IMG/VR virus record: IMGVR_UViG_3300037468_000371
Coordinates: 1 to 64,000 of that record
Direction: 5' to 3' (one strand)
Source of the DNA: a virus
DNA length: 64,000 bases
The translations under genes were made by a program, and so were the position numbers. The notes beneath the pieces were generated by a model. It did no database searches. It had not been told where the DNA came from and saw nothing but the letters and a program-made list of their open reading frames with translations. How positions within the stretch are numbered: position 1 is the first letter of the stretch; every line of letters begins with the position of its first letter. This document shows positions 1 through 64,000 of this stretch, piece by piece.

Positions 1-17
1 CATAGCGGGGGCGCCGC

Positions 18-187
18 GCCACTTTGGCCGGCCCCTGCTATGGGGTGGGGCGCCCCGCACTACGGGGCGGGCGCGGTGCCCGCCCACCGGGGTAGGCCCG
101 GCCAAAATGGCGCGACCGGCCAAAATGGCCGGGACGCCAAAATGGCGCGGCCGCGGCCGGCCAAAATGGCCGGGACGCCAAAATGGC
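18..187. repeat. Cluster of quasi-palindromic GCCA-AAA-TGGC motifs upstream of terminase
   Basis: GCCAAAATGGC at about 101, 119, 136, 160 and 177, plus the variant GCCACTTTGGC at 18-28. Confidence 0.85.
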
Positions 188-421
188 CCGAGACCGCGAC
201 CCGCGACCCCCCCGGCGGCAGAACGCGGCGCCCCGCCGCGGCGGGCGGGGCGTCCTTTCCCCGCGGGTTCATGAAAACTGTAGCGAAGAACCGCGACCGT
301 AGCAACTGAGCAACAAGGACGCATCGAAGCAACGAACCCTGAGCGGCGAGGCGCGAAGCCACGATTCGTGATATCCTGACGGCACGATCATGCGATCGCG
401 CAGCGTTGTCCCCCACCAACG

Positions 422-2038
422 ATGATCTTCGATCCTTCGGTGTGGTCCCGCGCCGCGGATCTGATCGATCCGGCCCGAGCGACGGACCCGGCCGTTGCGG
501 CCGGCCCGCGGGCGGGCCGGGCGCGATGGTTGGCGCGGGCGCGACCGCAGCAGCTTCCACCGGTGGGCTACTTCTTCGTGTGGCTCATCATGGCCGGCCG
601 CGGCTGGGGCAAGACCCGCACGGGCGCGGAACTGTTCAACGATTGGGCGCGCTCTTCCCCGCCGGGCTCGCAGTTGCTCTTGGCCGGGCGCACCCCGGCC
701 GACGTACGGGACTATGCTCTCTACGGCGAGGGCGGATTGCTTACGCATTACCCGGACATTCAGTATGAGCCGACCAAGCGGGTGCTGACATGGCCGCACC
801 GCGCGACGGCGCTGATCCGTTCGGGGGCGAACCCCGAGGAGTTCCGCGGCTTCTCGGGCGAGAAGGTCTGGCTGGACGAGCTGGCCTCGTGGGATTACCC
901 ACAGGAGTGTTGGGACAACCTGATCTTCGGAATGCGCGAACGGCAGCCGCAGATGGTAATCACAACGACGCCGCGCCCGATCGATCTTCTGCGATCGATT
1001 GTCCGAATGCCCGGCACGCGGGTCGTTCGTGGTAGCTCGTACGAGAACCGAGAGAATCTGGCGCCCGAGTGGGTCACCAACGTGCTGGACCCGTTGGCGG
1101 GGACGCGCCTAGGGCGACAGGAGATCGGCGGCGAGCTGATCGAGGACGTGATCGGGGCGTTGTGGACCGCCGCGCGGATCGAGGCGGCCCGCTGGCCCTC
1201 GGGCGCGGCGTTGCCGGTGCTGGAGCGAATCGTCGTGGCGGTCGATCCGCAGGGCTCCTCGACCGGGGACGCCCCGGGGACTACGGGCATCGTCGTGGCC
1301 GGCCGCGTGGCGCGGCCGCCGGGCGGCCCGGCGGCGGATGGCGGCGGCGGCGGCGGCGGGCCACAGCAGGAGTTCGTCGTCCTGGAGGACGCGTCCATGT
1401 CCGGTACGCCCGACGAGTGGGGCGCCCGGGCCGTGGCGGCGCTGGACCGTTGGGGGGCGGACCGCGTCGTGGCGGAGCGGAACTTCGGCGGCGAGATGGT
1501 CGAGTCCACGTTGCGGACACGGCGCGGCGCGCTGCCCATCGAGATCGTGACGGCCTCCCGAGGCAAGATCCGCCGCGCGGAGCCCATAGCGGCCCTGTAC
1601 GAGCAGGCCCGTGTGCATCACCGCGGGCTGTTCGCGCGCCTTGAGGATGAGATGGTGACGTTCACGCCCGTCTCGGCCTTTTCGCCCAACCGACTGGACG
1701 CTCTCGTATGGGCCCTTGCGTCCCTGTCGGGCTTGGCCGCGGCGGGCGGGGGCCGTGGCGGGGCGTGGGGCCGCCGCCGCGGCCCGACAGCAAACCGAGC
1801 GGAGCCGGCCGCCGCCGCCGCCGCCGCCGCTGGTGTGCCGCGGCCGGCGGGCTGGCGGCCGGCGCGGCCCGGCGCCGCGGCGCCGCGCGACACGACGGTC
1901 GAGCCGACCACGGGCGCCCCGACCGCGGGCCGTGGCGGGGCGTGGGGGCACCGGGGCAAGGGCACCGGCGGCCGCCGGCGCGGCGGCGCTGGTGGGCCGC
2001 GGCGCCGGCCGCGCGGTGGCCGGGGGGGGCGCGGTTGA
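422..2038 (+). CDS. terL: Terminase large subunit with a low-complexity C-terminal extension
   Basis: Walker A AGRGWGKT, Walker B WLDE, motif III ITTTP, RNase H-like VVAVDP...GIVVAG, VAERNFGG, SPNRLDALVWA. Confidence 0.95.
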   Translation: MIFDPSVWSRAADLIDPARATDPAVAAGPRAGRARWLARARPQQLPPVGYFFVWLIMAGRGWGKTRTGAELFNDWARSSPPGSQLLLAGRTPADVRDYALYGEGGLLTHYPDIQYEPTKRVLTWPHRATALIRSGANPEEFRGFSGEKVWLDELASWDYPQECWDNLIFGMRERQPQMVITTTPRPIDLLRSIVRMPGTRVVRGSSYENRENLAPEWVTNVLDPLAGTRLGRQEIGGELIEDVIGALWTAARIEAARWPSGAALPVLERIVVAVDPQGSSTGDAPGTTGIVVAGRVARPPGGPAADGGGGGGGPQQEFVVLEDASMSGTPDEWGARAVAALDRWGADRVVAERNFGGEMVESTLRTRRGALPIEIVTASRGKIRRAEPIAALYEQARVHHRGLFARLEDEMVTFTPVSAFSPNRLDALVWALASLSGLAAAGGGRGGAWGRRRGPTANRAEPAAAAAAAAGVPRPAGWRPARPGAAAPRDTTVEPTTGAPTAGRGGAWGHRGKGTGGRRRGGAGGPRRRPRGGRGGRG

Positions 2039-2286
2039 GCCCGCCGCCGGCCGGGGCGCCGCCGCCGCCGGGCCTCGGCCGCGAGGAGCGATGCCCCGGC
2101 TGCCGCCGGCTGTTGGGGCGCCGGGCCTACGGCGACGCGGGTCCGGTAGTGGTCATCGTCGACGGGCGCACGATGCTCATCACGGTAGGACACATCTGGT
2201 GCGGCCGTTGCTCGTGCTCTATCGAGGTCAAGGCCCTTCATGATCAACGCTTTACATCGTGGGCACCGGCCCGCGAGGAGGAGTGA
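2035..2286 (+). CDS. Small zinc-ribbon protein (Mu Com-like)
   Basis: TTG start overlaps the terL stop (TTGA); RCPGCRRLLG...CGRC motif pair. Confidence 0.55.
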   Translation: MSPPPAGAPPPPGLGREERCPGCRRLLGRRAYGDAGPVVVIVDGRTMLITVGHIWCGRCSCSIEVKALHDQRFTSWAPAREEE

Positions 2287-2292
2287 GCTAGT

Positions 2293-3087
2293 ATGAGCAC
2301 TGATGACACCGAGCGCGCCGCCCCCCGGGGCGAGAGCGCCGACAGCACCCAAGAAGCAACGACGGCGAGGGCTGGCGATACGGTGTCAGGCAGCGGCGGC
2401 GGCAACAAACAACCCCCGAGCAACGCGCACAACCCCGGACGGCGTAACGCCTCGACGCCGCTGTGCGGTTTCCGGCGCCAGCCGGGCAAGCGCCCCTGCC
2501 GAAACCCCGCAGGCCTACAGACCGATCATCCCGGCGTCGGCCGTTGCTTCATGTGTGGCGGCCGCAGCGAGATGGACCGCACGAAGGCGCACAAGGCGAT
2601 CGCCACCGCGGCGATGGACACCTACGGTCGGCCGCGGCAGGTCGGCCCGCACGACGCGCTGCTCGAAGAGGTGTGGCGCACGGCGGGACACGTAGCCTTC
2701 CTCGAACAGCAGATCCACGCGATGGAAGCCGCGGGCCTCGTGGCCGAGCGGCCGGCCGGGGCAAGCCCGGACGCCGCGCGGGCGGCCAGCGAGGTATCGA
2801 TCTGGATCAAGCTCTACCAGTCCGAGCGCTCGCATCTCGTCTCGGTCTGCCGCACGGCGATCGACTGCGGCATCGCGGAGCGGCAGGTCCGCATCGCGGA
2901 GGAGCAGGGCCGCATGATCGCCGGAGTGATCTCGGGCGTGCTCGGGGATCTGGGCATCGCAGCCGACTCCGACGAGGTTCGGCTTCGTGTCCGTCAGCAC
3001 CTGACGCTGCTCGCATCAGCCCCGGCGCCGCCGCCGTCGCTCGTGGCCGGCACCGCGCGCCGCGGCGGCGGCGAGAGGGCCAACTGA
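2293..3087 (+). CDS. HGGxSTG-like Cys-motif protein, probable terminase small subunit
   Basis: CGFRRQPGKRPCRNPAG...GVGRCFMCGG followed by a helical region; GAGGAG RBS; lies between terL and portal. Confidence 0.6.
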   Translation: MSTDDTERAAPRGESADSTQEATTARAGDTVSGSGGGNKQPPSNAHNPGRRNASTPLCGFRRQPGKRPCRNPAGLQTDHPGVGRCFMCGGRSEMDRTKAHKAIATAAMDTYGRPRQVGPHDALLEEVWRTAGHVAFLEQQIHAMEAAGLVAERPAGASPDAARAASEVSIWIKLYQSERSHLVSVCRTAIDCGIAERQVRIAEEQGRMIAGVISGVLGDLGIAADSDEVRLRVRQHLTLLASAPAPPPSLVAGTARRGGGERAN

Positions 3088-3088
3088 A

Positions 3089-4633
3089 ATGGCGACCAAG
3101 CCGACGCCCGTTCCCGCTGCTGCCGACGCCGAGGAGCTGAAGCGCCGCCGCCGCCGCAGCGCGCAGTTGCGCTCGGCTGTCTCGCTGCTGCTCGAACGGT
3201 CGCGGTTCGCCGCGACCGCCGGCATGACGTTCCCGGACGGAGCGGGCGGATTCCTCCGAGATCTGTACGCGCAGCTCGGCTACAAGCGCGAGCTGACTCC
3301 AAAAGACTATTGGGAACGCTACGTGCGCGGCGGCGTAGCGGCCCGCATCATCGATGCGTATCCGCGGGCCACGTGGATCGGCGGAGTCGAGCTGCGCGAG
3401 GACGAGGACCCGGGGGTCGAGACACCGTTCGAGCGGGAGATCTACGCGCTGGACCGCCGGCTGGACCTGTGGGCGCGAGTGATGCGCTCCGACATCCTGG
3501 CGGGCCTAGGCCGCTACGCCGTATTGGTCATCGGCGCCCGGGGCAATCTCTCCTCGCCGCTGCCGCGCATGTCTTCTTCCGAGGACATCCTGTACCTGAC
3601 GCCGCTGAGCGAGGGCCGCGCGAAGATCAAGTCGCTCGTCACAGATCACCGGGACGAGCGTTTCGGCCTTCCCGAGGAGTACGGTATCCAGCTCGTCGCC
3701 GAGCACGAGACTCCAGTTCACTGGTCCCGTGTCGTCCACGTAGCCGAGCGGCTGCTGGAAGACGACGTGTACGGGCAGCCGCGGCTGGCCGCCGTATGGA
3801 ACTACCTGGACGATCTGGACAAGATCGTCGGCGGCGGCGCCGAGGCTTCGTGGAAGCGGATGGATCCGGGCATGCAGTTGGACATCGACCCGACGATCGA
3901 TCTGACACCCGAGGACGAAGAGGACCTGTCGGACGAGATCGACGAGTACGTGCATGGGCTCCGCCGTGTGATGCGCACCCGCGGCGCGGACCTCAAGCTA
4001 CTGAACGCGCTGCCGTCGCCGTTCGGAACGAACATCGAGGCGATCCTGCAGCTGGTCGGTGCGGCTACCGGGATCCCGCAGCGCATCCTGGCCGGCTCGG
4101 AACGGGGCGAGCTGGCGAGCCAGCAGGACCGCGAGAACTGGAACGACCGCGTGGCGGAGCGCCGCCGCGAGTTCGCCGAGCCGCTGGTGAAGCGGCTGGT
4201 GGAGCGCCTGATCAAGCACGGGGCGTTGCCCGCTCCGGCAGGCGAGGAGGACGGCGAATACACGATCCGTTGGCCGGAGGCCGAGGAGCTCTCGGAGGCC
4301 GAGAAGGCCGGCGTAGCCTCGACGATGGCTTCTGCGAACGCTTCGCAGAAGGCATCGGAGGGCTCGGTGATCATGACGGCCAACGAGATCCGCGACCGTA
4401 TCCTAGGGCTTCCGCCCCTGGAGGTCGAGGATGCCACGGGCGAGGAGTTCATGACCGAGGAGCCCGAGATCGAAGAGCTGCCGACGGACGGGAGCCCGCC
4501 GGGCGAGGATGACGCCGACGAGCAGGGCGCGGGTGAAGATGCCGCGGATGCAGCGGAGGAGCCCGAGGCGATCGACGAAGAGAAGCCCGTTCGCCGCGCC
4601 GCGGCGGCCGCGGCGAAGGAGCCCACTTCATGA
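3089..4633 (+). CDS. Portal protein (DUF1073-type)
   Basis: GVAARIIDAYP, VHWSRVVH, GIPQRILAGSERGELAS; acidic tail; position after terminase. Confidence 0.9.
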   Translation: MATKPTPVPAAADAEELKRRRRRSAQLRSAVSLLLERSRFAATAGMTFPDGAGGFLRDLYAQLGYKRELTPKDYWERYVRGGVAARIIDAYPRATWIGGVELREDEDPGVETPFEREIYALDRRLDLWARVMRSDILAGLGRYAVLVIGARGNLSSPLPRMSSSEDILYLTPLSEGRAKIKSLVTDHRDERFGLPEEYGIQLVAEHETPVHWSRVVHVAERLLEDDVYGQPRLAAVWNYLDDLDKIVGGGAEASWKRMDPGMQLDIDPTIDLTPEDEEDLSDEIDEYVHGLRRVMRTRGADLKLLNALPSPFGTNIEAILQLVGAATGIPQRILAGSERGELASQQDRENWNDRVAERRREFAEPLVKRLVERLIKHGALPAPAGEEDGEYTIRWPEAEELSEAEKAGVASTMASANASQKASEGSVIMTANEIRDRILGLPPLEVEDATGEEFMTEEPEIEELPTDGSPPGEDDADEQGAGEDAADAAEEPEAIDEEKPVRRAAAAAAKEPTS

Positions 4634-5958
4634 GCTACGACCTGAAGCGCATGGCCCGCCACGCAACCGAGACGGGCGGCCTGTGGCGCGAGGAGAAGTA
4701 TCGCGGCCGGCTGCATCTGGTGGTCCCTGTGATCGCGCTGGTTGGCGATTCAGTCGTCAGCCCGCTCGGCGCCGCCGGGCCGGAGTTCGTCCCCGGCCGT
4801 GAGTTGGCCTTCGCCCCCTCGGGATGGGACGGCCGGCCGGTCGTGGCGAACCATCCAGTGATGGCCGACGGATCGCCGATCTCGGCCAACCGGCCTGACG
4901 TTCTGTCGGGCGAGCAGATCGGCCTGATGTTCAACACACGGTACGAAGATGGCCGGCTGAAGACCGAAGCCTGGATCGACACCACGGCGGAAGCAGCCGC
5001 AGAGGTCATCGAACGGATCCGCGCGGGCGAGATGCTCGAAGTGTCGGTCGGCGCCTTCGTCGCGTCCGAGCGCACGGCGGGCCGGGCCGCCAGCGGCGAC
5101 GAGTACCAGTGGGTGTGGTCGTCGATCATTCCGGACCATCTGGCAATCGGCTTGAACGGCGCCAAGGGCGCTTGTTCGATCGATGCCGGCTGCGGCGCCC
5201 CGCGAGCTGCCGCTGCCGAGGATTCTCACGAGCCGGCGCAACCGGCAGAGGCGGTCGCCGTGCGAGCGGCCGGCTGCGGTTGTGACGGTGGAAGTAGCAC
5301 GGGCGAAGGGCGCAAGACCCAAGCCCCAGTCGAAAAGGAGAAGCGAATGCCCAGCGAGAAGCAGAAGGCGCTGGCGGGGCGACTCATCACCTGTGGGAAG
5401 TCGCCCTTCCAGGAGGCCGACCGCGAGCTGCTCGAGACCTTCCCAGAGGAACGTCTCGAGTCGCTGGCGGACGGTTTCGCCACCACCGAGCCGCCGGCCC
5501 CGGCGGCCCCGGCCCCGGCCGCAGTAGTCGCCGCGGCCCCGGCCGACAAGCCGAAGGAGCAGACCGACGAGGAGCTGATCGCCGCGCTGCCCGAGGCCCT
5601 CCGTTCCATGATCGCCCGGTACCAGGCCGAGGATCGCCAGAAGCGCGAGGAGCTGATCAAGACCCTCGCCGCGGGGCAGTCGGTCTTCACGGCCGAGCAG
5701 CTCAAGGCCCGCACGACCGAGGAGCTCACGGCGCTGCGCTCCATGTGCGAGCAGGTCGCGAAGGCCGCGGCCAAGGCGAACACCGCCGACGACAGCGAAG
5801 GCGCCGAGCCGCGCGCCGCCGCTGCGGACTTCTCGGGCCGCGGCTTTCCGGTCAGCGAGCCCGCGAAGGACGTGACCATCATCAATCCGCCCGACCCGTG
5901 GGATCTCGCGGGCCTCCAGGCCTCTCGTTCGGGCAAGCCGCAGAAGGGGACCAACTGA
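4630..5958 (+). CDS. Prohead protease/scaffold (DUF2213-like)
   Basis: WDGRPVVANHP, EVSVG, PDHLAI...GACSIDAGCG; helical scaffold-like C-terminus. Confidence 0.85.
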   Translation: MSYDLKRMARHATETGGLWREEKYRGRLHLVVPVIALVGDSVVSPLGAAGPEFVPGRELAFAPSGWDGRPVVANHPVMADGSPISANRPDVLSGEQIGLMFNTRYEDGRLKTEAWIDTTAEAAAEVIERIRAGEMLEVSVGAFVASERTAGRAASGDEYQWVWSSIIPDHLAIGLNGAKGACSIDAGCGAPRAAAAEDSHEPAQPAEAVAVRAAGCGCDGGSSTGEGRKTQAPVEKEKRMPSEKQKALAGRLITCGKSPFQEADRELLETFPEERLESLADGFATTEPPAPAAPAPAAVVAAAPADKPKEQTDEELIAALPEALRSMIARYQAEDRQKREELIKTLAAGQSVFTAEQLKARTTEELTALRSMCEQVAKAAAKANTADDSEGAEPRAAAADFSGRGFPVSEPAKDVTIINPPDPWDLAGLQASRSGKPQKGTN

Positions 5959-6401
5959 TGTCGATCACCAAGCGCGCCCCGAACACGATCCATCTCGGGG
6001 GACCCATCACCTACGTCAACGACCTCGCGGCGATCGAGACGATCACCCCGGGCATGCTCGTCGAGTACCACAACGACTCGGGCGTCCTCAAGTGGGGCGT
6101 CCACGACTCGGCCGACGAGCCCGTCCATCGCGCCGTCGCCCTCGAACAGATCGAGTTCAACAAGGGGGTCGACGACACCTACGCCGCTGGCGATCTCGTC
6201 AAGGTCGGTGTCCTGGTCCCGGGCTCGCAGTTCTGGGGCCTCATCCCGTCCGGGCAGAACATCACGCAGGGCGCCCGGCTCCAGTCCAACGGCAACGGCA
6301 TGCTCAAGGCCGCTGCCTCGGGTGAGGTCGCGTTCGTGGCCGTCGAGTCCGTCGACGCGTCCGCGCTCACGACCGCCCGCATCCGTGTGGAGGTGCTGTG
6401 A
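5958..6401 (+). CDS. Head decoration/cement protein
   Basis: ATG overlaps the upstream stop (TGATG); ITPGMLVE...YAAGDLV...LQSNGNGMLK; immediately before the capsid gene. Confidence 0.75.
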   Translation: MSITKRAPNTIHLGGPITYVNDLAAIETITPGMLVEYHNDSGVLKWGVHDSADEPVHRAVALEQIEFNKGVDDTYAAGDLVKVGVLVPGSQFWGLIPSGQNITQGARLQSNGNGMLKAAASGEVAFVAVESVDASALTTARIRVEVL

Positions 6402-7399
6402 TGAACGGTACGCAGTTCGTGAACCCCGCCGGTCTGTCGACCCCGCGGGGCCTGATGGCCGGGCTGATGAAGCACGGCTCGGTCGCTGCGTTCCGCGCGG
6501 CCTCGCCCCTCCCGAAGAACACGCAGGAGGTCCTGGACGGCGCCGTGCTCAAGGTCGGCCGCCAGCGCCTCGGGCTCGTCGAGGATCTGCTCTCGATGGG
6601 CTTGACGTACTCGCTGCCCAACTGGCTCGCGATCCCCTCGCTGTATTGGGAGCGGATCAACGACGTCGGCCACGCGCAGCGCACCATGGTCCCGAAGGCA
6701 CGGGGCGAGCGGCAGGTGCAGGACCGCGACACCGCGGCCATCCCGATCTACTGCACCTGGGACGACTTCTCGTTCAACATCCGCGAGCTCATGGCCGGCG
6801 CCCGCGTCGGCGCTCCGCTCGACACGTCGATGATCGAGCAGGCCACCCGCAACGTCAACGAGGCGATCGAGGACGCCGCGATCAACGGCGGCCCGACCAT
6901 CGCAGGGCTGACGACCCCGGGCATCCTCAACGCCCCGAACGCCAACACCGACACCTTCAAGGACAACGAGGCGTGGACGGCGGCGGCCCACGACGGCCAG
7001 GACATCTACGAAGACGTGATGGGTCTCATCGAGAAGCTTCAGGCCGTCAAGCGGTACGGTCCCTACGGCCTGTACCTGCCGACGGCGTACGACAACAAGC
7101 TCGACTCCGACTACAAGGCCAACGGCGACCGCACCATCCGCGAGCGTCTGGCCGAGATCTCGGTCGGTGGCGCGCCCCTGCGCATCCGCGGCCTGGACTA
7201 CATGCCGGCCGACACGGTCGTCATGTTCCAGATGACCTCCGACGTCATGGACGTCATCGTTGGGCAGACTCCCTCGGTCGTCTCGTGGGAGGACGCTCCG
7301 GGCTGGGAGACGAACTTCGTGGTCCTCTCGTGCATCGTCCCGCGCGTGCGCGACGACTACGAGGGCGCCTCGGGCATCGTCATCGGCACCCCGAGCTGA
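6398..7399 (+). CDS. Major capsid protein (HK97 fold, Linocin_M18/encapsulin-like family)
   Basis: 333 aa; DFSFNIREL...PLDTSMIEQATRNVNEAIE, GILNAP, YGPYGLYLP; head-module position. Confidence 0.9.
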   Translation: MMNGTQFVNPAGLSTPRGLMAGLMKHGSVAAFRAASPLPKNTQEVLDGAVLKVGRQRLGLVEDLLSMGLTYSLPNWLAIPSLYWERINDVGHAQRTMVPKARGERQVQDRDTAAIPIYCTWDDFSFNIRELMAGARVGAPLDTSMIEQATRNVNEAIEDAAINGGPTIAGLTTPGILNAPNANTDTFKDNEAWTAAAHDGQDIYEDVMGLIEKLQAVKRYGPYGLYLPTAYDNKLDSDYKANGDRTIRERLAEISVGGAPLRIRGLDYMPADTVVMFQMTSDVMDVIVGQTPSVVSWEDAPGWETNFVVLSCIVPRVRDDYEGASGIVIGTPS

Positions 7400-7450
7400 C
7401 CCTGATCACAGAAGTGTAGAGATCGAACACAGAAAGGAGACAGACACACC

Positions 7451-7729
7451 ATGCAGGTCAAGCTGATCAAGGGAAACGAGGAACGCTTGTACGAGTGCGC
7501 GAACATCGGAGTCACCCGCATCACCGAGGCGATGGCCGCGGCGCAGAAGCCGATCAACCGGCAGCCGGGGATCTACATCGAGATGGCTGAGGTGAACCGC
7601 GTGAAGGGCGCGACCAAGATGATCGTCCTGCCCGACGATGCTGACGTGGTGTTCGTGATGAACGACCTTGGCAAGACCACGGACACGTACCGCTGGCCGA
7701 TCACGGCGGTGGCGGGGGCGCGCCCGTGA
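7451..7729 (+). CDS. Hypothetical protein
   Basis: AAGGAG RBS, typical codon usage. Confidence 0.7.
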   Translation: MQVKLIKGNEERLYECANIGVTRITEAMAAAQKPINRQPGIYIEMAEVNRVKGATKMIVLPDDADVVFVMNDLGKTTDTYRWPITAVAGARP

Positions 7730-8145
7730 GATACCGCATCCTGAAGGGAGCCCACGGCCTCGTGACCCCCAAGGGTGTGAAGTTCACGGTGAAGCCCGGA
7801 GATGAGGTGGACCTGACCGCCGAGCAGTTCGCCAGGATCGGAGCGCACCGTTCCGTCGCGCTTTCGGCGGCGCCGCCGTCGCCCGCGGCGGCAGCCCGGC
7901 CGCCGAAGGAAACCGCGCCGCCGCCCGCCGCCGCGCTCGCGGCGCCCGCAGCGGACGGGCAGGGACGTTGGGCGGACATCCTGCACCTGAAGACGAACCG
8001 CGTCAAGGAGGTCATCGAGAGGCTCGAATCGATCGAAGAGATCGAGTCGCTCGCCTCGGCGGAAGAGGCCGCGCGGAACCGCGCCGGGGTCAAGATGGCC
8101 GCCCGCGAGCGCATCGAGGAGCTGAAGCAGAAGCTGGAGGGTTGA
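7726..8145 (+). CDS. Hypothetical head-associated protein
   Basis: GTGA overlap; Pro/Ala linker plus small C-terminal helical domain (EEAARNRAGV), typical of post-capsid genes. Confidence 0.65.
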   Translation: MRYRILKGAHGLVTPKGVKFTVKPGDEVDLTAEQFARIGAHRSVALSAAPPSPAAAARPPKETAPPPAAALAAPAADGQGRWADILHLKTNRVKEVIERLESIEEIESLASAEEAARNRAGVKMAARERIEELKQKLEG

Positions 8146-8152
8146 GAGCGCC

Positions 8153-8662
8153 ATGGCCCTGAACGCTACAGCAGGCGACGCGGCAGCGAACAGCTACGTC
8201 ACGACCGACGAAGCGGACGCCTACTACGAGAACCGCCTGTTCTCGTCGGCGTGGGGGGCGGCGCCGAACGACCAGGAGCCGGCGCTGATCATGGCGACCC
8301 GGCTCCTGGACACCCGAGTGGCGTTCACGGGCGCGCCGGCCACGACGACTCAGGCGTTGTCGTGGCCGCGCTCCGGGATGTCCACCCGGAACGGCGTAGC
8401 GATCCCGATCGACGAGATCCCGGCGGACCTGAAGTACGCCGTGTTCGAGATGGCGCTGGCGCTCCTCGGCTCGACCGACGACACTTCGGCCGAGAACCAG
8501 GCGACGGCGCAGGGCCTGTCGCGGCTGCGGGCGTCGAACGTCGAGCTCTGGTTCACCGAGGGGTTCGAGCAGCGGCCGTTGCCGCTGCAAGTCATGCAGA
8601 TGCTGCCGGCCTCCTGGCTGGCTTCCACTACCGCTTCGATCCTTCCGCTGCGCCTGCTCTGA
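8153..8662 (+). CDS. Head-tail adaptor (DnaT-like family)
   Basis: ANSYVTTDEADAY, ALIMATRLLD, QALSWPR, IPADLKYAVFEMAL. Confidence 0.85.
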   Translation: MALNATAGDAAANSYVTTDEADAYYENRLFSSAWGAAPNDQEPALIMATRLLDTRVAFTGAPATTTQALSWPRSGMSTRNGVAIPIDEIPADLKYAVFEMALALLGSTDDTSAENQATAQGLSRLRASNVELWFTEGFEQRPLPLQVMQMLPASWLASTTASILPLRLL

Positions 8663-8668
8663 GCCGCG

Positions 8669-9067
8669 ATGGGATACGACGCTCTGATCCGCTCGGGAAT
8701 CTCGGCGGCAGCGACCGTTACGGCCTCTTTGCAGGCCAACGTCCTGCACGAGGCCTGGACGGGGATCGACGCGTACGGCGAACCGACCTACGCGGCTGGC
8801 ATCCAGCGCAAGGCCATCGTGCTCCGGGACGCGATCATGAAGCGCGACCGGGGCGGCGAGTGGGTGCAGACGCAGGCGGAGATCCTGTTCTTGAAGCCGT
8901 TCGTCAGCAATGGCGCCCCGGGCCGAAACGGCCCGATAGATATTCGGGATCGCATCACGCTGCCGGACGGCTTCACCTGCCCTATCGTCGAGACCGAGGG
9001 GTTGTTCGACCCTTCGACCTCGGCACCCTACTTCGCGGAAGTCTGGCTCGGGTACAGGCACCGCTGA
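8669..9067 (+). CDS. Head closure/stopper protein
   Basis: DAYGEPTY...DRITLPDG motif; follows the adaptor. Confidence 0.7.
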   Translation: MGYDALIRSGISAAATVTASLQANVLHEAWTGIDAYGEPTYAAGIQRKAIVLRDAIMKRDRGGEWVQTQAEILFLKPFVSNGAPGRNGPIDIRDRITLPDGFTCPIVETEGLFDPSTSAPYFAEVWLGYRHR

Positions 9068-10179
9068 TGAAGACGGCAAACGAAAAGATTCGCGTGTCCT
9101 CGGCGCAGTTCTACGGGCGCGAGCGCGAGTACGTCCTCGACTGCCTGGACACCCTGGAGCTTTCGGGCGGCGGGATGTCCAAGTACGGACAGCGGCTGGA
9201 GGCGGCGTGGGCGGAGTTCTGTGGCGTCTCCTACGCGGTGTCGTGCTCTTCGGGCACCGCGGCCCTGCACCTCGCGCTTGCGGCGCTCGGCCTTCGCCCG
9301 GGTCAAGGCGTCCTCGTTCCTGCGATCACGTACGTCGCCACGGCCAATGCCGTCTCTTACCTCGGTGGCGTGCCGATCGTCTGCGAAGTCCGCCCCGACA
9401 CGTGGACGCTCGATCCGGCCGATGCGGAGCGGCTGATCCTAGAGGCCAAGCGGGGAGGCCGGGACGTTGCGGGCATGATCCCGGTCCATCTGTACGGTGT
9501 GGTCGCGGACATGACCGCGCTCACAGCGCTCGCGCGCAAGCACGACCTGTGGGTCCTGGAGGACGCAGCCGAGGCGCACGGCGCGATCTACGCGGGCCGG
9601 CGCGCCGGGGCTCTAGGGGACATCGCCGCGTTCAGCTTCTATGGCAACAAGACCCTGACAGCCGGGGAGGGAGGGATTGTCACGACGAACGATCCCAAGC
9701 TCGCCGAGTCTGTCCGAAGCCTTCGCGGTCATGCGATGTCTACGTCCAGGCAGTATTGGCACGACACGGTCGGATACGGCTACCGGATGTCGAACGTCTC
9801 CGCAGCTATCGCGCTGGCGCAGGTCGAAACCTTCTCCGAACATCTCCACCGTCGCATGGGCGTGATGGGCGCGTACCTACACGCGCTCCCTTCCACCTTC
9901 GTGCTCCAGTCCGCGCCGGACGGCACGTCCCCGTGGATGTGTGCAGGGTTGCTTCCACAGGGAGTGTCGCCGACCCGTGTCGCCGAGCAGATGTCGCTGG
10001 GCGGAATCGAGACGCGCCCGGTATTCTTCCCGCTATCCGATATGCCGATGTACCGCTCCACGGCTCCTCATATCGCGGCTGTGATCGCGGCGCGGGGCCT
10101 GTGCCTTCCAACCCATGCGGGCTTGACCCGTGACGACGTTATGCGGGTCGTCGACTCACTGAAGCGGAGCCTGATGTGA
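9067..10179 (+). CDS. DegT/DnrJ/EryC1/StrS PLP aminotransferase (perosamine-synthase-like)
   Basis: SSGTAALHLAL, TYVATANA, VHLYG, EDAAEAHGA, FSFYGNKTLTAGEGG, GLCLP; start at TGATG 9067. Confidence 0.92.
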   Translation: MKTANEKIRVSSAQFYGREREYVLDCLDTLELSGGGMSKYGQRLEAAWAEFCGVSYAVSCSSGTAALHLALAALGLRPGQGVLVPAITYVATANAVSYLGGVPIVCEVRPDTWTLDPADAERLILEAKRGGRDVAGMIPVHLYGVVADMTALTALARKHDLWVLEDAAEAHGAIYAGRRAGALGDIAAFSFYGNKTLTAGEGGIVTTNDPKLAESVRSLRGHAMSTSRQYWHDTVGYGYRMSNVSAAIALAQVETFSEHLHRRMGVMGAYLHALPSTFVLQSAPDGTSPWMCAGLLPQGVSPTRVAEQMSLGGIETRPVFFPLSDMPMYRSTAPHIAAVIAARGLCLPTHAGLTRDDVMRVVDSLKRSLM

Positions 10180-10742
10180 ACATTCCCGAGACTATCGCGT
10201 CATTGCCCGCCGGATCCCTGTGGCAGCATCATGCAGAGTTCATCGCGTTCTGCGAGTGGATCGCCCGCAACGAGATCAAGAGCATCCTCGAGATCGGCAC
10301 GGGCATCGGCGGCTCTGCGTACGTGTTCGGGAAGGCGACCGGCGATGCGCGGATCGTGTCCGTGGACTTCGCCCGGCGCTATGACCCGGACGGTCCGACC
10401 GCCCCAACCCGCAACCCCAACTTCACGCAGATCCTCGGCAACAGCCGCACGGACGAGGCCCAGGCCGCGATCGCGGCGCATGGTCCCTTCGACCTCGTGT
10501 ACTTCGACACGGCGCACCCGTACGAGGAGTGCGTCGACAACTACACCCGCTACGGCCCGATGGCGGCGCGCTACATCGCGCAGCACGACATCAATATGGA
10601 CGAAGAGAATTGGCCGGACGCGGGCATTCCTCGGTTCTGGCGCGAGTTGACGACGAAGCATCGCGTGGTCGCTGAGTTCGTCAACCCGTCGCCCGATCCG
10701 CGCTTCCCGCGCTGGGGCGGGCTTGGCGTGGTGAGCGCATGA
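10176..10742 (+). CDS. Class I SAM methyltransferase (Methyltransf_24-like)
   Basis: ILEIGTGIGGS, FDLVYFDTAHPYE, HDI. Confidence 0.85.
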   Translation: MNIPETIASLPAGSLWQHHAEFIAFCEWIARNEIKSILEIGTGIGGSAYVFGKATGDARIVSVDFARRYDPDGPTAPTRNPNFTQILGNSRTDEAQAAIAAHGPFDLVYFDTAHPYEECVDNYTRYGPMAARYIAQHDINMDEENWPDAGIPRFWRELTTKHRVVAEFVNPSPDPRFPRWGGLGVVSA

Positions 10743-10827
10743 ACATCTCTCCGCGTCGCGTCTACTCGCAGTGCTCGGCGCACGCTGAGCCGACAGCCGA
10801 GCGCGCACGACTGTTCGAGGTGTATCC

Positions 10828-11583
10828 GTGCGCGTGAACATCCGGGTCACAGAGCCCGATATGGGCTGGATCGTCGGTCGCTACGCGCGCGAGCTGGTCA
10901 AGTACCTGCCGCAGTTCGGAATCGACGCGGCGATCAACGACCCGCGCCGCACGGACTTGGAGTACCTCGCCAACGTCTACTTCCCGCCGTCTCGCCGTCC
11001 AGCGGTGGGGCTGTTCGCGCACGATCGCTTCCATCTCGCCCCCGAGTTCGACGGGCACATCGCCCTGAACCCGCACGTCGCCGACACGCTGCGCTCGTCC
11101 GGGGCGGCGAACCCGGTGGTCATCGAGCAGGCCGTGGACGAGTGCTACGTCACGAAGACAAAGGCGTCGACGGTGTTCGGCGTAGCGGGTAGCGTCAAGC
11201 GCGACAATCGTAAGGGGCAGGATCTCGTCGAGCGCATGGTCGAGGAAGGCTACAACATCATCGCGTGGGGCTCCGGCTGGCCGTGCCCGATCTTCAGCGA
11301 CCGGATCGAGCTGCTCCATGAGTTCTACAGCCAGCTCGACTACTACGTCGTCACGTCGCGGCTGGAGGGCGGCTGCACGCCGATCATCGAGTGCTTCGCC
11401 TGCGGCGTGCCGGTCATCAGCCCAAAGACCGGGTTCGCCATTCGCCGCCCCGTGATGGCCTACGAAGCCGGCGACTGGGACAGCCTGCACTCCGTTTTGC
11501 GCTTCGTCACCGAGCATAAGACCTACGAGAGCTTCGCGAGCGACCACGCGGCCTACTTTCGCGCCGTGCTGGAGGGGCTGTGA
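10828..11583 (+). CDS. Glycosyltransferase, GT-B/GT4-like
   Basis: RKG, FYSQLDYYVVTSRLEGGCTPIIECFACGVPVIS (EX7E). Confidence 0.85.
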   Translation: MRVNIRVTEPDMGWIVGRYARELVKYLPQFGIDAAINDPRRTDLEYLANVYFPPSRRPAVGLFAHDRFHLAPEFDGHIALNPHVADTLRSSGAANPVVIEQAVDECYVTKTKASTVFGVAGSVKRDNRKGQDLVERMVEEGYNIIAWGSGWPCPIFSDRIELLHEFYSQLDYYVVTSRLEGGCTPIIECFACGVPVISPKTGFAIRRPVMAYEAGDWDSLHSVLRFVTEHKTYESFASDHAAYFRAVLEGL

Positions 11584-12089
11584 ACGTCACTGCCGTCCTG
11601 ATCACGCGCGAGCGGGCATATCCGCAGGACATCAGGGTCGACTTCCCGTTCGACGAGGTACTGGTCGAGACGAGCTGTCCGAACGTCCGCCGGCGCTACG
11701 AGCTGGCGCTTCGGGCAAAGAGCGACGTGATCTACACGCAGGACGATGACGCCGAGATCGACATCCCAGCGCTGTGGGCGCACTACGACGGGAGACTCAC
11801 GAACGCGATCACGCCCTACCATCGCGACGTCTACGCGCCGACCGGCATGACGCTCGTCGGCTGGGGCTGCTTTTTCCCGAAGTTGCTGATCGACTTCTCT
11901 CGGTGGGAGGCACGGTACGGCGAGGTCGACGAGGTCGAAGCCGACCGGATCTTCACCTACCTCGCGCAGCCGCACAACACCGTCGTCATGCCAATCGCAG
12001 AGCACAAGCGTCGCGAGCAGCTCTGCCAGCGGCCCGATCACTACCCGGCGCGCGATCGCATTCTGGCGAAGCTGAGGGCGCTTCGATGA
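11580..12089 (+). CDS. Small GT-A fold glycosyltransferase
   Basis: SDVIYTQDDD (DxD), LVGWGCFF, EADRIFT. Confidence 0.7.
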   Translation: MNVTAVLITRERAYPQDIRVDFPFDEVLVETSCPNVRRRYELALRAKSDVIYTQDDDAEIDIPALWAHYDGRLTNAITPYHRDVYAPTGMTLVGWGCFFPKLLIDFSRWEARYGEVDEVEADRIFTYLAQPHNTVVMPIAEHKRREQLCQRPDHYPARDRILAKLRALR

Positions 12090-12943
12090 AGGTAGCGGTC
12101 GCCATCGAGACGAAGGATCGCCGGATCCCGAACTGGATGTCTACTGGAGGCGAGAACTACCTCGGCCAGACGCTGAACAACCTCGGGCGTAGCGGCTTCT
12201 GGTCGTCTCCGTATCTGCACTCGCTTCAGATTGTAGGCGGTGGCGAGCTTTCCGGATTCTGGGACGAACAGGTCCGCCCGTTTGTCCCGGCGGGCGCGCC
12301 GTTCGCGCTCCACGAGTGCCCGCCCGGGGGGCGCACCCGTCAGCAGAACGGGGCGATGGCGATCCGTGTCGCCGCCGAGACGGATGCCGACATCGTTCTC
12401 AAGCTGGAAGACGACCTCGACTTCTGTCACGACTTCCTAGGCAGCGCCGTGCGCTGGCTGTCAGACGTGCTCAGTGAGCGCGGGGTCTGCTTCTACGCGC
12501 TGGCCGCTCCGTTCCAGGCTTTCAGCGAGGCCCGCTACGCCCGCGAGGATGAGTACGTCGGAGGTCCTGGCAAGTCCTTTCCGTTCATTCGGGGCCTGAT
12601 GCAGAAAGGCGTGAACTTCGCCCGCCATCCGGCCGAAGCATTTTGGGCTGCGCAGGCGATCGCGTTCCGCCGGCACCGAGCGCTGGAGCTGGTCAAGTGG
12701 CTGGGCGACGACCCGTGCTACCGTAGCAGGCACCCCGAGTCGCTCCGCAAGACGGGGCACGACCTGCTACTCGGATTGTGGGCAAAGTCCGCCGGAGAAG
12801 TGATCGGCGCGGCCGTTCCGTCGTTTGTGCAGCACATCGGGAGACAGTCAAGCATCTCGTCGCGCGGCCGGTTCTTTCAGTTCCCGTGGCCGGGGCGCGA
12901 GTGGTCCTATGCAGGCAGGCAGACAGAGGAGGCCACCGCATGA
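12086..12943 (+). CDS. GT-A fold glycosyltransferase
   Basis: ATGA overlap; YLGQTL, VLKLEDDLDF, PSFVQHIG. Confidence 0.75.
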   Translation: MKVAVAIETKDRRIPNWMSTGGENYLGQTLNNLGRSGFWSSPYLHSLQIVGGGELSGFWDEQVRPFVPAGAPFALHECPPGGRTRQQNGAMAIRVAAETDADIVLKLEDDLDFCHDFLGSAVRWLSDVLSERGVCFYALAAPFQAFSEARYAREDEYVGGPGKSFPFIRGLMQKGVNFARHPAEAFWAAQAIAFRRHRALELVKWLGDDPCYRSRHPESLRKTGHDLLLGLWAKSAGEVIGAAVPSFVQHIGRQSSISSRGRFFQFPWPGREWSYAGRQTEEATA

Positions 12944-14163
12944 AAGTCCTATGGAACGGAGACGCCGTAGTCTCCAGCGGCTTCGCCCGCTGCACTCACG
13001 CCGTGTGCGACGAGCTCGCTCGGCGCGGTCACGAGGTCACGGTGCTGGGGATCAACTACTACGGTGACCCGCACCCGTACCCGTATCCGATCTACCCGTG
13101 TCGGCATCCGTTCGCGAGCGCGCGCGATCTGTTCGGCGTGGATCGGCTGCCCCGGTTGATCCATGAGCTGGGGCCGGACGTGGTTGTGCTGCTGAACGAC
13201 CCGTGGAACGTCCCGGCCTATCTGGACATGCTCGCGGCCGTCCGCGATCTGAACGAGGGATTCCCGCAGCCTCTGATGGCGGCGTGGCTGGCCGTGGACG
13301 GCAAGAACCAGAAGGACTCCGACCGGCTCGATGAGCTGGACGCCGTAGCGGTGTGGACCGAGTTCGGCGCCCGCGAGCTGAAGGCCGGCGGATACACGGG
13401 CGAGCCGGCCGTGATCCAACTCGGTGTGGACCTGGAGCGGTTCGGCCCCCGGTCGAAGGCCGAGGCGCGCCGGCTGCTGATGCCCGAGAGCCTTCCGGAC
13501 GATGCGTTCATCGTTGGCGCCGTGGGCCGAAACCAGCCGCGCAAGCGCCTGGACCTGACCATCGCCTACTTCGCCGAGTGGGTCCGCCGCGGCCAGCACG
13601 AGAACGCCTACCTCTACCTGCACGTCGGGCCTACGGGTGATACGGGCTGCGACATCCGGTCGCTCGTCAAGTACTATGGCATCAACGGCCGGGTGTTCAT
13701 CGGCGCGCCGCCGATCGGCTCAGGGATCCCCGAGCAGAACATGCCGGACGTGTACTCGGCCATGGACGTCTACATCTCTACGAGCCAGGGCGAGGGATGG
13801 GGCCTGACGGCGCTGGAGGCGATGGCGTGCGGTGTCCCCTGCATCCTTCCCCGCTGGTCGGCCTATGCCGACTGGTCCGGGCGCGGCGAGGCTGTTCTCG
13901 TGCCGTGTCATGAAACGGCGCTGACGGCGCCGATGAACGGCCTGATGCACACGGTTGGCGGCGTGCCCGACCGGCGGACCTTCATCGCGGAGCTGGAGAC
14001 GATGTACAGCTCCGAGGTCACGCGGCGGACCTACTCGCGGCGCGGTCTGCGGCTCGCGGCCGAGTATCCGTGGAGCCGCTCGGCAGCCGAGATGGCAGAC
14101 TTCCTCGAAAAGCAGGTAGAGTCCAAGCGGCAGCAGAAGCCGGCGGAGGAGGTCATCGTCTGA
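12940..14163 (+). CDS. Glycosyltransferase family 4
   Basis: SGFARCT, VGRNQPRKRLD, YSAMDVYISTSQGEGWGLTALEAMACGVP. Confidence 0.92.
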   Translation: MKVLWNGDAVVSSGFARCTHAVCDELARRGHEVTVLGINYYGDPHPYPYPIYPCRHPFASARDLFGVDRLPRLIHELGPDVVVLLNDPWNVPAYLDMLAAVRDLNEGFPQPLMAAWLAVDGKNQKDSDRLDELDAVAVWTEFGARELKAGGYTGEPAVIQLGVDLERFGPRSKAEARRLLMPESLPDDAFIVGAVGRNQPRKRLDLTIAYFAEWVRRGQHENAYLYLHVGPTGDTGCDIRSLVKYYGINGRVFIGAPPIGSGIPEQNMPDVYSAMDVYISTSQGEGWGLTALEAMACGVPCILPRWSAYADWSGRGEAVLVPCHETALTAPMNGLMHTVGGVPDRRTFIAELETMYSSEVTRRTYSRRGLRLAAEYPWSRSAAEMADFLEKQVESKRQQKPAEEVIV

Positions 14164-14711
14164 TGGCAGGGTATACGCCCACGGCCCCGATCCTCATCGA
14201 GTTCAATCTCGGCGGTTCCCGCGAGATGAAGGCGGCGCTCGCGGCCCTGGATGGCGAGATTCGCCAGCGGGCCGCGGCGGCGTTGCGCCTAGAGGCCGAT
14301 CAGATCATTCGGAATGCGAAGGATAAGTACGTCCCGGTCGATCTCGGGAACCTGAAGAACTCGGGCCGCGTGGAGGCCCCGGCGTCGAAGGGCAAGGAGA
14401 TCTCGGTTGCGATGCACTTCGGCCTCGGGATTCCGCGGCCGTATGCCGAGGCGATCCACGAGTACCCGACCGCTCACCAGCCGCCGTCGTGGGTCGGCAA
14501 GGACGTGCATTTCAAGCCCGCCGGAACCGGGGCGAAGTACCTGGAGCGCCCGATGAAGGAGCAGTTCAAGGGCATGTCCATACGGCTGAAGAAGGCGATC
14601 TTCTCTACGGTGCGGTTGCCCGGGGTCCACCTGCGCCACTCGGGCGGCGGCGCGATCGGCCAAGCCCCGCCGCAGCCCGGCGGCGCCGCCGGAGAAGGCT
14701 CCATGCCATGA
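14163..14711 (+). CDS. HK97 gp10-like neck/tail component
   Basis: VPVDLGNLKNSG, YAEAIHE, AKYLERP. Confidence 0.8.
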   Translation: MAGYTPTAPILIEFNLGGSREMKAALAALDGEIRQRAAAALRLEADQIIRNAKDKYVPVDLGNLKNSGRVEAPASKGKEISVAMHFGLGIPRPYAEAIHEYPTAHQPPSWVGKDVHFKPAGTGAKYLERPMKEQFKGMSIRLKKAIFSTVRLPGVHLRHSGGGAIGQAPPQPGGAAGEGSMP

Positions 14712-15136
14712 TCCGCCGCTACGTCGAAGTGCTCGCAGCGCAGCGGCCGTTCCCGGTCGGTCTGGACGAAGAGCGCCGCGCGATATTCTCGTGCAACTAC
14801 GATGGACTCGTCACGGCGCCCGCGTGGGTCAGCTCGGGCGCGGTGAATACCAGCTTCGAAGAGGACATCGCTATGTTCATCACGAGCGCCGGGCTCGGTG
14901 TCCTCGGGAGCAGCCTGTACATCGGCCCGCTGGCCCTCCTGCAACCGGGCGCCGGGCCGTACACGACGTTGATCGATACAGGCGGCGCTCAGCCGGTCGA
15001 AACGCATGATGGCGCGCTGTACGAGCGCATCTCGTTTCAAGTTCTTGTCCGGGGCGCCTCTTACGCAGCAGCCCGCGGCCGGGCGCTGGCCATCTGGTCG
15101 GCGCTGGACGGCTTGCGGAACGTGACCGTGGCCTAG
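14708..15136 (+). CDS. Tail terminator/completion protein
   Basis: DTGG...FQVLVRGASYAAARGRALAIWSALDG; precedes the tail tube gene. Confidence 0.75.
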   Translation: MIRRYVEVLAAQRPFPVGLDEERRAIFSCNYDGLVTAPAWVSSGAVNTSFEEDIAMFITSAGLGVLGSSLYIGPLALLQPGAGPYTTLIDTGGAQPVETHDGALYERISFQVLVRGASYAAARGRALAIWSALDGLRNVTVA

Positions 15137-15166
15137 CAATAGGGCCACACAGCAGAGGAGAAAACG

Positions 15167-15634
15167 ATGTCTCAGGCAGTGGCAGGCCACGGCGCGACGA
15201 TCGCGATCGAGCTGGATCCGACCGGCTCCGCCGGCACTTTCACCGTCGTCGCCGAGCTGAACGGCGACATCACCTGGCCGGAGCTGAACCGTCCCGAGAC
15301 GGAGACGACCCCGCACCAGGACACGATCGACGACTGGGTTCTCGGCCGCCTTGGCCGCGGGCCGTTGACCTTCTCGGTCAACTACATCTTCGACGACTCG
15401 ACCCACGACGCCTCGACGGGCCTGTACTCGAAGATCGTGTCGAACGAGCTGTTCGGCATCCGCATGCGCGGCCCGGCGGGCACGACCGACTCGGACGAGT
15501 GGATCGCCTCGGGTCACGTGCAGGCGATCACCCAGGTCGCTCCAGTCCGCGAGGGTGTCCGCTCCAGCGACGTCACCATCCGGCTCCGGAAGGCGATGAA
15601 GATCGACGGCGCGCTCATCGGCACTTCCATCTGA
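15167..15634 (+). CDS. Major tail tube protein
   Basis: 155 aa; GHGATIAI...TETTPH...LTFSVNY; GAGGAG RBS; upstream of chaperone and tape measure. Confidence 0.8.
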   Translation: MSQAVAGHGATIAIELDPTGSAGTFTVVAELNGDITWPELNRPETETTPHQDTIDDWVLGRLGRGPLTFSVNYIFDDSTHDASTGLYSKIVSNELFGIRMRGPAGTTDSDEWIASGHVQAITQVAPVREGVRSSDVTIRLRKAMKIDGALIGTSI

Positions 15635-15668
15635 ACCAACGGCAACTAGAGAACTAGGAGACAATGAC

Positions 15669-16100
15669 ATGGCACCCAGCAAGAAGACAGGCACCGTAGC
15701 AACGACGGCGGCACTGACGGCCGAAGACCTCCTCTCGTTCAACGAGAGCTCGCGCAAGATGCTCGAGATCCCCGAGCTGCCCAAGGACGGCCGCCCGGGT
15801 GTGGTGTGGCTCCAGCCGCTCACGGCGGGTCAGGTCATGGACTTCGCCGCCCGGCAGGCGGACAACATGACCGAGGCTGAGAAGAGCCAGGCGATGCTCG
15901 AGATGATCGCCCGGGCCGTGGTCGATCAGAACGGCCAGCAGCTCTTCTCCGAGGAGCAGGTCGGTCGCCTGCGGGACATGTCGATGGCGGTGTTCTCGCG
16001 GCTGACCGCGGCCGTCAACGAGCTGACCGGCGTGGGTAAGAGGGTCGAGGCGGGAAAAGATTCGAGCGCGACGGCCTCCGGCGATTCGCCTTCCGCCTAG
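15669..16100 (+). CDS. Tail assembly chaperone (gpG-like)
   Basis: Position; VWLQPLT...VVDQNGQQLFS; slippery site near the 3' end. Confidence 0.85.
   Translation: MAPSKKTGTVATTAALTAEDLLSFNESSRKMLEIPELPKDGRPGVVWLQPLTAGQVMDFAARQADNMTEAEKSQAMLEMIARAVVDQNGQQLFSEEQVGRLRDMSMAVFSRLTAAVNELTGVGKRVEAGKDSSATASGDSPSA
16052..16058 (+). promoter_or_regulatory. -1 programmed frameshift slippery heptamer G GGA AAA
   Basis: X XXY YYZ in the correct phase; the -1 frame is open from 16058 (RFERDGLRRFAFRLAL...) to 16426. Confidence 0.85.
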
Positions 16101-16426
16101 CGCTCACCATCGGGGAGGTTGATGTGGACTCAATGCTGGCGCGCCTTTCCTGGGATCAGTTCCTGGAGTGGGCCGCCTTTGCCGAGATCGAACCCTTCGG
16201 CGAAGAGCGGGCTGATTGGCGCGCTGGCATGGTAGCCTCGGTGATCGCTAACGTCAACCGCGACCCGAAGAAGGGCAAGCCGTTCGGCCCGCGGGATTTC
16301 ATGCCCGACTTCTCGTCGTCGAAGAAGGCGGCCACCGGGAGTCGTGAGCCGCTCATGAGCGGGAAGGCTTGGGGTGAAGCGAAGTCGATGGCTCGTATCT
16401 ATGCCGCCGCGGCGGGGGTGAACTGA
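16058..16426 (+). CDS. Tail chaperone frameshift extension (gpGT-like)
   Basis: FLEWAAFAEIEPFGEERADWRAGMVASVIAN...DFMP. Confidence 0.85.
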   Translation, partial: RFERDGLRRFAFRLALTIGEVDVDSMLARLSWDQFLEWAAFAEIEPFGEERADWRAGMVASVIANVNRDPKKGKPFGPRDFMPDFSSSKKAATGSREPLMSGKAWGEAKSMARIYAAAAGVN

Positions 16427-16428
16427 CA

Positions 16429-19400
16429 ATGCAGCTCGGCCCCATCAAAGGCTACCTCCAGCTCGTTGATCAGTTCACGCAACCGCTGGCGAAGATCCGG
16501 ACGCAGCTCTCGGCCTTCGAAAAGAGCCTTGGCAAGATAGGGCAGATCGGGATGCTGCATGAGATGTCCACGACTCAGCTCGTGACACTCACTGCGGGCT
16601 TCACGGGTCTGTCCGTTGCGGTGGGTGCAGCGATCCGCACCAGCGCGGACTTCGAGAAGTCGATGGACGCGGTCGGTGCGATCGCCGAAGCCTCGGGCAT
16701 GCAGCTGGAGATGATGTCGAATGCGGCCATGGCCCTTGGCCGCGGCGCGCAGTTCTCTGCGAATGAAGTGGCTCAGGGCATGGAGGACATGGCCCGGGCC
16801 GGCTACACCGTGCAGCAGACGATCGATGTGATGCCCGTGGCCCTGAACCTTGCCACGGCGGCTCAGGAGAAGCTCGGGCACACTTCGATGATCCTGGCGC
16901 GCTCGCTCGCCACTTTCGGAATCGAAGCGACGAACGCATCGAGCGCGGCGGACGCGCTGACCTCCGCAGCCAACGCAACGAACACGTCGATCTCGGGCCT
17001 GGCGACCGGTCTCCGCTACGTGGGTCCCGTGGCGGCCTTGGCCGGGATCTCGATCCAGGAAACGACGGCCGCGATGGGTGTGCTGGCCGACTCGGGCATG
17101 GACGCTTCCATGTCCGGCACGGGCCTTCGCCGCATCTTCTCGGAGCTGGTAGATCCGACCAAGGCTGCTAAGAAGGCGTTGGCCGACATGGGCCTGACGC
17201 TACAGGACGTCGATCTGCCCACCAAGGGGATCATCGGAGTCCTGGAGCAGCTCCGCTACGGGTTCATGGCGCTCCCGAACGATACGGAGCGGGCGGGCGC
17301 TGCGTTCAAGATCTTCGGCGATCGCGGCGCGCCCGCGATGCTGGCCCTAACGAACAACTTGGATCGTTTGCGGCAAGTCACGGAGGAGGTAGCCAACAGC
17401 GCTGGCGTCACAGCGAAGGTCGCGGGCGCGATGGTCGACAACCTCGCGGGCGACTTCACGAAGCTCAAGAACAACCTCAACGACGTTCTTCTCGGCATGG
17501 GCGGCCAGATGAACGACGGCGTTCGCAAGCTGGTTCAGTCGATGACTGATCTGGTCATTGCGATGAAGCCCTTGCTTGAGTTCACCGGGGAACTCGTTGG
17601 CCGATTCGCGGAGTTCTTGTCGGTCATTGTCGAGTTCATCGAAAAGGGCGCCGTCCCGCTCAAGATGGCCATCGTCGCGTTGGTGGCGAGCGCGATGATG
17701 CCACTGATCACGGTGTGGTCGCAGTTCCTCACGATGGTCATCGTGTTCGGGGCGCAGGCGATCGCCGCGACCGGCGCTCTCGCCGCGCTGACGGCCGGAG
17801 TCACGGCGCTCGGGCACGCCATCAAGGCTGCGTTCATGAACAACCCGATCGGCATTCTCCTGGTCGCGTTGTCTACCCTGGCGGTGTACCTGTACGAGCG
17901 GTGGAAGAAGTCCATCGCCGAGTCGGATAAGGCCATCGCCGAGATGGCGCGGCTGTCGGACGCGGCCGCCAGTTTCCGTACGACCATGCAGAAGGCGCTG
18001 GCGACGCCGGCCGAGATTCACCTCATCGACGTAGAGGCTGCGCAAAGGGAATTCCAGGCCATCGCGGCAGCGTTCAAGGCGTTCACCGAGAAGATGGCCG
18101 CCGAGAAGGCCAGGACCGGAATGCTCTCGCCCGAGACTCTGCAGGAGTACAGGCGCCTGTCCGATCTGCTCGAGATGACTGCCCGCTGGATGGGAGTCGT
18201 CACGGACGCGTACGACGCGAACGCCGGCGCCCTTGAGCGGAAGAGGGTCGAGGAGCTGCAAGCGAAGCAGGCCACGGCAGCCCACGCCGAAGAAGTCGAG
18301 AAGATGCTGCCGAAGCTGGAGTCGCTCATCGGCAAGTACGACAAGGTCTACGCAGCGAGCATTGACCTCAGGGATGCGCAAGAGCTGCTGACGGAAGCGA
18401 TGGGCCTCGGGATTGTCGACGCGGCCGAGAAGCAGCAGGAGGTCATCGCGGCCGCCGTCATCGAGATGGCGAAGGCCTACGCCGAGGCCGGGAATCTGAA
18501 GAAGGGCCTGGAGTTCCTCGACAACGCCTTCGCTCTCGGTATCTTGGAGATGGAGCAGTACAACTACGGGATGTACGAGGTCGTCTCCGCGACTGAAGAG
18601 GGCAAGGAGGCAATCAAGCGGGTAGAGAAGGCGCAGAAGGACCTGAAGAAATCCACCAAGGAGCTAAACGAGGAGCAGCAGAGGCTCGCGGATGAGTCAA
18701 TCGCGAAGCTCGTCGATGCGTTCGAGAAACTGAACGAGCTGGAGGTAAAGGCCGCGAACGACATGGCGCTCGTCGAAGCTGCCAAGCAGGGCGCGGCGGC
18801 GCTGCGGGAAGTTTCGATCGAGCTCGCAGTGCAGGAGTTCATGCTCAGCGCTGAGGTCAGAAAGCTCAACCTGAACGCTGAGGCTTGGGAGCAATATGCG
18901 GCGCGGGTCAGGGCGGCGATGACCCTGTCGTACGACGCCAGGAACCTGTCGGTCTCGGACAAGCTCGCGACGGAGCTGGAGGAGTTCAAGGAACAGGTTG
19001 ACGAGATCCTGATTCGCGGCATACAGAGTTCGATGCAGGGTCTGTTCACGGACTTGATGAAGGGAAGCGAAGACGCGTTCGAGAACTTCGTCGACAGCAT
19101 GAAGAACCTGTTCATCGAACTGATCGCCGAATACCTCGCCCGCATGATCGCTGCCCAGCTCGCTGCTCATGTTCAGCAGATGGCGTTGATCATGAGGGAG
19201 ACAGAGGCGCGGGCTGCCGGCGCGGCCGTCGGCGGTGGCGCGGGCGGCGGCGTCGGGGGCCTCTTGGGCGGCGGCGGCAGCCTTTCCAGCATCAGTGACA
19301 TCGTGGGGCTCGTCGGGGCGATCGTCCCTGTGCTCGCGGTGGCTGTCGTTGCGATCGCGGTTCTGGCGAATCAAGTTCAGAAGGCCAAGGAGAGGAATCG

Positions 19401-21885
19401 CTACGACACCCAGGCCTTCGTGAACTTCGACAACGGCCAGATGACCGCGAGCTGGCAGGGAAAGCTGGACCAGACCGGACCGAAGATCGCGGCGGCGATG
19501 GCGGGCCTACTCCAGTCGATCCAGAACACGACCGGCTCCTTCATCACAGGGGTCGTCGAGGCCTGGATCAACATCAAGAACGACAAGACGATGTTCGATG
19601 CGGTCGTCAACGACGTGTGCATCGGCACGTTCAGAACGATGGAAGAGGCGATCATCGCGGCGGCGAAGGAGATCTTCCTCAATTCGGATCTCTCCAAGGC
19701 GCTCGATCCGATCGTCAAGCAGGTCATCGAGAACTACGAGGGCGATGACCCCGAGGAGCTCGTAAAGGCCGTCTCGAAGGTCCAGGGAATCATGGACTCG
19801 ATCTCGGGCCTCACCGATATCGAACTGGCCCTGAAGAACCTTCCGGCGCAGGCCGCGGCCCTTGCGACCGAGCTGCGCGGGATGGGCGTCTCGATGGAGG
19901 ACGCCAACGCCGTCGCAATGAAGTGGCGCGTGATGCAGATGAACAATCTGCGCGACCAGATCACCGGGCATCAGCGTACCGCGGCCGAGGAGATGGCCGA
20001 GCGGCAGCGGCAGGCGACGATGTTCAACGCCGAGCTGGCGTTGATGCGCGCCGAGCTTGAGATGAAGCGCGCCGAGCTGATTGCCAAGGGGGCGGTTGCA
20101 CAGACGTCCGCTACGATCATGAAGGCGGACATCGCCGCGCAGCAGTCGAAGCTGCAAGCAGACGGCGAGTTCCTGAAGGCGCGCATCAACCTCGAGAACG
20201 CTGACATCAACGTCCGCCGCGCGGCCCTGGAGGCGCAGTCTGCGATCGTCGGGGCGAGCGTCGATCTCCTCAACGTGCAGCTCGCAGCGATCGACGCGAT
20301 GATCGCCAGCTTGCCGGCCGCGATCGACTTCAAGGAGATCAAGATCAACACGGGCGGCGGCGGCGGCGGCGGGGCCGCCGGCGGCGGCGGGGCCGCCGGC
20401 CCGTCGAAGGCCGAGCGGCGCTCGACCGTTCAGCAAGAGATCGCCGGGCTGGCCGAGCAGCTGCTGCCGGCGCTGGTGGCGCAGTCGCGGCAACTGACGG
20501 CGCAGTTCGCGGCGCTGCGTGCCGAGATGGTCGCGCTCGGGATGTCGACCGCTGAACTCGATGCCTTGGAGGCGCAGCACCGCGCCCTGCTGCAGCAGCA
20601 GGCGATGGCCGAGGTTGCGCAGTACACGCAGAACCCGTACGCAGCACAGCTCGCCGAGATCCTTGCGTGGGGCATCGAGATGACGGCGGTCTACGAGGAG
20701 CTGGGCCTTTCGCTGGAGGATGTCGAGGAGGCCGAGCGGGCGCGCATCGAGCAGCTTGGCAACGAGATCCTCGCGGGCCTCGGTGACCCGCTCGCGACGG
20801 CCGCGGAGATGGCGCAGGATCTGGCCGACAAGTTCGCTTTCCTCCAGGAGCACATGGAGGAGATGGGAATGACGGCGGAGCAGGTTGCCGCCGCGATGCA
20901 GAACGCCGCGAACGAGTGGGGCCTCGACATCCTCGAAAACCTGCTCAAGTACGTCGATGACGAGGAGCTGAAGGCCCAGCTGGCCGAGGCGCGATACCAG
21001 ATCGAGATTGCGATGCTGAAGGCGCAGTTCGAGATCCTTCTGGCGATGGGAAAGCTCGCGCCGGAGATCGCCGAGGCGATCCGTAGGGCTCTCGCTGGCC
21101 TGCCGCCCAACGCGCCGACCGGCGAGCCCGGCACCGGCGGCGGCGGCTTCTCCGGCGCAGCCGAGGGCGGGCCGCGCGACGTCGGCAAGGGGGACGACCT
21201 CGCCGAGCAGATCAAGAACCTAGTCAAGGCGCTGCGCGACTGGCTCGACTCGCTGAAGCAGGACACGAACGTCTCGCCCCTGACGCTAGCGCAGCGGTTC
21301 GCGCTGGCGCAGCAAGAGTGGCAGCAAACTCTCTGGCAGGCAACACACGGTACAACGACGCAGCGGCTCGAAGCGGGCGAGCGGCTCCAAGAGGTCGGGC
21401 AGCAGTATCTGGAGCTCGCCGCGCAGATGTTCGGCACGTCGAGCATGGGCTATCAGGAGATCTTCGGGTCGGTCGTCTCGGCGATCGAGGAGCTGATCGG
21501 CGCGTTCGAGACGCGCACGGACTGGCAGCTCTGGTTCCAGTACGCGGACCGTTGGGACGACTACCTCTACGACATGACCGACTACCTCGCCTACCTCGCC
21601 GACGCGGAGTGGGGAACTCCGGGGGTGCCGGGTGGCGCAGAGGCGCGCATGGCTGACACAACGACCGCCGGGACCCGTGCGCTGGCGAGCGAGGCAGTCG
21701 AGCGCGCCGTGCGCGAGGGTTCGGCAATGGTCGCCGACGAGGTCTGCCGCACCGGGGACGCGAACAACGACGAGCTGCGCGCGATCCGCCGCACGCTGGA
21801 GCGCGGCGCGGTGCGCCCATCGCCCGCCGAGCGGCGGCTCGCGGCTGGAGCGCCCACCGTGACGCTGCGTCGGAGGATCGCGTGA
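16429..21885 (+). CDS. Tape measure protein (TP901 family)
   Basis: 1818 aa, helical; FSANEVAQGMEDMARAG, SMSGTGLR, MVDNLAGD, hydrophobic segment, NPIG. Confidence 0.95.
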   Translation: MQLGPIKGYLQLVDQFTQPLAKIRTQLSAFEKSLGKIGQIGMLHEMSTTQLVTLTAGFTGLSVAVGAAIRTSADFEKSMDAVGAIAEASGMQLEMMSNAAMALGRGAQFSANEVAQGMEDMARAGYTVQQTIDVMPVALNLATAAQEKLGHTSMILARSLATFGIEATNASSAADALTSAANATNTSISGLATGLRYVGPVAALAGISIQETTAAMGVLADSGMDASMSGTGLRRIFSELVDPTKAAKKALADMGLTLQDVDLPTKGIIGVLEQLRYGFMALPNDTERAGAAFKIFGDRGAPAMLALTNNLDRLRQVTEEVANSAGVTAKVAGAMVDNLAGDFTKLKNNLNDVLLGMGGQMNDGVRKLVQSMTDLVIAMKPLLEFTGELVGRFAEFLSVIVEFIEKGAVPLKMAIVALVASAMMPLITVWSQFLTMVIVFGAQAIAATGALAALTAGVTALGHAIKAAFMNNPIGILLVALSTLAVYLYERWKKSIAESDKAIAEMARLSDAAASFRTTMQKALATPAEIHLIDVEAAQREFQAIAAAFKAFTEKMAAEKARTGMLSPETLQEYRRLSDLLEMTARWMGVVTDAYDANAGALERKRVEELQAKQATAAHAEEVEKMLPKLESLIGKYDKVYAASIDLRDAQELLTEAMGLGIVDAAEKQQEVIAAAVIEMAKAYAEAGNLKKGLEFLDNAFALGILEMEQYNYGMYEVVSATEEGKEAIKRVEKAQKDLKKSTKELNEEQQRLADESIAKLVDAFEKLNELEVKAANDMALVEAAKQGAAALREVSIELAVQEFMLSAEVRKLNLNAEAWEQYAARVRAAMTLSYDARNLSVSDKLATELEEFKEQVDEILIRGIQSSMQGLFTDLMKGSEDAFENFVDSMKNLFIELIAEYLARMIAAQLAAHVQQMALIMRETEARAAGAAVGGGAGGGVGGLLGGGGSLSSISDIVGLVGAIVPVLAVAVVAIAVLANQVQKAKERNRYDTQAFVNFDNGQMTASWQGKLDQTGPKIAAAMAGLLQSIQNTTGSFITGVVEAWINIKNDKTMFDAVVNDVCIGTFRTMEEAIIAAAKEIFLNSDLSKALDPIVKQVIENYEGDDPEELVKAVSKVQGIMDSISGLTDIELALKNLPAQAAALATELRGMGVSMEDANAVAMKWRVMQMNNLRDQITGHQRTAAEEMAERQRQATMFNAELALMRAELEMKRAELIAKGAVAQTSATIMKADIAAQQSKLQADGEFLKARINLENADINVRRAALEAQSAIVGASVDLLNVQLAAIDAMIASLPAAIDFKEIKINTGGGGGGGAAGGGGAAGPSKAERRSTVQQEIAGLAEQLLPALVAQSRQLTAQFAALRAEMVALGMSTAELDALEAQHRALLQQQAMAEVAQYTQNPYAAQLAEILAWGIEMTAVYEELGLSLEDVEEAERARIEQLGNEILAGLGDPLATAAEMAQDLADKFAFLQEHMEEMGMTAEQVAAAMQNAANEWGLDILENLLKYVDDEELKAQLAEARYQIEIAMLKAQFEILLAMGKLAPEIAEAIRRALAGLPPNAPTGEPGTGGGGFSGAAEGGPRDVGKGDDLAEQIKNLVKALRDWLDSLKQDTNVSPLTLAQRFALAQQEWQQTLWQATHGTTTQRLEAGERLQEVGQQYLELAAQMFGTSSMGYQEIFGSVVSAIEELIGAFETRTDWQLWFQYADRWDDYLYDMTDYLAYLADAEWGTPGVPGGAEARMADTTTAGTRALASEAVERAVREGSAMVADEVCRTGDANNDELRAIRRTLERGAVRPSPAERRLAAGAPTVTLRRRIA

Positions 21886-24506
21886 GCGGCTACTCGGTCA
21901 GCTACAAGGACTTCCTCACGGACCCTGAGCGCCGCGACGTCTACCTCGTCGAGCTGTCGCCCTACGACGAGGCGACCCCGGCGGTCGAGACGCTGTACTA
22001 CTCCAGCGACATCTACGTCTCCGGCCCGGCGGACACGCCCGCCGGTCAGCCGTACGTGCCGCAGGCGATCGTCGCGCTGAACATCGAGCAGGGCATCGTG
22101 CTGCCCGGCACCGTGCGCGACACGCCGCCCGTCTCGGGTGGCGAGGTGCGGATCGCGCAGATGTTTGGCTCGACTGACGCGCTCGACGGCTACCTGTGGA
22201 ATGGGCGCGCGGCCAAGATCATCCACGTCGGTTACTCTCCGACCGGGAACGGATGGGTCAGCCGGGCGAACGGGCGCGTGCTCTACGATGGAGAGGTCGA
22301 GTCGATCCAGATCGGCCTCGAAGAAGTCACGATCGCGCTGCGCGATCAAGGCGCGCGGCTGCAAGGGCCGATGCAGTCGGCGGCGCTGATCGGCTCCGGG
22401 TGGATGCTGAACTACGACGGCTCGACGACGGTGGCGACGACGACCGGCCCGGAGCCGAAGCTCACCGCGCTGGTCGATGACATCACGGTCGAGTTCTTCA
22501 TCTACTGCGAGGACTCGACGCCAGCCGCCGTGACGAACATCGTTGGGCTCAGCGGAACGACGTGGCCTTGGGAGGTGCAGCTCACGGCGGCGGGCAAGAT
22601 CCGCTTCCGGTCGAACGCGACAACTTACTACACGACCACGGCGGGGCTCTCTGACAAGAAGTGGTTTCACGTCACCGTCGCGTGCGACGCGACCTCGACG
22701 ATCGTCTACCTTCACGACGTTGCAGGGGACGCGACCACGGTCGAGACAGACGCAGCCGACAACACGGGTCGCGCTGCGGCTTCCGCCGATGCGAGCTTCA
22801 ACATCGGCGGGCGGCCTTCCCCGGCGACGGACCGGATCGACGGCTACGTCACCCAAGTCCGCGTGTGGAACGTCAAGCGGACCGAGGCCGAGATCCGCGA
22901 GGCGCGGTTCCGCCGCCTGACCGAAGGCGAGGAGACGGACGCGACGTTGGTCGGCCTCTGGCGCGGCGAGGACGGGCCGGGCGACGGCACCGCCGCGACG
23001 AACGCGCTGATGGAGGACGCCTCGACGATCGTCACGACGCAGGCGACGCTGACCGCCGACGAGACGGCGGGCGTCTACTCCTACACGCGCGCCTCGGGCT
23101 CGTTCGTGACGGACGGTTGGGTCGCGGGGATGCGCGGGCGAGCGAGCGGCTTCGGCACCGCCGGGAATAACGGGCTGTTCACCGTCTCGACCGCCGTCGC
23201 GCTGACGCTGACCGTGACTGGGATCACGCTGGTCGACGAGGCGTCCGTGGTCGCCGCGCTGCTGACCTCCGCGCCGCTGTCGATCGCCTACTCGGGCGCT
23301 CCGGTCTGGGTCGCCTCGCTCGAAGGCTCGCCCGACACGGCGGGCACCCTGCGCCCGCTGGCCTTCGGGCGCTGCGAGTCCGTGCCCGGCGTGCTCGTCC
23401 ACGTGCCGACCGCAACCTACATGGTGGCGGGGAACATCTGCGAGGAGGTCGTCGCGGCCTACGCGGGCGGCGTGCTGCACGGGAAAACGGGCGACCCCGA
23501 CCTCCCGTTCGAGAACGCCTACACGGACCTGCGGACGTTCCTGCTCGCGGAGACGACGGCGGGCCTCTGCGAGACGCTGACCTACGCGGGCGGCACCTTC
23601 GTCCGGTTCGGGAGCCAGCCGTCCTTCCCCGTGACGTTCGACCTGAAGGGCGACAACACCGCGACCGCCGTGCTCGGGGCTCAGTACGAGAACTACCAAG
23701 AGACAACCGCCGGGATCGCGTGGAAGGTCGCCACGCTCTGCGGCACCGAGCCGCTCGTGAACCCCGACGAGCTGGACTACGCCTCGTTCGAGCAGCTCGA
23801 CATCGACAACAGCGCGCCATGCGGCGTCTACGCCTTCGGCAGCGAGACGATCGCCGAGATCATCGCCTTCGTGCTCGGCTCGGTCGGCGCGGCGGGCTAC
23901 TTCGACCGGCAGACGGGCCTGTTCACCGTGCAGCGGTTCGGCGGTCAGGCCGGTTCTTACGATGCCGCGTTCGACGAGCGCACGGTCATCTCGGTCACGC
24001 CCGAGTCGGTCGATCCGCCGATGTACGCCGTGGCGCTCGGCTACCGGCGGCAGTACACGACGCTCGGGCTCGAAGACATCGCTGGGGAGATCCTCCAGAA
24101 CGACGACCCGATCGTCGCCCGGCTCACGCAGGGGTACCTGACCGCCCGTGTCGAGGACCTCGCGGTGCTCGCCCGGTTCCCGCGCGCCGGGACCTACGTC
24201 GCCGACACGGGGCTTGCTCTGGAAAGTGACGCGATCGCCGAGGCGACCCGGCGGCTCGGGCTGTACGGCGGCGCGGCGAAGGCGTACAAGATCACCATCC
24301 CGGACGCCGAGTCGTCCAATGCGGGCGAGGGCTGGACCGTGCAGTTCACGCTCGCCGAGTTCGATCAGGACGGCCAGCCGTTGCAGCGGCTCGGGCTCAT
24401 CCCGAGCGATCCGAGTTCTCTGTTCATCGTGCTGCACGTCGCTCCGCTCAGCGACGAGGAGGGCGTGCCGCAAGTCGAAGTCACGATCTGGAAGGGAGGC
24501 GGTTGA
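21882..24506 (+). CDS. Tail tip/hub protein with LamG-like domain
   Basis: KWFHVTV...DGYVTQVRVWNVKRTEAEI...LVGLW; RPLAFGRC; follows the tape measure. Confidence 0.75.
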   Translation: MSGYSVSYKDFLTDPERRDVYLVELSPYDEATPAVETLYYSSDIYVSGPADTPAGQPYVPQAIVALNIEQGIVLPGTVRDTPPVSGGEVRIAQMFGSTDALDGYLWNGRAAKIIHVGYSPTGNGWVSRANGRVLYDGEVESIQIGLEEVTIALRDQGARLQGPMQSAALIGSGWMLNYDGSTTVATTTGPEPKLTALVDDITVEFFIYCEDSTPAAVTNIVGLSGTTWPWEVQLTAAGKIRFRSNATTYYTTTAGLSDKKWFHVTVACDATSTIVYLHDVAGDATTVETDAADNTGRAAASADASFNIGGRPSPATDRIDGYVTQVRVWNVKRTEAEIREARFRRLTEGEETDATLVGLWRGEDGPGDGTAATNALMEDASTIVTTQATLTADETAGVYSYTRASGSFVTDGWVAGMRGRASGFGTAGNNGLFTVSTAVALTLTVTGITLVDEASVVAALLTSAPLSIAYSGAPVWVASLEGSPDTAGTLRPLAFGRCESVPGVLVHVPTATYMVAGNICEEVVAAYAGGVLHGKTGDPDLPFENAYTDLRTFLLAETTAGLCETLTYAGGTFVRFGSQPSFPVTFDLKGDNTATAVLGAQYENYQETTAGIAWKVATLCGTEPLVNPDELDYASFEQLDIDNSAPCGVYAFGSETIAEIIAFVLGSVGAAGYFDRQTGLFTVQRFGGQAGSYDAAFDERTVISVTPESVDPPMYAVALGYRRQYTTLGLEDIAGEILQNDDPIVARLTQGYLTARVEDLAVLARFPRAGTYVADTGLALESDAIAEATRRLGLYGGAAKAYKITIPDAESSNAGEGWTVQFTLAEFDQDGQPLQRLGLIPSDPSSLFIVLHVAPLSDEEGVPQVEVTIWKGGG

Positions 24507-24509
24507 GTC

Positions 24510-25931
24510 ATGGCAGCCGGAATGATCATCGCGGGAATCCCGAACGTCATGCAGGGCGGCATCTGCTCGGTCGGCGGCGCGGACGGCGGCAACCACGCCG
24601 ATCAGGAGCCGTCGAGCTACTCGACCGCTGCGAGCAACCTTCCGTCGGCCTCGACGTTCCTCGTGCAGTCCCGGGCCGTGCTGGAGCAGGTGAACTTCGT
24701 GGCGATCGTCAACCACAACCTCGATAAGCAGAAGGGCAGCTATTGGCGCGTGTGGGCGGACTCGAAGGCTCCGTCGTCGAGTAACGCGATCGTCGGGACA
24801 CAGGAGCTGTACCCGACCAGCCGCGATGCTTCGTCGAACCTGACCGGCACCTACTCGGCGATCGATGACAACCCGTTTCTGTCGGCGAGCGAGTCGGACT
24901 ACATCACGTTCGGCGCGAGCTCCTACGGCACCTTCGGCTTCGGCACGCCGACCGATGATCCGGCGCAGCAGGCCGGGAACGAGCACGCGATTGTCCTGCG
25001 CGGCAACGCGACCGGCCTCAAGGTCACGGTCATCCCGGGCGGCGTCGGAACGACGACCGTGCTCTGCGATGGCGAGACGATCGGCGACGAGGACCCGCTC
25101 GCGCGCCGCGTGCTGATCCTTCCGTTCGGCACGGGTATCCTTGACCCGGACCTCTCGACGTTCCAAGTCAAGGTCGAGGCGGACAACGGATCGCGCATCT
25201 ACTCCCTCATGTGGTCGCACGGCTACTACGCCACCGGCACGATGCCGCAGTTCGACAGCGGGTGGATGCTGATCGCGGGTGAGTCGTCGACGACGCAGCT
25301 CGTGGCCCCGTCGCCGTGGCTGAACAAGTACGAGAAGCAGCAGACCGACATCTGCTACATCGACGCGGACGGAGTGATCCACAAGACGATCGGAGCCACG
25401 GGTCAGGGTTTCGCAGAGTACGGGACGTGGATCGCCGCGCCCGACGTCGTTGGCGACGCGGCCTACGTCTACGTCTCGTTCCTCAACGCGGCGACCGACG
25501 ACCGGCTGAACCGCCTCGGCGTTCTCGCCGCCGGGCAGTTCTACCAAGTCCCGGCGGAGCGGAACTTCACGGGCCTGTCCTTCGGCATCGAGGACGCCTC
25601 GAAGAAGGTGATGACGTTCGGCGGGCAGGAGCTTCCATCGAACCGACACCGGCGGCGCAAGGCGACCTTCACGCTGCCGCGCGTGACCCGGCTGGACATG
25701 GCCGCGCTCGCCGAGCGGATCGACATCGCCAAGGGCGTCACGGGCGCGTTCCTCGTGGCGTTCTACCCGGAGGACGACGCGGCGTTCCTCTCGGACCTGA
25801 TGACGTTCTGGTGCACGCAGGACGAGGCGATGCAGGGAGCGTGGGTCCACTCGCCGATGTCGGTCGTCAACGATGAGGACAGCGCCCCCTTCCGCTTCGA
25901 CCGGACCTACTCGGTCAAGGAGAAGATCTGA
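24510..25931 (+). CDS. Tail protein (distal-tail-like)
   Basis: VAIVNHNL, FDSGW, terminal FGIED...RRRKATFTL...SVKEKI. Confidence 0.65.
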   Translation: MAAGMIIAGIPNVMQGGICSVGGADGGNHADQEPSSYSTAASNLPSASTFLVQSRAVLEQVNFVAIVNHNLDKQKGSYWRVWADSKAPSSSNAIVGTQELYPTSRDASSNLTGTYSAIDDNPFLSASESDYITFGASSYGTFGFGTPTDDPAQQAGNEHAIVLRGNATGLKVTVIPGGVGTTTVLCDGETIGDEDPLARRVLILPFGTGILDPDLSTFQVKVEADNGSRIYSLMWSHGYYATGTMPQFDSGWMLIAGESSTTQLVAPSPWLNKYEKQQTDICYIDADGVIHKTIGATGQGFAEYGTWIAAPDVVGDAAYVYVSFLNAATDDRLNRLGVLAAGQFYQVPAERNFTGLSFGIEDASKKVMTFGGQELPSNRHRRRKATFTLPRVTRLDMAALAERIDIAKGVTGAFLVAFYPEDDAAFLSDLMTFWCTQDEAMQGAWVHSPMSVVNDEDSAPFRFDRTYSVKEKI

Positions 25932-26755
25932 TGCGCCGTTCCGCGCTCGCTCTGCTGCTCGCGCTCTCGGCCTCGCTCGCCTCCGCGCACGAGTCGTCGC
26001 GGCGGTTGCCGATGTCGCCCAACGAGTGCCGCAACGGCTCGCCGCTGGCCGTGTGGGTCGTCAACGCCCTGACAGCCTCCGACTGCTCGACGGGCGGCGG
26101 CACGCTCGAACACTGGTGCGCGTGCATCGACGGCGCGTGGGCGGCGGTTCCGGCTTCGAGCTTTGTGAACATCGCGGCGGACGGGCACGTCACGTTCAGC
26201 GGGACGGCGACCTACTGGGACGACATCCAGATCCCGGGCTACAGCCTGCGGCTCGGCGCGTCCGCGCCGACCTTCGCCTCGTGGGCGACGCACTCGCCGA
26301 TCTACGCCTACTTCTTTGCGGCCGGGAGCGACGAGGAGGTCCACGGCTCGATCCAGATGCCGCACCGATGGGCGGGCACGTCGATCGAGTTCCACGTCCA
26401 TTGGTTCCCCGAGGCGACGGCGGACGGCGCCCCGGCGAATCAGGCCGTGGTCTGGTGCATCGACTACACATGGGCTGACTACGGCGTCGTCTTCCCGGGG
26501 ACGACGACCGCGCAGTGCGGCTCGACCCCGGCACCGAACGACGCCAACGTCGTGATCGACAAGCACTACATCACGGCGGTCGCCACCGTCGCGCCGGGCA
26601 CCGGAGCGGACGGCGGCAGCTCGGTCTTCTACTTCCGGCTGTACCGCGACGCGAACGCCGGAGGCGACACGTACGAGAGCCGCGCCGGGCTACTCTCGGC
26701 GGACGCACACTTCGAGTCGAACAAGCTCGGCTCGAACACACAGACGTCGGACTGA
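25931..26755 (+). CDS. Cys-rich protein with signal-peptide-like N-terminus, in the tail module
   Basis: MRRSALALLLALSASLASA; DCSTGGG...CACIDGAW; beta-rich C-domain (QMPHRW...FHVHW). Confidence 0.7.
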   Translation: MRRSALALLLALSASLASAHESSRRLPMSPNECRNGSPLAVWVVNALTASDCSTGGGTLEHWCACIDGAWAAVPASSFVNIAADGHVTFSGTATYWDDIQIPGYSLRLGASAPTFASWATHSPIYAYFFAAGSDEEVHGSIQMPHRWAGTSIEFHVHWFPEATADGAPANQAVVWCIDYTWADYGVVFPGTTTAQCGSTPAPNDANVVIDKHYITAVATVAPGTGADGGSSVFYFRLYRDANAGGDTYESRAGLLSADAHFESNKLGSNTQTSD

Positions 26756-26764
26756 CTGATACAC

Positions 26765-27250
26765 ATGGGAGACGACATGACCTTGGACCGCGAGGAGCTG
26801 GAGGAGCTGATCCGGCGGGTGATCGCCGAGGAGCGCGCCGAGGCGATGTCGCATCCTCTTCATCGCGAGAAGTTCACGCGCTACACCGACCCGGATGGCA
26901 AGACGTGGGTGAGCGCGACGATGGAGCGAGCCGAGGTCGCCCAGAAGATGATCGCCTTCGTGCTCGCCCTGATAGCCCTGCTCTCGTCGGTCAACTACGC
27001 CGTCCTCACCTATGCCGTCCGCCCGGCGATCGAGGTCGAGATCAAGCGGGAGATGGCGGCTCACAACGAGGACGCCCGCAGGCGCATGGACGAGATGCTC
27101 CCGCACATCGTCAACCGCGAGGAGTGGGTGGCGTGGACCGCCGAGAAGAAGCAGATGTGGGATCGACAGCAGGAAGTCAACGAGCTGATGGAGAAGCGCC
27201 TGACCCGGATCGAAGAAAAACTCGACCGCCTCATCGAGCGCGGGCGTTAG
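26765..27250 (+). CDS. Single-TM coiled-coil protein (holin/antiholin-like?)
   Basis: TM segment IAFVLALIALLSSVNYAVL; C-terminal RLTRIEEKLDRLIE. Confidence 0.65.
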   Translation: MGDDMTLDREELEELIRRVIAEERAEAMSHPLHREKFTRYTDPDGKTWVSATMERAEVAQKMIAFVLALIALLSSVNYAVLTYAVRPAIEVEIKREMAAHNEDARRRMDEMLPHIVNREEWVAWTAEKKQMWDRQQEVNELMEKRLTRIEEKLDRLIERGR

Positions 27251-27285
27251 ACTTGCACCTCAACCGACGACCATAGGAGACGACG

Positions 27286-27678
27286 ATGCCTTTCACCGAA
27301 GCCTTCCGCAACGCCCTGCTGGACCACGCGGTCGGGACGACCGAGTACACCTTCGACACCGACCTGTTCGTCGCCCTGTTCAACGGCGACCCGGCAGGCG
27401 CGGGGACGGAGGTCGAGATCACCGCCACGGACGGCTACACCCGTCAGGCGCTCTCGTGCGGGGCGGCGGCATCGGGCGCGACGTCGAACAGCGGTACGAT
27501 CACCTTCGGCCCGAACTCGGGCGCGGGCTCGTGGACGGTGACGCACTTCGCCATCTACGACACGGTGACTCCGGGCGCGGGCACGCTGAAGATCAGCGGC
27601 ACGATCACGAACCGGACCGTGGCGCAGAACGACAGCTACCAGATCGCCGCAGGCGACCTCGACATCACGGCGACCTAA
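27286..27678 (+). CDS. Small fibre-associated virion protein
   Basis: NALLDH...FVALFNGDP...YTRQA...ITF...VTHFAIYD...AGDLDIT pattern. Confidence 0.75.
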   Translation: MPFTEAFRNALLDHAVGTTEYTFDTDLFVALFNGDPAGAGTEVEITATDGYTRQALSCGAAASGATSNSGTITFGPNSGAGSWTVTHFAIYDTVTPGAGTLKISGTITNRTVAQNDSYQIAAGDLDITAT

Positions 27679-27685
27679 GCGCGCG

Positions 27686-28261
27686 ATGCGCTCCGTGCTC
27701 AACGTCGGGGGCGGTCCGGGCCGCGTTCTGCCGCTGGTCTTTCGAGGCTGGCGGCAGGTGCTCCTCGACATCGACGCCGGGGTCCAGCCGGACATCGTGC
27801 TCGACGCGCGGCGGCTCTCGACGCTGCCGCCCGCAGGGTACGATGCGGTCTACTGCTCGCACACGCTGGAGCACTTCTACGGGCACGAGGTCGCGGGCGT
27901 GCTCGCGGGCTTCCGCCACGTCCTGAAGCCGCACGGCTTCGCCGAGGTCGCGGTGCCGGACCTCGGCGCGCTGGCGCGCGACCTCGCGGCGGCGGGCGGC
28001 GACCTCGACGCGCGCTGGTACGACTGCCCGACCGGACCGATCACGTTCCACGATGTCCTCTACGGCTGGAGCGAGCAGCTCCAGCGCGGGAACCTCTACT
28101 ACGCGCACCACTGCGGCTTCGACGCGCGGCGGCTCACCTCGGCGCTCCAGCGCGCCGGGTTCTCGAAGGTCTACGTCGAGGCGGCGAACCTTGAGCTGCG
28201 CGCCGTCGCGTTCCTGAAGCCCCCGTCGCGCGAGCGGCTGCGGCAGATTGGAGTCGCCTGA
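27686..28261 (+). CDS. Class I SAM methyltransferase
   Basis: VLNVGGG, LDID, YDAVYCSHTLEH, VLKPHG...VPDL. Confidence 0.85.
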   Translation: MRSVLNVGGGPGRVLPLVFRGWRQVLLDIDAGVQPDIVLDARRLSTLPPAGYDAVYCSHTLEHFYGHEVAGVLAGFRHVLKPHGFAEVAVPDLGALARDLAAAGGDLDARWYDCPTGPITFHDVLYGWSEQLQRGNLYYAHHCGFDARRLTSALQRAGFSKVYVEAANLELRAVAFLKPPSRERLRQIGVA

Positions 28262-29292
28262 TGCCTATTACTGTTCAACATGCTAAGAGTGTCACTGTAG
28301 CGGACTGGACCGGAACCGTCACGGTCGGGAATAGTAGCGGTGGAACCCAGACCGCTGAGGCGTCTGTGCTTGCGCGCCCGAGTGACTGGAACTCGGTCCA
28401 CGCCGTCTCGTTCTCGATTGCCGGGAGCGATCTCCCCAAGGTGTTCACTTGGGAGAACCAGCCGCTCGATGCGGCCGTGACGCACACCGCGATCTACACG
28501 GGAGGCTCCTCTGTCTACGTGCATCCGGTCGAGTTCGCCTTCGCGCTCGACTCCGGGCAGTTCATGGTCCCGGCGGTCGTCGGCTCGTGGGGCTACGGCC
28601 TGACGACCTTCTCGGCCACGAGCACCGGATCGTTCAGCCGCGTGTGGAACATGGCCTTTGAATTGGGGATCTACTCGCTCGCCACCGTTAGCTCTACCCG
28701 TCGAGCCGAGACGGTCTGGACGACGCGGCTGAGCTACGCTTCGTCACAAAGTCTCTCGGTCAACGGTACGGTGTCGAACAACATGACGGTCACGAACGCG
28801 GCGACGATCAGCGGCCCGAAGTCGTTCGACTACAGCGGCGGCATGACCTACGGGACGTGGACCGCTTCGGGGACGCGGAGCACGAACGTCTCGACGGCTC
28901 CTTCCAGCTTCGCGAACTCACTCATCGTGGCAGCGACCAACCGCTTCGGCGCGTCGGTGAAGTTCCTCGTGCCGTTCGCCTCGACGCTCCCGGCTGGGAC
29001 CTTCATCATGGCGCACTACTTCTCCTCGACGCACGCCTCTACCACGACGCGCTACAACGCCTCGCAGTTCGGCGTCGGTATTCTAGGGAAGGTAGCGCAC
29101 TCTTTCAACAACTGGGTGGCCGCAGGGATGTCTACGAACACGTTGCCTTACACCAGCGTGGTTCCGTTTCTCGGGCAGATCGCGTCGGGTGGCGCGTGGT
29201 CGTCTCTGGCGACGAGCTTGGACATGGAATCTGCAAGCTTTTTGTCCGCTCGCCCCTATATCCAGTTTGGCCGCATGAGTTTCAACGGGTGA
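28261..29292 (+). CDS. Ser/Thr-rich beta protein, probable fibre/receptor-binding component
   Basis: Very S/T-rich; locally lower GC; ITVQHAK...RPSDWNSVH N-terminus. Confidence 0.65.
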   Translation: MPITVQHAKSVTVADWTGTVTVGNSSGGTQTAEASVLARPSDWNSVHAVSFSIAGSDLPKVFTWENQPLDAAVTHTAIYTGGSSVYVHPVEFAFALDSGQFMVPAVVGSWGYGLTTFSATSTGSFSRVWNMAFELGIYSLATVSSTRRAETVWTTRLSYASSQSLSVNGTVSNNMTVTNAATISGPKSFDYSGGMTYGTWTASGTRSTNVSTAPSSFANSLIVAATNRFGASVKFLVPFASTLPAGTFIMAHYFSSTHASTTTRYNASQFGVGILGKVAHSFNNWVAAGMSTNTLPYTSVVPFLGQIASGGAWSSLATSLDMESASFLSARPYIQFGRMSFNG

Positions 29293-29296
29293 TGCC

Positions 29297-30019
29297 ATGA
29301 AGCCGCAGCTACTCATCCAAGACCTCTCGACGCTCGGCGCGCACAACGCGGAGCCGAGCCGCACGCGCTCGCGGCTGCTCAAGGCCGGATCGTACAAGCG
29401 GCAGCGCGTCGTGGTCATCGTCCCGGCGCTCGACGCGATCCCGGCGAAGGTCTACCTCTCGCACCTGAACCTGATCTTCCCGCCGAACAACGGCGTGGCG
29501 CGCCTGCTCGCGCTCGGCATGGAGGTCGGCGCGGCGTACTCGACCGCGATCGAGCAGGTGCTCGCGCACCCGGAGCTGTCGACGTGGGAGTACTTGCTCA
29601 CGCTGGAGCACGACAACCTCCCCCCGGCGGACGGCGTCGTGCGGCTGGCCGAGAGGATGGAAGCGAATCCGAAGCTATCCTGCATCGGCGGGCTCTACTT
29701 CACCAAGGGTGAGGGAGGAGTGGCGCAGATCTGGGGCGACCCGCGCGACCCGATCCTGAACTTCAGGCCGCAGCCGCCCGACCCGGCGGGCGGTCTGGTC
29801 GAGTGCTGCGGAACGGGGATGGGCTTCAACCTCTGGCGGCTCGGGATGTTCCGCGATGCGCGGCTGCGCCGCCCGTGGTTCGTCACGCAGAGGCACGACG
29901 GCGTGATGACGCAGGACCTCTACTTCTGGTCCGACGCGCGCAAGTACGGCTACCGCTGCGCGATCGACTGCTCGGTCAAGGTCGGCCACTACGACGCGGC
30001 AGCGGACATGATCTGGTAG
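29297..30019 (+). CDS. GT-A/GT2-like glycosyltransferase
   Basis: YLLTLEHDNLPP, GGLYF, GTGMGFNL, QDLYF...DCSVKVGH. Confidence 0.8.
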   Translation: MKPQLLIQDLSTLGAHNAEPSRTRSRLLKAGSYKRQRVVVIVPALDAIPAKVYLSHLNLIFPPNNGVARLLALGMEVGAAYSTAIEQVLAHPELSTWEYLLTLEHDNLPPADGVVRLAERMEANPKLSCIGGLYFTKGEGGVAQIWGDPRDPILNFRPQPPDPAGGLVECCGTGMGFNLWRLGMFRDARLRRPWFVTQRHDGVMTQDLYFWSDARKYGYRCAIDCSVKVGHYDAAADMIW

Positions 30020-30035
30020 CGGGGAGACAGACACG

Positions 30036-30602
30036 ATGGCGACGAATTCCGTCACGACTTGGATCAGGCCGAGCGCGAAGGCGAAGCGGAAGGCGAAGTT
30101 CACCGAGGCGGCGAAGCTCGTGCTGCTCGACTTCGGCACCGAGAACTCGGCGCGCATCCCGCCCGGGTTCAAGTGGGTTCTCGGTGCCGTCGAGGAGATG
30201 GAGCGGATGGCCGACAACAGCGTCGATGAGGCGCAGTCGATCGGCTACATTCAGCGGCTCGTGATGGCCGAGCGCGTCGCCTTCTTCAACGCGCTGCACC
30301 GCATCCTCAAGCCCGGCGCGAAGTGCCTGATCGCCGTGCCGTATTGGGCGAGCGGCGCGGCCTACGGCGACCCGCGAGCGCAGTGGCCTCCGGTCAGCGA
30401 GCACTTCTTCGCCTACCTGAGCCGTGAGTGGCGCGCGGTGAACGTGCCCGGAATCGACTGGATCACCTGCGACTTCGATCACACGCTCGGCTACAACCTT
30501 CACCCCGCCGTGGCGATCCGCGCGCAGGACTACCAGCAGCACGCCGTCACCTTCTTCAAGGAGGCGGCACAGGACTTGTTCGTGACTCTCGTGAAGCGAT
30601 AG
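30036..30602 (+). CDS. Methyltransferase-like protein
   Basis: DNSVDE...FFNALHRILKPGAKCLIAVP...AYGDP; degenerate motif I. Confidence 0.7.
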   Translation: MATNSVTTWIRPSAKAKRKAKFTEAAKLVLLDFGTENSARIPPGFKWVLGAVEEMERMADNSVDEAQSIGYIQRLVMAERVAFFNALHRILKPGAKCLIAVPYWASGAAYGDPRAQWPPVSEHFFAYLSREWRAVNVPGIDWITCDFDHTLGYNLHPAVAIRAQDYQQHAVTFFKEAAQDLFVTLVKR

Positions 30603-30606
30603 ACCG

Positions 30607-32733
30607 ATGAGCAGCGGTTTCCAGCCGAACGGCTTCCAGCCCGACGCCCATCAGGGCTCGGGCTCGTCCGGCGCTGGAAACATCTTCTTCGGCGCGGGCG
30701 CGGCCTCGCTCGCGCTAGAGACGACCGCGACCGGCTCGACGGCGAACGAGACGGTTTGGACGGGCTCGGGCTCCGCCTCGCTCGCTCTCGACGCGACCGC
30801 GGCGGGCGGCGTTCTTTGGCGAAGCAACGCGGGAAGCGCGGAGCTCGCGCTCGACACGACGGCGGCCGGCGAGGACCGTAAGGTCACGCGCTGGTACTTC
30901 CACGGCGACGCCGTCCAGAGCACGACACCGCCCGTCTCGCCCGCCTACGACGCGGCGTGGGACTACACCAGCGAGACGGTCCGGCGGAAGCCGACGAAGG
31001 GGAGGTTCTCCTCCTCGGACTACGACGCGCAGCCGAACTGCGGGCCGTTCACCTCGGGCGATCTCGCGCTGGTTCGGCAGTACGTCAGCGATCCGCTTCC
31101 GGCGCAGACGTTCGGCGGCACCGTGCGAGCGGTGTTCCCGCTCCTTGAAGCCCAGCAGGTCGACAACATCGTCCAAGCTCCGGTCGGGATCAAGGTCGTC
31201 TCGAACGACGGCGCGACCGTTCGCGCCGTCCTCCTGCCCGTGGCGATCTACCGCACCTTCGCCGAGGTACCGGCGACGGACAGCGGGAGCGGCTACTACA
31301 ACAGCCGCAAGATCGTCATTGACGAGGCGCTCGCACCTTACACCTGCATCGAGGGGGACCGGCTCGTCTTCGAGTTCGGTTTGTCGGACAACGCCGCTGG
31401 AGACGCGCCGACCGGATCCTATGCTTGGCTCGGGACAACCGCCGAGCCGGATCACAACTTCGCTGACGGCGAGTCGCACACCGGCGGAAACCCGAGGAAC
31501 GGCTGGCTGGAGTTCCACGCCGAGGACTACGTCACCGTCATCAACCTCGCGGTCGGCTCGGCGACCGTCGCGCTGGCGACCACGGCGAAGGGCGGGAGCG
31601 TCCATCGTGGAATCCCGACAGCGGTCGGGCTCGCGCTCGGCGCGACGGCAGTCGGAGCCGCGACCGCCAACGGCTCGGGTTCTGCGGACCTCGCGCTGGA
31701 TGCGGCAGCTACCGGGAGCATCGTCGCAGCTGGGTCGGCTAGTGCAGCGCTCGCTCTGGATGCTACCGCCAGCGGTCGCCTCGCGGCGGTGGGCTCGGCG
31801 AGCGCCGGGCTCGCCCTCGACGCCACGGCGAGCGGAAGCGCGGTCCTGCGGGGCTCGGCAGCGGCGGACCTCGCACTCGCCGAGGCGGCGGTCGGTTACC
31901 TCGACGCGGTCGGTTCTGGATCGGTGGCGGTTGCCTTCGATGCGACGGCGGTCGGCGATACCGTCAGCAACGGCACGGTCTGGGCCGGCTCGGGCTCGGC
32001 GGCGCTCGCGTTCGAGGAGGGCGCGGCGGGTTCGCTCCTCGCCCGGGGCGCGGGCGCGGCAACGATCGAAACGGCGGCGACGGGGTCCGGCTCACTCCTC
32101 GCTCGTGGCGCGGGCCTCGCAGCAGTCGGGATCGTCTCGACTGGAGCGGGTCACCTCGTCGCCGCCGGTAGCGCGGCGGCCGGGCTCGCGCTCGGCGCGA
32201 CGGCCGCCGGAAGCCTCCGCGCAAGCGGCAGCGGCTCCGCAGCCGTCACGTTCTCCGCGACCGCGGCCGGCGGCTCGGTTTTCGCCGCCGCGGCCGCTGC
32301 GGACCTGACAGTAGCCGCCTCGGCCGTGGGCGGAGCGATATGGCGTGGCCTTGCGGCCGCGGCCGTCGTGCTGGTGGCCGTGGGCGCGGGCTCGATCACG
32401 GCGGCCGGGCGCGGCGCGGCGGCCGTGGCATTCGCGGACGCGGCGGCCGGAAGCCTGACCACCCGCGGCACGGCCACGGCCGCGCTCGTGTTCGCCGAAA
32501 CGGCCAAGGGCAAGCTGCTCATCGCTCCGGACGCCGGGCAGGGTGCAATGGTCCCGGCGGTCGAGCGCGGCGCGGCGCTCGGGTTCACGTCGCTCGGCGC
32601 GATCGTTCCGGCGATCGAGCCCGAAGCCGTCCTCGCCGACACCGAGCGCGGGGCCGTGGTCCCGGCGGTCAGTCGTGGCGCTATCCTTGCCGCCTTCTCG
32701 CGCGGCGCAACCGTACCTTCCGAGGAGGTGTGA
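30607..32733 (+). CDS. Ala/Gly/Ser/Thr repeat fibre protein with inserted globular domain
   Basis: About 19-aa GSASLALDATAxG repeats flanking a non-repetitive domain; C-terminal GAxVPAV repeats. Confidence 0.75.
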   Translation: MSSGFQPNGFQPDAHQGSGSSGAGNIFFGAGAASLALETTATGSTANETVWTGSGSASLALDATAAGGVLWRSNAGSAELALDTTAAGEDRKVTRWYFHGDAVQSTTPPVSPAYDAAWDYTSETVRRKPTKGRFSSSDYDAQPNCGPFTSGDLALVRQYVSDPLPAQTFGGTVRAVFPLLEAQQVDNIVQAPVGIKVVSNDGATVRAVLLPVAIYRTFAEVPATDSGSGYYNSRKIVIDEALAPYTCIEGDRLVFEFGLSDNAAGDAPTGSYAWLGTTAEPDHNFADGESHTGGNPRNGWLEFHAEDYVTVINLAVGSATVALATTAKGGSVHRGIPTAVGLALGATAVGAATANGSGSADLALDAAATGSIVAAGSASAALALDATASGRLAAVGSASAGLALDATASGSAVLRGSAAADLALAEAAVGYLDAVGSGSVAVAFDATAVGDTVSNGTVWAGSGSAALAFEEGAAGSLLARGAGAATIETAATGSGSLLARGAGLAAVGIVSTGAGHLVAAGSAAAGLALGATAAGSLRASGSGSAAVTFSATAAGGSVFAAAAAADLTVAASAVGGAIWRGLAAAAVVLVAVGAGSITAAGRGAAAVAFADAAAGSLTTRGTATAALVFAETAKGKLLIAPDAGQGAMVPAVERGAALGFTSLGAIVPAIEPEAVLADTERGAVVPAVSRGAILAAFSRGATVPSEEV

Positions 32734-32734
32734 T

Positions 32735-33031
32735 GTGGCGTACCTGATTTGGGCGGAGAAGGACCCGGACGATATCGAGGATCGCTTCCTCGACTGGACC
32801 GAGCGGCTGTCGGAGGCGGGCGACACGGTCGCTACGGCGGTCTGGACCGCGACGCCGAGCGCCGACTCGGACGACCTCGCGCTCGGCACGCAGTCCGAGA
32901 CGACGACGCACACCTACGTCTGGCTCTCGAAGGGCCGTCCCGGCATCACCTACCTCGTCACCTGCCACATCGTAACGGCGGGCGGCCGCGAGCTGGACCA
33001 GACCGTGAAGATCAAGGTCAAGGAGCACTGA
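32735..33031 (+). CDS. Fibre adaptor-like protein
   Basis: GTG after GAGGAGG; KDPDD...LDW...VWLSKG...YLVTCHIVTAGGRELDQT. Confidence 0.75.
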   Translation: MAYLIWAEKDPDDIEDRFLDWTERLSEAGDTVATAVWTATPSADSDDLALGTQSETTTHTYVWLSKGRPGITYLVTCHIVTAGGRELDQTVKIKVKEH

Positions 33032-33414
33032 TGCCCGGCGCTGCGGGCGGACCGAACGTCGAGCTGTGGATCGCCCGCAGCGGCGTCGTGATCGCGCTGT
33101 TCATCTGCGTCGCCATCACGACGATCGGCGTGCAGGTCGCGCGGCACTACATCAAGCTCTGGAAGACGCAAGGGTTCAACGACGTCTCGTCGAACCTGTG
33201 GATCGCGCTGACGTTCACCGTGGTCCTCGACCTGTTCCTGTTCGCCGTGATGGACATCGGGCAGGCGTTCTCGCTCGTGGTCGACGGGTGGGGCGGGATC
33301 GTCGGCATCTCGACGGCGCTGCTCGGCTTCGCGTTCGGCTATAAGGCGACCACGAAGATCATCGGAAGCAAGGGCGGCGGCGTCGAGGTGATTCCGCCGG
33401 GCGGAGGTGGATAA
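33031..33414 (+). CDS. Three-TM membrane protein, holin candidate
   Basis: Three hydrophobic segments; upstream of the lysin candidate. Confidence 0.6.
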   Translation: MPGAAGGPNVELWIARSGVVIALFICVAITTIGVQVARHYIKLWKTQGFNDVSSNLWIALTFTVVLDLFLFAVMDIGQAFSLVVDGWGGIVGISTALLGFAFGYKATTKIIGSKGGGVEVIPPGGGG

Positions 33415-34712
33415 TGCAGCGACATGAGCTGGCGCAGCTCGCTCTGGATGCGGCGCTCCACGGCCTGCCGGAACCCGAGGTGCCGTGGCGCACGCAACTG
33501 CCCGCGAAGCCGTTCTACCTCGGCCGAGACGGCCGCGGCTACCTATCGACAGGACGCTCGGCCAACATCGAAACGATGGCCGTGGCCGCGTGGCTGATGT
33601 TCGTCGCCGCGGGCATCGCCCCGAGGAAGGAGCGGGCCGCGGCGATCCGCGCGGCCTCGGACCTGCTGCTGGCGAACCGGGCCTGCTTCATGTTGAACGA
33701 GTTCGGCTCGACGACCTACTCGGGCTGGCCGCTGATCGCGTGGGGCGTCGCGGCCCGGGCCGCCGAGCTACTCGGCGAGACGGCGCTGTCCCTTGGGTTC
33801 CGCGAGCTACTGACGCAGTGGTTCGCGCTGGCGCGAGCGTCGATGGCTCCGTGCCCGGCCGATGGCCTGCACGTCGGGGTCGAGTACACGGGGAAGAGCG
33901 GCTCGCGCGAGGTGCTCGACGAGTCCAAGAGCGCGGGGAAGATGGTCGTCACGATCTGTGGCGAGCGTTCCTGGGGGCACGGGCACGGCCTCGGCTACGT
34001 GCATCACACGCTCGCCCGCATCGCATTCAGCATGGAGCAGCCGAAGCCCGTTCGGCAGTTGCCGGATCCGGGCCGGCTCGACTGCTGGCAGGAGCGGGCG
34101 CTCGCCCGGCTCGCGCCGCTGTTCATCACGTGTGCCGCGCCGGCTATGAAGCGTTTCGCCGTGGCGGATTGGCCCGGAATCGTGGCGCTGCTCAAGTACC
34201 CGACCGCGCAGCCGTGCGAGCTGCGCCTGTATGGCGACGGCTCCCGGGTGTTCATCGAAGGCGGCGACGAGCCGGAGCCCGCCGACGAGGACGACAACAG
34301 CAACACGCCGCGGATCGCCCTGATGGCGGTGTACCGCACGCCGCCGCGCATCCTGTCGCTACCGGCATGGCCCGCGCCGAACACCGGGGACACGCGCATT
34401 CGGCAGACAGCGGTCTGGTCCGATGTGGATCGGGACGTCCACGGCGGCGGTTGGGTGCTGCTGCATTCGGAGATCGGAGTCGAGCGGAACTCGGATGGCA
34501 AGTGGGTCTCGAAGGCCCCGGACCCGACCGCGCCGCTGCTGGCCCGGATCACCAGCTTCGGCGGCGGCGGTTGGGTGCTGACGGGGCCGCGTGCCGAGCC
34601 GCCGATCACGCCCGCGGGGCCGGCTGGCGCGGCCGGCGAGGGGGCGCGCGGCCGCCGGCGGCGGCGGCGACCGTTCTGGAGGCGGTTGCTTGGATTGGAC
34701 AAGGAGGATTGA
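33414..34712 (+). CDS. Hypothetical protein (432 aa)
   Basis: TAATG coupling; no motif recognised. Confidence 0.7.
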   Translation: MQRHELAQLALDAALHGLPEPEVPWRTQLPAKPFYLGRDGRGYLSTGRSANIETMAVAAWLMFVAAGIAPRKERAAAIRAASDLLLANRACFMLNEFGSTTYSGWPLIAWGVAARAAELLGETALSLGFRELLTQWFALARASMAPCPADGLHVGVEYTGKSGSREVLDESKSAGKMVVTICGERSWGHGHGLGYVHHTLARIAFSMEQPKPVRQLPDPGRLDCWQERALARLAPLFITCAAPAMKRFAVADWPGIVALLKYPTAQPCELRLYGDGSRVFIEGGDEPEPADEDDNSNTPRIALMAVYRTPPRILSLPAWPAPNTGDTRIRQTAVWSDVDRDVHGGGWVLLHSEIGVERNSDGKWVSKAPDPTAPLLARITSFGGGGWVLTGPRAEPPITPAGPAGAAGEGARGRRRRRRPFWRRLLGLDKED

Positions 34713-35140
34713 TGCCTGACCCACCGCTTGTGCTCACGCGGTTCTACTACGGCGCGACCGCCACGATCGGCGCGCTGGAGTTGCCCGACCGGAGGATAGT
34801 CTACACAGCCGAGGACGGCTGGTACGACAACCAGCGCATGGTCTCCTGCATCCCGGATGGCACCTACGCCGTCGTGCCGCGGCGGTTCAACCGCGGCGGC
34901 TACGATGCCTGGGAGATCACGGGGGTTCCCGGCCGCTCGCAGATCCTGATCCATCGCGGTAACACCGCGAACGATGTGACCGGCTGCATCGTCGTCGGCC
35001 GGGAGATCGCCTGCATCGGTGGCGTGCTCGGCGTAGCGAACAGCGCGGCAGCATGGAGCGTGCTGCACGGAGCGATGGGAAACAAGACGTTCCGCCTGGA
35101 GATTCGCCCGTTCGGTGGGCTGAAAGGAACGGCAGCATGA
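34712..35140 (+). CDS. DUF5675-family protein, probable endolysin
   Basis: SCIPDGTY, VPGRSQILIHRGN...TGCIVVG...NS. Confidence 0.85.
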   Translation: MPDPPLVLTRFYYGATATIGALELPDRRIVYTAEDGWYDNQRMVSCIPDGTYAVVPRRFNRGGYDAWEITGVPGRSQILIHRGNTANDVTGCIVVGREIACIGGVLGVANSAAAWSVLHGAMGNKTFRLEIRPFGGLKGTAA

Positions 35141-36000
35141 CCTACGGATGGCTGCGCCTGATGGTGTCGCGCCCTGCCCTGATGATCATGGCGGCGCTCG
35201 GCGGGGCCGTAGCGCTCGGCTTGGCGCAGCGCGCGTGCGCGCCGCCGCCGCCGCCGGCCGTAGGCGGAATCACGCCGGAGTCGCCGCGCACCGAGCCGGC
35301 GAAGGATGTGCGCGATGCGCCCGAGGAGCGGACGCCACCGCCGCCGCAGATCATCGTCATCCGGCCCGGGGAGCGCGACCGCGCCCGGATCGCCGGCGAG
35401 ATCCAGCGGCCCGACATGGCCCGCGAGTTCACCGAGGAGTCGATCGACGCGGCGCGCCGCCTCGGCGTGATCACCGAGGAGGAGGCCGCCGCGGCGCTCG
35501 CGTCGTACCGCGCAGAGCAGGAGCGACTGGCCCGAGACAACCGCGATCTGAAGGAGAAGCTGATCCAGTTTGAGCGCGAGCTGGTGGCCCGCCGCACCAT
35601 TCCCCCCGCGCCGTGGGGCGGCACCGCGACGGCGACGACCTCGCGCGTCACGGGTCGAACCGACGTCGATTTCGTGCGCGCCCCGCGGCCTCGCGTCAAT
35701 TGGCTCTGGGACTTCGGTGTCGGTGCTCGCTACACATGGTCCGACGCGGAGGTGACAAGCACGACGGGCGAACCGATCGAGGCAGACACTTCGGCGCAGA
35801 CCGTCGATGCCCATCTGTTCGCGGAGCCCGTGGAGTTCGGTCGCAGGTTCCCGACCGTTCTGCGGCTGGAGGCGGCCTACGAGAAGTCGATCGAAGGGGA
35901 CCTGGAGCTGAAGGGCATGAAGTACTCAGTCACGATGGACACCCATTTCAACCGCGACCGCCGCGTGCGGCGGCGCATGACACAGGAGGAACAGCCATGA
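35137..36000 (+). CDS. Membrane-anchored coiled-coil plus beta-strand protein, spanin-like candidate
   Basis: N-terminal TM, Pro linker, coiled coil, amphipathic beta C-terminus; directly after the lysin. Confidence 0.55.
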   Translation: MTYGWLRLMVSRPALMIMAALGGAVALGLAQRACAPPPPPAVGGITPESPRTEPAKDVRDAPEERTPPPPQIIVIRPGERDRARIAGEIQRPDMAREFTEESIDAARRLGVITEEEAAAALASYRAEQERLARDNRDLKEKLIQFERELVARRTIPPAPWGGTATATTSRVTGRTDVDFVRAPRPRVNWLWDFGVGARYTWSDAEVTSTTGEPIEADTSAQTVDAHLFAEPVEFGRRFPTVLRLEAAYEKSIEGDLELKGMKYSVTMDTHFNRDRRVRRRMTQEEQP

Positions 36001-36536
36001 GCCTGCCGGGGATCAGGAAGTGGGACGACGCGAAGGTTCTCGACGAAGCGGCGACGCGGCTCGCCAAGCTCGCGCTCGGCGCGTGCGACGGTCAGAAGCA
36101 CGGCAACCCGTTCTACGGCGACTCGGCCTTCATCGGCTACCCGACCCGCCGCAACACCGAGGCGCTCGTGCGGCTCGCGCTGACGACCGACCCGCTCGCC
36201 GTCAGCGACAACTACGACCGTGGCTTCTCGCTCAAGGAGCTGTTCGCCGCCGCGTGGGAACGTGTCGTCGCGGACGAGGGCGACGACGCGGCGGCCGAGG
36301 CGCTGCTGATGAAGAAGTACGAGGAGATCCTCGCGGGCGAGGTGTGGTCCGGCACGCCCGAGATGATCGACCGCGCGGTCGCGGCGCTCGCCTCCTACGA
36401 CCCGGAGTCGCTCTGGGTTCAGTACGTCCAGGCCGCGTGGCCGAACCATCCGCAGACGCCCGGCTCGCCCGGATGGGAAGCGGCCGAGGCCGCCGGCAAC
36501 CCGCACGAGACGGTGGACAACCCGTTCCTGCGCTGA
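35997..36536 (+). CDS. Hypothetical protein
   Basis: ATGA overlap, GGAGG RBS; last gene before the terminator. Confidence 0.7.
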   Translation: MSLPGIRKWDDAKVLDEAATRLAKLALGACDGQKHGNPFYGDSAFIGYPTRRNTEALVRLALTTDPLAVSDNYDRGFSLKELFAAAWERVVADEGDDAAAEALLMKKYEEILAGEVWSGTPEMIDRAVAALASYDPESLWVQYVQAAWPNHPQTPGSPGWEAAEAAGNPHETVDNPFLR

Positions 36537-36565
36537 TCTAAGAGGCTTCCGGCGCGTCGCCGGAG

Positions 36566-36630
36566 AAGCCCGTCCCGGACGCCCGCACTCATCCCGCTGC
36601 GCGATCCGGGGCGGGCTTTCGTTTGTTTTC
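36566..36630 (+). terminator. Intrinsic terminator ending the late operon
   Basis: AAGCCCGTCCCGGA (36566-79) pairs with TCCGGGGCGGGCTT (36605-18), followed by TCGTTTGTTTT. Confidence 0.7.
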
Positions 36631-36650
36631 AGTCAGTTAGCGCTCAGGCT

Positions 36651-36678
36651 TTGCGGCTAACCCTGGCGGGTGTAAGGT
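36651..36678 (+). promoter_or_regulatory. Possible sigma70-like promoter of the replication operon
   Basis: TTGCGG-N16-TAAGGT shortly before the ATG at 36689. Confidence 0.3.
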
Positions 36679-36688
36679 TCACCCCGTC

Positions 36689-37024
36689 ATGAGACCCATG
36701 GATATCGAAAGTCCGGAGCTGTTGGTGCGCGTCGCGCCCGACGACGGCGTGAAGCGCGAGCTGGCCGCCGCGGCCGAAGTCACGATGATCCCGCCGCGTG
36801 TCATCGCGGCGGCCGTGCTGAGGCATTGCCGCGGTCGGTTCCAGGAAATCACGGAGGAGGCGCTGGCCGAAGGGTCCATCGGCCCCGTCCTTGGCTACCG
36901 CGTCCACCAGCAGCTAGCACCCCGGCCGCGCCGCCGCCCGACCGAGAAGCCGGCGGAACGGCGCCGGCCCGCCACCGACAGAGAAGTCGCCGCCGTCGCC
37001 GCCCGCCGCCGTCGCGAACGCTAA
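36689..37024 (+). CDS. Hypothetical basic protein, possible regulator
   Basis: First ORF after the terminator; Arg-rich C-terminus. Confidence 0.5.
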   Translation: MRPMDIESPELLVRVAPDDGVKRELAAAAEVTMIPPRVIAAAVLRHCRGRFQEITEEALAEGSIGPVLGYRVHQQLAPRPRRRPTEKPAERRRPATDREVAAVAARRRRER

Positions 37025-37033
37025 GCACCGGCG

Positions 37034-38812
37034 ATGCAGCCGCAAGAGCCGCAGGTCGAGCTGCTCGACGATCGGACGCTGGCCGTCCGTGGCGCCTTCT
37101 TCATCCGTGAGGCAATCAAGGAGATCCCCGGGCGCCGTTGGGATGCGGCCCGCAGCCTATGGCTGCTGCCGCGGTCGCCGTTCGCGGCCCGCGCGCTGCT
37201 CAGCGTCGTGCCCTCGGCCATCGACGTGCCCGAGGTCGTGGAACTTGCCGGCCATGTGGCCCCGGGGCGCCGGACAGATCCGGAGCTGGACGAGCCGCTG
37301 GACAATCACTCGCCCGTAGGCCCCGCGTGGCTTCACCAGACGCGGGCGGCCCGCTGGCTCCTCGGTAACGATGCGGCCCTGCTGCAATACGGCATGCGCA
37401 CGGGCAAGACCCGCTCGACCCTCGATGCGGCCCGCGCCGCGGGCGCTCGGCTCATTCTGGTACTCGCGCCGCTTCGTGCCTGCATGGTCTGGCAGCGCGA
37501 GGCCGAAGCCCATCATCCCGGCTACTTCCGCGTCGTGCGGCTCGATCGCCGCTCCATCCAGCAACGGGCGGCGCAGCTGCGTGAAGAGGTGCGGCTCGCC
37601 CTTGCCCCCGGCGGGCAGCCCGCGGTGATCGCCCTGAACTACGAGGCCGCATGGCGCCCGCTGCTCAGTGAGCCGCTGCTGTCCATTCGGTGGGACGTGC
37701 TCGTCCTGGACGAGTGCCATCGCATCAAGTCGCCCGGCTCACACCAGTCGAAGTTCTGCGGTCGCCTCCAGCGCGCCGCGCGGCGCCGTTGGGCGCTGTC
37801 GGGGACACCGCTGGCCCACTCGCCGATGGACGCCTACGCGATCTTCCGCGCGCTGGACCCCGGCATCTTCGGCACGGCCTTCGGCGCCTTCCGCTCCCGC
37901 TACGCGATCCTCGGCGGCTACCTCGGCCGCGAGGTCGTCGGCTACCGGAACCTTGAGGAGTTCCGCGAGCGCTACTTCTCGATCACGCTCGCGGCCTCCC
38001 GTGATGTCCTAGACCTGCCCGAAGCGATCCACGAGACGGTCGTGATCGAGCTGCCTGCCGAGGCGCGGCGGCTACACGCGCAGGTGAAGGACCATGCGAT
38101 GGCGATGCTGGCGAGCGGCGACGGCGAGATCGTGGCGACGAACGTCCTGACCCAGATGCTGCGGATGTGCCAGATCGCTTCCGGCCATACGCGCGTCGAC
38201 GACCCCGTGGCCGTGACCGATGGGCAGATCGGGATCTTCGATCCCGAGGCCGCGCCGGCCGCGCCCGGCGGCCCGCGCACGGTGGAGGTCCATCGCGCGA
38301 AGGAGGAGGCCGTCGTCGAGATCCTGGGGGACCTCGACCCGCGCGAGCCCGTTGTGGTGTTCTGCCGCTTCCGGCACGACTTGGATCAGGTCGAGCGCGC
38401 CACGGCCGCGGCCGGCCGCCTGTATCGGGAACTGTCGGGCCGCCGCAACGACCTTGAGGACTGGCTCGGCTCGGCCGGCGGCGAGGTGCTCGGCGTGCAG
38501 TATCAGGCCGGGGGCGAGGGGATCGATCTAGCGCGGGCGAGCTACTGCATCCTGTACAACGATACGTTCGAGCTGGCCAAGTCCGACCAGGCGATTGCCC
38601 GCATCCACGGGCCGAAGTCACGCAACCGTGTGGTCTACTTTCACCTGGTCGCCCGCGGCACCATCGACGAGTATGTGCGGGACACGCTCGTGCGCCGCCG
38701 CGATGTGATCGCCCGCGTGCTGGACGAGCGCGCCCTCGGTAACGGCGGCGGCGGCGCGCCGATCATAGACGAAGACGGGCAGCAGGCCGAAGACGAGGAG
38801 GAACCGTTCTGA
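37034..38812 (+). CDS. SNF2-family helicase
   Basis: GMRTGKT, LDECHRIK, LSGTP, GGEGIDL, QAIARIH. Confidence 0.92.
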   Translation: MQPQEPQVELLDDRTLAVRGAFFIREAIKEIPGRRWDAARSLWLLPRSPFAARALLSVVPSAIDVPEVVELAGHVAPGRRTDPELDEPLDNHSPVGPAWLHQTRAARWLLGNDAALLQYGMRTGKTRSTLDAARAAGARLILVLAPLRACMVWQREAEAHHPGYFRVVRLDRRSIQQRAAQLREEVRLALAPGGQPAVIALNYEAAWRPLLSEPLLSIRWDVLVLDECHRIKSPGSHQSKFCGRLQRAARRRWALSGTPLAHSPMDAYAIFRALDPGIFGTAFGAFRSRYAILGGYLGREVVGYRNLEEFRERYFSITLAASRDVLDLPEAIHETVVIELPAEARRLHAQVKDHAMAMLASGDGEIVATNVLTQMLRMCQIASGHTRVDDPVAVTDGQIGIFDPEAAPAAPGGPRTVEVHRAKEEAVVEILGDLDPREPVVVFCRFRHDLDQVERATAAAGRLYRELSGRRNDLEDWLGSAGGEVLGVQYQAGGEGIDLARASYCILYNDTFELAKSDQAIARIHGPKSRNRVVYFHLVARGTIDEYVRDTLVRRRDVIARVLDERALGNGGGGAPIIDEDGQQAEDEEEPF

Positions 38813-39960
38813 TGAAGACGATAGCGGGTCGTACCGTCAACGAAGTCTACCCGCTGGTGATGTGGCTGATCGGTGAGGATGGCATCCGCACCACAAGCCG
38901 TAACGGCCCGGTTCTGCAGCTGCCCGGGCCGCTCACGATCACCACGGCCGCGCCGGGCGCTCGCGTGTTGTTCGACACCGCCCGGGACGCGAACCCGTTC
39001 TTCCACGTGGCCGAGGCCATCTGGATGCTCGCGGGCCGGGACGACGTGGAGTGGCCGGCGCGGTTCGTGCCGCGGATGCTCACGTACTCGGACGATGGCC
39101 GCACGTTGCACGGTGCCTACGGTGCCCGCTGGAGGTGCTGGGACAACGCGGACTACCGCGCCGAGCCGATCGACCAGCTCGTCGAGATCATCCAGATGCT
39201 GCGCGATGATCCGTGGACCCGCCGCGCGGTGCTCGGGTTCTGGAATCCTGCCACCGACCTAGCGATGGCTCGCTCGGGCGGTCGCGACGTGCCGTGCAAC
39301 CTGACCGCGACATTCCAGGCTGCGGCGGACTGGAATGGCAACGGCAGCCCGCGCATCGACATGACGGTGTTCCAGCGTTCCGGCGATCTGATCTGGGGCG
39401 TCACGGGGGCGAACGCCGTCCACCTGTCGATGCTGCACGAGTTCGTCGCCCGCGGCGCCGGGGGATGGCAGGGACGGATGCATCAGGTGGTCGTGAACCC
39501 TCACGTGTACTGTGATATCTACGAGCGGATCATGGCGCGGTCCCCTCACCTGCGCGACAGCGCCCGAGCGGCGCTCGCCTCGGTGTCGGACCCGTACTTC
39601 GCCGATAGCCAGCGCCCGCTGACGCAGCTGCTGTGGCCGGACGAGGAGAGCGAGATCCCGAGTGGGCGGAGCGAGATGTGCGGACACGAGATGTTCACCC
39701 GGGGCTGTCACGAGTTCCTGAAGAACGACTGGCCCGACAACCATCCGTTCCTTCCGTGGTTCAAGAAGGTGGCGCTTCCGCTGCGCGAGTCGTACTTCGC
39801 GTACCGGCGCGCTCGGGCCAACGGCTTGACCCCGGCGGCGGCTGCGCCGATCGGCTTGGGGCTCCTGAGCGGGATGGATCCGATGGGCGACTGGTACCTT
39901 GCGGCGCGGAACTGGTTCGCGCGCCGCGCCGAGGCAACGAAGGAGACAGACAGTGAGTGA
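38812..39960 (+). CDS. Thymidylate-synthase-family dUMP hydroxymethylase
   Basis: RDANPFFH, SDDG...GAYG, DVPCN (catalytic Cys), RSGDLIWGVTGANAVH (Asn at the dUMP-specificity position). Confidence 0.88.
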   Translation: MKTIAGRTVNEVYPLVMWLIGEDGIRTTSRNGPVLQLPGPLTITTAAPGARVLFDTARDANPFFHVAEAIWMLAGRDDVEWPARFVPRMLTYSDDGRTLHGAYGARWRCWDNADYRAEPIDQLVEIIQMLRDDPWTRRAVLGFWNPATDLAMARSGGRDVPCNLTATFQAAADWNGNGSPRIDMTVFQRSGDLIWGVTGANAVHLSMLHEFVARGAGGWQGRMHQVVVNPHVYCDIYERIMARSPHLRDSARAALASVSDPYFADSQRPLTQLLWPDEESEIPSGRSEMCGHEMFTRGCHEFLKNDWPDNHPFLPWFKKVALPLRESYFAYRRARANGLTPAAAAPIGLGLLSGMDPMGDWYLAARNWFARRAEATKETDSE

Positions 39961-40678
39961 AGACAGAGCAGGCGATGCGAGCATGGACTACCTGAGGCAC
40001 CTCGTCGCGATCGCCGACAAGGACGTCGAGGTCTTGCGCCAGAAGGAGCGCACCTACCGCGGCTCGTGGAAGAAGCGCGGCGGGGCCGGAGCATTCCACA
40101 TGCTGGCGCGGAAGTGGGACCGGCTCGAGAACATCGCGAACGGCTCCGGCGGCGACATCTTCCAGGCCATCGACGACGACTGGAAGCTGCACGGCCCGGG
40201 CTCGCCGGACGGGACGGCGCTGGCCGAAGTCCAGGATCTGCGCCGGTACCTGATGCTCGTGGAAGCTGAGATGATCCAGCGCAGCGGCGTGGACATCGAC
40301 ATCGACGCGGACGGCGGCGGCGTGTCCGTGGACACGACGGCGTTCGGATACCCGGACTGCTTCCGGAACATCAAGTTCGCCGCCGCCGGGCCGCTCGTGC
40401 AGCATCCGGACTTCCCGGTGGACGAGCGCGAGATGGCCGAGGACGCCGCCGAGCAGGAGCGCTACTACCGGGGCCGGGGCGCGCGGCGCGCCGCGGACCG
40501 GGAGCGCTCGCTCGCCGAGGAGGCGCTCGGCCTGCTGCCGAAGCTTCGCTCGGCGCTCGAAGACGCGCACCGGAAGAAGGAGTACGACCCCGCGGTGCAG
40601 CGGGGCATCATGCTGCTGCAGGAGATCATCCACTCCATCGAACGGGCGTACGTCCCGCCGAGCGCCCGCGGCATCTGA
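39953..40678 (+). CDS. Nucleotide-modification-associated domain protein (Nmad1/DUF1599-like, MazG-like) with C-terminal extension
   Basis: KERTYRGSWKKRGGAGAFHMLARKWDRLEN...DLRRYLMLVEAE. Confidence 0.75.
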   Translation: MSEDRAGDASMDYLRHLVAIADKDVEVLRQKERTYRGSWKKRGGAGAFHMLARKWDRLENIANGSGGDIFQAIDDDWKLHGPGSPDGTALAEVQDLRRYLMLVEAEMIQRSGVDIDIDADGGGVSVDTTAFGYPDCFRNIKFAAAGPLVQHPDFPVDEREMAEDAAEQERYYRGRGARRAADRERSLAEEALGLLPKLRSALEDAHRKKEYDPAVQRGIMLLQEIIHSIERAYVPPSARGI

Positions 40679-40702
40679 ACACGAGAGAGGAGACAGACAG
40701 AG

Positions 40703-42043
40703 ATGAAGGCTCCAACGATTCACCCGCCGGCCGCGCGCCTCGGCATTCTGTTCGCCGGGCTCGGCGCGGTAGCCACAACGACAATCGCCGGCATCATCAT
40801 GGGCCGGCTCCACCCCGGGATGGCGCTGATCGGCTCGCTGACCGAGATGCAGCGCATCCGGCTCGGCACCGGGCCGGACCGCCGGAACCCGCTGATCAAG
40901 GAGCTGCTGCCGCTCGCCCCGCTCGACTCGATGGTGTTCGGAGCGTGGGACCCGATCGGAGACAGCGCCTACGAAGCCGCGCTCCGGGCCGGAGTGCTGA
41001 GCGATCTGCATCTGGAATCGGTGCAGCCTGATCTGGACCAGATCGAACCGATGTCCGCGGTGTTCTCGAGCGACTGGGTGCGCCGCCTCGCCAGCGAGGC
41101 CAACAACGTCAAGCCCGCGAGCGCGGGCCGGGACACCGGGATGGCGATCGTCGATGCGCTCTGCTCCGACATCGAACGGTTCCGCGTCGCTCACGGCAAC
41201 TGCCCGGTCGTGGTCGTTTGGACTGGCTCGACCGAGTCACACAGCCTGTCGTACCCCGAGCGGGACGGGGATCTGGTGGCGCTGCGCCACGAGTTCGAGA
41301 CCAAGCAGGCCGGCGGCCCGCTGGCGCACACGCCGCCGTCGATGTTCTACGCCTACGCCGCGGCGCTCTGCGGCGCGCCGTTCATCAACGCCTCGCCGAA
41401 CCTGTGCATGGATACCGTGGCCATGCTCGAAGCCTCGCTGGTGCTGAACGCGCCCGTGGCCGGCAAGGACCTGAAGACGGGCCAGACCCTGATGAAGACC
41501 GTTCTGGCCCCCGCGCTGAAGGCCCGCTCGCTCGGGCTGGCCGGCTGGTTCTCGACAAACATCCTCGGGAACCGCGACGGTCAGGTGCTGGACGATCCAG
41601 CGGCGTTCCGCACTAAGGAGGAGTCGAAGCTGGGCGTGCTGCAGTCCATCCTGGATCCGGACATGTATCCCGAGCTCTATGAGGACGCGTACCACAAGGT
41701 ACGGATCGAGTACTACCCGCCGCGCGGGGACGCGAAGGAGGGATGGGACAACATCGACCTGGTCGGTTGGCTCGGCTACCCGATGCAGCTGAAGGTGAAC
41801 TTCCTGTGCCGCGACTCGATCCTGGCCGCGCCGCTCGTTCTGGACCTGATCCGACTGATCGATCTGGCGCGCCGGGCCAACCTTGCCGGAGTGCAGGAAT
41901 GGCTCAGCTTCTACTTCAAGTCCCCCGTGGTGTACCCGGGTGGAATCGCAGAGCACGACCTGTTCATCCAGCACCGCAAGCTGAAGAACTTCTTGCGCAT
42001 GCTCGCTGGCCACGCGCCGCTGACGCATGCCGAAGAGGGGTGA
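40703..42043 (+). CDS. ino1: myo-Inositol-1-phosphate synthase
   Basis: GLGAVATT, FGAWD, WTGSTE, NASPN, GKDLKTGQT, STNILGNRDG, PPRGDAKEGWD, RDSILAAPLVLD, SFYFKSP. Confidence 0.95.
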   Translation: MKAPTIHPPAARLGILFAGLGAVATTTIAGIIMGRLHPGMALIGSLTEMQRIRLGTGPDRRNPLIKELLPLAPLDSMVFGAWDPIGDSAYEAALRAGVLSDLHLESVQPDLDQIEPMSAVFSSDWVRRLASEANNVKPASAGRDTGMAIVDALCSDIERFRVAHGNCPVVVVWTGSTESHSLSYPERDGDLVALRHEFETKQAGGPLAHTPPSMFYAYAAALCGAPFINASPNLCMDTVAMLEASLVLNAPVAGKDLKTGQTLMKTVLAPALKARSLGLAGWFSTNILGNRDGQVLDDPAAFRTKEESKLGVLQSILDPDMYPELYEDAYHKVRIEYYPPRGDAKEGWDNIDLVGWLGYPMQLKVNFLCRDSILAAPLVLDLIRLIDLARRANLAGVQEWLSFYFKSPVVYPGGIAEHDLFIQHRKLKNFLRMLAGHAPLTHAEEG

Positions 42044-42054
42044 GGGCGAACGCC

Positions 42055-43128
42055 ATGCCCCGAGGAGTGTACCCACGCCAACCGCGCGACCCGAACCGGC
42101 CGAAGAAGGAGCGGAAGCCGCGCCAACCGCGCGACCCGAACCGGCCGCGGAAGGAGCGGAAGCCACGCCAACCGCGCGACCCGAACCGGCCGCGGAAGGA
42201 GCGGAAGCCGCATGAGGTGAAGCGCGACGCAGACGGTCGCGTCAAGAAGTACGCACGGGGCGCGGGGTTAGTCCCGGCCATCAGGACGCCGGCCGTGGCG
42301 CGCCCGCCATTCATCCTGGAGATCCGCGGGGCCGGCGGCTCGGGCAAGACCACAGTAGCCCGCGCCGTGATGTCCCGTTACGCTTCGGGGCGGCCGATGC
42401 AGTTGCACGAGCCGTGGGAGCTGGAGACGCTGGAGAAGGGCCGTCGAGTCTGGTGGGGAAGCGGCGCGCTGCTCAAGCCGGGCGCCACGCTGACACACCG
42501 TGGCACAGTAGCGCGGGTGAACAACCGGGTGTACGGGCACCTGCTCGAACGGCACGACGAGCATGGGCGTATCGCCGGCCGGCCGCTTCTGGCCGTGGGC
42601 AAGTACGCGAAGGACTGCGGCGGCGTGGACACGGTAGCGAACATGGACGTGGCCTACGAGATTATCCGCCGCTACCACGAGCTGGGGTTCGACGTCCTGG
42701 CCGAGGGCAAGGTCCTTTCCCACTCGACGAACGAGCGGCCCCTGCGCTTCAAGGATCACCTGGTTGTGATCTTCTTGGAAGTCACCGAGGAGTTCTCGTT
42801 CGAGAACCAGGTGAAGCGCCGCACCGAGAGCGGCTCAGAGACGGATATGGCGAAGCTGGAATCGATCCGCTCGAACGCGCGGGCCGAAGTCCGCGCCGCC
42901 CGATCGTTCGCGCGCCGCCTCGGCGAAGAGGGCGTGGAGGTCTTCCCGACCGACTCGCACGAGGCCGCCGTGCAGTACGCGCTGGAACGGCTCGGGCTCG
43001 AGAATGCGCCGATCCACGAGGACTTCTGGGAGCTGTTCGAGATGCCCCCGGAAAGCGACGGCCGCTCGCGGCCGCGCGGCCCCCGCTACGGAGACAGGGA
43101 CCCGGATCCGCAGGTGACGCTGTGGTAA
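42055..43128 (+). CDS. P-loop nucleotide kinase of hypermodification clusters, with N-terminal basic repeats
   Basis: IRGAGGSGKTT, VGKY...CGGVDTV, DVLAEG. Confidence 0.8.
   Translation: MPRGVYPRQPRDPNRPKKERKPRQPRDPNRPRKERKPRQPRDPNRPRKERKPHEVKRDADGRVKKYARGAGLVPAIRTPAVARPPFILEIRGAGGSGKTTVARAVMSRYASGRPMQLHEPWELETLEKGRRVWWGSGALLKPGATLTHRGTVARVNNRVYGHLLERHDEHGRIAGRPLLAVGKYAKDCGGVDTVANMDVAYEIIRRYHELGFDVLAEGKVLSHSTNERPLRFKDHLVVIFLEVTEEFSFENQVKRRTESGSETDMAKLESIRSNARAEVRAARSFARRLGEEGVEVFPTDSHEAAVQYALERLGLENAPIHEDFWELFEMPPESDGRSRPRGPRYGDRDPDPQVTLW
42073..42207 (+). repeat. Three 45-bp in-frame tandem repeats (PRQPRDPNRP[K/R]KERK)
   Basis: Units at 42073, 42118 and 42163, nearly identical. Confidence 0.95.
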
Positions 43129-44060
43129 ACGCCCTGAACGCCGATGGAACGCCGCGGATGAACCCCGAGCACATCAACGGCTTCTTCTCGACGGCGCGCG
43201 AGCGCTACTCTATCCTGCTGCGGCGCCGCGCGGGCGCGCCGTGGCCGTGGACCGAGGACCCGGTCTTCCTCCGCTGGCGATTCTGCAACGTACACCGCGA
43301 GGACGACCGCACGACCCGCTGGTTCGCCCGCGAAGTTCGCGGCCCGCTGGCCGCGAACCCGCGCGCCGTGTACCGCGCAACGGTGGCTTTCCGCTGGTAC
43401 AACCGCATCGAGACCGGCTCGCTGCTCAGGCCGTGGCTGCTCGCGGACGAGTGGCCGTTGCGCAAGGTGCTGAACCGCCTGAAGCGGAACAGCCCGCCGT
43501 ACGTCACGGGTGCGTACATCGTCCAGGGCCTTCGTGGCTACAAGAAGGCCGAGGGCGTTGCGCGGGCAATCGACGAGTTCAGGCGCACGGGGCCGCGCAT
43601 CGACGACATCACGGCCGAGGGGACCCTCCAGGCCGCGCACTGGTTGATCGCATCGCGCGTCCGGGCGCAGGGGACCTTCACGGCCTACGAAGTGGTCACC
43701 GACCTGCGCCACACCTGCGCCCTGTGTGAAGCCCCGGACATCTTCGGCTGGTGCTATGTCGGCCCCGGCGCCCGGCGGGGCCTGAGCCGCCTGTTGTTCG
43801 GGCATCCCGATGGGCTCGGGAACCCGAGCAGCGATCGGTTCACCGTGTCCGCGTACGAGCTGGGGCTCTGCCAAGACCTGCTCGCTCTGGCGCGCATCGA
43901 ATCCTATTGGCCGGCGGAGTGGCCTGCGTGGGAGATGCGCGAAGTGGAGCACTGGCTGTGCGAATACGACAAGTACGAGCGCGGCGCTGCGATCCTGGCC
44001 GGCCGTCCCGGCTCGATGAAGCGCCGCTACCTAGAGAAAGAACGCAAGGAGCTGATCTGA
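43122..44060 (+). CDS. 5-hmdU DNA kinase (aGPT-Pplase1 family)
   Basis: PWTEDPV...RFCNVHREDDRTT, FRWYN, AYEVVTDL, GPGARRGL, EHWLCEYDKY. Confidence 0.88.
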   Translation: MVNALNADGTPRMNPEHINGFFSTARERYSILLRRRAGAPWPWTEDPVFLRWRFCNVHREDDRTTRWFAREVRGPLAANPRAVYRATVAFRWYNRIETGSLLRPWLLADEWPLRKVLNRLKRNSPPYVTGAYIVQGLRGYKKAEGVARAIDEFRRTGPRIDDITAEGTLQAAHWLIASRVRAQGTFTAYEVVTDLRHTCALCEAPDIFGWCYVGPGARRGLSRLLFGHPDGLGNPSSDRFTVSAYELGLCQDLLALARIESYWPAEWPAWEMREVEHWLCEYDKYERGAAILAGRPGSMKRRYLEKERKELI

Positions 44061-44545
44061 TGGCACGAGAAGATGGGATCGAGGAGATGCCGGCGCTCGT
44101 TCGCGCCGAACTGCCGGATCGCGTGACGCTCCTGGTCGAGAAGTCACGGGAGCTGGACCGGAAGAAGGCAGAGCTGTCGGAGCTGACCGATGAGATCCGC
44201 GCGCTGAAGAACCAGATCCAGGAGGAGTTCATCGCCGCCGGAATGCGGCAGGTCAAGACCTCCGATGGCGCGACGGTGTTCCTCGAACGGCGCGAGTACC
44301 TTTCGGTGCGCCCGCTCGACGGCGAGACTTCGATGGAGGCTCAGCAGCGCGCCGCCGGGGCGTTGGGCGAAGCCGGGCTGGACTTCCTGGTGCAGACCGC
44401 CATCAAGATCGACCTCACGGGCCTGCGCGCTCACTTCGATGAGCTGCTCGCCACGGGTGACGATACGCAGCAGCAGATCGCCACGGGGCTGAAGTCGATG
44501 TTCGACTCGGCCGAGGTCTTCGACATCAAGGTTCGTAGGCGCTGA
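44060..44545 (+). CDS. Phage replication-module coiled-coil protein
   Basis: TGATG coupling; coiled coil followed by QVKTSDGATV. Confidence 0.7.
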   Translation: MAREDGIEEMPALVRAELPDRVTLLVEKSRELDRKKAELSELTDEIRALKNQIQEEFIAAGMRQVKTSDGATVFLERREYLSVRPLDGETSMEAQQRAAGALGEAGLDFLVQTAIKIDLTGLRAHFDELLATGDDTQQQIATGLKSMFDSAEVFDIKVRRR

Positions 44546-44649
44546 TCGATCAGCGCCCGATGCCCGCTCGGCCCGAGTGCGCGGTTGGCGGCCGCGGCCG
44601 GAGCATCGAAGAAAAGAAGCCAACCGCGCAACATGAACGGAGGCGAAGC

Positions 44650-44943
44650 ATGAGCACCAAGAAGGAAGCGAAGGAACCGGCCGCGCGGCACGAGCAGGGG
44701 GGCATCCTCATCAGCCTTCCGGCCCGTCTCATCCGCGACATCCCGACGGTCGCCGCCGGGGCGAACATGAAGGTGGCCGAGCTGTTCCAGTCGCTGCGGC
44801 TGCGGGCCGAGGCCGCCGTGAACAAGGAGCTGGGTTCGGTGACAGCGCAGGAGCTGGCGATCGAGATCATCGAGCGGCGGGCGATGCAGGCCGAGGAAGA
44901 GACGAAGCGGAAGATCGCCCTGCTGAAGGGCGAGGGGGTGTGA
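44650..44943 (+). CDS. Hypothetical protein
   Basis: GGAGG RBS before the ATG at 44650. Confidence 0.65.
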   Translation: MSTKKEAKEPAARHEQGGILISLPARLIRDIPTVAAGANMKVAELFQSLRLRAEAAVNKELGSVTAQELAIEIIERRAMQAEEETKRKIALLKGEGV

Positions 44944-44944
44944 G

Positions 44945-45700
44945 ATGACTGCGAAGCCGAACGACGAGAAGGCCATCGCCCGAGTCGACGTCAGCACGCT
45001 GCTCCCGGCCGCTCTGGCCGAGGGCTTCGGCTCAGTCGGCGACATCATGCGGGACAACCTCGGCGGCGAGCCGCTGACTCCGTTCGATCTCGAGCGGATC
45101 AAGGTCCCGAGCGGCGGCGGGCAGTACTGGATGGTCGCCACGCCCGAGAAGCCCAACGGGACGCCGGTCGAGGACCTGAGTGGCGTGATCGTCTACCAGC
45201 GGCTCGGCCGTCAGTACTGGTCCGTGTCGATGGAGGAGGGCGGGGGCGGAACGCCGCCCGACTGCTCTTCGGAGGACGGTGTCACGGGCTCGGGCAATCC
45301 GGGCGGTTCCTGTCACGACTGTCCGATGGCGCAGTGGGGCTCGGCCTCCAAGGGCGGCCGCGGTCAGGCTTGCAAGTCGTCGCGGCTGCTGTTCGTCGTG
45401 TCGCCCGACTCGTTCCTGCCGCGCGTCGTCGTGGTTCCGCCCACGTCGCTCTCGGCCGTCAAGAAGTACATGACGCGACTCGCCTCCCTGGGCCGGCCGT
45501 TCTGGTCGGTCGTCACTCGGTTCCGTCTCGAGCGCGCCACGAACGCGCAGAACATCGCGTACTCGCGGATCGTACCCGAGCTGGATCAGGTCATCCCGAC
45601 CGAGGCCGTGGGCCGAATCAAGGAGTACGCCGACGAGCTGCGCCCCGTGTTCACGCAGGTTCGCGTGGACCGCGGTGACATCGACGGCGACGCCGACTAG
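44945..45700 (+). CDS. Phage ssDNA-binding/annealing-like protein
   Basis: PDCSSEDG...CHDCPMAQWGS...ACK...VPPTSL; acidic C-terminal tail. Confidence 0.7.
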   Translation: MTAKPNDEKAIARVDVSTLLPAALAEGFGSVGDIMRDNLGGEPLTPFDLERIKVPSGGGQYWMVATPEKPNGTPVEDLSGVIVYQRLGRQYWSVSMEEGGGGTPPDCSSEDGVTGSGNPGGSCHDCPMAQWGSASKGGRGQACKSSRLLFVVSPDSFLPRVVVVPPTSLSAVKKYMTRLASLGRPFWSVVTRFRLERATNAQNIAYSRIVPELDQVIPTEAVGRIKEYADELRPVFTQVRVDRGDIDGDAD

Positions 45701-45716
45701 TTCGCTGCCACGCGGG

Positions 45717-45746
45717 GCTCCCCCGGGCCTTGCCCGGGGGAGCTTC
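45717..45746 (+). terminator. Perfect 12-bp GC hairpin after the SSB-like gene
   Basis: GCTCCCCCGGGC-CTT-GCCCGGGGGAGC; weak U tail. Confidence 0.55.
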
Positions 45747-45761
45747 GGGGGCGATAGCGCG

Positions 45762-47456
45762 ATGGCCGAACAAGACGATGAACTCGGCGGGCAGGCGACT
45801 GACGACCGCAAGGTCTACCGGGTCGTGGGGCCGCCCGGCTGTGGCAAGACAACGTGGCTCGCCCGGCAGTGCGCCGCGGGCGTGCGCCACTACGGCTCGG
45901 CGGGCGTTCTTGTCAGCTCGCTGACCCGCGCGGCCGCGGCCGAAGCGGCCGGCCGAAACACGGGATTGGCCAAGGGGCAGGTCGGCACCCTGCACTCACA
46001 CTGCTACCACTCGCTCGGGCGCCCGAAGATCATCGGCGGCGCGGAGCTGGCGCAGTGGAACCGGGACTTCCCCGAGTACCCGATGAGCGGCGTGACCGTA
46101 GGGGCCGCGGCCCTGGACGGCGATTCGCTGTCGATCGGCGGCGCCGGCTCCGTCGAAGGGCAACGACGCGGCGACGAGATCATGATCCGCACGGACATGC
46201 TCCGCTCACGCAACGTACCGGTGATGGCGTGGCCGAACGATCTACAGGCGTTCCACCGCTCGTGGTCGGAGTTCAAGCGCACCTCCGAGGTCATGGACTT
46301 CACGGATCTGATAGAGCACGCCCGCGACAACATGGACCACGCGCCGGGCCGGCCCCGCCGGATCTTCATCGACGAGGCCCAGGACCTTTCGCGCCTGGAG
46401 CTGGACGTGATCGAGAAGTGGGCCGAGCACACGGACTCGACCGTCCTGGTCGGCGACGAGGGTCAGGCCCTTTACTCGTGGCGTGGCGCGTCGCCCGACG
46501 TGCTGGCCGGCGATCTGTTCCTCGTGCTGCGTCAGTCGTACCGTGTGCCTCACGCTGTGCAGCGACTGGCGATGCGCGTGGCGAAGGCTTCGGGCAGTTG
46601 GCGCGAAGAGACCGAGTACTTCCCGCGACGGACCGACGGAAACGAAGGCGAAATCGTCGAGGGAGAAGTCCTCCCGTCGTTCGGGATCACGTGGAGGCGC
46701 CCGGACCGCGTGCTGGATCTGATCGAAGAGGCGGAGAAGGCCGGCGAGAACCTGATGATCCTCGCGACCTGCGCCTACCTCCTTGGGCCGACGCAGGCGT
46801 TGCTCGGCCGGAACGGCATCCGTTGGCACAACCCATTCTCGCGCCGCTTCAACCCGATCGGCGATAAGGCGCGCGAGTCTGCGGCGGCGATCGCATACCT
46901 CGGGCAGCCGGAAGCCGCGGGCTGGTCCGCGAAGCAGTTCGCTGCCGTTGTGCGGGCAATCCGCACCGTCTCACCCGACGAAGTCGCCTCGGGCGTCGAC
47001 GGCGTGCTCCGCGGCGGGAAGAGCGCCGCTCTGCAGCTGCACGACCGTGCGGATGGGATGGAAGTCGCGCGGGCCGCCGTGCGGTGGCTTACGCCCGGGG
47101 CGCTGATGGCGTTGGAAGAGGGGGATATCGATTGGGCGATCGCGAACATTGGCCCAACCGCACCGGCGTCCATGGAGCTGGCTTTGCGGTCGATGCTGCG
47201 CCGCGGCCAGAACGCCCTCCAGGAAGAGCCTTCGGTCATCCTCGGGACGATCCATTCAGTCAAGGGCGGCGAGGCAACGCGCGTCCTGGTCTTCCCGGAC
47301 ATCTCGCCCCAAGCCGCCGTGCAGATCCGGCGGCCCGGTTGGGACGGCGCCGGGGCCGTGTTCCGCACGTTCTACGTCGGGGTGACCCGCGCCCGTGAGC
47401 GACTATACGTGGCCGGCCGCGCCAGCGCACTATCTGTTCCATTGATGAAGCTCTGA
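45762..47456 (+). CDS. UvrD/Rep-like SF1 helicase
   Basis: GPPGCGKTT, TLHS, IDEAQD, VGDEGQ, QSYR, TIHSVKGGE, YVGVTRARE. Confidence 0.92.
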   Translation: MAEQDDELGGQATDDRKVYRVVGPPGCGKTTWLARQCAAGVRHYGSAGVLVSSLTRAAAAEAAGRNTGLAKGQVGTLHSHCYHSLGRPKIIGGAELAQWNRDFPEYPMSGVTVGAAALDGDSLSIGGAGSVEGQRRGDEIMIRTDMLRSRNVPVMAWPNDLQAFHRSWSEFKRTSEVMDFTDLIEHARDNMDHAPGRPRRIFIDEAQDLSRLELDVIEKWAEHTDSTVLVGDEGQALYSWRGASPDVLAGDLFLVLRQSYRVPHAVQRLAMRVAKASGSWREETEYFPRRTDGNEGEIVEGEVLPSFGITWRRPDRVLDLIEEAEKAGENLMILATCAYLLGPTQALLGRNGIRWHNPFSRRFNPIGDKARESAAAIAYLGQPEAAGWSAKQFAAVVRAIRTVSPDEVASGVDGVLRGGKSAALQLHDRADGMEVARAAVRWLTPGALMALEEGDIDWAIANIGPTAPASMELALRSMLRRGQNALQEEPSVILGTIHSVKGGEATRVLVFPDISPQAAVQIRRPGWDGAGAVFRTFYVGVTRARERLYVAGRASALSVPLMKL

Positions 47457-47476
47457 AAGGACGGTTCGAGATCGCC

Positions 47477-47932
47477 ATGCCAGGGACCGGGAAGATTCAC
47501 AACCCGAGGGAGTCATCGGTCGGCCGCGACTTCCGCAAGAAGGCCACGGCGCAAGGGCTGAAGGTAATCAAGATCCACGGTGGTCCCTACCAGGAGAAGG
47601 GCCTCCCGGACTATCTCATCCGGCCCCGCCGCACGCTGAACCGCTTCCGCGGCGCCGGGGACCTGCGCATGGGGCGACCGTGCTGGGTCGAGCTGAAGAA
47701 GGTCGGGGGCCGGCCGCCGGAGGGCCTTCAGTTACACACGGCTGCGGAGCTGGCTGAGCGGGGCGACGTTGTCATCTTCGCCAACGATTCCGCCGCCGCG
47801 GTCGAGTGCATCATGGCTGAGCGCATCGGCGAACGAGAGATCGAGTGGCCCGGGCGCGGCGGCGTAATCGACCTGATCGGCATCGCGGACGAGTGGCTCA
47901 AGTCGTGCGGGATTTGGGCGGTGGTCCGATGA
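47477..47932 (+). CDS. VRR-NUC-like PD-(D/E)xK nuclease
   Basis: KIHG...GLPD...WVELK...LQ. Confidence 0.8.
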   Translation: MPGTGKIHNPRESSVGRDFRKKATAQGLKVIKIHGGPYQEKGLPDYLIRPRRTLNRFRGAGDLRMGRPCWVELKKVGGRPPEGLQLHTAAELAERGDVVIFANDSAAAVECIMAERIGEREIEWPGRGGVIDLIGIADEWLKSCGIWAVVR

Positions 47933-49752
47933 GCAATCCATCGGCAAAGGGGCCGGTCGATTCCAAGCGGGCCATGCAGGAGCGCGCCGACGAAGCCGTT
48001 CGCCTTCTCGATGCCCTGTGGCCCGGCGAAACGCTGGCCGAGTCGGGGGTCAAGCTCGCCATGTGGCGCCCGAGGAAGCGCACCGAGTTCTTCGACGCGA
48101 AGCCGGCGCTGGCGGCCCGCTCGGTCGAGATCGCGGCCGGGGGCGAGGACGTGTACTTCTCCACGTGCGCGTTGCGCGGCGACTATGCGCCGCCCGATGG
48201 GCGTCATGGCGCACGGGGCACCGCGGCCGATGTGCGATACGCCCCGGCGCTGTTCGTCGATCTCGACGTGAAGATCGGAGCGTTCACCTCGGTCGATGCC
48301 GCGCTGCGGTTCCTGGAAGGGCTGCCGATTAGGCCGACCGCTGCCATCAAGTCGGGCACAGGGGTTCACGCTTGGTGGATCTTCAAGGAGCCGTTCGATC
48401 TCGGCTCCAGCGAAGGGCTCGCCGGCTTCGATTCGCTGTCGCGCGGCTGGCTGGAGTTCATGCGGCGCGCCGCCGGCTCTCACGTGACGATCGACTCGAC
48501 GGTCGATGCCGCCCGGGTGCTGCGGTTGCCCGGGACGGTGCGCGTCAAGGGCGGCCCGCCGATACTGGTTGAGATGGCCTACCTGAACGACCGGCGCGCT
48601 AACCCGACCGACTTCCTCGAATACGCCGTGCCGGTCCAGGCGCGCACGGCCGAGATCGTCACGGCCGAGTCGGGCCTGTACCTCGACCCGGATGCGCAGC
48701 CGCCCCTGGAGAAGTTCGTGGCCCTTTCGGCCAACGAGGAGCGGTTCGCGGCGTCGTTCGCGCGGCGCGACCGGAAGGACATCAAGGATAACTCCCCATC
48801 GGGCCATGACATGAGCCTGGCTTCACTGGCGGTGAGGGCCGGTTGGGCGGACCAGGAGATGATCGACCTGATCGCCGCCGCGCGCCGCCAGCACAAGGAC
48901 GACCAGAAGCCGCTGGACTGGTACATCCGCACGGTGCGGAAGGCGCGGGCCGAGTACGTCAGTTCGCAGTCGGAGGAAGCCGAGCAGGAGCGTCGCGAGG
49001 ACTTCGTCGCCCGCATCGCAGAGGCCGAAGCGGCGCCGCCCGGAAGCGAAACCCGCAAGACGGCCGCGGTCGAAGCGGCGCGGCGGTTCACCGGAGTCGA
49101 GATCGCATCGCTCGTCCGCTACATCCCAGAGCCCTACCGCTACGCTATCCAAGTGACCCACGGAGCTAGATACCTGATCGGCACGGCTTCAGACCTGCGG
49201 TCGTGGGATCGTTGGGTCGACACCGCCATCGACCTGAAGTTCCGCATCAACCCGCACCGCCCGAAGGCGGCGGAGTGGTTGCGGTGTGTGCAGTTGCTCA
49301 GCGAATTCGCCGAGGACAAGGAGCAGGTCGAGTTCTCGATGCAGGCGCGCTGCGAGGCGTTGATCTGCTCGTACCTGTCGACGTTCGGCTCCTCGGTGGT
49401 GTGCTCCGATGCCGTCGAGCGAAACGAGCGCGCATTCCGCCGCGCCCCGTTCGCCCACGACGGGTACCTGTACCTGTCGATTCCGGACCTTCTGGCGGAT
49501 GTCGAACGGCGGGGCGGCGGAGCGCAGCGGCTGATCACACACGAGGACTTGTACCGGCTCGGATTCACGACCATCACCGTGGCCGCCGCCCGGCCGACCG
49601 GGCCGGGCTCCGCGAAATCAAAGCAAACGACCCGTAAGTACCAGCGCGCACCGTTGAATAGGCTTCCTTTGGTCAGGCAAACCGTTGGCATCGACGATCC
49701 GGATCCGGAGCTGATCGCGCAGCTCGACCTCCACGGAGTGGAGCTGAAGTGA
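47929..49752 (+). CDS. RepB'-like (AEP superfamily) primase/replication protein
   Basis: DVYF, LFVDLD, SGTGVHAWW, DAARVLRLPGT; helical SPSGHDMSLA domain. Confidence 0.82.
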   Translation: MSNPSAKGPVDSKRAMQERADEAVRLLDALWPGETLAESGVKLAMWRPRKRTEFFDAKPALAARSVEIAAGGEDVYFSTCALRGDYAPPDGRHGARGTAADVRYAPALFVDLDVKIGAFTSVDAALRFLEGLPIRPTAAIKSGTGVHAWWIFKEPFDLGSSEGLAGFDSLSRGWLEFMRRAAGSHVTIDSTVDAARVLRLPGTVRVKGGPPILVEMAYLNDRRANPTDFLEYAVPVQARTAEIVTAESGLYLDPDAQPPLEKFVALSANEERFAASFARRDRKDIKDNSPSGHDMSLASLAVRAGWADQEMIDLIAAARRQHKDDQKPLDWYIRTVRKARAEYVSSQSEEAEQERREDFVARIAEAEAAPPGSETRKTAAVEAARRFTGVEIASLVRYIPEPYRYAIQVTHGARYLIGTASDLRSWDRWVDTAIDLKFRINPHRPKAAEWLRCVQLLSEFAEDKEQVEFSMQARCEALICSYLSTFGSSVVCSDAVERNERAFRRAPFAHDGYLYLSIPDLLADVERRGGGAQRLITHEDLYRLGFTTITVAAARPTGPGSAKSKQTTRKYQRAPLNRLPLVRQTVGIDDPDPELIAQLDLHGVELK

Positions 49753-50231
49753 TTAGCGGACTTATAAGGAACGATCGTACGCGGAGCTCAGGGGCGCCGA
49801 GGGTTCTAGTACTGCGTTCCGCAGCGGACCGCTGAGAATAATGCAATGGCCTATCTAGATCCAATGTCCACTCGAATTTCGCCGCGCTTAGGGGATCGAT
49901 CGAGGCCGGGCCGGTCGTCGAAAAAGGCCGATCCGGCCCTTTTGCACGCCCGCGTGGAGGCGCGAGAGGCTCCGCAAAAACAGAGAAGTGAAAACTCGGT
50001 AAATCGAGTACTTTTGGGGAAATCGATGAGCAACGGAGGACTTCGCCGTGATCGATGCCGGGTAAAGGCCCCAGAAAGCGCGGGAAATTTTGGAGGGTTT
50101 TCTGGCAGGATTTCGAGGGGCTGCGGCAGGCTTAGGGGCCGCGCGCTTCCGTTGGGGCGATTTTGTGCCAAAAACTGGTGTCCTTGCAAGGAGCATCTTC
50201 CAAGGACCGTAAATTCGAGGTTCAAATCCGA
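49753..50231. other. AT-enriched intergenic region, candidate replication origin
   Basis: Visibly lower GC, many A/T tracts and short palindromes; directly after the primase. Confidence 0.5.
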
Positions 50232-50813
50232 ATGTCAATGCACTCGCTAAACCTATGGCTTGGCTCGGAGATAGACCTCATTGCGCCGGACGTAAATCAG
50301 ATTTACGCGGACGATATTGCGGTCGCCCTCAGCCGGATCTGCCGATTCGGTGGCCACACGGTGGACTTCTACTCGGTCGCGCAGCACTCCGTTTTTGTCT
50401 CCCGCTACTGCGGCGAACACGGTGGCCCGGCCGCTGCCCGTTGGGGTCTGCTGCACGACGCTTCGGAAGCCTACCTCGGCGACATCGTCTGGCCGCTCAA
50501 GCACGTCCCCGAGATGCGGGCGGCCTACGCCCCGATCGAAGAGCGCATGATGGAGGCGATCGCTCGCAGGTTCGCGCTCGGGCCGAAGCCCGCCGCGATC
50601 GTCCACGACGGGGATCGGGCTGTGCTGCTGGCCGAGGCGCGTGATCTCCACCGAAGCGGCCGGCTCCTTGGTCGCGTAGCAGCATCGAGGGTCGAAGCCG
50701 AGATCGACCAGATCAAGCCCTGGCCCGCGGAACCGATCTTGGCGCTGGAACCGCACCGAGCCGCGCGGCTATTCCGCACGGAATTCGAGAAGCTCTGGAA
50801 GGGAGCATCATGA
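50232..50813 (+). CDS. HD-domain 5'-deoxynucleotidase-like phosphohydrolase (YfbR-like)
   Basis: DIAVALSRICRFGGH...YSVAQHS...LLHDASEAYLGDI. Confidence 0.9.
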   Translation: MSMHSLNLWLGSEIDLIAPDVNQIYADDIAVALSRICRFGGHTVDFYSVAQHSVFVSRYCGEHGGPAAARWGLLHDASEAYLGDIVWPLKHVPEMRAAYAPIEERMMEAIARRFALGPKPAAIVHDGDRAVLLAEARDLHRSGRLLGRVAASRVEAEIDQIKPWPAEPILALEPHRAARLFRTEFEKLWKGAS

Positions 50814-51874
50814 GACACGCCGAAGCGCAAGAGACGGCAGCGCGGATGATCGACAACATGCGCATGGGCGACCGGCCCGAACGGCTTCACTGGGAACTGT
50901 TCCCGCAGTTCGCCGAGGCCGAATGCTGGGCCGGAGGGCCCGATCCGCAGATCGCGCTGATTGGCTCAATTGGCGCCGGATTGCCGCCCAATGAGATGGT
51001 TTGGTTGATCGGCTGCTACTGCGCTCAGCACTGCGTCCCGTCCGCGCTGGCGGTGTGGCGCCGCTGGCCGCGGCCCGAATCGATCCTCAAGGCGCATTTC
51101 ATCGAAGTCGCCGGATGGCTCGAAGCCAATTGGCCGGCGCTTCCGGTCCGTCCCGAGATGCGTCACCATCGGATGCCCGAGAAGCGGGCCAAGGCCCTGC
51201 TCGGCTTCGCCGCCTACGCTCAGTCCTGGCCCCGGACACCGCGCTACGCCGACGCAGCCGATCCGTACGAGGCCGCATGGACCGATACGATCCGGTCGAT
51301 CCCCTACTACGGCCGCTACATGGCGATCAAGTTCCTGGAATTCCTGAGCCGTTCGGTCGCTCCGGAGCTGCGGCTTTCCGATCTGCGGCCCGAGGGCGGA
51401 TGGTCGCCGCGGCGGGTGCTGTCGTGGATGTTCCCGCGGCAGGCCGAGATCCTCAACTCGACGGACACGAAGCCCCGTGCCCGAGCGGCCGTGCATGGCG
51501 TGGCCAGCGAGATGCTGAAACACATCAGGGCAACCCGCGTGCCGAACCTGTCGTGGTTCGATCTGCAGGTGCTGCTCTGCGAGTACCGCGAGCACTGGGA
51601 TGGCGGGTTCTACGCCGGCTGCACTCACGACGAGGAGGTCCTGTACGCCGAGCGGGCGTTGCCGGCGATGGGCGATGGTGTCGCATCAATCTTCTACGAT
51701 CATCGGTCACGCCTCTTCCCCGACCGTGTGCTGGGCGAACGGCGAGGCTGGCACGGAATCAGGAAGCCGTGCGCGCTGACGCTGAAGAAGCAGGGCTTCA
51801 TCTGGTCGGATCGCACGCACGACTACCCGTCGATGGAACTGATCTGGAAGAACGAGCAGGGGGAGAGGGCCTGA
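50810..51874 (+). CDS. Amino acid:DNA transferase-like protein (aGPT-Pplase2, HhH-glycosylase fold)
   Basis: WLIGCY, EMRHHR, YYGRYMAIKFLEFL, QVLLCEY...FYAG. Confidence 0.75.
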   Translation: MRHAEAQETAARMIDNMRMGDRPERLHWELFPQFAEAECWAGGPDPQIALIGSIGAGLPPNEMVWLIGCYCAQHCVPSALAVWRRWPRPESILKAHFIEVAGWLEANWPALPVRPEMRHHRMPEKRAKALLGFAAYAQSWPRTPRYADAADPYEAAWTDTIRSIPYYGRYMAIKFLEFLSRSVAPELRLSDLRPEGGWSPRRVLSWMFPRQAEILNSTDTKPRARAAVHGVASEMLKHIRATRVPNLSWFDLQVLLCEYREHWDGGFYAGCTHDEEVLYAERALPAMGDGVASIFYDHRSRLFPDRVLGERRGWHGIRKPCALTLKKQGFIWSDRTHDYPSMELIWKNEQGERA

Positions 51875-52728
51875 TGGCGAAGAAGGCAGCAGAATCCACG
51901 GTGATCATCGTTCCGTCGCGGCGCCGGCCGCCGCTCGTCGTATTCGAGCATCACGAGATGCCCGCCGGGATCCCGGTCGTGGTCCTTGCGGACCCGGACG
52001 TCTACGAGGAACACCGCGTGGCTTACGGGGATCGCTACTCAGTCATCCGGGGGGATCATGGCTGCGCGGCACAGATGCACCGATCCTACCTGGTCGGGTA
52101 CGCCATGAAGATGGACTGGGTGTTCCGGGTCGACGACGACATGCACGACCGTTCGTTGGTCGGCCTGCCGGGGTTTGAAAACCTGGTGGACCGCGGAAGT
52201 GTTGGAAAGTACCGCACGGTAGCGGATGCCTTCACCCGCGCGTGTGAGGCAGCCGATGGGTTGCCGGGGGTATCGCTGGTCGGGTTCTCGAACACCACCC
52301 GTGTGGACTGGCTCTCGCCCGGGTTCGGCCGGACGTGGGGCCTGATCACCGGGAATATCCAGCTGTACCGCTCGACGACGGAGCCGGGCCGGTTCATCAA
52401 TCCGGAGCAGGCGATGTACGAGGATGTGTGGCGCACCTGTTCACACCGTGAGGACGGGGGCGGGTGGACGGGCCGGGTGAAGTCGATCGGCGTGGACAAG
52501 AAGACGGTCTGTAACCCGAAGACGACGGCCTACGCGGCCGGGGATCTGGCGCAGCGCGAAGAGGCGATCCGGGCGATCACCACGCGGTTCCCAACCATCG
52601 TGTCCTGCGACGGAACGCGGACGATCAACGGCGGCAGCCTCACGATCGCCTACTGGAAGTTCCGGCCCCCGCCCGGGGCGCGCAGGGGGAAGGGGCAGGG
52701 CGCGCAGGAAGCTCCGCCAGCTTCCTGA
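51874..52728 (+). CDS. TAGT/GREB1-like GT-A glycosyltransferase
   Basis: IIVPSRRR, VFRVDDD, YEDV; translationally coupled to the transferase. Confidence 0.7.
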   Translation: MAKKAAESTVIIVPSRRRPPLVVFEHHEMPAGIPVVVLADPDVYEEHRVAYGDRYSVIRGDHGCAAQMHRSYLVGYAMKMDWVFRVDDDMHDRSLVGLPGFENLVDRGSVGKYRTVADAFTRACEAADGLPGVSLVGFSNTTRVDWLSPGFGRTWGLITGNIQLYRSTTEPGRFINPEQAMYEDVWRTCSHREDGGGWTGRVKSIGVDKKTVCNPKTTAYAAGDLAQREEAIRAITTRFPTIVSCDGTRTINGGSLTIAYWKFRPPPGARRGKGQGAQEAPPAS

Positions 52729-52803
52729 GCGCTCCGCTGCCTTCCTGAAACACAGAACCCTCAGCCCGGGGCCGCGCCGGGAGAGATCATTCCTCCTGCG
52801 TCC

Positions 52804-52992
52804 TTAAGTGCGTTTGGTCAGGGGGGCGACATACAGCCGCGCCGACCGACCGCGGGCGGCTTCGATCAGCCGGCGGCGCATGCGGTATACGGTCAGCTCG
52901 GGTACGCCGAGGGCGACAGCCCGATGGAGCAGCTGCCGCCCGCGGCGAATCTGGATCAGCTGCGCGAGCCGCCTTTGGCGTTCCGCGTCCAT
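52804..52992 (-). CDS. Hypothetical basic protein
   Basis: GGAGGAG RBS; last gene of the minus-strand array. Confidence 0.55.
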   Translation of the reverse strand: MDAERQRRLAQLIQIRRGRQLLHRAVALGVPELTVYRMRRRLIEAARGRSARLYVAPLTKRT

Positions 52993-53159
52993 CGTGATAG
53001 CTCCTCCCTGGCCCCCTCGACCTGAGAGCGCAACGCGGCGACCTCGCGCCGCAGCCGCAGGCACTCGGCCGCCAGCCCGCCGCGCATCGTCCCGGGGCCG
53101 CCGTAGGCCCGCACGGCGGCCTCCAGCATCTGGTCAGACAGCTCGTTGATCTTCGTCAC
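52956..53159 (-). CDS. Hypothetical coiled-coil protein
   Basis: GTGA coupling. Confidence 0.55.
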   Translation of the reverse strand: MTKINELSDQMLEAAVRAYGGPGTMRGGLAAECLRLRREVAALRSQVEGAREELSRWTRNAKGGSRS

Positions 53160-53404
53160 TTGACTCCCCCAACGGTCACGGCCCCTGACTGAGCGACCGT
53201 GCCGCGCAGTACGATGTCGCCCGAGCCGTTCTTGGCCGGGCCGTAGTACTCGCCCGCCGGAATCGGTCGCCCCCGCTCGTGGACGTAGCGTTCGACGTTC
53301 CACGCGAGGCTGGTGTCCTGAAACACGCGGAAGATCGAGCCCGTGTGCCGGCTCAGCGCCCGGGCGCGGCAGAGCGCCGCGCTATACCCGCCGAGGATTC
53401 TCAC
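53156..53404 (-). CDS. Hypothetical protein
   Basis: GTGA coupling at both ends. Confidence 0.6.
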   Translation of the reverse strand: MRILGGYSAALCRARALSRHTGSIFRVFQDTSLAWNVERYVHERGRPIPAGEYYGPAKNGSGDIVLRGTVAQSGAVTVGGVK

Positions 53405-53823
53405 TTGCCTGCTCCTTTCTCGCGGCTTCCGTAGAAGCCGTACAAAGCCCGCAGCGGCTCGACCCAGCAGTAGGGCGCCGCGGCCATGCAGGCCGGGCTG
53501 CTGGTCGCGTAGTCGTACGTCAAGAAATAGCCGCTCCCGCCGAACTCGCCATCGTCGTTCATCACGGTTCCGTGCTCAAGGACTCCGGCGGCGCCGAGGC
53601 GATGAACTTCGCGCTTTACCATCTTGCAATCAACGCAGCCGTTGATCGCCCAGGAGTTCAGGTCCGCCGCGAGCCGCTCGAAGCCGTGCCAATTGTTGGT
53701 TTCTTCGCCGACCCACTCGTCCCGCAGCACGCCGACGATCGCATCGCGCAGCACGCCGCTCTTCGTCAGTCGCCCGCGGGTGGTCACCTGCTTGATCGCC
53801 CGGATCTTGATCTGCTTCGCCAT
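53401..53823 (-). CDS. Hypothetical protein
   Basis: TGATG coupling, GGAGG RBS. Confidence 0.65.
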   Translation of the reverse strand: MAKQIKIRAIKQVTTRGRLTKSGVLRDAIVGVLRDEWVGEETNNWHGFERLAADLNSWAINGCVDCKMVKREVHRLGAAGVLEHGTVMNDDGEFGGSGYFLTYDYATSSPACMAAAPYCWVEPLRALYGFYGSREKGAGK

Positions 53824-54200
53824 CAGTCGCCCTCCTCCTTGAACAGCTCCTTCGCGTCGTCGATCGTTCGGCGCAGGTTCCGTTCCAGCTCGACCTTGCG
53901 TACCGGGCGCGGCCGGTCGAGGAATAGGTCGTAGGCCCCGAGGATCTTGAGCATCGCATCCTCCAGCTTCACGATGCGCTGCACGAGTAGCTCGCGCGAT
54001 TCGCCGCCCGCCTTCAGGGCCGCATCGATCATGATGAAGTGAGCTCCGCCGCAGGCCGGGCAGCGGTGCGCGCCGTCGCTTGATGAGCGGACTTCGATGG
54101 CGAACACGCGCCCGCAGTCTGCCTCGGCGCAGATCGCAGCACTCTCGATCGGGAAGTGGAAGTCGCCGCGCGCAGCGGCAAGTTCTGTGTCGTGAGTCAC
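53823..54200 (-). CDS. Zinc-finger protein
   Basis: CAEADC...CPACG. Confidence 0.65.
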   Translation of the reverse strand: MTHDTELAAARGDFHFPIESAAICAEADCGRVFAIEVRSSSDGAHRCPACGGAHFIMIDAALKAGGESRELLVQRIVKLEDAMLKILGAYDLFLDRPRPVRKVELERNLRRTIDDAKELFKEEGD

Positions 54201-54370
54201 CTATCGCCCCTTTCATCGAATTCGTGAGTCATGATGTAGCCATAGGTCACGATAATACCGATCGAAATTCCACCGCCGAAGGCGACGCCGAACTCCGCGC
54301 CGAACAGGGCTCCGATGCCGAGCACGGCAACGGCCAGCATGACTGCGATGATCCAGCCGCCGAGCGTCAT
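54197..54370 (-). CDS. Small membrane protein
   Basis: MTLGGWIIAV...; two hydrophobic stretches. Confidence 0.6.
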   Translation of the reverse strand: MTLGGWIIAVMLAVAVLGIGALFGAEFGVAFGGGISIGIIVTYGYIMTHEFDERGDR

Positions 54371-54477
54371 GTCCTCTCCTCTCTCGACTCGTGGATGATG
54401 AGCAGCGCGACGCCGACGCCGATTCCGAGCCAGATGCCGAGCACAGCAGCGGTGATGATCCAGCCGGTCAGGGTCAC
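54367..54477 (-). CDS. 36-aa membrane peptide
   Basis: MTLTGWIITAAVLGIWLGIGVGVALLII; coupled at both ends; below the ORF-track cutoff. Confidence 0.55.
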   Translation of the reverse strand: MTLTGWIITAAVLGIWLGIGVGVALLIIHESREERT

Positions 54478-54695
54478 CAGAACCTCCTCTCCGGCACAAG
54501 GAACTCATGCCGGTGCTTGACGGGGAAGAACCGCGCGAGCCCGAGCCGGGTCAGCGCGCGGCGATACCAGCGCGAGCGCACCTCGGCCTCGTACCGCTCG
54601 CGCTCGGCTTCGACCATCGTTCGGTACTCGCAGTACGCCTCCTCGAAGCCGTCGCGGAACAGGCGGCGAAAGTCGTTGACGTCCATCTCGTTCAC
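54474..54695 (-). CDS. Hypothetical protein
   Basis: AAGGAGG RBS, GTGA coupling. Confidence 0.6.
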   Translation of the reverse strand: MNEMDVNDFRRLFRDGFEEAYCEYRTMVEAERERYEAEVRSRWYRRALTRLGLARFFPVKHRHEFLVPERRFW

Positions 54696-54955
54696 GCGCC
54701 CTCCTTTCCTCGCGCGGCGCGCATCACCGCTGCGGTCATCGCGGCGTGTGCCACCGAACTCACGCTGTACAGCATCGCTATCTCGGGCGTCTGCTCGTCG
54801 GGCTGAATGCACGCGAGTCGGTAACTGCCGAAACAGTGGATCAGGACCCAGATCGGCGAATTCGACCACCCCGGTCCAGAGGCCGCTTCGGCGTAGGCGG
54901 CCACGATCCTCTCGCCGGTCTCAAGGCGCAGCGCCTCGGCTACCTTGTTCTTCAT
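54692..54955 (-). CDS. Hypothetical protein
   Basis: AAGGAG RBS, ATGA coupling. Confidence 0.65.
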   Translation of the reverse strand: MKNKVAEALRLETGERIVAAYAEAASGPGWSNSPIWVLIHCFGSYRLACIQPDEQTPEIAMLYSVSSVAHAAMTAAVMRAARGKEGA

Positions 54956-55200
54956 GGCTTCTCCTTCCGCTCCAGCGCCCGGCGGACGGCGGGATGCTTC
55001 TCGAACTTGCACGCCTCGCAGTCGTCGCCGCACGGTTCGACATCGAGGTCAGGGTCCTTGGTGTGGTACGTCTCCTGCCACCACGAATCTGCATGGCGGA
55101 TCGCCTCCTCCGCCTCCGCCAGATCCCGCCGCGCCTCGTCCCGCTCGGCCTCCGCTTCAGCCAACCGTTGCAGCACGTCGTATGCGTCGCCGTCCATCAC
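54952..55200 (-). CDS. Hypothetical protein
   Basis: Coupled; EAERDEARR coil; CxxxCxxC. Confidence 0.6.
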   Translation of the reverse strand: MMDGDAYDVLQRLAEAEAERDEARRDLAEAEEAIRHADSWWQETYHTKDPDLDVEPCGDDCEACKFEKHPAVRRALERKEKP

Positions 55201-55532
55201 GCCCTCCTCAGATTGACAGGAATGTCCGTCTCGTCTCGCAGCGGAACGCCGACCAGTTCAGCAATGATCGCAGCGCGAGCCCGCACGGCCTTCGCGTTCA
55301 TCGGCCCGTTGCCGCGCTCGCGGTCGAGCGGAAACGACGTGACGTGCTTCGACCATCCGCGAAACGTCTCGGTGGGCGGCATCGAATCGAACCGGATCTC
55401 GCTGCGGATCTTCCCGCTGCGATGCTCGGGGCAGGTGCAGCACGGGCAGCAAATCGTGTCGTAGACAATGGCGATGGCCGTGGCGTAGTGCGGGGCCAGC
55501 GGCTTGGGGGGCTTCTTTGCTCGGCTCACCAT
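55197..55532 (-). CDS. Hypothetical Cys-rich protein
   Basis: AAGGAGG RBS; CCPCCTC. Confidence 0.55.
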   Translation of the reverse strand: MVSRAKKPPKPLAPHYATAIAIVYDTICCPCCTCPEHRSGKIRSEIRFDSMPPTETFRGWSKHVTSFPLDRERGNGPMNAKAVRARAAIIAELVGVPLRDETDIPVNLRRA

Positions 55533-56203
55533 CGCCCCTCCTTCTGCCCCTTGCGCCACTCCGCCAGTTCCCGCCGCGCCTCGTCGCGCTCGGCCTCCGC
55601 ATTCTTGGCGCGCTTGCGATGCTTCTCGACTGCGGCGCAGGCCAGTTCGTATGCCTCCGCAGTTGGGTAGGGCTGTCTGTCGTGGGCGATGGCTAAGTCG
55701 CGGTCGCGCTCCGCCGCCTCGGCCCGCTCCATTAGCGACAGGGCGAAGGCGGCGAGCGGTTGCGTCTGCGCCCAATACTCAAGCTGCTCCTTCGTGAAGG
55801 TCGTCACTCGCTCATCTCCGCGCGGTTGATCCCAGTCCTCGTACCCCCACTCGCCTTCGTTGCTCATGCTGTCATCCTTCTCCGCTCCTCCAGCGGCGGC
55901 TTTCGCCAGCAGCTCGATCAGGATCTCTCCGCTATCCCCATCGCCGCCGAACTTGAGACCCAAGCTGTCTCCGTCGGCGTAGTCCATGTCGGCTACCCTG
56001 CGAGCCAGCTTTTCGGCGTCGAATGCGGCGGGCGGCTTCCACGTCCGCGCCCGGAACTCCATGATTGCATCGACCGTCAGGCACTTCCACTCGGACATCG
56101 TCATCGCGACCGAGTAGTTCGGCTTGACGGTTCCGATCGTGTTGATGAACACGGCGGTCGCCACCTCCCAGGCAAGGATCTCGTCCTCTCGTGGCTCGCT
56201 CAC
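55526..56203 (-). CDS. Modular hypothetical protein (Ead/Ea22-like coil)
   Basis: AAGGAGG RBS; may comprise two fused modules (internal Met near 55867). Confidence 0.6.
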   Translation of the reverse strand: MSEPREDEILAWEVATAVFINTIGTVKPNYSVAMTMSEWKCLTVDAIMEFRARTWKPPAAFDAEKLARRVADMDYADGDSLGLKFGGDGDSGEILIELLAKAAAGGAEKDDSMSNEGEWGYEDWDQPRGDERVTTFTKEQLEYWAQTQPLAAFALSLMERAEAAERDRDLAIAHDRQPYPTAEAYELACAAVEKHRKRAKNAEAERDEARRELAEWRKGQKEGRW

Positions 56204-56269
56204 GCGCCCTCCTTCCGCGCCCTCGCCCGGCGGAGCCGATCCCCGTAGAGCTTCTTCATCGTCGCCAGT

Positions 56270-56533
56270 TCAGGCATCGACCATCCCCTTCCCCGGGATG
56301 AATGCGTTGCGGTGGAACAGCAGGTTCCGGGCACACTCGACGTGAACCACGACAGGTCGCATCGACAAGTCACGCAGCTCGATCGCGCGCCCCATGCGCA
56401 GTCGCTTCGCGCAAGCCCAGCACGCCGCTCCGGAATGGATGCGCGGCAGTCGCTCGACGATACGGTCGATGCGCCGGATTCGCGCGGCCTCCTCGAGACC
56501 AATGTGCGTGGCGTTCAGCTCCAGGTCCGCCAT
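56270..56533 (-). CDS. Hypothetical protein with CxxC...HxxC
   Basis: CWAC...HVEC; GGAG RBS. Confidence 0.55.
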   Translation of the reverse strand: MADLELNATHIGLEEAARIRRIDRIVERLPRIHSGAACWACAKRLRMGRAIELRDLSMRPVVVHVECARNLLFHRNAFIPGKGMVDA

Positions 56534-56550
56534 CTCTCCGCCTTCGGCGC

Positions 56551-56841
56551 TCACTGTTCGTTCTCCACCCACTTCATCAGCGACTTGGGGGCGGAGATCG
56601 AGATGATGCCACCGTTGACGGTCTCGACCGTGACGACCGAGCCGTTCTTGCGGCAGTCTTGCAGCACGCGGCACTCACGCCAATCGATCGAGTTCGGCTT
56701 CATGTCGGCCGCCGGGAACGCCACCAGCACTCGGCCCCCGGCCGTGGCTTCCATCAGGGAACGGAGCGAGACCCATCGGCCGTCTTTCGCTTCGATCGTC
56801 ACGCGCTTGCGGCTGTCCTTCTTCTTGCCCTTGTCGGTCAC
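56551..56841 (-). CDS. Hypothetical protein
   Basis: GTGA coupling. Confidence 0.6.
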   Translation of the reverse strand: MTDKGKKKDSRKRVTIEAKDGRWVSLRSLMEATAGGRVLVAFPAADMKPNSIDWRECRVLQDCRKNGSVVTVETVNGGIISISAPKSLMKWVENEQ

Positions 56842-57179
56842 TCTTCATCCTCCTCGGCTGCGTCCGGTCCCATCAGGCTCATCTGCCCATCGTTCGTGGG
56901 CGGCGGGGGCTCTTCGTCGAACTCCGAGAACATCTCTTCGTCTACGACCGTGTTCACCGGATACCCGCGCTCCAGCAGCGCACGGACCGTGTGGACCTGA
57001 CCGGCCGCGAACAGCAGGGCGCGCCGCACGGTCATTCGATCACCCGGGTTGCGCTCGGCCACGCCGATGTTGTGCTCGGCGTTCTCGAGCACGTCCAGGA
57101 TCGTCACGTCAGGGTGCGGCGGCATCGGGGCCGCGACGGCGGTAACTTCCGCGGCCGCGGCGGCTTCCTCGTCACTCAT
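56838..57179 (-). CDS. Hypothetical acidic protein
   Basis: AAGGAG RBS, ATGA coupling. Confidence 0.6.
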   Translation of the reverse strand: MSDEEAAAAAEVTAVAAPMPPHPDVTILDVLENAEHNIGVAERNPGDRMTVRRALLFAAGQVHTVRALLERGYPVNTVVDEEMFSEFDEEPPPPTNDGQMSLMGPDAAEEDEE

Positions 57180-57535
57180 GGCGTCAGCTCCTTGATCCGC
57201 TCGACGTAAGCGACTTCGCGCTGTTCCAGCTCGGCGGCTCGCTCCTGCTCCTCCTTGAGCTCGGCGTTCAGCCACTCGATATCCGACTCGGCCTCGTCCA
57301 GTTTCTTCTCGAGCGCCGCGGCGGCGTTCTCCATCGAGTCGATCGTCATCTGCGAGACACTCCGCGCCGAGGCGACCTCTCGTGCGATCAGATCGTTGAT
57401 GTGCTCCTCGATCTCCTCGGGATCGTCGTTCTCGTACGCTCGCCGCACCAGATCGGCGAACTCCGGGCTCGTCTCGAAGTACTTCGGCTTGTCATCGGCC
57501 ACTTTGGCAGACCTCCCATCTCGCGCCTCGGTCAC
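57176..57535 (-). CDS. Hypothetical coiled-coil protein
   Basis: Coupled; acidic heptads. Confidence 0.65.
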   Translation of the reverse strand: MTEARDGRSAKVADDKPKYFETSPEFADLVRRAYENDDPEEIEEHINDLIAREVASARSVSQMTIDSMENAAAALEKKLDEAESDIEWLNAELKEEQERAAELEQREVAYVERIKELTP

Positions 57536-57801
57536 GGCTTCGCCTCCTCGTAGTGCGGGCAGTCGACGGCCAGCGCGATCAGGGCGCGGAACTGGGCCAA
57601 CGATTCGATCTCGTCGAAGCGGATGCCGTATTCCCCGCGCCGGGCTGCCGGTCCCTTCTTCTTGAACTCATCGAGATTCCACGGAAACAGCGACTTCGCG
57701 CACGCCAAGCTCGCGCCGCAGCCGGGAGTCATCTCCGAGTACCCGGGCTCGCTTGCGTCGAACCCGAAGTGCCGGCAGGTGACACAGAGTCGCGCGCTCA
57801 C
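57532..57801 (-). CDS. Hypothetical Cys-motif protein
   Basis: CVTCRH...C...DCPHY. Confidence 0.6.
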   Translation of the reverse strand: MSARLCVTCRHFGFDASEPGYSEMTPGCGASLACAKSLFPWNLDEFKKKGPAARRGEYGIRFDEIESLAQFRALIALAVDCPHYEEAKP

Positions 57802-58145
57802 GGCTCCACCAGCCCGGTCGCCCGCTCGCTCGGCTTCGGCGCGGGCGTCTCGCCCCGCAGGAACTCCACGTCCACGACCGCGCCGGACTCGATCTCGTCG
57901 AAGTGGGCGAGCAGGTGCTCGTGAGCGGCGCACATCGTGCGGCCCCCGCCCGCGTGGCCGAACGGATCGTACGGCGCATCCTCCAGCCGCAGCAGCAGAA
58001 CGTACTCGCCCTGCTGCCACGGTGTGGAGCCGTAGCCAGCCCGCGCGAGCAGATACGAGTCCATGGGGCACCCTGGCTCCAGCTTCACGGCCAGCGCCGG
58101 GATGAACGTTGCGGCGTCACGGATCTCAACGGTCTTGCAGATCAT
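57798..58145 (-). CDS. Conserved-looking phage hypothetical protein
   Basis: EIRDAATFIPALA...YDPF...RTM...FDEIESGAVVDVEF. Confidence 0.7.
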   Translation of the reverse strand: MICKTVEIRDAATFIPALAVKLEPGCPMDSYLLARAGYGSTPWQQGEYVLLLRLEDAPYDPFGHAGGGRTMCAAHEHLLAHFDEIESGAVVDVEFLRGETPAPKPSERATGLVEP

Positions 58146-58148
58146 CGG

Positions 58149-58577
58149 TCAGCCCTCCTCTTCGCTGCCAGGGATGGACATCTGCGCTTCGGCTTCCGCG
58201 GCGCTCGCTTGCATCTGCTCGATCAGCTTGCGGGTCGAAGCGGCTTCGGCCACGAACTGTGAGATCAGCCGCGACTTCACGGCCGCGATCAGCTCACGCC
58301 ACGCTTGGTCCCGCTGCTGCTTGCCGGCGTCGGAATCTTCCCGGCGCAGATCGTAGTACCGGCCGGCGCAGTACTCGATCTGGCTCTCCCACGGCACTTC
58401 CACGAGCGGGCCGCCACCCTTGACATCGGCGCGGCCGCTCATCGCCTTGATCGCGGCGGTCCGGACTTTCTTCCAGGTCTCGTCGGCCTTGCCGATCTCG
58501 GCCCGAATCAGCGCCTCGGCCCTCTTGGAGAACAGCGCCTCGATCGCGGGCGCGTCCAGCATCGGTTCGTTCGCCAT
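58149..58577 (-). CDS. Hypothetical protein
   Basis: GGAGG RBS. Confidence 0.65.
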   Translation of the reverse strand: MANEPMLDAPAIEALFSKRAEALIRAEIGKADETWKKVRTAAIKAMSGRADVKGGGPLVEVPWESQIEYCAGRYYDLRREDSDAGKQQRDQAWRELIAAVKSRLISQFVAEAASTRKLIEQMQASAAEAEAQMSIPGSEEEG

Positions 58578-58604
58578 TTCTCGCTTCCTCCGTTCTCGTT
58601 CTTG

Positions 58605-58778
58605 CTACTTGATGAACTTCCAGTACAGGTACGATCCGACGGTGAATCCGGCCGCCGTCAACGCGATCCATGCGGCCCGGGGCGGCTCGTGATTCCAGCC
58701 CCACTTGATCGCCACGACGCACCCGAACAGGATCACGTTCGTGGCGATGTACTCGGTTCGCTCAGCCGCGGCGTTCAT
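58605..58778 (-). CDS. Small two-TM membrane protein
   Basis: TGATG coupling; 57 aa; two hydrophobic segments. Confidence 0.55.
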   Translation of the reverse strand: MNAAAERTEYIATNVILFGCVVAIKWGWNHEPPRAAWIALTAAGFTVGSYLYWKFIK

Positions 58779-59002
58779 CAGTCTTCCTTGCCGGGCGTCA
58801 CGTCGAGCATCACGAACACGAGCCCGCCGCCCATCGATACGGCGGCGCAGCTCGCGATGCAGGCGCGCCAGAGTGGCCGCATGTCATCGAACGGGCTCAC
58901 GAGCAAACTCGCCTGCTCGTAGGCGTACTTCAGCAGCAGGTAGATGCAGAAGTAGATGACAGCACTGAGAACCGTGCGCCATCCAGCATCGAGCTTCGTC
59001 AT
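58778..59002 (-). CDS. Small two-TM membrane protein
   Basis: TGATG coupling; MTKLDAGW... Confidence 0.6.
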   Translation of the reverse strand: MTKLDAGWRTVLSAVIYFCIYLLLKYAYEQASLLVSPFDDMRPLWRACIASCAAVSMGGGLVFVMLDVTPGKED

Positions 59003-59358
59003 CAGTGGTCGCCTCCTCCGCCCTTCAGCATGTTCTTGCGCCAGCGGCGCCGCCGTAGCGCATCTTCGAGTCGGGCCGGGTCCATCGCCAGTATCGTTTC
59101 GGCCTCCTCGGCCCGCGCTCGCGCCAGCCGGCCAAGCGCCGGCCCCAGCTCGATCGTTACCCACGTGGCTGCCTCCCGACACTCTAGGGCGTCTTGCTCC
59201 AGGGCGCCCCGCCCGTTGGGGCGGGCAACGATCTCCATGTACTCTTCGAAACAGGCGCGCCTGAACTCGGACATGTTGCCCGAGTAGGCCGATCTGATCC
59301 GAAGCGTTGCGGCGGGTTCGAATGGTTCCATAGTCCCTGCTCCATCCTGTGGCATCAC
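59002..59358 (-). CDS. Hypothetical protein
   Basis: Coupled to the downstream gene; start uncertain (59331 possible). Confidence 0.55.
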   Translation of the reverse strand: MMPQDGAGTMEPFEPAATLRIRSAYSGNMSEFRRACFEEYMEIVARPNGRGALEQDALECREAATWVTIELGPALGRLARARAEEAETILAMDPARLEDALRRRRWRKNMLKGGGGDH

Positions 59359-59373
59359 TGCCGGTCCGCTGCC

Positions 59374-59425
59374 GTCCGAACCGGAACGGGGGCGGCCACG
59401 CGCCGCCCCTCGTTCCGGCCCGGAC
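59374..59425. other. Long intergenic stem-loop
   Basis: GTCCG-aa-CCGGAACG-GGGGCGGC / GCCGCCCC-t-CGTTCCGG-cc-CGGAC. Confidence 0.65.
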
Positions 59426-59440
59426 GCCCTGCGCGTCCTG

Positions 59441-60541
59441 CTAGGCCGCTGCCGCGGCCGAGCCGAGCGAACGCCACGCCGTCGCGGGCAGATCGATCAG
59501 CGCGGCGCCGGCCGTCTCCAGCTCGTACGCCCGATCGTAGTCAGGGGCGTCCTCGGCCGTCCGCGTCACGGCATTGAACAGGCCGTAGCGCGTCAGGTCG
59601 CCGCCGCGGATCAGGTGCCGCAGCACTCCGCCCCTCTCGCCTTCGTTCAGGCCGAGCACGCGGCCGGCCGCTTCGACGACAACGACCGGATCACCGTCGA
59701 TCGGCTCGGCCGCGGTCTTGCCGATCTTCTCCGTCAGGGCGTCGAACCGTGCTCGGTCGAACGCGCCCTTCACCACGTCGCGAACCTTGAGCCACACCGC
59801 CCGATCGTCGGCGCGCCGGGTCTCGTCCGTCAGCAGCGCGGCCACGTCCTCGCCCATGTCGAAGCGGCCGCCGACGTGGTACTTGCGCATGGAGCGCTCG
59901 CTGAACACCGCGAGATTCGTGCAGGCGCGGGTCCACACGGCGGTCTCGACCGCGAGAGCGCCGCATCCGACCTCGCTGTTCCTCAGCACGATCGCCGGGC
60001 TCACGGTGTCGAAGATCGTGTGCGAACCGTCCCCCATCCGTCCCGTGGGGATGTCCTTCTGGATGTCCATCGAGACCGCCTTGAAGTACAGCCGCCGCTC
60101 CGTCACCTCGGAGGAGATCACCTCCAGGTTCAGGTCCGCGAGCACGGGCAGGACCGCCTCGGCGAAGTCGAAGTAGTCGAGCGCCCGGTACTTCGACGAC
60201 AGCCACGCGCGAGCCTTGCCGTCCAGCGTGCGCAGCATCCGCGTCTCCGGGTTCTTCACGAGCCAGGTGTTCACGTTCTTCACGAGCAGCGTCGGATCCT
60301 CGTCGAGCATACGGCGGTAGTAGGCTCGCGGGATCTCCAGGCTACCGGCCAGCTGCTCGTGCGCCAGCTCGTTCAGCCCCACCGAGCCGTTGCCCTTGAT
60401 GGCGAGCTTGATCTTGTTACCGTCGTCGAAGTCCTCGTGCATCTCGATCCCTCGCGCGGTGTCCACGACGTAGTCGCGCTTCGTCTCGCGCTGCCGCTCC
60501 AGCTCCTGCGCCAGCTCCATCAGGCTGCGTCCGGTCTTCAT
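59441..60541 (-). CDS. DUF932-like protein
   Basis: MKTGRSLMELAQEL, MLRTLDGKARAWLSSKY, NSEVG, ACTN, HVG, GLFNAVT. Confidence 0.8.
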   Translation of the reverse strand: MKTGRSLMELAQELERQRETKRDYVVDTARGIEMHEDFDDGNKIKLAIKGNGSVGLNELAHEQLAGSLEIPRAYYRRMLDEDPTLLVKNVNTWLVKNPETRMLRTLDGKARAWLSSKYRALDYFDFAEAVLPVLADLNLEVISSEVTERRLYFKAVSMDIQKDIPTGRMGDGSHTIFDTVSPAIVLRNSEVGCGALAVETAVWTRACTNLAVFSERSMRKYHVGGRFDMGEDVAALLTDETRRADDRAVWLKVRDVVKGAFDRARFDALTEKIGKTAAEPIDGDPVVVVEAAGRVLGLNEGERGGVLRHLIRGGDLTRYGLFNAVTRTAEDAPDYDRAYELETAGAALIDLPATAWRSLGSAAAAA

Positions 60542-60680
60542 GGTTCCCTACCTTTCGTGCCGGCCGGCGGCTCTCGTGTCCGCGCGGCGGCGGTCGACTC
60601 GTGCGGCTTCAGTGCCGCAGAGCACCGAGAGATGCACGGGCGGCTGCCCGTGCATCCTTGCGCTGCCCTGCGACTGCCCC

Positions 60681-60857
60681 CTACTTCCAGGACGCCGGGG
60701 TCACTTTGATGTGATCGGCCTTCGGCGGCCGGGGGTTCCGTTCCTTCAACAGCCGCAAGGCGGCCTGCGCTACCTCGCGGACGTCAGCGTACCTGTACTC
60801 CACGGCGATCGCTGCGAGGTCTTGGATCGTCAGGATCTTTCGGTCGACCTTCATCAT
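60681..60857 (-). CDS. Hypothetical protein
   Basis: ATGA coupling; 58 aa. Confidence 0.5.
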   Translation of the reverse strand: MMKVDRKILTIQDLAAIAVEYRYADVREVAQAALRLLKERNPRPPKADHIKVTPASWK

Positions 60858-61432
60858 CTGCCTTCCCCCTTAGCCTTGATTGCGGCCATCTTCCGTTCGA
60901 TCTCCCGGCGACGGCGCTCCAGCTTCTTCAACGCGGTCTGAGCACGCCGCAGCCGCGTGGTCCATGCCTTAGAGCGCGTCTCGATCGACGTGCGCTCCCG
61001 CTCCATCCGTTCGACCGGCCCGGGCTTCACCCGCTGGGGCTCGGGCCGATGTGCGATACGCCAGCGGTCCTCGGCGGCCCACGCGAATCGCTCGTCGTAG
61101 CCGGACCACCGATACCGCGGTCCCATGTCACGGTGCTCGACTCCGCGGAGGTGCGCGAACTCGTGCGCCAGCACGAACGCCACCATCGGCGCGTTCGCCT
61201 CCTCGGGCTCGCCGGCCGCTGGACGAGGGATGCGGATCACGCACCAGTTGCCCCGCAGGATCGCTCGGCCCGTCACGTACCGTCCGTTTCGGCGGGCTCG
61301 CGGCGGCGGGTACCGCACGTTCACGGTCACCCGCTCCACCTTCGCCGGATCCAGCTCGCCCCTGCGCGCCACGGCCATCGCCAGGCGCCGCAACGCGCGG
61401 GTGTCGAACCGTGTCTCGTTGACGATCTTCAC
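60854..61432 (-). CDS. HExxH zincin (SprT-like) metalloprotease with coiled-coil tail
   Basis: FVLAHEFAHLRGVEH. Confidence 0.7.
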   Translation of the reverse strand: MKIVNETRFDTRALRRLAMAVARRGELDPAKVERVTVNVRYPPPRARRNGRYVTGRAILRGNWCVIRIPRPAAGEPEEANAPMVAFVLAHEFAHLRGVEHRDMGPRYRWSGYDERFAWAAEDRWRIAHRPEPQRVKPGPVERMERERTSIETRSKAWTTRLRRAQTALKKLERRRREIERKMAAIKAKGEGR

Positions 61433-61671
61433 GGCTTCTGGACCCTCCACAGCTTCCTCTCGACTTCGCGGTGCCGGGCGCCCTTGCGATCCTCTAACGT
61501 CAGGTAGCGCACGCCGAACATGATCTCCTCCTTGATCACTCGGCAGATCCATGCCGGGTCGGGCCATCCGGCCACTTCCGTGCCGTCGTAGAAGGTCGGC
61601 GGCTGCTGAGTCACGTGATCACCGACCGCGATCGTCGGCTTCGGCGCTGCCAGCTTCGTCGTCACTGTCAT
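61429..61671 (-). CDS. Hypothetical protein
   Basis: GGAG RBS. Confidence 0.6.
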   Translation of the reverse strand: MTVTTKLAAPKPTIAVGDHVTQQPPTFYDGTEVAGWPDPAWICRVIKEEIMFGVRYLTLEDRKGARHREVERKLWRVQKP

Positions 61672-61684
61672 GTATGCTCCCTCC

Positions 61685-62032
61685 TCAGTCTTCCGGGCTC
61701 TCGTCGCCCAGGTCGTGGATGTCGATCAGGTCCAGGGCCGTCAGGGCTTCCATGCGGCAATGCCGACCGGCGGCGTATCCGCGCACCCAGATCGCGCGCA
61801 GCTCGGCACTCGGCGGGTCCGTGTCGATCTCCGTGATCGGCCGGCCCTGCTCGCCAGCGTGCCAGCCGTGCTCGAAGTAGAACTGCCCTTCGGGCATCGC
61901 GTCCGACGCCGGCATCGGATCATCGTACGCAGCGCCTCTCTCGCGCCGCAGCCGCTTCGCGCGGATCCGCTCGGCGAGCGGCGCCGCGTCCCATCCACCC
62001 TCGATCCAGCGGTCCTGCCTCGTCATGGTCAT
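61685..62032 (-). CDS. Hypothetical protein with Rmf-like motif
   Basis: FEHGWHAGEQG...P...WVRGYAAG. Confidence 0.55.
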   Translation of the reverse strand: MTMTRQDRWIEGGWDAAPLAERIRAKRLRRERGAAYDDPMPASDAMPEGQFYFEHGWHAGEQGRPITEIDTDPPSAELRAIWVRGYAAGRHCRMEALTALDLIDIHDLGDESPED

Positions 62033-62247
62033 GGCCTCGCCTCCATCGCTGCCCTCCAATCATCCACGAGCTGGTCGCAGCTGATCGGTCGGGCAAGGTA
62101 GTAGTCGTAGCATCGATCGCCCATGCCGCGCCAGCGCATCGCGGCGCGCACGTCCGAGACGGTGATGTCGTTGCGGACAGAGAACTGGTCCAGGCCGATC
62201 TTCACGATTCGTCGGCCCGCGCCCGGCCACTCGTCACGAGGGATCAT
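62029..62247 (-). CDS. Hypothetical protein
   Basis: AGGAG RBS. Confidence 0.55.
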   Translation of the reverse strand: MIPRDEWPGAGRRIVKIGLDQFSVRNDITVSDVRAAMRWRGMGDRCYDYYLARPISCDQLVDDWRAAMEARP

Positions 62248-62281
62248 GGTTGCGTTGTCTCCTGTCTGTCTTCCGGCGTGT

Positions 62282-62596
62282 TCACCACTTCGCCCAGCTG
62301 GGCAGTCCGTCGTAGATGCGATCGCAGATCAGCTCGTAGATCTCCGCTGCGCTCACGTTACCCTGCTCGCGCTGCCGGCGCGCGACCGCAAGGTTGCACG
62401 CGTAGTTGGCGAGATCGCCCGTGGCCATCACCGTTCCGGCGCCACCCTGCGGGAACAGCGCGCGGGACAGGCGGCCGCCGGAGTGGCGCGACCAGAACGA
62501 CCACAGCTCGTCGTAGTCGGCCGCGTCCAGGTTCGGCACTTCGACCTGGGGCGGCGGTTTCATCATGCTTGCGGGCTTCGTCTTCACGTTCGTCAC
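62282..62596 (-). CDS. Hypothetical protein
   Basis: GGAGG RBS; YA.N..AR..R..G....A..YE.IC..IY..LP.WA.W pattern. Confidence 0.65.
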   Translation of the reverse strand: MTNVKTKPASMMKPPPQVEVPNLDAADYDELWSFWSRHSGGRLSRALFPQGGAGTVMATGDLANYACNLAVARRQREQGNVSAAEIYELICDRIYDGLPSWAKW

Positions 62597-62925
62597 AGTC
62601 CCTCCAGTCCAGCCTCACCCGGCGTGAAGTACTCGCGCAGTGCCACACGCACCATCGCTCGCCGTTCCGTGCTCGTCAGGCCACCCCATGCCAGAACCGC
62701 GGCGGGGTTCAGGCCGCCGTGGTCTACGATGTAGTCGAGGACCGCCTCACAGGCCATCCAGTACGTCAGCCGGTAGCCGGTCGGCACCAGCGCAGATCGC
62801 AGATCAGCGTCGACCATCTCGTAGGTGTGGCCGATGGCATCCAGGAATTCCGAGCGCGTGGCCCGGTATCCATGAACGTCCAGTTCGCTGTTGCGAACGC
62901 CGCCCTTCGCTGTCTTGCAGATCAC
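62593..62925 (-). CDS. Hypothetical protein
   Basis: GTGA coupling. Confidence 0.6.
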   Translation of the reverse strand: MICKTAKGGVRNSELDVHGYRATRSEFLDAIGHTYEMVDADLRSALVPTGYRLTYWMACEAVLDYIVDHGGLNPAAVLAWGGLTSTERRAMVRVALREYFTPGEAGLEGL

Positions 62926-63119
62926 CGCCCGCGCCTCCGGTTGTACTCGCGCTGGTAGTAGCCACGGGCCGTCTTGATCTTGTCGCGGAGCGCAGTCTTG
63001 TCCAGCATCGACAGCCCGAGGTCGTTGGCCTCGGTCGCGAAGCCGTGTCGCAACAGCAGCCGCTCCAGGAACTCGGCTTCCGTGTCGCTGATCTTCAGGT
63101 TGACATTCGGCAGATTCAC
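62922..63119 (-). CDS. Hypothetical protein
   Basis: GGAGG RBS, coupling. Confidence 0.6.
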   Translation of the reverse strand: MNLPNVNLKISDTEAEFLERLLLRHGFATEANDLGLSMLDKTALRDKIKTARGYYQREYNRRRGR

Positions 63120-63415
63120 TTGTCACCTCCGCTGGGTCGGAAGAATCGGAACTCCCCGTCCACGACCATCACGAATCCGATACGGGTGCGGTCCGGCCGT
63201 GCCGGGATCGTGAAGTAGCTGTCCGGCACGCCGAGCCGAACGCGTCGCAGTCGGCCGTCAGGGAACCGGACCAGACCGCGACGGTTCGACTCGCTTGCAC
63301 TGCCGTACGGTGTGTTGTACGCCAGCTCCTCGGGCTCGATCCACGTCTCGCCAAGCCACGTCACCCGCTCTTCCATGCCGGGGCGTGGCTTCAGGTACTT
63401 CCGCGCGATGCTCAT
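63116..63415 (-). CDS. Hypothetical protein
   Basis: ATGA coupling; GVPDSYFTIPAR. Confidence 0.6.
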   Translation of the reverse strand: MSIARKYLKPRPGMEERVTWLGETWIEPEELAYNTPYGSASESNRRGLVRFPDGRLRRVRLGVPDSYFTIPARPDRTRIGFVMVVDGEFRFFRPSGGDK

Positions 63416-63960
63416 CGCACTTCCTGCCCGTGCCACTTTCGCGTCTTGCCGACGCTGAGCGTCCAGACCATCAGCAGGTTGCCGTGGTCGGACAGCTCGA
63501 ACACGATGTCGCCGGGGCCATCGCTGGCCGCGGCGTCATCGAGCATGTCCGGCGTCACGTTGCCCACCTTTGGGCAAACACACGGGATCTCCTCGCTCGC
63601 CCAGACACCGATGTCCGCGCCGTCACCCGGGTGCGCTCCGACGTAGTGTCCGGGCGGAGCGTACATCGTGAGGATGTCTTCGAGATCGCTCCAGGCTTCC
63701 GACAGCGTCTCGATCGCGTGCTCCTGCTCCTGCTCGTAGGTGTCGGCGTCCCAGACCGAATTCATGGCCGCTGAGACCTCCGCTCCGATCCGACGGACCC
63801 GGTTGCGGTCCGCGCGGCTCATGCTGACCCAGTGTTCTGCTGCGTGCAGAAGATCCGGCACCACGTCCTCGGCCCGGAGCGTTCCGCTCGAGATCGAGCC
63901 GGTCGGCAGCCAGCGCGGTCGCACCCGGCGCTTCGCTCGGATGTTGCGAGTCATGTGCAT
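63412..63960 (-). CDS. Conserved-looking phage hypothetical protein
   Basis: GSISSGTLRAED...APPGHYVGAHPGDGADIGVW...SDHGN. Confidence 0.7.
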   Translation of the reverse strand: MHMTRNIRAKRRVRPRWLPTGSISSGTLRAEDVVPDLLHAAEHWVSMSRADRNRVRRIGAEVSAAMNSVWDADTYEQEQEHAIETLSEAWSDLEDILTMYAPPGHYVGAHPGDGADIGVWASEEIPCVCPKVGNVTPDMLDDAAASDGPGDIVFELSDHGNLLMVWTLSVGKTRKWHGQEVR

Positions 63961-64000
63961 CCCCTTTCTGCTCGGCTTCAGCCGTTGTCCTTCGGGTTGG

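What the first reader, a model, noticed from the sequence alone, without database searches (positions are those of the whole stretch)
50810..52728. AADT-like transferase translationally coupled to a TAGT/GREB1-like DNA glycosyltransferase
Seen: HD, AADT and GT genes overlap by ATGA/TGATG. Established: TAGT/base-J glucosyltransferase-type enzymes glycosylate hydroxymethyl-pyrimidines, normally as an alternative to the kinase/AADT route. Inference: having both suggests either two parallel modifications of 5-hmdU, or a two-step build in which a polyol adduct is further glycosylated.
Basis: partly seen in the sequence, partly recalled or inferred. Interest (0 to 1): 0.7.

Follow-up and report, generated by a model that had tools for sequence, protein, structure and literature searches.

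The report
Phage thymine-modifying transferase paired with sugar-transferase
An uncultured phage carries, back to back, a DNA-base transferase and a DNA sugar-adding enzyme inside its thymine-replacement pathway, a gene pair that recurs in many uncultured phages and predicts a sugar-bearing thymine derivative that nobody has yet described chemically.

Summary
Three + strand genes overlap by ATGA (50810-50813) and TGATG (51872-51876).

- **50810-51874 (AADT-like):** a divergent member of the amino acid:DNA transferase superfamily. Its model matches PaMx11 gp46/PUGT at Z 16.6. The catalytic Cys is invariant, but the canonical metal-binding Glu-Thr pair reads Gln-Val.
- **51874-52728 (glycosyltransferase):** a GT-A enzyme with an invariant DDD motif. 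It hits no Pfam model directly. Its fold and its language-model neighbours are phage TAGT/GREB1-like proteins.

The pairing is not an oddity of this phage. In 17 of 19 distinct lineages of this glycosyltransferase family, an AADT lies within 2 kb upstream. In 10 of those the stop and start overlap or abut. The window's AADT sits in a 100/100-supported clade whose 13 rows are all glycosyltransferase-linked.

One lineage has the glycosyltransferase with no kinase and no AADT. That favours direct glycosylation of 5-hydroxymethyl-dU, in parallel with the kinase/AADT route. Glycosylation of the AADT adduct is not excluded.

I found no paper describing this pairing. This scan has noted similar AADT-plus-glycosyltransferase clusters on other DNA at least eight times. 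The chemistry is untested.

The parts
50235..50813 (+). HD-domain phosphohydrolase, probably a deoxynucleoside 5'-monophosphatase. The start is uncertain: ATG 50235 or TTG 50163.
   Evidence: phrog_318 'deoxyribonucleoside 5' monophosphate phosphatase' E 2.9e-46. Pfam YfbR-like E 2.2e-5, just under the cut-off. NCBIfam 5'-deoxynucleotidase E 0.0055, far under the cut-off. Homologues accompany the GT in all 8 GT-bearing loci of the first set. A complete relative (L052) carries an NT5C 5'-nucleotidase next to the TS homologue and has no HD hit in the locus.
50810..51874 (+). Divergent amino acid:DNA transferase (AADT / aGPT-Pplase2 superfamily), 354 aa, P0002
   Evidence: No direct Pfam, PHROG or NCBIfam hit. 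22 of 45 relatives carry PF18724, and 5 of 6 re-scanned relatives hit it at E 2e-8 to 6e-6. The model has pLDDT 91.5. VIA-align gives Z 16.6, rmsd 3.1 A over 247 residues to PaMx11 gp46/PUGT 8z2n, with the next match at Z 9.4. C257 is invariant in 47 of 47.
51874..52728 (+). TAGT/GREB1-like GT-A glycosyltransferase, 284 aa, P0001
   Evidence: No direct Pfam, NCBIfam or PDB sequence hit. It belongs to a family of 43 representatives. D87 and D88 are invariant, D89 and D184 nearly so, and H191 is invariant. 15 of 33 members hit PF20691 TAGT weakly. The model has pLDDT 90.2 and a GT-A fold. The nearest viral models are TAGT proteins with TM 0.6-0.78. In the ESM Atlas, 29 of 30 feature hits are TAGT clusters.
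49753..50234 (.). Non-coding spacer ahead of the HD-AADT-GT unit
   Evidence: No frame shows raised third-position GC here. No tRNA was found, no Rfam match reached its threshold, and there was no sigma-70-like promoter hit.
38812..39960 (+). Thymidylate-synthase homologue, the presumed dUMP hydroxymethylase that supplies 5-hmdU
   Evidence: PF00303 E 1e-19. phrog_5131 E 5e-86. It falls far below every NCBIfam thymidylate-synthase equivalog cut-off.
40703..42043 (+). myo-inositol-1-phosphate synthase
   Evidence: PF07994 E 1.3e-67 and PF01658 E 6.9e-32.
42055..43128 (+). P-loop NTPase, the presumed kinase subunit of the 5-hmdU DNA kinase
   Evidence: Walker A motif GAGGSGKT at residue 92. Only weak AAA-type Pfam hits. 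No PF18748 hit in the record. Homologues sit next to HMUDK_hel genes in related loci.
43158..44060 (+). HMUDK_hel protein: the helical partner of the kinase, and an AADT paralogue
   Evidence: PF18723 E 1.4e-33. Family-to-family hhalign against the AADT family gives probability 91.9%, E 7e-7, over 110 columns that include the Cys motif. The Cys is kept in 26 of 26 ungapped rows.

Best explanation
The stretch is the second half of a thymidine hypermodification pathway in an uncultured, 67% GC phage. The thymidylate-synthase homologue makes 5-hydroxymethyl-dUMP, which is incorporated into DNA in place of thymine. The HD enzyme probably drains competing deoxynucleoside monophosphates. The P-loop protein with its helical partner phosphorylates 5-hmdU in DNA. 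The 354-aa AADT-superfamily enzyme flips that base out, attacks C6 with Cys257 and swaps the phosphate for a nucleophile that is still unknown. The 284-aa protein is a metal-dependent GT-A enzyme of the TAGT/GREB1-like kind. It transfers a sugar from an NDP-sugar to a hydroxyl on the modified base. The most likely acceptor is the hydroxymethyl group of 5-hmdU residues that the kinase/AADT route leaves untouched, as the base-J glucosyltransferase does. The virion DNA would then carry two thymine derivatives. Shown here: gene identities, folds, motifs and conserved synteny. Inferred: every chemical step, the acceptor and the sugar.
For: **Identity of the GT**
- GT-A fold at pLDDT 90.2.
- An invariant DDD directly after strand 82-86, plus a near-invariant ED and an invariant H191.
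- Nearest viral models are TAGT-domain proteins and a T-even-type glucosyl-HMC glucosyltransferase.
- In the ESM Atlas, 29 of 30 feature hits are TAGT clusters. Structural neighbours include GREB1-related clusters and a Tet_JBP fusion.
- 15 of 33 family members hit PF20691.

**Identity of the AADT**
- Z 16.6 to PUGT, well clear of HhH glycosylases at Z 9.4 or below.
- Invariant Cys. Its essential role is stated in PMC13458397 (passages) and PMC11472151 (passages).

**Pathway context in the window**
- TS homologue, P-loop protein and HMUDK_hel.

**Conserved context elsewhere**
- The GT family lies on the same strand next to AADT, HD, P-loop, HMUDK_hel and TS genes in 8 of 43 AADT-seeded viral loci.
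- GT-seeded viral and metagenome loci show the same layout.
- 17 of 19 distinct lineages have an AADT within 2 kb upstream.

**Direct action on 5-hmdU**
- The L046 lineage has HD, HMUDK_hel, this GT, a second bona fide TAGT (PF20691, E 2e-9) and TS.
- It has no AADT in the whole 68.7-kb record (85% complete) and no Walker A protein within 10 kb.
- In L052 the GT sits in a cluster with radical SAM, PLP and canonical AADT genes. From recall, that set resembles the M6 cluster, whose product is an amine and not an alcohol.
Against: - P0001 itself reaches no Pfam, PHROG, NCBIfam or PDB sequence threshold. The TAGT link rests on relatives, fold and language-model features.
- No TET/JBP gene is present, so the defining association of TAGT is absent.
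- All 13 rows of the window's AADT clade are GT-linked, and in 10 lineages the two genes overlap or abut. This fits a dependent, sequential pair at least as well as two independent routes.
- The AADT clade lacks the Glu-Thr metal pair whose mutation abolished activity in a characterised relative, so its chemistry may differ from the known one.
- The L046 record is 85% complete, so an AADT or kinase could lie in the missing part.
- The phage is said by earlier first-reader notes to carry other glycosyltransferase cassettes among structural genes. I did not test this.
- No biochemical or mass-spectrometric data exist for any member.
Confidence: 0.42

Rival explanations
1. Two-step build. The AADT first installs a hydroxyl-bearing nucleophile on phosphorylated 5-hmdU. 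This could be a hydroxy-amino acid or, in this phage, inositol or inositol phosphate made by its own synthase. The glycosyltransferase then glycosylates that adduct, giving a single, larger hypermodified base.
For: - AADT and GT overlap or abut in 10 of 19 lineages.
- The window's AADT clade (100/100 support) is GT-linked in 13 of 13 rows.
- In 6 further lineages a single gene sits between AADT and GT. It is a radical SAM/SPASM enzyme in L005, L037, L048 and L066, and a GFO/IDH/MocA oxidoreductase in L003 and L014. From recall, both families include sugar- and cyclitol-oxidising enzymes.
- The window holds a full-length inositol-1-phosphate synthase in the first module.
- In a sister group of this AADT family, such a synthase lies directly upstream of the AADT in 16 of 43 loci. 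10 of 10 tested are PF01658 at about E 1e-35.
- In L010 the AADT is fused to a dual-specificity phosphatase domain.
Against: - None of the 8 GT-bearing loci among the 43 has an inositol-phosphate synthase, and none of the 16 synthase-bearing loci has the GT.
- The GT-linked relatives have 38-55% GC. From recall, that does not suggest inositol-rich actinobacterial hosts.
- The same GT family works in a lineage with no AADT and no kinase detected.
- It also occurs in a cluster with a different, canonical AADT.
Confidence: 0.3
2. The AADT-superfamily protein is mainly a base-flipping helper for the glycosyltransferase and not a phosphate-displacing transferase. The pair together glycosylates 5-hmdU, while the kinase serves another branch or is vestigial.
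For: - In the kinase-free L046 lineage the GT start overlaps the end of an HMUDK_hel gene in the same way.
- HMUDK_hel is homologous to the AADT family, including the Cys motif.
- The window's AADT clade lacks the canonical metal-binding Glu-Thr pair.
- An earlier follow-up in this scan (e1-6143079) read a kinase-free AADT-plus-GT operon this way.
Against: - The catalytic Cys is invariant in 47 of 47, which argues for retained covalent chemistry.
- The kinase genes are conserved beside the pair in every locus long enough to show them, except the L046 lineage.
Confidence: 0.12
3. The glycosyltransferase does not act on DNA. It glycosylates a virion protein, a host envelope polymer or a small molecule, and merely rides in the same operon.
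For: - The best solved-structure matches include small-molecule GT-A enzymes, such as mannosylglycerate synthase at Z 13.6 and glucosyl-3-phosphoglycerate synthase at Z 13.0.
- First-reader notes report other glycan cassettes in this phage (e1-6188388, e1-6188380). I did not test this.
Against: - The family was found only next to thymidine-hypermodification genes in all 19 lineages.
- It was not found in 185,579 prokaryote genomes by pattern scan or in cultured-phage records.
- The nearest viral and Atlas neighbours are DNA-modifying TAGT proteins.
- Z values of 12.4-13.6 are spread across the many GT-A families among the top 50 rows, so they show the fold only.
Confidence: 0.08

Closest known systems
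Pseudomonas phage PaMx11 gp46/PUGT (PDB 8z2m, 8z2n) and the AADT / aGPT-Pplase2 family (PF18724; from recall also M6 gp51, the ViI and PhiW-14 enzymes; SH-Ab 15599 Pplase2)
   Same: P0002 has the same all-helical HhH-containing fold (Z 16.6, rmsd 3.1 A, 247 residues). The Cys is invariant at the equivalent place, 5 residues before the end of the Pfam domain in both a family member and a canonical AADT. It shares the genomic company of a TS homologue and 5-hmdU DNA kinase parts.
   Different: No direct Pfam hit, and identity to PUGT is about 12%. The metal-binding Glu-Thr pair reads Gln-Val: Q in 36 and E in 11 of 47, V in 47 of 47. No PLP, FAD or acetyltransferase tailoring gene was identified by the family scans of the neighbouring genes of the window. 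The constant partner is a glycosyltransferase.
TET-associated glycosyltransferases of phages (TAGT, PF20691). From recall, also the related base-J glucosyltransferase of kinetoplastids and GREB1.
   Same: P0001 has the GT-A fold with a DDD motif. It has the closest predicted-structure neighbours and Atlas neighbours among TAGT proteins. It sits in a phage DNA-modification cluster.
   Different: It falls below the Pfam threshold. No TET/JBP dioxygenase is in the record. The hydroxymethyl base comes from a thymidylate-synthase homologue before replication. The family is tied to 5-hmdU kinase and AADT genes, not to TET and methyltransferase genes.
T-even phage glucosyl-hydroxymethylcytosine system
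   Same: It uses a pre-replicative hydroxymethylase of the thymidylate-synthase family followed by post-replicative sugar transfer. A protein named beta-glucosyl-HMC-alpha-glucosyltransferase is a rank-11 structural neighbour (TM 0.66).
   Different: The base here is uracil-derived, and a kinase/AADT route coexists with the sugar transfer.
Sugar-bearing thymidine hypermodifications of SP-15, YerA41 and Carin-5
   Same: These are thymine derivatives that carry sugars (PMC12686479, passages read).
   Different: That paper's text mentions no kinase or AADT (0 occurrences of each). Its gene block consists of other glycosyltransferases and nucleotide-sugar enzymes next to a special DNA polymerase.

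Membership tests
TAGT (PF20691) / GT-A DNA glycosyltransferases | Match to the Pfam TAGT model above its gathering score | tested here: not met
   P0001 has no hit at E<=1 by hmmscan and none at E<=10 in the whole record. 15 of 33 family members hit weakly, best E 4.4e-4.
TAGT (PF20691) / GT-A DNA glycosylltransferases | GT-A fold with an Asp-rich metal/nucleotide-sugar motif after the fourth strand | tested here: met
   The model has pLDDT 90.2. Foldseek matches GT-A enzymes at E 2e-6 and weaker, and VIA gives Z up to 13.6. D87 and D88 are invariant and D89 is kept in at least 90% of rows, directly after strand 82-86.
TAGT (PF20691) / GT-A DNA glycosyltransferases | Nearest relatives by structure are TAGT proteins and not other GT-A families | tested here: met
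   In BFVD, ranks 2, 5, 9, 12-14 and 16 are named TAGT-domain proteins, with TM 0.51-0.78. In the Atlas, 29 of 30 feature hits are TAGT clusters at score 0.98, and structural TM to TAGT and GREB1-related clusters is 0.71-0.81.
TAGT (PF20691) / GT-A DNA glycosyltransferases | Genomic association with a TET/JBP dioxygenase | tested here: not met
   No PF12851 match at E<=1 in the 72.7-kb record, which is 78% complete. The partners are TS homologue, kinase and AADT genes.
TAGT (PF20691) / GT-A DNA glycosyltransferases | Sugar transfer to a hydroxymethyl-pyrimidine in DNA | not testable with these tools
   This needs an enzyme assay or nucleoside mass spectrometry.
AADT / aGPT-Pplase2 (PF18724) | Match to the Pfam model above its gathering score | tested here: not met
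   P0002 has no hit at E<=1. 22 of 45 relatives are flagged PF18724. 5 of 6 re-scanned relatives score 26.7-34.8 bits against a cut-off of 26.2.
AADT / aGPT-Pplase2 (PF18724) | PUGT-like helical fold | tested here: met
   Z 16.6, rmsd 3.1 A, 247 of 288 residues of 8z2n_B. The next family scores Z 9.4. Foldseek ranks 8z2n first at E 5.5e-3.
AADT / aGPT-Pplase2 (PF18724) | Catalytic cysteine | tested here: met
   C257 is invariant in 47 of 47 family rows. Its position was matched to the canonical Cys through Pfam domain coordinates. Its role is taken from PMC13458397 and PMC11472151 (passages).
AADT / aGPT-Pplase2 (PF18724) | Metal-coordinating Glu-Thr pair four and three residues before the Cys | tested here: not met
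   P0002 has Q253-V254. Across the family, Q appears in 36 and E in 11 of 47, and V in 47 of 47. The mapping rests on motif spacing and Pfam coordinates, not on a residue-level structural alignment.
AADT / aGPT-Pplase2 (PF18724) | Co-occurrence with a 5-hmdU DNA kinase and a dUMP hydroxymethylase-type TS homologue | tested here: met
   The window has PF18723 at E 1.4e-33, a P-loop protein, and PF00303 at E 1e-19. The same company appears in related loci.
5-hmdU DNA kinase (PF18748 P-loop + PF18723 helical domain) | Both parts present | tested here: inconclusive
   The helical part is clearly present. The neighbouring P-loop protein has a Walker A motif, but there is no PF18748 hit at E<=10. 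The two parts are separate genes here and in relatives.

The most novel reading that the evidence does not exclude
This high-GC phage decorates its thymine positions with a pseudo-disaccharide. The metal-pair-less AADT would attach inositol (phosphate), made by the phage's own synthase, to phosphorylated 5-hmdU. The TAGT-like enzyme would then glycosylate the cyclitol, and a phosphatase would trim it. The product would be a glycosyl-inositol-methyl-deoxyuridine, a class of DNA base with no precedent.
Probability: 0.12. Interest if true: 0.85.

Novelty: new variant of a known kind. Interest (0 to 1): 0.6.

Why it matters
Characterised thymidine hypermodification pathways end in amino-acid- or polyamine-derived groups. 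Characterised TAGT-type enzymes act downstream of TET-like dioxygenases. Here a distinct TAGT-like clade is tied to the kinase/AADT machinery in at least 19 phage lineages. This predicts one or more sugar-bearing thymine derivatives that have not been described.

Such bases would matter for several reasons:
- They could affect phage resistance to restriction and other DNA-targeting defences.
- They could affect sequencing and amplification of environmental phage DNA.
- They could serve as new enzymatic tools for labelling 5-hmU.

The AADT clade's loss of the canonical metal pair, and the homology between the kinase's helical partner and AADTs, also bear on how this enzyme superfamily diversified.

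Tried and rejected
**Direct annotation of the two proteins**
- P0001 and P0002 gave nothing in Pfam, NCBIfam or PDB sequence searches.
- P0001's only PHROG hit ('tail tube protein', E 0.014) is taken as chance.
- Profile searches of PDB sequences with A1 and A2 gave only chance-level rows.

**Searches for relatives**
- The word-index homology search found no relative of P0001. The exhaustive search did.
- Megablast and tblastn against cultured-phage records found nothing for the region, P0001 or P0053.
- P0002 has only 22-24% identical relatives in Microbacterium and Mycobacterium phages.
- Microbacterium phage Kozie gene 2 is an AADT-family member, but its four leftmost genes include no GT or HMUDK_hel relative.
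- A pattern scan of prokaryote genomes for the GT family found nothing.

**Pairwise comparisons**
- Single-sequence hhalign gave no support for HMUDK_hel against A2, for a canonical AADT against A2, or for L046:6892-7848 against A2.
- The family-to-family comparison succeeded.

**Complex prediction**
- Prediction of an AADT-GT complex returned no verdict (score 0.00 against a mark of 0.32). It is not counted either way.

**Spacer ahead of the HD gene**
- A tRNA-like GGTTCAAATCC near 50210 is not a tRNA by ARAGORN. Nothing in the spacer reaches an Rfam threshold.
- Promoter- and terminator-like sites are at chance level.

**Papers**
- PMC3763556 (Iyer et al. 2013) is not held. What I say about its naming of TAGT, JGT and GREB1 is recalled.
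- Supplements of the papers were not opened. AADT alignments in the supplements of PMC11472151 and PMC13458397 could bear on the motif mapping.
- No paper pairing AADT with a glycosyltransferase was found.
- No paper links inositol-1-phosphate synthase to phage hypermodification.

**Rows dropped from counts**
- GT fragments without a 5' end (L074, L075, L076, and the second GT piece of L067) were dropped.
- Loci whose GT envelope was letter-identical to another were also dropped: L038, L039, L045, L047, L049, L050, L051, L064, L065, L067, L068, L070 and L071.


Full report
**What the window is.** The window is 64 kb of a 72.7-kb IMG/VR virus record, which CheckV rates 78% complete. GC is about 67%.
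- Structural genes lie on the + strand up to about 30 kb.
- Replication and DNA-modification genes lie on the + strand from 33 to 52.7 kb.
- A minus-strand block lies beyond 52.8 kb.
- No cultured-phage record resembles the region at the DNA level.

**The observation.**
- The HD gene's TGA (50811-50813) overlaps the ATG at 50810.
- The second gene's TGA (51872-51874) overlaps the ATG at 51874.
- Both starts have purine-rich runs upstream.
- Third-position GC picks out exactly these three frames.
- A 480-nt non-coding spacer precedes the HD gene. It holds no tRNA, no Rfam match above threshold and no promoter-like hit.
- Convergent minus-strand genes follow the third gene. HD-AADT-GT therefore looks like a unit of its own.

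**The 354-aa protein (P0002).**
- It hits no Pfam, PHROG or NCBIfam model itself.
- It has 45 relatives in the word-indexed collection. 22 of these are flagged PF18724, 'Amino acid:DNA transferase'. 5 of 6 re-scanned relatives hit that model just above its cut-off.
- A model built on 31 sequences has pLDDT 91.5 and is all-helical.
- Foldseek ranks the 5-phosphomethyl-dU glycinyltransferase gp46/PUGT of phage PaMx11 first.
- VIA-align gives Z 16.6, rmsd 3.1 A over 247 residues. The next matches are HhH DNA glycosylases and a queuine salvage enzyme at Z 9.4 or below.
- The family keeps an invariant Cys (C257, 47 of 47 rows). It lies five residues before the end of the Pfam domain, as in a canonical AADT from locus L052.
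- Two papers, of which I read passages, state that this Cys is the catalytic nucleophile. The later one also states that mutating a Glu-Thr metal pair just before it abolishes activity (PMC11472151; PMC13458397).
- In P0002 and its family, that pair reads Gln-Val. Q appears in 36 and E in 11 of 47 rows, and V in 47 of 47.
- P0002 is therefore a member of the AADT superfamily by fold and catalytic Cys, but of a clade that departs from the characterised enzymes in a feature they need.

**The 284-aa protein (P0001).**
- It is an orphan by word search but has 42 relatives among cluster representatives by exhaustive phmmer.
- The alignment of 33 members has invariant D87, D88, G137, G160 and H191. 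D89, D184 and R192 are nearly invariant.
- The model (pLDDT 90.2) places the DDD directly after a beta-strand, as in GT-A enzymes.
- Solved-structure matches are all GT-A glycosyltransferases. Foldseek E is 2e-6 or weaker, and VIA Z is 12.4-13.6 over the 50 rows shown, spread across many families. These matches show the fold only.
- Among predicted viral structures, the best matches are proteins named TET-associated glycosyltransferase. One is named beta-glucosyl-HMC-alpha-glucosyltransferase. TM values are 0.5-0.78.
- In the ESM Atlas, 29 of 30 nearest clusters by features are TAGT clusters. Structural neighbours include 'GREB1-related' clusters and a Tet_JBP fusion protein.
- At the sequence level the link is weak. 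15 of 33 family members hit PF20691, best E 4.4e-4. P0001 itself does not hit it.
- A bona fide TAGT from locus L046 aligns to the family profile with the N-terminal strand, the DDD and the ED motif in register. The E-value is only 0.0011 and the probability 20%.
By the Pfam threshold the protein is not a member.

**The rest of the pathway in the window.** Upstream lie the following genes:
- a thymidylate-synthase homologue, 38812-39960;
- an unassigned gene;
- a full-length inositol-1-phosphate synthase, 40703-42043;
- a P-loop protein with a Walker A motif, 42055-43128;
- a PF18723 HMUDK_hel protein, 43158-44060.

The P-loop protein does not hit the Pfam kinase model PF18748. No TET/JBP gene is present.

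hhalign gives probability 91.9%, E 7e-7, over 110 columns that include the Cys motif. The Cys is kept in 26 of 26 ungapped HMUDK_hel rows. The kinase's helical partner is thus an AADT paralogue.

**Relatives and synteny.**
- An AADT-seeded scan of viral contigs gave 43 loci.
- The GT family is present in 8 of them. It is always on the same strand downstream of the AADT, and always with an HD gene. Where the locus reaches far enough, P-loop, HMUDK_hel and TS genes are also present.
- GT-seeded scans added 9 viral loci and 18 metagenome loci.
- I removed letter-identical GT copies and 5'-truncated fragments. That left 19 distinct lineages, the window included. They divide as follows:
  - In 10, the AADT stop and GT start lie within -10 to +5 nt.
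  - In 6, one gene lies between them. It is a radical SAM/SPASM enzyme in four and a GFO/IDH/MocA oxidoreductase in two.
  - In 1 (L052, a complete genome), a canonical PF18724 AADT and a PLP enzyme precede the GT. The cluster also holds a radical SAM enzyme, an amidoligase and an NT5C nucleotidase.
  - In 1 (L063, a 2.2-kb contig), a methyltransferase lies upstream.
  - In 1 (L046 and its copies), the order is HD, HMUDK_hel, GT, a second TAGT that passes the Pfam threshold, then TS.
- In the L046 lineage, the whole 68.7-kb record has no match to PF18724, PF18746, the AADT-family profile or the window's P-loop protein. No + strand ORF within 10 kb has a Walker A motif.
- A maximum-likelihood tree of 47 AADT sequences puts the window's protein in a 100/100-supported clade of 13 rows, all GT-linked. 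A second, smaller GT-linked group lies elsewhere in the tree.
- AADTs preceded by an inositol-phosphate synthase fall almost entirely in a separate 20-row group. These make up 16 of 43 loci, and 10 of 10 tested are PF01658 at about E 1e-35.
- None of those 16 loci has the GT, and none of the 8 GT loci has the synthase. The window is the only case seen with both.
- The GT-linked relatives have 38-55% GC, against 67% for the window.

**How it most likely works.** The gene set implies the following steps:
1. The thymidylate-synthase homologue makes 5-hydroxymethyl-dUMP before replication.
2. The HD enzyme removes competing deoxynucleotides. The NT5C nucleotidase that sits next to the TS homologue in L052, a locus with no HD hit, supports this role.
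3. A two-gene kinase phosphorylates 5-hmdU in DNA.
4. The AADT displaces the phosphate with a nucleophile.

These steps follow the published scheme for M6, ViI, PaMx11 and PhiW-14 (PMC8989533 and PMC5889632, passages and listing). They are inferred here.

For the glycosyltransferase I favour direct transfer of a sugar to the hydroxymethyl group of 5-hmdU, for three reasons:
- That is what the nearest known enzymes do.
- The same family occurs with a TS homologue in a lineage with no detectable kinase or AADT.
- It also accompanies AADTs of at least three different clades with different tailoring enzymes, so 5-hmdU is the only substrate common to all contexts.

I put this reading at about 0.4. 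The two-step reading stands at about 0.3. It is favoured by the exclusive AADT-clade-to-GT link, by the conserved start/stop overlap, and by the oxidoreductases wedged between the two genes in six lineages. A helper role for the AADT-like protein (0.12) and a non-DNA target (0.08) remain possible. That P0001 is a DNA-base glycosyltransferase of some kind I hold at about 0.8.

**Novelty.**
- Full-text searches found no paper pairing an AADT with a glycosyltransferase in thymidine hypermodification.
- The two central pathway papers mention no glycosyltransferase (0 occurrences in the listing; the 'glycos' hits are DNA-glycosylase mentions and a reference title).
- A 2026 paper links AADTs and kinases to one subclass of phage T-dioxygenases and glycosyltransferases to another (PMC13229309, passages).
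- Within this scan, however, at least eight notes or follow-ups on other genomes describe AADT-plus-TAGT-like clusters. One is probably the 68-kb phage that appears here as L002. The pattern is therefore recurrent, and this window is one more instance.
- This window is distinguished by its high GC, its split into two modules, its co-resident inositol-phosphate synthase and its deep branch.
- I rate it a new variant of a known kind. It is interesting to specialists because it predicts an undescribed base and offers a directly testable enzyme pair.

Noticed in passing
L004, L006, L008, L010-L012, L016-L019, L022, L025, L028, L030, L033, L034 (gene just upstream of the AADT match): An inositol-1-phosphate synthase gene lies directly upstream of an AADT-family gene in 16 of 43 viral loci. 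10 of 10 tested are PF01658 at about E 1e-35. These AADTs fall almost entirely in their own tree group (one row, L034, lies outside it). This suggests an inositol(-phosphate):DNA transferase clade.
   Followed up: partly
L010:9974-11482: An AADT domain (PF18724, E 9e-10) is fused to a dual-specificity phosphatase domain (PF00782, E 9e-7), right after an inositol-phosphate synthase gene. P0043 has the same architecture.
   Followed up: partly
window 43158-44060 and relatives: The 'helical domain of the 5-hmdU DNA kinase' (PF18723) is a separate gene here. It is homologous to the AADT family (hhalign 91.9%) and keeps the Cys of the catalytic motif in 26 of 26 ungapped rows.
   Followed up: yes
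L046:8544-12695 (also L047, L064, L065): A kinase-free, AADT-free lineage has the order HD, HMUDK_hel, GT of this family, a second TAGT (PF20691, E 2e-9), then a TS homologue.
   Followed up: partly
L005:10830-11828, L037:11444-12436, L048:8555-9625, L066:2049-3041; L003:12772-13782, L014:10930-11955: A single gene lies between AADT and GT. It is a radical SAM/SPASM enzyme in four lineages and a GFO/IDH/MocA oxidoreductase in two. Both are probably sugar- or cyclitol-tailoring enzymes.
   Followed up: no
L066:2681-4611: Two tandem paralogues of the GT family lie side by side. L005 carries two further GT-2-like genes downstream of its GT.
   Followed up: no
L052:5538-13926: A complete 66.8-kb phage genome with terminal repeats has the order HMUDK_hel, P-loop, radical SAM, canonical AADT, PLP enzyme, GT of this family, amidoligase, NT5C nucleotidase and TS homologue.
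   Followed up: partly
window 39899-40678: A 259-aa gene between the TS homologue and the inositol-phosphate synthase has no Pfam, PHROG or NCBIfam match. Relatives exist in L025 and L034. A first-reader note calls it Nmad1-like, which I could not confirm.
   Followed up: partly
window 49753-50234: This is a 480-nt spacer with no coding signal ahead of the HD gene. It contains a GGTTCAAATCC string that looks like a tRNA T-arm, but no tRNA or Rfam family is detected.
   Followed up: yes
OK040792.1 879-1829 (L077): Gene 2 of cultured Microbacterium phage Kozie, annotated hypothetical, is an AADT-family member (profile E 2e-27). It lies at the left genome end beside the terminase, with no GT or HMUDK_hel relative among its three neighbours.
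   Followed up: partly
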